Assembly (NCBI GenBank): GCA_002719295.1
Contig: PBHC01000011.1
Location: 4,132-33,889, forward strand
Reading direction: 5' to 3'
DNA length: 29,758 nt
Origin: Chloroflexota bacterium
Lineage (GTDB): Bacteria; Chloroflexota; Dehalococcoidia; Lucifugimonadales; Lucifugimonadaceae
Under the pieces are notes generated by a model. That model did not search any database and was not told the origin of the DNA. It saw nothing but the letters and a program-made list of their open reading frames with translations. Of the stretch, positions 1 to 29,758 are shown piece after piece (position 1 is the first letter of the stretch; every line of letters starts with the position of its first letter). The position numbers were made by a program, and so were the translations under genes.

Positions 1-120
1 GTTTTAAGTAATTTAGATGGAATCATTCAAGCTAATAAAGACAAAACTGAGTGGGTCAAAAGTTATAGAGAAAAAGCTAAGAGCTTAAAAGATAAGGCAA
101 AAGATCTTTTAAACAAATAA
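1..120 (+). CDS. 3' end of a truncated CDS (VLSNLDGIIQANKDKTEWVKSYREKAKSLKDKAKDLLNK*); product uncertain
   Basis: Frame 1 is open from the window edge to TAA at 118-120 and encodes a charged helical tail. It loosely resembles cyclodeaminase/cyclohydrolase C-termini but is too short to assign. Confidence 0.6.
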   Translation, partial: VLSNLDGIIQANKDKTEWVKSYREKAKSLKDKAKDLLNK

Positions 121-132
121 TTTTTGGAGATT

Positions 133-208
133 TGGTGGAGCCTGGGAGGATCGAACTCCCGACCTCTTCCGTGCAAGGGAAGCGCTCTCCCAGCTGAGCT
201 AAGGCCCC
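133..208 (-). tRNA. tRNA-Ala(TGC)
   Basis: Reverse complement reads GGGGCCTTAGCTCAGCTGGGAGAGCG-CTTCC-CT-TGC-AC-GGAAG-AGGTCGGGAGTTCGATCCTCCCAGGCTCCACCA: cloverleaf, G3-U70 pair, encoded CCA. Confidence 0.98.
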
Positions 209-281
209 ATTTAGTTAGAATGCGTATTTGTAATGATAACAAATCAATTATAAATGAATCTATTATTTTAATACTAATTAA

Positions 282-313
282 TGTTGGATAATGTTGGATA
301 TTTTGTTGGATAA
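282..313. repeat. Three direct copies of TGTTGGATA (282-290, 292-300, 304-312)
   Basis: Read directly from the sequence, in the intergenic region upstream of tRNA-Ala. Confidence 0.8.
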
Positions 314-346
314 CTCTTTAGATAGCTAACTGTTCTAATTATTATT

Positions 347-457
347 TTATATAAACATACTAATGAGAACAGTTAATACAAACAGGAAAATAAATATAAT
401 GGCTAAAACGCCAGCAATATATCGTATTATTTTTCTAACTTTAGAATAATCAGTCAT
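347..457 (-). CDS. Putative small single-TM protein, 36 aa (MTDYSKVRKIIRYIAGVLAIIFIFLFVLTVLISMFI)
   Basis: ATG at 457, 14 nt after the panB stop on the same strand. Basic N-terminus followed by a ~23-aa hydrophobic helix; TAA at 349-347. Below the ORF-track length cutoff. Confidence 0.55.
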   Translation of the reverse strand: MTDYSKVRKIIRYIAGVLAIIFIFLFVLTVLISMFI

Positions 458-471
458 AAGGATTTTAAAAT

Positions 472-1239
472 TTATTTATATTTGCTTTTTGTTTCTTTAA
501 CAAAAGAATCAATTGCATTTTGAGCTTTTTCAAATAAATTATCAAAAACCTTTGCATGTTTAGGTAATATATTTGGGCTATATCCTATCAAATCATTGTA
601 AACTTGAACTTGACCATCTGTATATTTACCAGAAGAGATTCCTATAGTAGGGATTGATATATTTTCTGAAATATTTTTTGATAATTTGGAATCAACAAGC
701 TCTAAAACAACAGAGAATGCGCCTGACAATTCTATTCGCTTAGCATCTTCAAATAGATTATCTTCTTCACTTTTATTTTTTCCAACTATTTTATAATCTG
801 AAATATTATTTACAGATTGAGGTTTTATTCCAATATGTCCCATAACTTGTATATTATTTTGAACTAAAAAGTTTATTATTTGAGATTTCTCTTTACCCCC
901 CTCTAGTTTTACTGCGTCTGCTCCTGCGTCTATCAACATCAATGCATTTGAAAGAGCTGATTCATTAGTTTCATAAGTCTTATATGGAAGATCTGCAACC
1001 AATAGTTTACTTATACCAACCCTTGCTATTGATTGGGTGGCCCTTATAATATCATCCAACTTTACACTATTAGTAAACTCATAGCCTAAAGTTGTCATAC
1101 CTAGGCTATCTCCAACTAAAATCATTTCAGCATCTGAGTTATTTACAATATGTCCACTAACAAAATCATATGCTGTAATCATAGTTATGTTACTGGTGTT
1201 TTTTAATTTGATTATTTTTTCTACTGATATTTTATTCAT
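472..1239 (-). CDS. panB: 3-methyl-2-oxobutanoate hydroxymethyltransferase
   Basis: MITAYD, ILVGDSLGM, VADLPY, AVKLEGG, VMGHIG and DGQVQV motifs. Confidence 0.96.
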   Translation of the reverse strand: MNKISVEKIIKLKNTSNITMITAYDFVSGHIVNNSDAEMILVGDSLGMTTLGYEFTNSVKLDDIIRATQSIARVGISKLLVADLPYKTYETNESALSNALMLIDAGADAVKLEGGKEKSQIINFLVQNNIQVMGHIGIKPQSVNNISDYKIVGKNKSEEDNLFEDAKRIELSGAFSVVLELVDSKLSKNISENISIPTIGISSGKYTDGQVQVYNDLIGYSPNILPKHAKVFDNLFEKAQNAIDSFVKETKSKYK

Positions 1240-2077
1240 TCTTTACTACAAAAATCACATTATCAATTAGCCTTACTTCTCCAATAAACACTGCTACAAG
1301 GATCACAAATTCTTCTTGAATTTTATCTATAATTTCAAAATCATACGGATTTCTTATGGAAACATATTCTATCTTAATTGAATCAAAGGATGCTAAATAC
1401 TCCTTAATGAAATTTATTATTTGCTCAGAATTTTTCTGCCCAGAAATTATTTTTTCAAAAGCTATATTTAGAGATTTTATAATTTCGCAAGCTACGAGTC
1501 TTTCAGCCGATGTAAGTTTTATATTTCTGCTAGAAAGAGCCAATCCTTCTTTATCCCTAACCGTTTTAGATTGAATAATTTCTACAGACATATTTAAGTC
1601 TTTTACAAATGATTTTATTAGTAATAATTGTTGATAATCTTTTTCTCCAAAAATAGCATAATCTGGAAGAATTATATTAAATAATTTTGTAACTATAGTC
1701 GCAACTCCCTCCATATGCCCTTTTCTATATTGACCTTCAAGGGAATTTGATAAGGAGTTTACTCTAACTGTTGTATCAAATCCGTCAGGATAAACTTCTG
1801 AAAGAGAAGGACAGAATAATATATCTACTCCATTCTTTTGAAGGATTTCCACATCTTTATCAAAATCTTTTGGATAAGAATTATAATCTTCAGTATTATT
1901 AAATTGGATAGGATTAACAAAAATAGTTGCTATTATAATATCCCCATGTTTTTTAGCTGTTTCAACAAGAGATATATGGCCTTCATGAATACTGCCCATA
2001 GTAGGAACTAAAGCTATTTTTTTCGATAATTCATTTCTAAGTTCAATAAATTCAGAAATTGTATTAATTATTTTCAA
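1232..2077 (-). CDS. panC: Pantoate--beta-alanine ligase
   Basis: VPTMGSIHEGH, IFVNPIQF, FGEKDYQQ, GLALSSRN and RLIDN motifs. TTG start; overlaps panB by 8 nt. Confidence 0.96.
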   Translation of the reverse strand: MKIINTISEFIELRNELSKKIALVPTMGSIHEGHISLVETAKKHGDIIIATIFVNPIQFNNTEDYNSYPKDFDKDVEILQKNGVDILFCPSLSEVYPDGFDTTVRVNSLSNSLEGQYRKGHMEGVATIVTKLFNIILPDYAIFGEKDYQQLLLIKSFVKDLNMSVEIIQSKTVRDKEGLALSSRNIKLTSAERLVACEIIKSLNIAFEKIISGQKNSEQIINFIKEYLASFDSIKIEYVSIRNPYDFEIIDKIQEEFVILVAVFIGEVRLIDNVIFVVKNE

Positions 2078-2195
2078 TTTTTCAATCTTGCTTAAATTTT
2101 TCTTTAACCGTTAAAAAATAATTTATAAATTATATTTCAAAATCCTTCAGACAAATTTTAACAAATTTTATTTTTATTGTTAGTTTCTAAGTAAT

Positions 2196-2233
2196 AAAAA
2201 AACGTAGGTAAGAAAATTTCTTACCTACGTTTT
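2196..2233 (-). terminator. Strong intrinsic terminator after the rhodopsin gene
   Basis: Perfect inverted repeat AAAACGTAGGTAAGAA-AAT-TTCTTACCTACGTTTT. The A-run at 2196-2202 gives a U-tract on the minus strand. Confidence 0.9.
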
Positions 2234-2256
2234 AATATAACTATTGAATTCTTAGT

Positions 2257-2940
2257 TTATGAGTCTTGCTTTGCTGCTACCCAAATAACTAATCCAAATG
2301 CAGTTTTGTTTATAAGATCTGCAAAGTTATAAATTATGTTCATTGTTTGAGTTCCATTTGTTACATCAAGCATATTTCCTATTATGTAACCGATAGGGTA
2401 AATTGCCCAACCAACAAGAACTATCATTTTCATAGAATTAAAAGCTGATTGAACTGCCTCATTTTTAGATTCAGCACTTGCTTTAGCTGCGCTTCCTGCA
2501 AAAATAAGATAAACAACTCCAGCCCAACCTACCATACCAATGATAAATCCAATTACTTCGTTTATCACATCCATTTCACCCAATAATCCTCCAACTAGCA
2601 TAACTATGCTGGCTGCAAGTAATTGCCAAAATATTCCTCTAGTGACTTTTCCTACTACCTTCAGTATCAAATAGAATTCTACTATTTGTAAAGGAACTGT
2701 TACTAGCCAATCAATATACCTTAATTGAGTTAGGGTTCCTGACTGAAGAGCTCCAGCCCATACGTCTCGCATGTAGAAGTAGTGGAAAAAAGCAATAAAA
2801 GTAACTAATCCTGCTACTGTTACTGAAGTTCTCCATTTAGCAGATACTTCTCCTCTTTCAAAAAAGAAAAAGACTGCAGAGCAAAGCATAGCAGCGGTTC
2901 CGAAATAAAAGCTAAACTGCGTTAAACTATTTATATCCAT
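2257..2940 (-). CDS. Proteorhodopsin-family light-driven proton pump (DTE motif, Gln at the spectral-tuning site)
   Basis: Seven hydrophobic helices; RYIDWLVTVPLQIVEF (D77/T81/Q85/E88), H53, GWAIYP, and ADLINKTAFG with Schiff-base K212. SD GGAGG at 2950-2946. Confidence 0.97.
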   Translation of the reverse strand: MDINSLTQFSFYFGTAAMLCSAVFFFFERGEVSAKWRTSVTVAGLVTFIAFFHYFYMRDVWAGALQSGTLTQLRYIDWLVTVPLQIVEFYLILKVVGKVTRGIFWQLLAASIVMLVGGLLGEMDVINEVIGFIIGMVGWAGVVYLIFAGSAAKASAESKNEAVQSAFNSMKMIVLVGWAIYPIGYIIGNMLDVTNGTQTMNIIYNFADLINKTAFGLVIWVAAKQDS

Positions 2941-3071
2941 TAAATCCTCCCAAAGTTTATTTTTCGCCCTCAGGTATATAGTCTACTTTATTTGTCAAGA
3001 AATTTTCAACTTTTTATATTTGAAACAAAAAAAATATTCATATTTTAATAATTCAAATGTATATTCTTAAT

Positions 3072-3716
3072 ATGATTACTAAAGAACATAAAAGTGAAAA
3101 TTTAAATTTTATAACTTCAGTACCAGAAAATTACTCTCCTGATAAAAGTTATGAGATTTTTTTCTTAATGCATGGATTCGGTGCTAGTATGCATGATTTA
3201 GTAAGTTTAGCCCCTCATATTAATCAAAATGACTTTATATATGTATTTCCAAATGCTCCAATAGAAATAAATATTGGATTTTCACAAAAAGGGTATGCTT
3301 GGTTTCCCATCGAATCAAAAAATTATTATGAATCATCATTATTACTTAATAAAACAATTGACGAAGTTTTAGCAATGTTCAATGTTAATAATATTTATAT
3401 TGGAGGTTTTTCTCAAGGTGGAATGATGGCTATACATTCAGGCCTATTTTCAGAAAAAGAATATAGTGGAGTAATAGCACTTAGTTCTAAATTAATTAAT
3501 TCTAACGAATTAAAAATTCAAAAAAACAAACCTAACAATACAAAGTTATTTATAAGTCACGGAAGATTTGACTCCATCATTGATATACAAGAAGGAATAT
3601 CAATGAAAAATATATTAAAGGAATTAGGATTCAAAATAACATTTAATGAGTATGAAATGGCACATGAAATAAGTGCTCAAGTAATTAAAGACTTATCAGA
3701 TTGGATTTCAAAATAA
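3072..3716 (+). CDS. Phospholipase/carboxylesterase-family alpha/beta hydrolase
   Basis: MHGFG, GFSQGG nucleophile, HGRFD and MAHEI triad motifs. The start is either ATG 3057 or ATG 3072. Confidence 0.88.
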   Translation: MITKEHKSENLNFITSVPENYSPDKSYEIFFLMHGFGASMHDLVSLAPHINQNDFIYVFPNAPIEINIGFSQKGYAWFPIESKNYYESSLLLNKTIDEVLAMFNVNNIYIGGFSQGGMMAIHSGLFSEKEYSGVIALSSKLINSNELKIQKNKPNNTKLFISHGRFDSIIDIQEGISMKNILKELGFKITFNEYEMAHEISAQVIKDLSDWISK

Positions 3717-3769
3717 TTATTGGGGAAAAGATAGAATTCATATAAATATAAATTATTTAGGGGGAATAT

Positions 3770-4450
3770 ATGAGTTCTAAAGGAACTGGTTATACTCTTG
3801 GTCTTGGAATATTGGTTGCTTTTATAGGTTATATCCTATGGCAAATCACTATTGGAATAGATACTAAGAGTGATGACATTACCACAATATTAATGAATAG
3901 CGGTGATGGTTCAGCAATGATAAAAACTGCCTCAATACTTATCTGTATTGGAATGGTTGTTCATGTTGTTGGATTGGTTAGCACTAAAGGCACTGCAGCT
4001 GGAACTATGGAAACAATAGGTATATACAGTATTGTTACAGCTATAGCATTATGGATAACCAATATAGGATTAGGTTTGTCATTAGCAGAAATGGGAGAAA
4101 AATTTTCTGCTGCTATGGCAGGAGGAGATGCTGCTACAGCTGGCACTATAGCAACTGCAGCTGGATTTTCTCAGGCAGCTAATGTAGCTACATCAACTAT
4201 GGGAGCGTTGTTTGCAGGTATTGGATGGCTTTGTCTAGGAATTGCTTATAGAGATGCTGAAGTAAAAGGAGTTATCTCTTTCATTCCACTAAGCATGTTA
4301 GCAATTGTTATGGGATTAATTTTGATTATTTCAAATATAATAATCACTTCACTAGTAAGCGTTGAAGCTGCTAGTCAAATCTCAGGAATAGGATTTATTC
4401 TAATAGTTATTTGGTCTCTATCTAGAGGTTTTGAAATAGCAAAAAACTAA
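3770..4450 (+). CDS. Uncharacterised ~6-TM membrane protein with an Ala/Gly-rich central loop
   Basis: Multiple hydrophobic segments, a G-rich SD upstream and its own terminator. Resembles the protein at 11667-12452. Confidence 0.85.
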   Translation: MSSKGTGYTLGLGILVAFIGYILWQITIGIDTKSDDITTILMNSGDGSAMIKTASILICIGMVVHVVGLVSTKGTAAGTMETIGIYSIVTAIALWITNIGLGLSLAEMGEKFSAAMAGGDAATAGTIATAAGFSQAANVATSTMGALFAGIGWLCLGIAYRDAEVKGVISFIPLSMLAIVMGLILIISNIIITSLVSVEAASQISGIGFILIVIWSLSRGFEIAKN

Positions 4451-4462
4451 AGTAGAGATAAT

Positions 4463-4507
4463 AAAAAAAAAGTCTTATCTAATAAAAAAAAGATAGGGCT
4501 TTTTTTT
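4463..4507 (+). terminator. Intrinsic terminator
   Basis: AGTCTTATCT-(10 nt)-AGATAGGGCT stem with two G-U pairs, flanked by an A-run and a T-run. Confidence 0.8.
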
Positions 4508-4607
4508 ATTAATAAATTCTTACATAGTCCATTAAAGTTAAAAAAATCAAAAAAATTTATTTGAATTTTTACCATATCAAGGTAAATTTAAAAAAGCTCT
4601 CATTTAA

Positions 4608-4681
4608 TCCCGGGTAGTCTAATGGTAGGACAGAGGACTTTGACTCCTCCAGTCCTGGTTCGAATCCAGGCCCGGGAGCCA
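4608..4681 (+). tRNA. tRNA-Gln(TTG)
   Basis: TCCCGGG...GAGGA-CT-TTG-AC-TCCTC...GGTTCGAATCC...CCCGGGA-G-CCA. Confidence 0.97.
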
Positions 4682-4687
4682 ACTTTT

Positions 4688-5803
4688 TTATCCCATTTCT
4701 TGATCTACTGAAAGCTTGAATTCAGATAAATCATGACCGGTTATTGTACTCCAAGGAGTCTCAACAACATAATGGTCTTTTCCTACCTCAACTAGCGGAG
4801 GTCGTTCTTTAGTATATTTATGATTTTTTCTTACTGGCAATGGAGTTCTTGTCTGGAATACATCTCCAACAGGAGGATTTACAGGTGAAACTACCTCACC
4901 AGGAAGCACTATCTCATCTCTTTCAATATCTGGATGAGAAGGCAAAGCGGCAGAAATCAACGCATTTGTATACAAATGAGTTGGGTTTGCAAATATAGCT
5001 TCAGTATCACCATATTCTTGTACAACTCCTAAATACATCACAGCTGTTCTATGGCACATGTATCTTACTGTTGCTAAATTATGAGCTATAAGAATATATG
5101 CTAAGTTATGCTCTTTCTGCAGATCTACTAAAATATTCATTATTTGAGCTCTAATGGATACATCCAATGCAGAAACTGGCTCGTCTAACACAATAAGTTT
5201 TGGATTAAGAGCTAATGCTCTAGCTATTCCAATTCTTTGCCTTTGTCCACCTGAAAATTCATGAGGATATAGATTTCCTTGGTATGGATTAAGCCCTACT
5301 TCTGCTAGTAAATCACCTGCTCGAGTATCTCTTTCTTTTTTAGTCATTGTAGTATTTATTTCTAAAGGCTCACCAATGATTGTATTTACTCTCATTCTTG
5401 GATTTAAAGATGACCATGGATCTTGGAACACTGCCTGTACAGATCTTCTCATTTCTCTTCTTCCTGCGGAACTAAGAGTTGTCACGTCTTGACCTTCAAA
5501 ATATATACTTCCAACTGGTACACCACCATCAGTAGAAGGATCTTCTAATCCTAAAACCATCTTTGCAGTTGTAGTTTTTCCACAACCTGATTCTCCAACA
5601 AGACCAACTGTTTGACCTGCTGGAACATCAAAAGATACATCATCCACAGCCTTTAGCCAATCATGAGATCCTATGATAGGCAGACCTTTGTTTACTTGGT
5701 ACCATTTCCTGATATTTCTAACCTGAATTATTGGATCTCCATCATTAGAACATCCTATGGCTTCAGGAACACTTGAATAATCTCTTTTTTCTTCTGTAGT
5801 CAT
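4688..5803 (-). CDS. Oligopeptide/dipeptide ABC transporter ATP-binding subunit (OppF/DppF-like)
   Basis: GESGCGKTT, FQDPWSSLNPR, YPHEFSGGQRQR and LDEPVSALD motifs, plus an oligoHPY-like tail. Confidence 0.93.
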   Translation of the reverse strand: MTTEEKRDYSSVPEAIGCSNDGDPIIQVRNIRKWYQVNKGLPIIGSHDWLKAVDDVSFDVPAGQTVGLVGESGCGKTTTAKMVLGLEDPSTDGGVPVGSIYFEGQDVTTLSSAGRREMRRSVQAVFQDPWSSLNPRMRVNTIIGEPLEINTTMTKKERDTRAGDLLAEVGLNPYQGNLYPHEFSGGQRQRIGIARALALNPKLIVLDEPVSALDVSIRAQIMNILVDLQKEHNLAYILIAHNLATVRYMCHRTAVMYLGVVQEYGDTEAIFANPTHLYTNALISAALPSHPDIERDEIVLPGEVVSPVNPPVGDVFQTRTPLPVRKNHKYTKERPPLVEVGKDHYVVETPWSTITGHDLSEFKLSVDQEMG

Positions 5804-5825
5804 TTTTTCCTCTCGAATTATTTGT

Positions 5826-6908
5826 TTAATACGAAACTAAATCTTTATACTTATCAAAGTCAGCTACTGAACATCTAGACATTTGAACAAAATGATTTGG
5901 TTTAACTTCCACTAATTCCGGTCTAATATTTGCATCTTTTTCATCATATTTCAATGGTGACCTAGGTGCGAAAGAATCTCCGGGAGGCAAGTTATATAAC
6001 AACGGAGGTTGTCCTTCAATTTGAGGCAATCTTCCTGTTTTTTCTTCTAATTTTGGAACAGATCCAATAAGAGCCTTAGTATACTCGTGAAGAGGATTAT
6101 TGAAAATTTCTCTTACATCAGCCATTTCAACAATTCTTCCAGCGTACATTACAGCAACTCTGTCACACATTTTTGCCACTATACCAAAATCATGAGTAAT
6201 AAATATAATTGCAGCACCTGTTTCAGCTTGTATTTGCTTCAATAATCTTAAATAAGCAGCTTGAATAGTAACATCAAGAGATGTAGTAGGTTCATCAGCA
6301 ATAATTACAGAAGGATTTGAGGATATACCTATTGCTCCAACAACTCTCTGTCTCATTCCTCCTGAAAGTTGATGAGGATAATCTCTAGCCCTAGTATCTG
6401 GCGCAGGTATTCTAACTTTTCTCAAAGCATCTACAACCTTATTCCATCTACTCTTTCCTTTTAGACCTTGATGGATTCCTATAGCTTCACCTACTTGGTC
6501 ATTAATATCAAATACTGGATTTAATGCTTGCATAGGATCTTGAAGGATCATAGAAATTTCGCCACCTCTAACCTTTGTCATTTCTTTTTCTGATAGTTCT
6601 AAAATATTTCTACCATTAAGAATAACTTCACCACCAGCAATAAGTCCTGGAGGAGATTGAATAAGTCTCATTATGGATAAAGCTGTAACAGATTTACCAG
6701 AACCTGATTCTCCAACAACTCCAAGGGTCTCACCTTTTCTTACTGAATAAGAAACTCCATCACAAGCTTTTACTGTACCCCATTTTGTAGTGAAATGTGT
6801 TTGTAGATTTTTTAATTCAAGTACAACTTCATCCCTAACAGTAGATGGACCAAATCCATCTCTGTCAATCGATTCATTTTGTACTTTTGAATCTGATTTT
6901 TTAGCCAT
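5826..6908 (-). CDS. Oligopeptide/dipeptide ABC transporter ATP-binding subunit (OppD/DppD-like)
   Basis: GESGSGKSVT, QDPMQALNP, YPHQLSGGMRQR and ADEPTTSLD motifs. ATG 6908 with SD AGAGG is preferred over TTG 6914. Confidence 0.93.
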   Translation of the reverse strand: MAKKSDSKVQNESIDRDGFGPSTVRDEVVLELKNLQTHFTTKWGTVKACDGVSYSVRKGETLGVVGESGSGKSVTALSIMRLIQSPPGLIAGGEVILNGRNILELSEKEMTKVRGGEISMILQDPMQALNPVFDINDQVGEAIGIHQGLKGKSRWNKVVDALRKVRIPAPDTRARDYPHQLSGGMRQRVVGAIGISSNPSVIIADEPTTSLDVTIQAAYLRLLKQIQAETGAAIIFITHDFGIVAKMCDRVAVMYAGRIVEMADVREIFNNPLHEYTKALIGSVPKLEEKTGRLPQIEGQPPLLYNLPPGDSFAPRSPLKYDEKDANIRPELVEVKPNHFVQMSRCSVADFDKYKDLVSY

Positions 6909-7015
6909 TCTCAATCCTCTTATAAATTAATTTTTTTTGAGTCTTTTAATAAGTTACTGTAAACATATCATAAAAGAATTAAAAAAATAGTAAGAAAAAA
7001 GTACTTTAATTGATT

Positions 7016-8377
7016 TTAAACTTCTTTTTCAATCTTGTTTATTGCAGATGCTAAACCATCTACCAAGAAATCTATTTCATCCTTATTAATATTTAGAGGA
7101 GGACAAAGTGAAATTATGTCTCCAGCTCTAAATGTAAAAATATTGCTTTCATTTAAATACGTAGGTATCTTTTTCTGTATTTCAATTGAATCTGGAAGTT
7201 TTTTCTTAGATTTTTTATCACTAACTAGCTCTATAGCTGCAAGAAGACCTAATCCCCTAACATCTCCAACTATTTTAGAACTCATTAAACCTTGAAGTTT
7301 ATTCAGTAAATATTCTCCCATATTTTTGGAATTATCAACTAAATTTTCTCTTTCATAAATTTCTAGATTTTTTAGACCTGCTGCACATGATGCAGGGTGC
7401 CCACCAAATGTTATTAGATGTAAAAACATTTCTTTTTCTGTTCCTATAAACGAATCTGCTATTTTTTTGGTCGCTATCGCAGCTCCCAAAGGGGAGTATC
7501 CGCTAGTTAATGATTTTGCTACAGTAGTAATATCAGGCATCATATCCCAATGATCTGTAGCAAAATATTTACCTGTTCTACCAAATCCTGTTATGACCTC
7601 ATCAGCAATTAAAACAACATTATATTTATCAGCTATTTCTCTAAGCCTTTGCCAATACTCTTTTGGCGGAATGTGTATGCCAAAAGCTACAGAAATAGGC
7701 TCAGCAATCATTGCAGCTACACTATCAGGCCCAGTGTGCAGTATCGCTTCTTCAAATTGATTAGCACAATAGATAGCGTAATCCACTGAGTTCATATTGT
7801 TAGGAATTCTGTAAGAATCCCAATTTTGAACATGAATTGCTCCAGGCATTTCTGGACCCATTGTGTCTGAAGTAGACGGTTTACCTAGACTAACTGCCAT
7901 AGCCGTTGCTCCGTGATAAGAATATCTTCTTGAAATAATTTTATATGCTCCTGATTTCCCGGTATTCATCTGGTATTTTTTTGCCATTTTCACAGCAGTT
8001 TCAACAGATTCAGATCCACCTGAAGTAAAGAATGATCGTGCGTATTTATCAGGATATATTTCAGCAATTTTTGCTGCTAATTCTATTTGAGGGATACAAG
8101 CAGCCATAGCTGGAGGTGTTTCAATTTCACATATTTGTTCATACATTGCTTGGCCGATTTCTGCCCTACCGTATCCTGCACCCTTAAACCATAAACCTCC
8201 AGTTGAATCTAAATATTTATTATCATTAATATCTGTAACCCATACTCCTTCACCTTTTACAAATATCCTTAGATCTCCTGCCCAATCATTTATTTGTTGA
8301 GCATGCATAAACAAATTTTGAGATGCCAAACTTTGTAATTCTTCTATTTTTTCTCCATTAATTGACAATTCATTCAT
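7016..8377 (-). CDS. Class III PLP-dependent aminotransferase (omega-amine/taurine:pyruvate-like)
   Basis: SGGSESVE, SYHGAT, IADEVITGFGRTG and VAKSLTSGY (PLP lysine) motifs. Substrate not determinable from sequence. Confidence 0.92.
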   Translation of the reverse strand: MNELSINGEKIEELQSLASQNLFMHAQQINDWAGDLRIFVKGEGVWVTDINDNKYLDSTGGLWFKGAGYGRAEIGQAMYEQICEIETPPAMAACIPQIELAAKIAEIYPDKYARSFFTSGGSESVETAVKMAKKYQMNTGKSGAYKIISRRYSYHGATAMAVSLGKPSTSDTMGPEMPGAIHVQNWDSYRIPNNMNSVDYAIYCANQFEEAILHTGPDSVAAMIAEPISVAFGIHIPPKEYWQRLREIADKYNVVLIADEVITGFGRTGKYFATDHWDMMPDITTVAKSLTSGYSPLGAAIATKKIADSFIGTEKEMFLHLITFGGHPASCAAGLKNLEIYERENLVDNSKNMGEYLLNKLQGLMSSKIVGDVRGLGLLAAIELVSDKKSKKKLPDSIEIQKKIPTYLNESNIFTFRAGDIISLCPPLNINKDEIDFLVDGLASAINKIEKEV

Positions 8378-8482
8378 ATCAAAACTCTTCTACTATTTAT
8401 TGATTTAATATAAATATATAAAAAAAATTATAAATAACAAAGTTTAGAACAAAATTATTATATTTTTTGAAATAATAAAATT

Positions 8483-8950
8483 ATGGTTATTTTTTCTAAA
8501 AGTGGTGATTTTTTTCAATTATCTGTAGAGCAAAAAGTACCTCAAAAAATAGAGGATGTATTTTCATTTTTTGAAACACCAAAAAACTTAAACCTCATAA
8601 CCCCTCCTTGGCTAAATTTCAAGATAATACCTCCGGTTCCCGAAACTACTTACGAAGGGCTAGAAATTTCTTACAGGTTAAGTCTTCATAAGTTTCCTAT
8701 GTTTTGGAAAAGCAGAATAATAAATTACGAAAAAAATAAATTCTTTTGTGACAAGCAGATTTTGGGACCATATTTATTTTGGGAGCATACCCATACTTTT
8801 ACTTCAGACGGAGAAAGCACAATAATAAATGATGAAGTGAAATACAAGGTTCTATTTGGAAATATTATAAATAGACTTTTCGTAAGGAAAGATCTTAAAA
8901 AAATTTTTAAATATAGGTATAAAAAAATAGAAGAAGTATTTAAAAAATAG
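8483..8950 (+). CDS. SRPBCC (START-like) ligand-binding protein
   Basis: VFSFF..PKNL..ITPP, W.S.I, F.D.Q..GPY..W.HTHTF and IFKYR pattern. Confidence 0.85.
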   Translation: MVIFSKSGDFFQLSVEQKVPQKIEDVFSFFETPKNLNLITPPWLNFKIIPPVPETTYEGLEISYRLSLHKFPMFWKSRIINYEKNKFFCDKQILGPYLFWEHTHTFTSDGESTIINDEVKYKVLFGNIINRLFVRKDLKKIFKYRYKKIEEVFKK

Positions 8951-8966
8951 TACAGACTTCCCAAAC

Positions 8967-8978
8967 GTGCTTTATAAT
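8967..8978 (+). promoter_or_regulatory. Probable -10 element of the tRNA-Asn promoter
   Basis: TATAAT at 8973-8978, 14 nt before the tRNA; no clear -35. Confidence 0.5.
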
Positions 8979-8992
8979 TGATATAGAATTAT

Positions 8993-9067
8993 TCCCGAGT
9001 AGCTCAGCGGTAGAGCAGCCGACTGTTAATCGGCGGGTCACAGGTTCGAATCCTGTCTCGGGAGCCA
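8993..9067 (+). tRNA. tRNA-Asn(GTT)
   Basis: TCCCGAG...GCCGA-CT-GTT-AA-TCGGC...GGTTCGAATCC...CTCGGGA-G-CCA. Confidence 0.98.
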
Positions 9068-9094
9068 TTCAAAATCTCTAAATAACTCTTTAAA

Positions 9095-9421
9095 TTATTT
9101 ACTTGGTGGTGTGTAATTAAAATCACTAGCTTTTTTTAATGCTTCAACTCCTTCTTCTGGATCTATAAGAACTGTAGTTGAAATATTAGTAATAGCGCCA
9201 CTTGATGCTACCTTAATCAGCATAGAAGCAGCTGTAGCATTATCTGGAGCTTCAACAATAATAACCAAATCATCCTCACCAAAAGCAAGGTATCCATTTA
9301 GTAATTTACATCCCATAGCTTCCATTTGCTTACCTACAATTTCAATCCGATTTTGCGGGTTATCAATTTGATTTGCCCAAGCTTCAGATGTATAACTAGC
9401 TTTGACTAAAAACTTTGCCAT
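9095..9421 (-). CDS. GYD-domain protein
   Basis: N-terminal ASYT, YLAFGEDD(L)VIIVEAPD and closing STTVL pattern, ~100 aa; SD AAGGAG. Confidence 0.82.
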   Translation of the reverse strand: MAKFLVKASYTSEAWANQIDNPQNRIEIVGKQMEAMGCKLLNGYLAFGEDDLVIIVEAPDNATAASMLIKVASSGAITNISTTVLIDPEEGVEALKKASDFNYTPPSK

Positions 9422-9502
9422 AATTACTCCTTGTTTATTAATATTTTAAATAATATATTAGCCTATAAATATTACTTAAATATTAAATAAAATGAGGCTG
9501 TA

Positions 9503-10522
9503 TTGGAAAAAATAGGAGTTGCTCAGTGGGGTACAAAACATGGCCATGCTAAAGGTTGGCTTGATCTATTAACTAACTCTAATAAAATTGATTTCAAAGG
9601 ACTTTATGAACCTGATATCAAAAGAAAAGAAGCTTTAAATAATTCTGATGAAAAAACATGGAAGACAGTAAATTGGATTGATGATTTTGAAGAAATATTA
9701 TCAGATAAAAAAATTCAGATAATTTTTATTGAAGAATCTAATAATAAAAGCTTAGAAGTCCTAGAAAAATGTATTCAAAACAATAAAAATGTAATGCTGG
9801 ATAAACCCGCTGGTAATAATTTTAAAAAATTTGAAACATTGGCAAAACAAGCAATTGAAAAAAATCTAATTTTGGAATTAGGATATATGTTCAGACAACA
9901 TGAAGGATTTAGGAATATTGCAAATTGGGCAAAAAATGGGAATCTTGGAAAAATCTTTATGGTAAGAGCTCATATGTCTACAAATTTACCTGAAAGTAAT
10001 GAGGCAAATAATGATATTTCAAGAAGCGGGTTATCAAAATATAAAGGTGGAGTATTTTATGATTTGGCAGGTCATATGATTGATCAAATATGCTGGATTC
10101 AAGGGAGACCTCAAAAAATAAAAAGCTTCTTTATGAACTCAGATTCTAAAGATAAAGGCTTTTCAGATAATACGATTTCTATCTTTAAGTATGATGAATC
10201 AATGACAATAATTGATATTGCGGCAATGGAAACAAAGCCTATGGCTAGAAGATTTGAAGTATATGGGACAAAAGGATCTGCAATCATGGAACCTTTTGAA
10301 CCTGCTGAAAATATCAGACTAACCTTAGACGAGCCTTTTGAAAAATATTCTAAAGGTGAAAATATAGTAACAATAAAAGATGTTCCAAGATATGATAAAC
10401 CTTTTGAATTATTTATTGATAGAGTTATGAATAATTCAAAACCAATAAGGTCTTTGGATCATGAAATTTTAGTACAAGAAACGTTAATGAGAGCAACAGG
10501 AGACATAAATGAAGAAATATAA
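9503..10522 (+). CDS. Gfo/Idh/MocA-family oxidoreductase
   Basis: N-terminal Rossmann-like region with DKP, GYMFR, GGVFYDLAGHMID and EVYGTKG motifs; TTG start with SD GAGG. Confidence 0.88.
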   Translation: MEKIGVAQWGTKHGHAKGWLDLLTNSNKIDFKGLYEPDIKRKEALNNSDEKTWKTVNWIDDFEEILSDKKIQIIFIEESNNKSLEVLEKCIQNNKNVMLDKPAGNNFKKFETLAKQAIEKNLILELGYMFRQHEGFRNIANWAKNGNLGKIFMVRAHMSTNLPESNEANNDISRSGLSKYKGGVFYDLAGHMIDQICWIQGRPQKIKSFFMNSDSKDKGFSDNTISIFKYDESMTIIDIAAMETKPMARRFEVYGTKGSAIMEPFEPAENIRLTLDEPFEKYSKGENIVTIKDVPRYDKPFELFIDRVMNNSKPIRSLDHEILVQETLMRATGDINEEI

Positions 10523-11663
10523 AGCAGCAATTGTAGGGTGCGGTGGTATTGGACATGCTCATATGCAAGGTTATCAAAAATTAAGCAATATAGAAGTTAT
10601 AGCTTGTTGCGACACTGTTCCTAATGCTGTGAATTACTACCAGAAAGAATTTAATATTCCACAAGGATTTACAGATCTTGATGAAATGCTATCAGTAGCG
10701 AAACCTGAAATAGTTTCTGTTTGTGTTTGGCATCTTCTCCATGATGAAATCACCATTAAACTATCTGAATCTCCATTCGTAAAAGGAATTATTTGTGAAA
10801 AACCAATGGCTATAGGTGTAGATAAAGCAAACTCAATGGTTGAAGCTTGCAAAAAAAATAACACAAAATTAGTTATTTCACATCAAAGAAGATTTACTCC
10901 TGGATGGAATAAAGCTAAAGAATTAGTAGAAAAAGGAGAAATTGGAAAACCAACTAGAGGTGAACTAAGAGTAAAAGACGGATTATTAAATTGGGGAACT
11001 CATTCTATAGACGGAGCAAGGTATATTTTAGGCGATCCAAAAGCAAAATGGGTTGTAGGTTCTGTAGAAAGATATTCTAATAAATATGAAAGAGACACGC
11101 CTATTGAAGATTCTTGTACAGGATTAATTCATTTTGAAAATGATTTACAGTTTTTTATTCAATCTGACCTAATGGATAATGATTGTGATGCTGGTAAATT
11201 TGAAATTTATGGAACTGAAGGTTTTTTAAAAATAACTGAAACTGAGGTAAAAATATTTAATAAGAATTCTAATGGATGGAAAGATGTTGAACTAAATTTG
11301 AAAGAAGATGATGTAGCCATAGGAGGGAATACTAATGCTGCTCAAACTGAAGAGTTGATTGATTGGATCGAGGGTGGAAAAAAACATAGAGGCGCCGGAG
11401 ATATTGCAGCTGAAACAGTAGAGATTATGATGGGGATATATGAATCAGCAAGAATAAATAGAGTAGTAAATTTTCCTCTAAATGCAAAAGGTTACCCTCT
11501 ACAAACTATGATAAATGAAGGTCAATTGAAATTAGAATCTAATGAAAAATACGATATCAGAGGTTTCTTGAAAAGAGAAAACATTGATGAGAATCTTTAC
11601 TCAAGACTTCGTGACGATGGTTTGTCTCATCACGAAGCAATGAGAACTATTAACAATAATTAG
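10509..11663 (+). CDS. Gfo/Idh/MocA-family oxidoreductase
   Basis: GCGGIG, CEKP, HQRRF, GTHSID and EIYGTEG motifs; overlaps the upstream paralog by 14 nt. Confidence 0.92.
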   Translation: MKKYKAAIVGCGGIGHAHMQGYQKLSNIEVIACCDTVPNAVNYYQKEFNIPQGFTDLDEMLSVAKPEIVSVCVWHLLHDEITIKLSESPFVKGIICEKPMAIGVDKANSMVEACKKNNTKLVISHQRRFTPGWNKAKELVEKGEIGKPTRGELRVKDGLLNWGTHSIDGARYILGDPKAKWVVGSVERYSNKYERDTPIEDSCTGLIHFENDLQFFIQSDLMDNDCDAGKFEIYGTEGFLKITETEVKIFNKNSNGWKDVELNLKEDDVAIGGNTNAAQTEELIDWIEGGKKHRGAGDIAAETVEIMMGIYESARINRVVNFPLNAKGYPLQTMINEGQLKLESNEKYDIRGFLKRENIDENLYSRLRDDGLSHHEAMRTINNN

Positions 11664-11666
11664 ATT

Positions 11667-12452
11667 TTATTTTTTTGAAGATCTTATTAGATTTATTGCC
11701 AAAATAACTATAAGAATAAACCAAACTAATTGAGATATACTAAATATTCTATATCCCCATTCAGTGTTCACTTTCCATATAATATTTAGCACTAAAAATA
11801 ATAGACCTGAAATTAAGAATCCAAATCCTGTAATATTGTTCATTAATTGACTTAAGTAATAATTTCCTGATCTCAATATTAAAACTCCAATTAAAGCTGT
11901 GGCAATATAAAAAACATATCCTGCTACTGATAATAGACCCCAAAATAAACTATACAAAGCAGCAGATGAGGAACCCGCAATTATAGAATTAATAGTTGCA
12001 ACACTTTCTGCTTGAGCTGCTTGAAACATTACAGCTTGATCTCCAGATTGACTTGCTTGAGCTGCTGCTTGAGTTGCTTGTTGAGCCATACCATAAGCTT
12101 TCATATTTAGCTCAGCAGCACCTGCAAATGCAGTTCCAACAGATATTACCGAAAGAAACAATACAACTGCAGCGATATTCAATGCCACAAAGATATACTT
12201 CATATTGTTCTCTCTATTTCCAACATTATTATATAAAGCTAATATTCCATATAGAAATATAATTAAACCAAGTCCAATAACCGCTAGAAAATATTGCACA
12301 GAATCTGAATTTGATCCGTAATTTTCTGTAAAAATATTGACTTCTGTTACATTTTTTGTAAAAACGTCAAGATTTCCAGGAATCAAAAAATTAAATACTA
12401 AAATTATTAAACTTCCTAGTAAAAGACTCGAGCCTGTTACAAGTTTTGACAT
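11667..12452 (-). CDS. Uncharacterised ~6-TM membrane protein with an Ala/Gln-rich central insert
   Basis: Hydrophobic segments flanking AQQATQAAAQASQSGDQA; SD GAGGG. Resembles 3770-4450. Confidence 0.85.
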   Translation of the reverse strand: MSKLVTGSSLLLGSLIILVFNFLIPGNLDVFTKNVTEVNIFTENYGSNSDSVQYFLAVIGLGLIIFLYGILALYNNVGNRENNMKYIFVALNIAAVVLFLSVISVGTAFAGAAELNMKAYGMAQQATQAAAQASQSGDQAVMFQAAQAESVATINSIIAGSSSAALYSLFWGLLSVAGYVFYIATALIGVLILRSGNYYLSQLMNNITGFGFLISGLLFLVLNIIWKVNTEWGYRIFSISQLVWFILIVILAINLIRSSKK

Positions 12453-12580
12453 AAAAACCCTCTCAATTAAATTTTTGGATACTAAAGTATTGCATTTATA
12501 AATTTAAAAGCAACAAAACCTTAAGTATTTATTAGATGCAATAAACATTAAATTTATTTACAATTAGCATATATTAATAA

Positions 12581-13600
12581 ATGAGAGTAAATATGAATAA
12601 AGATTTTTTTGTTTCAAATTCCCCTGGTATATTATTTTGTGCGTTTTTAGCAGTTATAATTCATATTGTTTTCACTCAAATTGAAACAAAAATAGTAGAT
12701 ACCCTTCTTACGGGCTTATTAATAGGAGTTATATTAAAAAACTTTAAAGTTCCTTTAGGTAGATTTGAAAAAGGAGTGAAATTCTCAGGCAAACATATCT
12801 TAGAATTTGCAGTAATGTTAATGGGCGCAAGCATTTTTTTACCTGATCTTTTTGAAAATGGATTTAAGATTTTTTTAGTTATAGTTTTCGGAATAATTGG
12901 ATCAATGTTAATTTCTTATATCTTAGGACATAAAATATTTAAATTAGACAAGAAATTAGCCACTTTGGTTGGTGTTGGAAATTCAATTTGTGGCAATTCA
13001 GCTGTAGCAGTTGTGGCACCTGTAATTAAAGCAAATTCAACTCAGATAGGGGCAGCTATTGGTATAAGTGCAATATTAGGAGCTAGTCAAATCATTCTAT
13101 TACCATTATTAGTACCTGTTTTTGGATTAGAAGATTTTCAATATGGAATAGTTGCAGGTCTATCTGTATATGCTGTAGCTCAGGTTGTAGCAGCATCATC
13201 AATTATAAGTCCTATGTCAGCTGATGTAGCTACTTTGGTCAAATTAACAAGAGTAATTTTATTAGCACCATTAGTATTAGTTCTTAGAGTTTTTTTCAAA
13301 TCAGAAAATGATGAAAATAAAGATAATAATTTTTCATCAAGTATACTAAAATTTTTACCTTGGTTTGTAATCGGATTTATTATTTTATCAGCACTAAGAA
13401 GTATAGAAATTTTTGACAAAGATCTTGGATTAAACATAAGAAGCTTTGCAAAGTATTTATTCGTATTGTCAATGGTTGCAATTGGATTAACTGTAGACCT
13501 TAAGGAAATTGCTAAAGTGGGTCCAAAAGTAGCTTTCACAATCATTGCAATAATTGTTTTTATGATAACTTTGGGTATTGTTTCATCAAATTTTATTTAA
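12581..13600 (+). CDS. YeiH/UPF0324 putative sulfate exporter family membrane protein
   Basis: GNSICGNSAV, YAVAQVVAA, ATLVKLTRV and PWFVIGF motifs. Confidence 0.9.
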   Translation: MRVNMNKDFFVSNSPGILFCAFLAVIIHIVFTQIETKIVDTLLTGLLIGVILKNFKVPLGRFEKGVKFSGKHILEFAVMLMGASIFLPDLFENGFKIFLVIVFGIIGSMLISYILGHKIFKLDKKLATLVGVGNSICGNSAVAVVAPVIKANSTQIGAAIGISAILGASQIILLPLLVPVFGLEDFQYGIVAGLSVYAVAQVVAASSIISPMSADVATLVKLTRVILLAPLVLVLRVFFKSENDENKDNNFSSSILKFLPWFVIGFIILSALRSIEIFDKDLGLNIRSFAKYLFVLSMVAIGLTVDLKEIAKVGPKVAFTIIAIIVFMITLGIVSSNFI

Positions 13601-15387
13601 GATATTAGAAATATAGCACTATCCGCATTTAAGTTTGGATCATTATCTATTTGCTTGTTATTTATAGTATCCAAATACAAAGATTCTTCAATATTGATAT
13701 TTTTTTCATTACAGAATTCCTTAAAATCATCAATTGAAGGGAATCTTACATTAGGTGTGTCGTACCAATTATATCCATACCATCCCTTAACTTTTGGAGC
13801 CTTGCCTTCATTAAAAAACATTTCTCTCATAGGCTTGAAGGCAAAATTTGGGAAAGAAACTATGCTGTATTTTGAGACTCTGGTCATCTGTTTTAATATT
13901 TTTTCAACATTTTTTATAGATTGAAGAGTTTGAGATAAAACAGCAACATCAAATTGTTCATCATAAAATTTCAATAAAATGCTATCTAAATCACTATGAA
14001 CTACTTGGATATCACTAGAAACACATTCAATAACATTATTTTGATTGATCTCGACACCTAAGGTGTTTTTAAATCCAAAACTAGTTAAATTATTAATTAA
14101 TTCTCCATTTTCACATCCAAGATCTAAAACGCTTGAATTCTTAGGAATCAAGTCTGAAATATACTGAAAATCAATCCTGTTTGTTAATCCTAATTTTACT
14201 TTAGTATTTATATTTTTCTTCTTTGTAGCTTTCTTATTAACATTTAAGGCATTATTAAAAAATGATCTAGTAATTTCTCCATACGAATCAATATCTGTAC
14301 TTAATAAAAAAGCATCATGGCCTGCATTTGATTTAATATTGCAATATGAAACATTTTTTGATTCTGATAAAAGAGCATCTACTAAATCAAATGATTGATA
14401 AGGAGGATATAACCAGTCACTAGAAAAACTTATTATCATCCATTTACATGATGAATTTGAAAGACTATTTTTTAGTTCTTTTTTTTCACTGCCTAAATCA
14501 AAAAGGTCTAAAGCTGTAGATAAAGTAACGTAACTATTTGCATCAAAGCGTTCAACAAATCTTTCTCCCTGATATGCTAAGTAACTTCCCACTGAAAATT
14601 TCTTTTCAAAACTTGTTGTTATTTCTCTAGGGTTATTTCTATCAATTTCAAATTTTTCATTCATAGATTCTCTAGATAAATATGTTATGTGCCCTAGCAT
14701 TCTAGCCAAAGCAAGTCCAACATCTGGTTTTTTTTCATCATCATAATAATTTCCAGCATTAAAATTTGGATCACTAATTATTGCATTTCTAGCAACAACA
14801 TCAAATGCTAATCCTTGAGTTGTCAATCTAGGAGAAGAAGCAATTGGGAAACATGTTTTTATCATTTCTGGATATTGAGTAGCCCATTCTAAACACTGGA
14901 AACCTCCTAATGACCCTCCAACAACTCCTAATAATTGCTTTATCTCTAAGTTATCAATTAAAGTTTTTTGTAATGAAACCATGTCTTTAATTGTGATCAC
15001 AGGAAAATCTGCGCCATAATAATCATTTGTTTTAGGGTTTTTCGAATTAGGACCCGTTGTCCCTCTGCAACTTCCCAAAACATTTGAGCATATAACAAAA
15101 TATTTATTTGTATCTATAGGTTTACCAGGTCCAACCATTATGTCCCACCAACCAGGTAAATCATTTTCGTCATGTTTTGCTACATGAGAATCTCCAGTAA
15201 TAGCATGACAAATCAAAATACAATTACTTTTATCAGAATTTAATTGACCATATGTTTCATAAGCTATTTCAACTTTTTCTAAACTGCCACCTCGTTCAAG
15301 TTTTAGGGTGTCATGAACCTCAAGTTTTCTTATATATTTAGAAAACTTATGAGTTCTTTGGTCATCTGAATTATTTATTTTTTCCAA
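13597..15387 (-). CDS. metX: Homoserine O-acyltransferase MetX fused to a C-terminal MetW (SAM-methyltransferase-like) domain
   Basis: CHAITG, GGSLGG, LARMLGHITYLS, SDWLYP and GHDAFL; a Lys-rich linker; then VLDLGCENG, VLSQTLQ, IVSFPNF and WYDTPN of MetW. Confidence 0.93.
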   Translation of the reverse strand: MEKINNSDDQRTHKFSKYIRKLEVHDTLKLERGGSLEKVEIAYETYGQLNSDKSNCILICHAITGDSHVAKHDENDLPGWWDIMVGPGKPIDTNKYFVICSNVLGSCRGTTGPNSKNPKTNDYYGADFPVITIKDMVSLQKTLIDNLEIKQLLGVVGGSLGGFQCLEWATQYPEMIKTCFPIASSPRLTTQGLAFDVVARNAIISDPNFNAGNYYDDEKKPDVGLALARMLGHITYLSRESMNEKFEIDRNNPREITTSFEKKFSVGSYLAYQGERFVERFDANSYVTLSTALDLFDLGSEKKELKNSLSNSSCKWMIISFSSDWLYPPYQSFDLVDALLSESKNVSYCNIKSNAGHDAFLLSTDIDSYGEITRSFFNNALNVNKKATKKKNINTKVKLGLTNRIDFQYISDLIPKNSSVLDLGCENGELINNLTSFGFKNTLGVEINQNNVIECVSSDIQVVHSDLDSILLKFYDEQFDVAVLSQTLQSIKNVEKILKQMTRVSKYSIVSFPNFAFKPMREMFFNEGKAPKVKGWYGYNWYDTPNVRFPSIDDFKEFCNEKNINIEESLYLDTINNKQIDNDPNLNADSAIFLIS

Positions 15388-15399
15388 AATTTTCCTCTT

Positions 15400-15432
15400 T
15401 TATTCAGCCCTAGAAAAACTAGGGCTGAATAA
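15400..15432. other. Perfect 14-bp hairpin between metY and metX
   Basis: TTATTCAGCCCTAG-AAAAA-CTAGGGCTGAATAA. No U-tract on the coding (minus) strand; abuts the metX SD. Confidence 0.85.
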
Positions 15433-15438
15433 TATTAT

Positions 15439-16725
15439 TTAAGATAAAGCTTGATTTATATCATTCTTTATATCTTCAACATTTTCTAACCCAATTGATA
15501 GTCTAATATATTCTGGGCTAACACCTGTTTCTGCTTGTTCTTCTGCGCTTAGCTGAGAATGAGTAGTAGAAGCTGGGTGAATAACTAATGTTCTTGCATC
15601 ACCTATATTTGCAACGTGACTAAGTAATTTTACATTATCAATAAACTTAACAGCAGCTTCTTTTCCTCCCTTAATCCCAAATCCAATAATAGCACCTTTA
15701 CCATCAGGTAAATATTTATTAGCACTATCAAAATCTTTATGAGATTTTAGACCAGGATAGTTTACCCAATCAACATTATCATGGCTCTCTAGATATTCTG
15801 CTATTGCTTGAGCATTTTCACAATGTCTTTCCATCCTCAGATGTAGAGTTTCTAGTCCTTGAATTGTGACCCAAGCTGCAAATGGACTCATAGAAGCTCC
15901 TGTATCTCTTAGCCAGTGTGTCCTTATGTGAACTAAATAAACTAAATTACCTAAAGGCCTTAAAGCTTCTTCTAAAACCGCTCCATGATATGAAGGTGAA
16001 GGAGAACAAAATTCTGGCCATTTTTCAGGGTTATCTGCCCACTTGAAATTTCCACTATCAACTATAACTCCTCCTATATGTGCTCCATGTCCTCCAATAA
16101 ATTTAGTAGTTGAATGAATAACTATATCTACACCATGTTCAAATGGTCTTAGTAAAAACGGAGTCATTACGGTATTATCACAAATAACAGGTAATCCATT
16201 TTCATGACTTATTTTTGAAATATTTTCAAAATCTGGAACATCATTTTTTGGATTCCCTAAAGATTCAAAATAAACACATCTAGAATTTTCATCAACTAGT
16301 TCATTTATCTTTTCTGGTTCTGATGGATCAAAGAATCTTACCTCTATTCCAAGTTTTTCGAAAGTTTGTGTAAACAGAGTCCATGTGCCTCCGTATAAAC
16401 TTGTTGAGGAAATTATATTTTGACCACTATGAGCAATAGTTAATATTGCTGCATTTATAGCAGCTTGCCCTGATGAAAAAGAAAGAGCATAAATTCCTCC
16501 ATCCAAAGCTGCAATTCTTTTCTCAAGCACATCATTAGTTGGATTCATCAATCTGGAATAAATATTTCCAAATTCTGCTAATCCAAATAAATTTGCTGCA
16601 TGCTCAGAATCATTAAATGTATATGATGTTGTGGGATATATAGGTACCGCCCTAGAATTAGTAGTAGGGTCGGGATCATATCCTGCATGTAATGCAAGTG
16701 TTTCTCTTTTATAGTTGTCTGTCAT
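15439..16725 (-). CDS. metY: O-acetylhomoserine aminocarboxypropyltransferase (sulfhydrylase)
   Basis: RAVPIY, GNIYSRLMNPT, HSTTKFIGGHG (PLP lysine) and ANIGDARTLVIHPASTTHSQL motifs; SD AAGGAG at 16737-16732. Confidence 0.95.
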   Translation of the reverse strand: MTDNYKRETLALHAGYDPDPTTNSRAVPIYPTTSYTFNDSEHAANLFGLAEFGNIYSRLMNPTNDVLEKRIAALDGGIYALSFSSGQAAINAAILTIAHSGQNIISSTSLYGGTWTLFTQTFEKLGIEVRFFDPSEPEKINELVDENSRCVYFESLGNPKNDVPDFENISKISHENGLPVICDNTVMTPFLLRPFEHGVDIVIHSTTKFIGGHGAHIGGVIVDSGNFKWADNPEKWPEFCSPSPSYHGAVLEEALRPLGNLVYLVHIRTHWLRDTGASMSPFAAWVTIQGLETLHLRMERHCENAQAIAEYLESHDNVDWVNYPGLKSHKDFDSANKYLPDGKGAIIGFGIKGGKEAAVKFIDNVKLLSHVANIGDARTLVIHPASTTHSQLSAEEQAETGVSPEYIRLSIGLENVEDIKNDINQALS

Positions 16726-16743
16726 TTTTTTCTCCTTTTAAAC

Positions 16744-16767
16744 AAAAAAACCCCCTTTTGGGGGTTT
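16744..16767 (-). terminator. Attenuator terminator in the metY 5' leader
   Basis: mRNA AAACCCCC-AAAA-GGGGG-UUUUUUU, lying between the leader ORF stop and the metY SD. Confidence 0.88.
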
Positions 16768-16806
16768 GCTAATTTTTTTTTTAGATCTAAATACTACATC
16801 ACAAAA

Positions 16807-16875
16807 CTAGGCTTCCCCCTCCGAGAAAGTCATCATCATCATGTTCATGTTCATTGTAAATCTAAATAATTCCAT
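16807..16875 (-). CDS. Methionine-rich leader peptide MELFRFTMNMNMMMMTFSEGEA (22 aa)
   Basis: ATG GAA TTA TTT AGA TTT ACA ATG AAC ATG AAC ATG ATG ATG ATG ACT TTC TCG GAG GGG GAA GCC TAG: six internal Met codons within eight positions, directly upstream of metY. Confidence 0.88.
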   Translation of the reverse strand: MELFRFTMNMNMMMMTFSEGEA

Positions 16876-16882
16876 AAAAAGA

Positions 16883-16912
16883 AGTATATTACGAAAAAAT
16901 AAACTTTGTCAA
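16883..16912 (-). promoter_or_regulatory. Sigma70-type promoter of the met operon
   Basis: TTGACA (16912-16907), 18-nt spacer, TATACT (16888-16883), then 7 nt to the leader ATG at 16875. Confidence 0.8.
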
Positions 16913-16971
16913 ACGAAAATAAAAAATAAAGTTTATAATTAGAATATTTTAAAAGTATTTTCTTACCATTT

Positions 16972-18180
16972 ATGAATCCTATTATTGAAGTTCTACAGAC
17001 TAAAGATTTCAAAAAACTCTGGTTTATTGGAACAACAGGAATGAGTATGCGATGGATAGAACAAATAGCTCTTGGGTTTTATGTTTATAAAATAACTCAA
17101 GACGAATTCCTAGTAGGATTAGTTTTCTTTTTTCGGAACATTCCTATGCTTATCTTTGGAGCTTTTATAGGAGTTTTATCAGACGAATTTAATAAAAAGA
17201 ACATCTTAAAAGCAACTTTGATTATGACAACCATAGTTTACTTTTGTTTGACAATAAGTTCCTTGCTCGGACAATTAAATTATTTTCAAATTTGCTTTGG
17301 AGCTTTTGCAGCAGGTCTTGCATGGTCTTTTGATTTTCCAATAAGGAGATCTTTATTAAGTGAAATAGTTGATAGAAGGTTGTACCCTAGTGCTATTGGA
17401 GTAGATATGACATCTAGTAATATAGCTAGAGTCATAGGCCCAATTTTCGCGGGAATAGTTTTACAACAAGTAACGCTTTTACCCATATATCTTTTTGGAA
17501 CATTACTGTTTTTTATGGCTTTTATTGCCTGTTCTAAAGTATCAGACAGGCCATTATTAAAAAATAAACACTCTAGCTCTATTAAGTTTTTATCAAAAGA
17601 CTTATTAGAAGGAATAAAATATATTTTTCAAAGCAGAACATTGATAACAGTATTAGTTGTAACTATAATTATGAATTCATTAGTTTTTACCTATCAAAGC
17701 CAATTATCAGTTATAGTGCAAAATAATCTTACAGATTTACCTATTATTCTTGGAGTTTTAGCAGCTTTAGAAGGTTTAGGGGCTACATTTGGCACTTTAT
17801 TAATTGCAAATTTTCCTTTTAAAAGAGGAATAATGATTTTTCTTTCAGGATCTTTTCTTTTTGGTTTTTGCATAATGGCATTTGCTTTTTCTCAATCCAT
17901 TACACTAAGCATAATTCTAATGATACTAGGCGGATTTGGAATGGCAGGTTTTGGGACTTTGCAATCAATATTAATTATTAGTTCAGCAGATCAAAAAATC
18001 AGAGGCAGAGTATTGGGAATACTAGCAATAACAATAGGAACCCAGCCTATTGGTGCGTTTCTGCTAGGATATTTTTCAAGAGAATATGGGTCAGCAACAG
18101 CGTTAAAATATTCAATATTTTTTGCTTTGATTCTATTAACTTTTGTAACTTTGTTGCAACTACGGAAGCAATCTAACTAA
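16972..18180 (+). CDS. MFS transporter (12-TM, MFS_3/EntS-like)
   Basis: GVLSDEFNKK motif-A variant, FDFPIRRSLL, ARVIGP and RGRVLG. Confidence 0.9.
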   Translation: MNPIIEVLQTKDFKKLWFIGTTGMSMRWIEQIALGFYVYKITQDEFLVGLVFFFRNIPMLIFGAFIGVLSDEFNKKNILKATLIMTTIVYFCLTISSLLGQLNYFQICFGAFAAGLAWSFDFPIRRSLLSEIVDRRLYPSAIGVDMTSSNIARVIGPIFAGIVLQQVTLLPIYLFGTLLFFMAFIACSKVSDRPLLKNKHSSSIKFLSKDLLEGIKYIFQSRTLITVLVVTIIMNSLVFTYQSQLSVIVQNNLTDLPIILGVLAALEGLGATFGTLLIANFPFKRGIMIFLSGSFLFGFCIMAFAFSQSITLSIILMILGGFGMAGFGTLQSILIISSADQKIRGRVLGILAITIGTQPIGAFLLGYFSREYGSATALKYSIFFALILLTFVTLLQLRKQSN

Positions 18181-18265
18181 TAAAAAAATCAATTATAAAA
18201 GCAGTTATTACACCTAAAACTGCAGCAATAAATCCGACTAAAATAAATAAATATAAAAGTTTCAT
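18173..18265 (-). CDS. Putative small single-TM protein, 30 aa (MKLLYLFILVGFIAAVLGVITAFIIDFFIS)
   Basis: ATG overlaps the MOSC gene stop in an ATGA arrangement (18265-18262). The ORF fills the whole gap and ends at TAG 18175-18173. Confidence 0.6.
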   Translation of the reverse strand: MKLLYLFILVGFIAAVLGVITAFIIDFFIS

Positions 18266-18687
18266 AACAATTCTATTTTATCTTTTTGTGAAATGTATCC
18301 AGTTTGTAAAGGAGTTGCAAATGCGTATAAATTACCCTGCAATTTCATAATCACATCCGGATCATTATAACTAGCGCTAGCACAAGCATCTTTTACGAGA
18401 GTTATTTTCATTTGCAAAGAATCATTTATAGATAATAATTGACCTTCTTTACACGAATTAAGATCGATATTATCAACTAAAATATTTTCTCTCAATACAC
18501 CTCTTTTTAAATCATAATTATCGTAAAGTTTTCCGTCAACTATCATAATTTGCCTAGTATCATTAATTTTTGAAAATCTGTCTCCATCAATTCCAAAGTT
18601 CTTAATAATTTTGATTTTTTTTTCATATTTCATAGGTTTTTGTTTCCCAACATTTATTCCCAATAATCTAATACTTCCCATAGCCAA
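18262..18687 (-). CDS. MOSC-domain protein
   Basis: GIDGDR, RQI, RENI, KDAC and GYI...D.I pattern of standalone MOSC proteins. Confidence 0.8.
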   Translation of the reverse strand: MAMGSIRLLGINVGKQKPMKYEKKIKIIKNFGIDGDRFSKINDTRQIMIVDGKLYDNYDLKRGVLRENILVDNIDLNSCKEGQLLSINDSLQMKITLVKDACASASYNDPDVIMKLQGNLYAFATPLQTGYISQKDKIELL

Positions 18688-18697
18688 TATCCTTTAA

Positions 18698-19078
18698 TTA
18701 ATTAAAAATTTTTATTGCTCGTATTCCAAGAATAACCATAACTAAACCAACAAAATTTGTAAGAATAAGATTCAAAAATAAAAAATAGAAATTTCTTTGA
18801 TTTACTAGGTTAAAATTATCTAATGCAAATGTTGAAAAAGTAGTTAAAGATCCTAAAAATCCAATTATTAAAAAAATCTTTAAATTCTCAGAGAGCATAA
18901 GTTTATTTTCAAATAAGCTTATTAGTAAGCCTATAAAAAAACATCCCATAATATTTACTACAAAAATTCCAAAAGGAAAATTTGAATTAAACAATTTATC
19001 TATTTGAGGACTTATAGTAAATCTAAGAGTTGCACCTAAAGCACCACCCAAAGAAACTAATAAAATATTAATCAACAT
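18698..19078 (-). CDS. crcB: Fluoride efflux channel Fluc/CrcB
   Basis: GGALGATLRF, FPFG...VN..GCF and GFLGSLTTFSTF motifs. Confidence 0.95.
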   Translation of the reverse strand: MLINILLVSLGGALGATLRFTISPQIDKLFNSNFPFGIFVVNIMGCFFIGLLISLFENKLMLSENLKIFLIIGFLGSLTTFSTFALDNFNLVNQRNFYFLFLNLILTNFVGLVMVILGIRAIKIFN

Positions 19079-19103
19079 CGTTTGAAAATCTACTTACTTC
19101 TTA

Positions 19104-19130
19104 GCTTATCACTATATTAGAATGATAAGC
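19104..19130. promoter_or_regulatory. Inverted repeat GCTTATCA-N11-TGATAAGC in the divergent crcB/MFS promoter region
   Basis: Perfect 8-bp arms, with outer arms ATCTAC (19088-19093) and GTAGAT (19134-19139). Confidence 0.5.
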
Positions 19131-19165
19131 GATGTAGATAAAAAATTCTACTCTTCTATAGAAAT

Positions 19166-20725
19166 TTGATAATGCCACTTTCATCATTAGAAAAAAAATT
19201 AAAAATCAGAATCATGCTAACATTGTTTGTTTGTATGTTTGCAACAACAATATATCAATCGATAGTTTCTATAGCTGGACCATCTATAATTGCTGATCTA
19301 GGAGGGTTTGAATATTACGCCTGGTTATTTTCAGGATTTTCATTAACTTCTGCTGTGTGTGCTCCTTTTGTGGGTAAATTAACAAAAATTTATGGTCCAA
19401 AAAAAATAATGATTCCTGCTTTGATTATTTTTTTATTTTCTACAATATTATGCGGTCTAAGTAATTCAATGTTTTTACTTATTTTTTTTAGATCTATTCA
19501 AGGATTGGGGCTTGCTGGAGTACTTGGTGTAGTTTGGATAATGATTGCTTTACTTTGGAGCCCAATTGAAAGAGGAAAATGGTTAGGGGCTACAGCTGCA
19601 GGATTCACACTTGCAGGATTAATTGGACCTTTTTTAGGAGCATATATTACTCAGATATTTGGATGGAGGTTTGCTTTTTTTGCTATTATTCCTGTGATTA
19701 TATTTTCAATAATATTAATATCAAAAGTTCTCCCTAATATAGAGAGAAATATATCTACTAAATTTGATTATCTTGGTGCTATTTTTTTTACAATATTTGC
19801 AAGTTCGTTTCTTTTTGCTTTATCAATAATAAGTTTAGAAATTACAAAAATATATTTGTATATTAGTATTTTATTTTTAATTTCATTTATTTCATTTGGT
19901 ATTTTTTTAAATATTGAAATTAAAGCTAAAGAAGAAGGCTTTATAGATATTACTTTATTTAAACATAAATATTTTTCCGGAGGGATGATTGGAAATTTGA
20001 TTATACCTATGCAATTTGTTGTATATAGTATTTTTGTCCCTTTATCACTCATCGGTGTATATGGTTTTTCACCTGCAAAAACTTCCATAATATTAATAAT
20101 CAATGCAATAACAGTCGCTATTGGTGCAAACGTATTTGGATACTTAATTTCAAAAGTTAAGCTACAAGTTTGGATCGCTTTATTTGGATTCTCAGTTAAT
20201 GGTTTTTGTACTTTTCTATTTGGATTTACAGACTTAAACATAAACTTTATCAGTCTTTTAGTTTTGGTATCTATACAAGGCTTTGCTATACCAGGCGCAT
20301 TTCAGGTTTTTATGGTTTGTATACAAAATAATCTACCCCAAGAAAAAATTGAAATTGTTACTTCTAGTCTTCAATTTGCTAGGGTTTTTGGCATTTCTTT
20401 ATCTGGATCAATACTGGGAGGAATACTCATAATTAGCATGACTGACTATAATTTTGAAAAACCTAGAAGTGAAATATATGATCCTGATAATATAACTTCT
20501 ACAGAAAAAATTGAAGAGATAAAACAAAAATATATTGTTTCAAAGGAGCTAGATTTTTTTGAAGAAGACCTAAATCTTTCCAGACAAAATCTTATGAAAG
20601 GATTAAAAATAGTTTATTATTCAGCTGCAATAACGAGTATTTTAGGAATTATTTGCTCAGTATATATTTTTTATGATGCTAGTCGACGTCAACTCTTGGA
20701 GGAGGATTCAATACGCAGTGAATAG
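19166..20725 (+). CDS. MFS drug/H+ antiporter, 14-TM (DHA2/EmrB-like)
   Basis: PSIIADLGG...Y.W, GKL...YGPK, FRSIQGLG, ERGKW.G, GP.LG and FDYLGA. The start may be ATG 19172. Confidence 0.88.
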   Translation: MIMPLSSLEKKLKIRIMLTLFVCMFATTIYQSIVSIAGPSIIADLGGFEYYAWLFSGFSLTSAVCAPFVGKLTKIYGPKKIMIPALIIFLFSTILCGLSNSMFLLIFFRSIQGLGLAGVLGVVWIMIALLWSPIERGKWLGATAAGFTLAGLIGPFLGAYITQIFGWRFAFFAIIPVIIFSIILISKVLPNIERNISTKFDYLGAIFFTIFASSFLFALSIISLEITKIYLYISILFLISFISFGIFLNIEIKAKEEGFIDITLFKHKYFSGGMIGNLIIPMQFVVYSIFVPLSLIGVYGFSPAKTSIILIINAITVAIGANVFGYLISKVKLQVWIALFGFSVNGFCTFLFGFTDLNINFISLLVLVSIQGFAIPGAFQVFMVCIQNNLPQEKIEIVTSSLQFARVFGISLSGSILGGILIISMTDYNFEKPRSEIYDPDNITSTEKIEEIKQKYIVSKELDFFEEDLNLSRQNLMKGLKIVYYSAAITSILGIICSVYIFYDASRRQLLEEDSIRSE

Positions 20726-21419
20726 CTAGTAATTTTCCTACTGACTTATGATCGTTAAAAATCCCATGCCTTACTGCTACTTCGCATGTAAACATATCTC
20801 CCTGATTTAGAGAAATATGATCATCATCAGCATAAACACAATTTAACTTACTTTCTAAACAATACATTGATTCTTCATGTTCAGGATGATAGTGATTTGG
20901 AGCAGCTGCCCCTGGATCTAATATCAATTCTGCAAAATAAGTTGATTCAGCACCCAAAAAGTCTCCCACCATATCATATCTCATAATTCCAGGCTCAAAT
21001 TCATATGGTTCATTTTTAGATCTATCAAAAAAACCATTTTCAGGTTTTGTATTGGTGAAACTAGGTTCATCAACTACTTCTTTATCAATATTTATTGAAG
21101 GAGACATAGTGATAATCCTTGCATTAGATTTACCTGTATTTTCGAACCCATGTGCTTGAGATTTTTTTGCAAGTATACAATCTCCTTGATATGCAATAAA
21201 TATATTATTTTCAAGTCTGAAAGTAACAGTTCCTTCAGCTACGAATAAAGTTTCTTCAACATTTGAAATAACATAATAATCTGACTTACTTCCTTCTTCT
21301 AAATTTATCTCATTAACAGAAAGCATATCTGACCCTGTTTCTTTACCAGTTAGAAGTAAAGAAGTTGCTCCTTTAAAAGGAATCGATGAAGTTTGTTCAT
21401 TTCTTTTATTAATTGTCAT
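20679..21419 (-). CDS. Two-domain cupin protein
   Basis: Two cupin repeats. The second has HYHPEHEE...H metal ligands; the first has YYVISNVEE...H. Confidence 0.85.
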   Translation of the reverse strand: MTINKRNEQTSSIPFKGATSLLLTGKETGSDMLSVNEINLEEGSKSDYYVISNVEETLFVAEGTVTFRLENNIFIAYQGDCILAKKSQAHGFENTGKSNARIITMSPSINIDKEVVDEPSFTNTKPENGFFDRSKNEPYEFEPGIMRYDMVGDFLGAESTYFAELILDPGAAAPNHYHPEHEESMYCLESKLNCVYADDDHISLNQGDMFTCEVAVRHGIFNDHKSVGKLLAIHCVLNPPPRVDVD

Positions 21420-21436
21420 AATTTAACCCTTATCGA

Positions 21437-22087
21437 TTATTTTAGATTCCAAGAACTTTCCCAAAATAAATATTCAAATTCTAATGCTTCTTGGAAAATT
21501 TCATTTGCTACTTTATTATCTACTTTTTGTTGTATAGAATCAACATAATTAATAAGCCAGTTAGTTATTTCTTGATACTCAACATCATTGTAAGCTTGTA
21601 TCCACCTAGAATGGAAACTATTTTCTAAAGTTTTATTTTTTTTAGCTAACCTTCTTCCTATCTCGTCATACCCCCACTGACAAGGAAGAAGAGAACAAGA
21701 TATATATTCAATATCATACTTATAAGCTGTGGATAATAAATAATTACAGTAAGATTTGGTTCCCAAAGTTGTTTCTGAATTATATAGTTCTTCTTTTGAT
21801 ATTCCAAAATCTAAACAAAATGACTCATGAAGAGTCATTTCAGAATTTAGTGTCTCATCAAGAAGCTTAGACCAAAAAGACATTATTTTATGATCAAAAG
21901 ATTTTGAAATAGCTACAGAAATAACTCTGCAATATTCGATCAAAAACTTATAATCTTGAATCATGTAATGTTTGAATTTTTCAAATTCTAAACTCCCATC
22001 TTGAATTCCTTCAATAAAAGGATGCTTAACATGAGCTTTATTCCAAAGAGATAAATTATTTTTTTTAAGAGATTCAGCAAAAGACAT
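21437..22087 (-). CDS. tenA: Thiaminase II / aminopyrimidine aminohydrolase
   Basis: HPFI, F.HYMIQDY.FL, E...H, LLPCQWGY (catalytic Cys), WI..Y and E..FW motifs. Confidence 0.92.
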   Translation of the reverse strand: MSFAESLKKNNLSLWNKAHVKHPFIEGIQDGSLEFEKFKHYMIQDYKFLIEYCRVISVAISKSFDHKIMSFWSKLLDETLNSEMTLHESFCLDFGISKEELYNSETTLGTKSYCNYLLSTAYKYDIEYISCSLLPCQWGYDEIGRRLAKKNKTLENSFHSRWIQAYNDVEYQEITNWLINYVDSIQQKVDNKVANEIFQEALEFEYLFWESSWNLK

Positions 22088-22088
22088 T

Positions 22089-22460
22089 TTATTTTTTTAT
22101 AACCTTAACTTCTGCTCCTCCAGAAACACTTTTTAATAAATTTAGATCTCCAGATAATTTACCCATAATATTTGTAGGAGATGCAGGCCTTATTTCTCCA
22201 GGTGAACTCATTGGAGTTGGCCCAAAAAACAAACATACAGCGTTTCCAGGAGGCCAAAATGCTATATCTCCTAAATCTACAGTTTCTTTTGCCCATTCAT
22301 CATTCTCAATAGCCATATTAGTTGAAAAATAAATTTCATCTCCCCAAACTTGAGAAATCCCTTCAATAGGTAGCTGATCATATAATGCATTAGATGTTGG
22401 AGAATCGTTTAACTCTGCAGTCATTTTTAATTCTCCAAAATCAAATATTATTTCTTTCAT
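22089..22460 (-). CDS. Cyclophilin-like fold protein (DUF369/TM1367-like)
   Basis: LP......WGDEIYF, GDIAFWPPGNAVCLFFGPTP and RPASP.N..G. Confidence 0.88.
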   Translation of the reverse strand: MKEIIFDFGELKMTAELNDSPTSNALYDQLPIEGISQVWGDEIYFSTNMAIENDEWAKETVDLGDIAFWPPGNAVCLFFGPTPMSSPGEIRPASPTNIMGKLSGDLNLLKSVSGGAEVKVIKK

Positions 22461-22521
22461 AAAATTCCTCTGTAATCATTAACAAAAATAAATATAATTT
22501 AAATATGATATTACAAATTAT

Positions 22522-23181
22522 ATGAATAAATACTCTTCAGTCATAATAGCAGGTGGCAAAAATAAAAGAATAAATATGATTAAACCACTTATAAACTTAG
22601 GTGGTAAACAAATTATAGTAAGAATTAATGAAATTCTAAAAGAAATATTTTCAGAAATAATTTTAGTGATTAGAAAGGATCAAAATGATGATATTCCTGA
22701 TTTAGGAATGGCAATGGGTATGCATATAGTTGAAGATATATACCCAGATATTGGTCCTATTTCTGGAATTTACACAGGATTAAATGAATCCATAAATGAA
22801 AAGGTTTTTGTAATTGGTGGAGATTATCCTTTTTTATCAAAGGACTTAATTATTTATATGACCAACAAATCAAATAAGGATAAATCTGTATTTGTAAAAA
22901 ATAAAAATATCATTAATCCATTACATGGAATTTACCTAAAAAAGACTTGGGAAGAAAAATTATATAAAAATATTCAAAATAAAAAATTTTCTACTAGAAA
23001 AATAATTGATGAAAATCATAATAAAAAAAATTGTGAATTACTAGATTTTGAAAAATTTGATAAAACTTTTAAGGAAAGTTTAATTGATATAGATACATTA
23101 GAAGATTTAAAAAAAGCAAGAAAGATCATTTATTCAAAAAATCAGACCATAAGACCTGATATTCGGCCTGAAGGATTATAA
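22522..23181 (+). CDS. mobA: Molybdenum cofactor guanylyltransferase
   Basis: IIAGGKNKRI...K, D.....GPISGI, D.PF, PLHGIY and DIDT.ED motifs. Confidence 0.8.
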   Translation: MNKYSSVIIAGGKNKRINMIKPLINLGGKQIIVRINEILKEIFSEIILVIRKDQNDDIPDLGMAMGMHIVEDIYPDIGPISGIYTGLNESINEKVFVIGGDYPFLSKDLIIYMTNKSNKDKSVFVKNKNIINPLHGIYLKKTWEEKLYKNIQNKKFSTRKIIDENHNKKNCELLDFEKFDKTFKESLIDIDTLEDLKKARKIIYSKNQTIRPDIRPEGL

Positions 23182-23186
23182 ATTTA

Positions 23187-26100
23187 TTACTCGTACCTTA
23201 GTGCTTCTGCAGGATAGGTTTTACTCGCTTCATTTGCAGGTATTACGCTAGCTAGAATAGAAGCAATAATGGTAATTCCTATCAAGAATCCTACTTCTCC
23301 AAAAGGTATAACAAATTTTGCACCTTCAAGTTCTTTTGAAATTTCATTATAAATTAGCCAAGATTGTAAAATACCCAAAAATATTCCAACGACAATTCCA
23401 AGTAGAGTAATAAAAGAAGACTCAATAAGAAATTGAGTTCTTATCATACTAGATCTAAATCCTATTGCTCTTAAAACACCTATAGACTGTCTTCTTTCAA
23501 CTACTGCTCTAACAGAAAGAACACCAATAGCAGCTACTCCTACAACCAAGCCCAGACCACTAAAGCCTTGAAATAATTTATTAAATGCATTACTTGTTGC
23601 TTGCTCTTCTTCAAGTCGATTTAAAAGGCCATATGCATTCATACCATTCGCTAAAAATGTCCTTTCAAGTTTTTGAGCAAAATCTGTAGGTGATTGATCA
23701 CCTGATAATGAAAAATAGTAAGTTTCTAAAGGGAGATTTTCGTTAGCTATGCTATTTCCATTCAAATAAGTAGTATAAAATTTTGCTCCTCCTCCACCAA
23801 ATCCTGTTTCTTCTGCTAGTCTTTCAACTAAACCTATAACAGTAAATTTATTAGCCTCTTCAGTAGAATTTCTTTTTCTAATATTTACATCAAATGCTTC
23901 TATTTCTTTTTCATCACCAGGCTCAATATAAGATGTCTTAAAGCTTCTATCAGGTGGCCCAAAAGGATCTCCAGAAGCGATGATTGATCCACTTGCAACT
24001 ATTAAATTTGGATTATTTCGTAATGATTCCCATATTTCTTTATCAGTAGAACCATAATTTGGATCAAAATGTGCCATTCTCCATTTTGTTGTATCCATAA
24101 ATTCTTGCTCGTATGAGATTAATTTAGAAGTTTTAAATGATTTATTTTCACCATCTGATTCACTTACTTCAATATCTAAACTAGAAGATCCAAAAACTGA
24201 ACTATAATCATTCATATTTAATGAGTCCTCAATTTGACCTTGAATTGGTAATTCAGTGCTTACACTTGCCTTTATATCAAATCCACCAGTAACTCTTTCT
24301 GGTTGCTCAGATGCAATATCTCCAATACCATTCAAAACAGAAAAAATCATCAAAGTAAAAATTATTAGTCCAAACATAGCAACCGTTAATCCAGTTCTAA
24401 ATTTAGATGCCATAGGATAACTTATTGCAGTTTTCGTTACAGCCCTTAATCCAGAGAACCTTGATAAGATCAAATTTAAAACAAATATTAGAAATCTAGT
24501 ATTGCTCATAAGAAGCCAAACCGCAGCTGCAGTGGATATAGCTCCTCCAATTGGCCACGCCCATGGTCCAGGTTGAGATAATTCTCCGGTAAATCTTTCA
24601 AAGAAACTTAAAGGTAAAGAATTTAATAAAAGTACTAATCCACCTTCTAATGTTCCTCCTATTTGATTTACTGTTTCTGGGTCATTTATATATTTTGATG
24701 CCAAGAATCTAATTAACAAAGCTATTGCTAAAACTCCTCCTGTAGAACCAAACCAAATGTTGATATATGCATCGTTTAGAATCCCTGTTGCTAAAAGTAA
24801 TAGAGAAATAACTCCTAGTAAAACATATGAGTGCTTCCCAAACAAAACAAATAAAGATCTAGTTATACTAAATGGCCAAGAAACCGGAAAAATTATTAAT
24901 AATAATAAAGAATTAAATCTTGGAGCTTTTCCAGATACCATTAAGTACAATTGCTTTACTGGATAAATTAAATTCCATAAAAGTTGAAAAAGATTAGTTT
25001 TAAAAGGATCAGGAGCTTTTTTCACAAATTCATCTTTTAGGCCTCTAATTGCAACAACAATATTTAAGTTACTAGCTCTATAAGCTGAAAAAACTACCGT
25101 TATAAAAGTCAAAATCAATCCACTAGCAAAAGCGATTAATAAAGATATAGGAGAATAATATGGAAGTATTTGAAAATTATCTGTACCTATAAGATCTTGA
25201 AGAATATAAACTAAGCCGAAACTTAACCCAACTCCAAGCAATGTCCCTACTATAGCAGCTAAAAATGAATACAAGGTTCCTTCATAAGTAAAAAGTTGAA
25301 TCAAATCTCTTCTTTTTAATCCAACAGCTCTAGCCATGCCTAATTCTGTTGATCTTGCAGCTGCAAGTAATACAAATACAAGAAAAATCAAAAGCATGCC
25401 AACCATTATAGAAAATGAACCAAAAATAGAAAAAATTGTGGTTACTCCAGTCGATACAGCTTCAGCTAACTTAACTCCATCACTTTTTACATTATCCACT
25501 CTTAATCGAGTTAATTCTTGAGACATTTTTAATACCATCCCAGCTTCTTTTTCTAGGGCAGATTTTTGCAAAATACCCAATAAAACTAACTGAGTAGGAT
25601 AGTCTGTGATAGTAGTAATAAAATCATCATCATATGTATTATTATCAAGTTTCACTGATAATTCATTTAGAGTATCGAACGTATCTTTATCTGTCTCTTT
25701 TATCTCATTTGCCTCTTTAACTAAAATAGAAGGAATATTATTTGTTCTAAGTAAATCAAACAATCCTAAAGCAACATCTTGATTGGTCAAATTAGATCGT
25801 AGAAATTTAGTAACATCTTCAGAATATTCTAATGATTTATCTCCTTCTCCAATATTTGAAACAGCAATATTAGTTAATTTATTTTCTTTATCCAGAAGAT
25901 TTTGCAATGTACTAAGCTTAAATGTGACGTATGGATAAGTACTCCCTCCAGTTAGCCCTCCGGCTTTCAAAACATCCGCTACAATAAATTGATTTGGCCC
26001 TTCTTTTGTGTAAATTTGGATATTGTCTCCTTTTTCAAGTTTTAGGATTCTACCTGCATCATAATTTATGAAAACCTTATCAGGTCCAAGTAAATCAACA

Positions 26101-26624
26101 GAAACTTTTTCTCCATCTAAATTTTCAAAAGTTTTCTGCAAAGAAAAAGTAAAGTCAATACCTCTAACATTCATGCTACTTTCAGCAATATCTTTTTCAT
26201 CATTTGAGGAAGGTAAAGTTGTTTGAATATAGGGAATTAACTGCTCTATATTTTGATTTTCTTTAGATAAATTCTGAACATAAACAAATTCAGAGTAATC
26301 AAAATATTCATCCCCAAAAAGCTGTTTTCCTGGACCTTTAATAACTTCATCAACTGGACCCAAACTGTCAACAGCAACAGATCTAATAGAATATCGAACA
26401 GTGTCACCAATTCCTAAAGATGTAGCAATAATGATTGAACTAAGCATTAGGCCAATCACAATTAATAAGCTTTGACCTTTTCTTCTTGGTATATTTCTAG
26501 TTCCCATTTTAAATAAAATAAATCTTCTAATCGAACCAAAAGATACTAATGCAAAAATCACAATTAATAAAGCAGCCATTACAATAGCAAGATTGTTTGC
26601 GGGTATTCCGAAAATTTTATCCAT
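23187..26624 (-). CDS. Large ABC permease with two FtsX-like domains
   Basis: Duplicated architecture with AARSTELGMARAVG...EG and VERRQSIGVLRAIG...ES, ending PAEALRYE. Confidence 0.92.
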   Translation of the reverse strand: MDKIFGIPANNLAIVMAALLIVIFALVSFGSIRRFILFKMGTRNIPRRKGQSLLIVIGLMLSSIIIATSLGIGDTVRYSIRSVAVDSLGPVDEVIKGPGKQLFGDEYFDYSEFVYVQNLSKENQNIEQLIPYIQTTLPSSNDEKDIAESSMNVRGIDFTFSLQKTFENLDGEKVSVDLLGPDKVFINYDAGRILKLEKGDNIQIYTKEGPNQFIVADVLKAGGLTGGSTYPYVTFKLSTLQNLLDKENKLTNIAVSNIGEGDKSLEYSEDVTKFLRSNLTNQDVALGLFDLLRTNNIPSILVKEANEIKETDKDTFDTLNELSVKLDNNTYDDDFITTITDYPTQLVLLGILQKSALEKEAGMVLKMSQELTRLRVDNVKSDGVKLAEAVSTGVTTIFSIFGSFSIMVGMLLIFLVFVLLAAARSTELGMARAVGLKRRDLIQLFTYEGTLYSFLAAIVGTLLGVGLSFGLVYILQDLIGTDNFQILPYYSPISLLIAFASGLILTFITVVFSAYRASNLNIVVAIRGLKDEFVKKAPDPFKTNLFQLLWNLIYPVKQLYLMVSGKAPRFNSLLLLIIFPVSWPFSITRSLFVLFGKHSYVLLGVISLLLLATGILNDAYINIWFGSTGGVLAIALLIRFLASKYINDPETVNQIGGTLEGGLVLLLNSLPLSFFERFTGELSQPGPWAWPIGGAISTAAAVWLLMSNTRFLIFVLNLILSRFSGLRAVTKTAISYPMASKFRTGLTVAMFGLIIFTLMIFSVLNGIGDIASEQPERVTGGFDIKASVSTELPIQGQIEDSLNMNDYSSVFGSSSLDIEVSESDGENKSFKTSKLISYEQEFMDTTKWRMAHFDPNYGSTDKEIWESLRNNPNLIVASGSIIASGDPFGPPDRSFKTSYIEPGDEKEIEAFDVNIRKRNSTEEANKFTVIGLVERLAEETGFGGGGAKFYTTYLNGNSIANENLPLETYYFSLSGDQSPTDFAQKLERTFLANGMNAYGLLNRLEEEQATSNAFNKLFQGFSGLGLVVGVAAIGVLSVRAVVERRQSIGVLRAIGFRSSMIRTQFLIESSFITLLGIVVGIFLGILQSWLIYNEISKELEGAKFVIPFGEVGFLIGITIIASILASVIPANEASKTYPAEALRYE

Positions 26625-27301
26625 TATTTAGAAATTTCTCCATCTTTCATATTGATTATTCTATGTGCTCTTCCTCCGACATAATCGGAGTGAGTAACGA
26701 TTACAAATGTTTGATTATTATCTTTATTTAATTGGATTAATAAATCCATAATAACTTGTTCATTTTCACTGTCTAAATTTCCTGTAGGTTCATCAGCCCA
26801 TACTATAGCAGGATCATTTACTAAAGCTCTAGCCAATGTAACTCTTTGTCTTTGACCTCCTGAAAGTTGACCTGGTAATTGATGTTGTTGATTTTCTAGG
26901 TCTACTTCAGCAAGTTTTTCAATTGCTTTAGATCTAGCATCCTTTCCTGAAAAACCAGATACAAGCAATGGAAGTTCTACATTTTCTACAGCTGTAAGAA
27001 CTGGAAGTAAATTATAAGTTTGAAAAACAAACCCCATTTTTTTTGCTCTAAATTCGCTTAGCTGATCATCAGATTGTTCACTTAATGATTTCCCTTGTAT
27101 GAGAATATTACCTTCATCAAAAGAATCTAAACCTGATAAGCAATTAAGCAATGTCGTTTTACCACACCCACTTGGTCCCATTACTCCTACTATTTCACCT
27201 TCTTCTATGGAAATATCTACTCCTCGTAATGCGTGAACTTGTTGGTCTTTAAGACCATAATATTTATGAAGATTATTCGTGGAGATTACTATTTCAGACA
27301 T
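26624..27301 (-). CDS. ABC ATP-binding protein (LolD/MacB-type)
   Basis: GPSGCGKTT, GFVFQTYNL, LSGGQRQR and ADEPTGNLD motifs; TAATG overlap with the permease start. Confidence 0.95.
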   Translation of the reverse strand: MSEIVISTNNLHKYYGLKDQQVHALRGVDISIEEGEIVGVMGPSGCGKTTLLNCLSGLDSFDEGNILIQGKSLSEQSDDQLSEFRAKKMGFVFQTYNLLPVLTAVENVELPLLVSGFSGKDARSKAIEKLAEVDLENQQHQLPGQLSGGQRQRVTLARALVNDPAIVWADEPTGNLDSENEQVIMDLLIQLNKDNNQTFVIVTHSDYVGGRAHRIINMKDGEISK

Positions 27302-27454
27302 TTTATTCCTAAAGTTTGTATATCAATTAACTTTATATTATCTTATCTATTGATATTAAAAGAAAAATTGTAAATTGTTGCTTTATAGTAATTCTATAAA
27401 AAAAAGTTGCTAATTATAAGAGTAAATAATAATGATATATATATACTTCAAACT

Positions 27455-28051
27455 ATGAAAAAAATAATAATTGTCAGACACGGGCAAACAAATGCGAATT
27501 CTGAAGGAAAAACACAGGGTCAAATTGATACAGATTTAAATGATATTGGATTGGGCCAAGCAAAAAAAGCTGGGGAATACATAAGAAAGAATTATGATAT
27601 AAAAGAAGCTTGGTCAAGTGACTTAAAAAGAACCGTTCAAACTGCAAATAAAATTATTAATAATTTTAAGACTTCAAAACTATTGAGAGAAATGTCTTTT
27701 GGGAAATGGGAAAACCACTTATTTAAAAATATTATTTCTGAATATCCAAAGCTGGTTAATGAATATGCCAATGCCAGTGATTCATTCAGAGCCCCTGAAG
27801 GTGAATCTTTTAAGGATATGCATGATCGTTCCGTTGGTTTTTTAAAAAGCATAAATATGGAAAATCAAGATGAAACCCTCATTGTTTCTCATGGAGGGTA
27901 TATGAGAGTACTTCTTTGTTCTATTTTAGGTCTTCCAAGAAAAAACTTACTAAATTTTCAGTTTGAAAATTGTTCTATAACTGAAGTAATTAAATATGAG
28001 AATAAAGAACCTATTCTTAGTAAAATAAATTACACTGACCATCTAAACTAA
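27455..28051 (+). CDS. Histidine phosphatase (phosphoglycerate mutase/CobC-like)
   Basis: RHGQT, SSDLKR, LREMSFG.WE, PEGES and VSHGG motifs. ATG 27455 (MKKIIIVRHG) is preferred over TTG 27407. Confidence 0.92.
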   Translation: MKKIIIVRHGQTNANSEGKTQGQIDTDLNDIGLGQAKKAGEYIRKNYDIKEAWSSDLKRTVQTANKIINNFKTSKLLREMSFGKWENHLFKNIISEYPKLVNEYANASDSFRAPEGESFKDMHDRSVGFLKSINMENQDETLIVSHGGYMRVLLCSILGLPRKNLLNFQFENCSITEVIKYENKEPILSKINYTDHLN

Positions 28052-28102
28052 AGATACTTCGACGAAAAAATGTTAAAATCAATTTATAAATAATAAAAAT
28101 CT

Positions 28103-28357
28103 ATGGTTCAAAAAAAATCTAAAAAGAACGATTCTTCTGAAGAAAATGTTATAGAACCTTGTCCAGCATCTAAAGATGGATCAGCATGTCACTGGGTGAT
28201 TGACCCTCCAAATGGACCTGTTTCATCAGGAAAATGTAAAAAATGTGGAGAATCCAAAGAATTTAAGAATTCTGTAGAATTCTCTTCTTGGTACGGTTCA
28301 AAATCAGACTTTGATGATAAGAAAAAATCTGGTAAATCGAAAGATAAATCTAAATAA
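28103..28357 (+). CDS. Small putative zinc-binding protein
   Basis: CP-x7-CHWVIDPPNGPVSSGKCKKCGESKEFKNS core with Lys-rich termini. Confidence 0.8.
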   Translation: MVQKKSKKNDSSEENVIEPCPASKDGSACHWVIDPPNGPVSSGKCKKCGESKEFKNSVEFSSWYGSKSDFDDKKKSGKSKDKSK

Positions 28358-28359
28358 AT

Positions 28360-29136
28360 ATGGATCTTGGCATAAAAAATAAAACCGCCCTTATCACTGG
28401 AGGATCTAGAGGTTTGGGTTTAGCATCCGCTATTTCTTTAGCTAAAGAGGGAGTTAATTTAGTTATATGTGCTCGTTCTAAGGAAGATCTACTGAATGCT
28501 GAAAAAACTTTACAACAATATGGTGTAAATGTAACTTCTTTGGTTCAAGAATTATCTGATGAAAAATCTGTTACTGAATTTTACAACAAAGTAAAATCAA
28601 ACGACTCTCAAATAGATATACTTGTCAACAATGTAGGAGGAAGTCTAGGCACTTCTTCTTTAGTTAAATCTAAACTTAAAGATTTTCAAAAAGTTATGGA
28701 TATCAATACTTGGGTTGCAATCAGTCTTTCAAAAATATTTGTAGAAGATATGATAAGTAATGGCTGGGGTAGAATTATAAACATTGCATCTATTTATGGA
28801 AGAGAGCATGGTGGATCTGCTCCATATATGGCAGCAAAAGCTGCTCTTATTGCCGCTACAAAACATACAGCAATTGATCTGGCTAAAACTGGTGTTACAG
28901 CTAATTGCATAGCTCCTGGCTCAATAAAACATGAAAAAGGAAGCTGGGAAAAGTTTGTAGACAACAATACTGAAGAAGTAGTTGAAAAATTTATCGATCA
29001 AAACCTACCTATGGGAAAATTTGGATATCCTGAAGCAGTAGGTGATACAGTAGCTTTTCTTGCATCAAAAAATTCAGAAATGATTTTAGGCACATGCCTT
29101 AATGTAGATGGTGGACAATCAAATAGTTTGTTCTAA
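28360..29136 (+). CDS. Short-chain dehydrogenase/reductase (FabG-like)
   Basis: TGGSRGLG, LVNNVG, NIAS, YMAAK, IAPG and VDGG motifs. Confidence 0.93.
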   Translation: MDLGIKNKTALITGGSRGLGLASAISLAKEGVNLVICARSKEDLLNAEKTLQQYGVNVTSLVQELSDEKSVTEFYNKVKSNDSQIDILVNNVGGSLGTSSLVKSKLKDFQKVMDINTWVAISLSKIFVEDMISNGWGRIINIASIYGREHGGSAPYMAAKAALIAATKHTAIDLAKTGVTANCIAPGSIKHEKGSWEKFVDNNTEEVVEKFIDQNLPMGKFGYPEAVGDTVAFLASKNSEMILGTCLNVDGGQSNSLF

Positions 29137-29165
29137 TTATCCACCACAAAATACAAAATAATTTT

Positions 29166-29555
29166 CTAAGAAATTTCTACGCTTGCACCTGATGCTTCAA
29201 CCTTAGTTTTGATTTCATCAGATTCATCTTTAGAAACACCTTCTTTAATTGGCTTAGGTGCAGATTCAACTAAATCTTTAGCTTCTTTCAAGCCTAAAGC
29301 CGTTACTTCTCTTACTGCTTTAATAACAGCTATCTTATTTGCTCCAACCTCTTTAAGAGTAACTGTGAATTCAGTTTTTTCTTCTCCTCCACCAGCATCT
29401 CCGCCAGCATCTCCGCCAGCTGCAGGCGCTGCTACAGCAACAGGTGCTGCCGCACTTACTCCAAACTCTTCTTCGAGAGCTTTTACAACTTCAGCTAAAT
29501 CAAGTACTGACATTTGCTTAATTTCTTCAATTAATTCATCCTTAGATAATGCCAT
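29166..29555 (-). CDS. rplL: 50S ribosomal protein L7/L12
   Basis: [19 protein letters not shown] and [21 protein letters not shown] motifs; SD AAGGAG. Confidence 0.99.
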
Positions 29556-29564
29556 ATTTTTCTC

Positions 29565-29605
29565 CTTTTTTTTATTTGCTTTTTTTTATTTGCTTTTTTT
29601 TATTT
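29565..29605 (-). repeat. Three tandem copies (14-bp period) of AAATAAAAAAAAG in the rplL 5' region
   Basis: Plus-strand CTTTTTTTTATTT(G) begins at 29565, 29579 and 29593; the gene-proximal copy runs into the SD. Confidence 0.8.
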
Positions 29606-29611
29606 ATTTAT

Positions 29612-29758
29612 TTATTTTTTATTATCTTCTTCAGCTGGTGCTTCTGCTTCTACAGCAGGTTCTTCAGCCGGTGCTTCTGCTTCTACAGCAGGCTCTTCAG
29701 CTGGTGCTTCTGCTTCTACAGCAGGTTCTTCAGCCGGTGCTTCTGCTTCTACAGCAGG
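29612..29758 (-). CDS. 3' end of a CDS ending (PAVEAEAPAEE)4-DNKK*; probably ribosomal protein L10 with an acidic tail
   Basis: Open frame from the window edge to TAA at 29614-29612. The identity as rplJ is inferred only from the conserved rplJ-rplL gene order. Confidence 0.7.
   Translation of the reverse strand, partial: PAVEAEAPAEEPAVEAEAPAEEPAVEAEAPAEEPAVEAEAPAEEDNKK
29627..29758 (-). repeat. 33-bp coding tandem repeat, at least 4 copies
   Basis: CCTGCTGTAGAAGCAGAAGCACC(G/A)GCTGAAGA(A/G) x4, running to the window end. Confidence 0.95.

Follow-up and report, generated by a model that had tools for sequence, protein, structure and literature searches.

The metY-metXW genes of this Chloroflexota bacterium are probably governed by a ribosome-mediated leader-peptide transcription attenuator that senses charged elongator Met-tRNA. 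Within the window, i.e. the whole stretch of 29,758 nucleotides analysed, these genes are preceded on the minus strand by a short ORF, MELFRFTMNMNMMMMTFSEGEA, with six internal AUG codons, four of them consecutive. Leader-peptide attenuation is textbook knowledge for Trp, His, Phe, Leu, Thr and Ile/Val, while methionine genes are usually controlled by SAM riboswitches, T-boxes or MetJ/MetR-type proteins. We know of no Met-codon attenuator, and a literature check, called for in an earlier note on this DNA, found no published methionine leader-peptide attenuator in the papers searched. The reading of the element as a Met-codon attenuator, proposed in the same note, agrees with the computational tests described below, including conservation, a codon-phase indel, compensatory changes in the 2:3 pairing, a fold switch, a parallel Cys leader and a SAM-II riboswitch at metY of the sister genus.

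A base-for-base recheck on the minus strand found every coordinate previously given for the element to hold, with the TTGACA-18-TATACT promoter, the 22-aa ORF, the hairpin with its U7 tract and all three pairings (1:2, 2:3 and 3:4) recovered where they had been placed. The predicted -35 hexamer TTGACA (16907..16912) and -10 hexamer TATACT (16883..16888) together match the consensus at 11 of 12 positions and are separated by an 18-nt spacer, and the leader ATG follows 7 nt after the -10 box. The leader ORF (16807..16875) comprises 22 codons and a UAG stop. Its putative regulatory Met codons are codons 8, 10 and 12-15 (16831..16854). Segment 1, CUUUCUC (16823..16829), had been said to follow directly on the Met run and indeed begins 1 nt past the last AUG; in the 1:2 hairpin found by folding, its partner is GGGGAAG (16818-16812). 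Segment 2, GGGGGAAGCCUAGUUUU (16803..16819), includes the UAG stop and can pair alternatively with segment 1 or segment 3. Segment 3, AAAAUUAGCAAACCCCC (16760..16776), supplies the 3' arm of the antiterminator as well as the 5' arm of the terminator, in which its CCCCC pairs with segment 4, GGGGG (16751..16755). The predicted intrinsic terminator (16744..16767) sits between the leader ORF and metY and consists of an 8-bp stem, AAACCCCC/GGGGGUUU (16767-16748), with five G-C pairs, the loop AAAA and a U7 tract at 16750-16744.

The first gene downstream, metY (15439..16725, minus strand), encodes a PLP enzyme of the O-acetylhomoserine sulfhydrylase type (PF01053, E 2.5e-135). Its SD, AAGGAG (16732..16737), precedes the ATG at 16725 and is unpaired in all folds. 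The following gene on the same strand encodes a metX-metW fusion (13597..15387), in which an alpha/beta hydrolase (PF00561, 3.7e-20) is joined to a MetW methyltransferase-like domain (PF07021, 7.1e-50), and is presumably co-transcribed with metY. The 51-nt gap between the two genes holds a perfect 14-bp hairpin (15400..15432) that has no U-tract 3' of it on the minus strand.

From these features we infer a transcription start, translation of the ORF, ribosome stalling, termination and a response to methionine, which would be connected as follows. Transcription would start about 7 nt past TATACT, and the RNA would begin at or beside the AUG of the 22-codon ORF. With no ribosome on the leader, segments 1 and 2 would pair, segment 3 would be free for segment 4 and RNA polymerase would stop at U7, 16 nt short of the metY ATG. 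Termination is likewise predicted for a ribosome that runs to the UAG within segment 2. When Met-tRNA is scarce, the ribosome would stall at the last of AUG codons 12-15 with its footprint over segment 1, and the freed segment 2 (GGGGG...UAGUUUU) would pair with segment 3 (AAAAUUAG...CCCCC) before segment 4 exists. Formation of 2:3 would block the terminator, so that metY and presumably also metXW, 51 nt downstream, would be transcribed. Against this scheme, Met shortage also lowers the fMet-tRNA with which translation of the leader would begin, and this could favour the ribosome-free, terminating state.

Conservation of the leader was followed across the genus and in marine metagenomes. In 12 of 13 genus genomes the Met-leader motif adjoins metY and occurs nowhere else; the thirteenth, which is 64% complete, has no metY match. 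The poly-AUG sORF, which the earlier note had suggested looking for upstream of metY in related genomes, and all four segments are conserved genus-wide, and the whole leader is carried by every one of the 31 marine metagenome loci picked up by pattern. A 16-mer scan of contigs was unspecific, returning at least 120 stretches, with a full leader in one of those listed. Little or no change is seen across the 30 distinct variants in the -10 box, the start ATG, the AUG run with ACUUUCU, GGGGA.G.CUAG, AAA.UUAG, CCC and GGGG-U(n), while variation affects 12 of 18 columns in codons 2-7 and 22 of 30 columns in the spacer between segments 2 and 3. The -35 hexamer is TTGACA in 24 variants and TTTGAA in the other six. 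A hairpin with a T-run is found in all 12 genus leaders and in all 30 variants.

Several of these patterns are signs that the leader ORF may be translated. All 30 distinct variants keep the frame open and between them encode 13 different peptides, and the sole change of ORF length is one ATG codon; 3' of the stop, gaps cover one, two and up to nine alignment columns. Each variant keeps four to six internal Met codons, with an invariant final run of three or four AUG, and the start ATG is invariant as well. Against translation speaks the lack of an SD, as no SD-like motif occurs within the 7 nt between the -10 box and the leader ATG. The -10 box and this 7-nt distance are invariant in all 30 variants, and an ORF that has no SD and stands at an invariant 7 nt from the -10 box is probably leaderless. 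The start of transcription may accordingly be placed at or adjoining the A of the AUG of MELFRFTMNMNMMMMTFSEGEA. The missing SD and the 7-nt distance had gone unmentioned in the earlier note. Genome-wide, SD-like motifs peak 5-8 nt ahead of start codons, in contrast to the SD-less leader ORF, and neither a signal of leaderless genes nor an excess of -10 boxes at 6-8 nt upstream of start codons was detected.

When the stems were examined for covariation, as the earlier note had suggested, a signal was obtained for the 2:3 pairing. In the 2:3 pairing 93.3% of cells are paired, versus 44-64% with slid partners, and its covariation score was reached by none of 500 shuffles, a figure inflated by the relatedness of the sequences. 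Compensatory changes occur at two column pairs with good pairing; a third, which pairs poorly, was also counted. Columns 115/154 are U-A in 24, A-U in three and U.U in three variants, and columns 102/168 are G-C in 15, G-U in 10 and A-U in three; the same U168 also pairs with an A in segment 4. These changes go back to a small number of events in closely related lineages. Run without a preset structure, RNAalifold returned the antiterminator as the consensus. The 1:2 hairpin, which lies in coding sequence and for which subclades use two pairing registers, displayed no covariation. Covariation of the terminator did not exceed that of shuffles on the MAFFT alignment, because this alignment runs out of register across the variable loops.

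Folding of the 12 genus leaders with and without imposed ribosome footprints revealed when the predicted switch could operate. When segment 1 was masked and the RNA still lacked segment 4, the 2:3 antiterminator was the MFE structure in all 12 leaders (-11.8 to -19.6 kcal/mol, versus -8.4 to -14.9 for the terminator region folded alone, this region being the last hairpin and, in some leaders, a small upstream hairpin as well). Without a ribosome, the 1:2 hairpin was the MFE structure in nine leaders and the antiterminator was so already in the remaining three (9/12 and 3/12), whereas a ribosome at the stop codon left the terminator alone to form in 12 of 12. Thus, the switch anticipated under footprint constraints appeared before segment 4 was made, but not at full-length equilibrium, where the terminator stayed in 11 of 12 leaders despite an imposed stalled ribosome. 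A purely thermodynamic switch was rejected on this ground, and the switch must therefore be kinetic. The kinetic requirement had not been part of the earlier note.

A second leader in the same genome follows a similar plan. Directly before a Sulf_transp gene (PF04143), on contig C4 at 29570-29718, an sORF with Cys codons (...NNGCICCCCM...RFL) is followed by a terminator; the genes at this locus are the Sulf_transp gene, an 83-aa ORF and a rhodanese gene. This Cys leader is kept in all 11 genus genomes that have the transporter, and Cys-run leaders are also found in other genera of the family. Judged from the two loci, codon identity appears to track the function of the downstream gene, with Met codons before metY and Cys codons before a sulfur transporter. 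The Cys leader had gone unmentioned in the earlier note. Leu-rich sORFs with hairpins on contigs C8 and C9 were dropped as leaders, as no ORF of at least 100 aa starts within 500 nt downstream of them.

In the sister genus, the orthologous metY (77-79% identical) carries a SAM_alpha (SAM-II) riboswitch and a terminator instead. Nine of ten sister-genus metY loci score above the Rfam cut-off and one lies just below it (35.3 versus 36). SAM_alpha (RF00521) gave no match in this genome and three other genus genomes (91-97% complete), in a search validated by matches in both sister-genus genomes. The position upstream of metY is therefore a known point of Met/SAM control.

Several other explanations of the leader were weighed. 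An sORF that is translated and acts via the terminator might sense something other than Met-tRNA, such as translation capacity, (p)ppGpp or nascent-peptide arrest by the MMM-TF[SL]xG[DE][AV] tail, and the conserved C-terminal peptide TF[SL][EK]G[ED][AV] and the SD-like GGAGG inside the ORF fit such a role. However, the conserved C-terminal codons overlap segments 1 and 2, in which invariant third positions (ACU UUC U) indicate constraint at the RNA level. Only the AUG run is left unexplained by RNA pairing, and the Cys leader at a sulfur transporter favours sensing of a specific amino acid. An input of this more general kind is therefore considered unlikely compared with sensing of charged Met-tRNA.

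It is less probable still that the ORF is coincidental and the leader a metabolite riboswitch, responding to SAM, methionine or some other ligand through a terminator/antiterminator platform. Such an element would suit a leader without SD and would have a counterpart in the sister-genus SAM-II riboswitch, which likewise comes with a terminator. Nevertheless, no Rfam family reached the gathering level in the window, no aptamer of the Rfam SAM riboswitch classes was matched there, and SAM_alpha was missing from the genus genomes searched. The AUG run and three simple pairings explain nearly all conserved bases, and a multi-helix aptamer is absent. A coincidental ORF is also at odds with a frame kept in 30 of 30 variants and an indel in codon phase, and with the replacement of Met by Cys codons in the sister element, matching the downstream gene there.

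A TRAP-like RNA-binding protein that sets the choice between terminator and antiterminator on AUG/UGA triplet repeats is very improbable. The tandem triplets AUGAACAUGAACAUGAUGAUGAUG do resemble repeat-type protein sites, comparable to those of TRAP, but they amount to four to six internal AUG (five to seven with the start codon), lie upstream of segment 1 and outside the antiterminator, and come with a conserved start codon, frame and stop. Equally improbable is an independent small RNA that ends at the terminator, with metY having its own promoter. Such an RNA, of about 130 nt, would be delimited by the strong promoter-like site and the strong terminator, but a promoter does not fit into the roughly 6 nt between the end of the U-tract and the metY SD. 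Moreover, the terminator and metY are bridged by RNA contigs, and the 2:3 pairing is conserved with compensatory changes. These contigs, which come from three runs of a single marine metatranscriptome study, span the interior of metY, the terminator and the leader, reaching 16776, 16782 and 16825. Contigs cannot show 5' or 3' ends, but for the attenuator their bridging of the terminator gives a weak hint of read-through transcripts.

The proposed Met-codon attenuator shares its architecture with trpL, hisL, pheL, leuL, thrL and the ilv leaders, in which a short ORF also contains a run of codons for the end product. As in these classical systems, it has 1:2, 2:3 and 3:4 segments, an intrinsic terminator directly upstream of the first structural gene, a segment 1 abutting the regulatory codons and a stop codon within segment 2. 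It differs from them in its AUG codons, its lack of an SD and its start 7 nt after the -10 box, which makes it probably leaderless. The host is also unlike those of classical attenuators, being monoderm-type, marine and low in GC; LpxC and Omp85 matches were not found in its genome. The Rfam models of known leaders scored below their cut-offs in the window, namely Trp_leader (RF00513) with 21.1 versus 41 bits, His_leader (RF00514) with 18.2 versus 49 and Phe_leader (RF01859) with 24.8 versus 55.

Closer parallels for the sensed residue come from sulfur amino acids. In mycobacteria, polycysteine leaderless sORFs allow a stalled ribosome to remodel the downstream RNA (Canestrari et al., bioRxiv 10.1101/834739). 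Like this Cys ribulon, the present system has an sORF that is probably leaderless and contains consecutive sulfur-amino-acid codons, and it would serve several loci per genome by one principle, here with Met and Cys leaders. Unlike it, the sensed residue at metY would be Met rather than Cys, and a canonical intrinsic terminator and antiterminator are present, with the metY SD unpaired in all folds. Cys leader peptides of Actinobacteria resemble it in having sulfur-amino-acid codon runs near the stop codon. At the cys/cbs operons that these leaders precede, conserved terminator hairpins are lacking and Rho was suggested instead; the same study observed no regulatory RNA structure upstream of methionine operons (Seliverstov et al., 2005, PMC1262725). 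SAM-II (RF00521) occupies the same position at the same gene and, in the sister genus, also precedes an intrinsic terminator, but it senses SAM directly via an RNA pseudoknot and without an ORF. In alpha-proteobacteria metY is the core target of SAM_alpha, as stated by Leyn et al. (2014, PMC4239095). The same article describes the metXZ element of beta-proteobacteria, also a terminator/antiterminator device before methionine-synthesis genes, as six conserved regions that form a pseudoknot without an ORF; the terms "leader peptide" and "attenuat" are absent from the main text of that article (Leyn et al., 2014, PMC4239095).

A broader proposal is put forward more tentatively. The leader may represent a leaderless Met sensor in which both the fMet start and elongation through the AUG run respond to Met supply, possibly giving a band-pass response. 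Paired with the Cys leader, it would make up a ribosome-read regulon of two members for sulfur amino acids. In this genus the Met leader takes the position that SAM-II holds in the sister genus. If the system works in this way, the charging of Met-tRNA can be read by the ribosome although Met is also the initiator residue, and a riboswitch and a leader peptide have been naturally exchanged at one orthologous gene between sister genera. Sulfur-amino-acid ribulons would then extend past mycobacteria to abundant uncultured marine bacteria, and the regulon would belong to a genome-streamlined marine monoderm lineage. The Met leader further draws attention to sORFs that escape genome annotation.

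Comparison with chance set the individual features apart. Terminator-like sites exceeded expectation, with three observed versus 0.2 +/- 0.5 in shuffles, whereas promoter-like sites alone did not go beyond it (five versus 4.2 +/- 2.2). The 2:3 duplex has an energy of -15.3 kcal/mol. Among 1000 dinucleotide shuffles 5 reached this value, as did 5 of 1940 stretches of 99 nt drawn at random from the genome. Across the 1.27-Mb genome, 26 of 2,541,486 eight-codon windows hold at least five ATG. Eighteen of these 26 arise from a His/Asp repeat on contig C3 read out of frame, and the other eight are the Met leader itself, on C11 and its duplicate contig C17.

Within the reach of sequence analysis, conservation, an open frame, covariation of the antiterminator and a fold switch support the reading of the region upstream of metY as a Met-codon leader-peptide attenuator. 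In minus-strand reading, the whole leader fits into the 247 nt that separate metY from a divergent MFS transporter gene on the plus strand (16972-18180). Its promoter consists of a -35 box TTGACA (16912-16907) and, after an 18-nt spacer, a -10 box TATACT (16888-16883), together matching 11 of 12 consensus positions. Seven bases past the -10 box, the ATG at 16875 opens a 22-codon ORF, MELFRFTMNMNMMMMTFSEGEA, that ends with UAG at 16809-16807. Farther 3' of the ATG, CUUUCUC-GGAG-GGGGAAG (16829-16812) makes a small hairpin; after an A/U-rich spacer of 30 nt comes the intrinsic terminator stretch AAAAUUAGCAAACCCCC-AAAA-GGGGG-U7 (16776-16744), called by a terminator scan. The metY SD, AAGGAG, occupies 16737-16732, and metY itself (PF01053, E 2.5e-135) starts with the ATG at 16725. 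A metX-metW fusion, with an alpha/beta-hydrolase (MetX-type) domain and MetW (PF07021, 7.1e-50), follows 51 nt past metY on the same strand. The earlier note had placed its predicted attenuator of metY-metXW at 16732..16912, and on re-reading the minus strand all of its coordinates proved correct. Most of the 51 nt between metY and metXW is taken up by an inverted repeat (15400-15432) whose 14-bp stem is perfect and whose loop has 5 nt. The coding strand has no U-tract after it; processing, stability and partial termination are candidate roles for this hairpin.

Promoter-like hexamers alone are not above chance (5 against 4.2 +/- 2.2 in shuffles), and terminator-like sites exceed it (3 against 0.2 +/- 0.5). 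ATG density was scanned in 2,541,486 eight-codon windows, covering six frames of the whole 1.27-Mb assembly. Only 26 windows hold at least five ATG codons; eight belong to the leader, split between contig C11 and its duplicate C17, and 18 are the shadow of a His/Asp repeat on contig C3, where the end of a metal-binding protein (positions 1-800, DHDDDD) is ATG-dense in out-of-frame reading. The duplex between segments 2 and 3 of the leader RNA, at -15.3 kcal/mol, was equalled five times in 1000 when the upstream leader was dinucleotide-shuffled, and five times in 1940 when 99-nt stretches were drawn at random from the genome.

The window's genome has 20 contigs, is 81% complete and has 30% GC. 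Several of its contigs are exact duplicates of each other (C17, C19 and C20 against C11, C12 and C1), so that copy counts overstate real numbers; metY and its leader, for instance, are 100% identical on C11 and C17. LpxC had no match in this genome or in five further family genomes, single-contig ones included, and Omp85 had none in this genome. Within the genus, the motif ATGATGACTTTCT-N5-GGGG is present in 12 of 13 genomes and only ever beside metY; the exception, a genome that is 64% complete, has no metY match. A pattern scan of metagenome contigs yielded 31 loci, all with a complete leader before metY. The 44 loci gave 31 distinct sequences, one of which (5' truncated) was dropped and 30 of which were aligned. 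Invariant or nearly so are the -10 box, the 7-nt distance from it to the ATG, the ATG, the final AUG run with ACUUUCU and, in the 3' part, GGGGA.G.CUAG, AAA.UUAG, CCC and GGGG followed by the T-run. Of the 18 columns of codons 2-7, 12 vary, as do 22 of the 30 in the spacer that separates segment 2 from segment 3; the terminator loop varies too. Such a division would be expected were the pairing segments and the Met codons important and everything else not.

The poly-AUG frame expected in related metY leaders stays open in every one of the 30 variants; their 13 different peptides each have four to six internal Met codons. One ATG codon is the sole change in ORF length, and 3' of the leader stop the gaps are 1, 2 or as many as 9 columns wide in the alignment. 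No Shine-Dalgarno motif precedes the leader ATG in the window or in the aligned variants, and the seven bases between TATACT and ATG vary in sequence (TCTTTTT, TGCATTT, TTCCATT, TCAATTT and others) at a constant count. The transcript would therefore begin at or adjoining the AUG, and the ORF is probably leaderless. Such an ORF would be exceptional in the window's genome, where SD-like tetramers peak 5-8 nt ahead of the starts of 922 long ORFs and -10 boxes show no enrichment at leaderless distance. This putative leaderless start, missed by the earlier note, is the most unusual feature of the model and also the point where it is weakest, translation of the ORF being only predicted.

Three pairings had been proposed for the leader RNA, namely a protector hairpin (1:2), an antiterminator (2:3) and a terminator (3:4), and compensatory changes support the second. 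Antiterminator cells are paired at 93.3% in the 30-sequence alignment, against 44-64% when partners are slid by one to three columns, and its covariation score was reached by none of 500 shuffles, a control that relatedness inflates. Columns 115/154 read U-A in 24 variants, A-U in three and U.U in three, the last being a plausible intermediate state. Columns 102/168 read G-C in 15 variants, G-U in 10 and A-U in three; in these three A-U variants U168 also faces A, not G, in segment 4, so that segment 3 covaries with both of its partners. When RNAalifold was run without a supplied structure, its consensus was the antiterminator. The 1:2 hairpin shows no covariation and has different registers in two subclades. 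Terminator covariation was not above shuffles in the MAFFT alignment, because the arms fall out of register around loops of unequal length. All of this covariation evidence comes from a few events among close relatives.

Folded unconstrained, the window leader reaches -32.4 kcal/mol with both the 1:2 hairpin and the terminator formed (z = -2.08), a stability matched by 7 of 200 shuffles. Stalled-ribosome folds were computed for 12 genus leaders, with the A site placed at the final Met codon, the next 8 nt masked and segment 4 untranscribed. In all 12, the antiterminator GGGG:CCCC plus UAGUUUU:AAAAUUA is the MFE structure. Its energy runs from -11.8 to -19.6 kcal/mol, compared with -8.4 to -14.9 when the terminator region (the last hairpin plus, in some leaders, a small upstream one) is folded alone. 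A ribosome at the stop codon leaves the terminator alone to form (12/12). In the ribosome-free folds, nine leaders have the 1:2 hairpin as MFE, and in three the antiterminator is narrowly ahead. In full-length RNA at equilibrium the terminator outlasts the stalled ribosome in 11 of the 12 leaders; the stop/go decision must therefore be kinetic. Classical attenuators likewise decide kinetically. The 1:2 hairpin is followed by a U-rich stretch and flagged as terminator-like by the terminator scan; it could act as a pause site coupling ribosome to polymerase. Metatranscriptome contigs (three runs, one study) span from the metY interior through the terminator into the leader, to 16776, 16782 and 16825, a weak hint that read-through RNA exists; contigs can show neither ends nor levels.

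The Met leader has the same architecture as the classical trp, his, phe, leu, thr and ilv attenuators, whose leader-peptide arrangement is textbook knowledge. The Rfam leader models do match it, but with scores far short of their cut-offs, a sign of shared architecture, not homology. Its closest published mechanistic relatives are the polycysteine leaderless sORFs of mycobacteria, which are reported to work by unmasking a ribosome-binding site, with no terminator (10.1101/834739). Cys leader peptides without terminators were described in Actinobacteria by Seliverstov et al. (2005), who report no RNA structure before methionine operons (PMC1262725). Leyn et al. (2014) described a pseudoknotted 'metXZ' RNA element in beta-proteobacteria, and 'attenuat' and 'leader peptide' are absent from their main text (PMC4239095). 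A full-text literature search, covering largely openly available papers in their main text, found no published Met leader peptide or attenuator, and the suspected novelty stands within that scope. The element is best classed with regulators of a known kind, what is new being its predicted Met-sensing and its probably leaderless ORF.

A scan of the whole genome also looked for sORFs that contain a run of one residue and have a hairpin-plus-T-run site after them. Besides the Met leader, this yielded a Cys-codon sORF, MLLYKSMNIRNLTNNGCICCCCMNSSRFL (contig C4:29570-29718; locus L182:1071-1219), with an internal hairpin and then a CCCC...GGGG-U8 terminator (fold z = -5.06). Directly after it come Sulf_transp (YeeE-like; PF04143, 6.8e-60), an 83-aa ORF and a rhodanese gene. 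The Cys-run leader is kept before the transporter in 11 of the 11 genus genomes that have the transporter (13 searched), and a pairing is possible between its GGUUUCU and the AGAAACC in the 5' arm of the terminator. A pair of leaders built alike, one with Met codons ahead of methionine-synthesis genes and the other with Cys codons ahead of genes for sulfur uptake, makes the classical case for ribosome sensing.

In the sister genus, metY is 77-79% identical and the same position carries a SAM_alpha (SAM-II) riboswitch, then a terminator (loci L012, L013 and L183-L190); nine of the ten loci score above the Rfam cut-off (36.6-43.3 bits) and one scores 35.3. The terminator module is tandemly duplicated in L185, L186 and L187. 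SAM_alpha had no match in the window's genome or in three other genus genomes (91-97% complete), and both sister-genus controls matched. The metY homologues of further genera of the family, which may be paralogues, are 50-54% identical, and their upstream regions often hold predicted Cys-run frames, flagged by the crude rule of at least three Cys codons in five. Flags fell on 5/5 loci in one genus (tandem ...SCCCHSR...), 2/2 in another (C[VI]CMC plus terminator), 5/15 in a third and 1/2 in a fourth (Cys runs); in one genome of another family (L015) a Cys-rich sORF was picked out by eye. The motif AGCTGCTG[CT]TGTCACTC, encoding ...SCCCHSR..., occurs upstream of metY homologues at L016, L019, L204-L206, L192 and L203, often twice in tandem. 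Rfam searches of L204 (permissive E-value) and of L016 and L019 (gathering level) gave no match, and the motif looks like a Cys-run leader peptide, not a riboswitch. Upstream of three metY homologues of the family (L018, L201 and L209), a short frame, ...QYRMMR.RQ..., lies on the conserved nucleotides GTATGATGCG.
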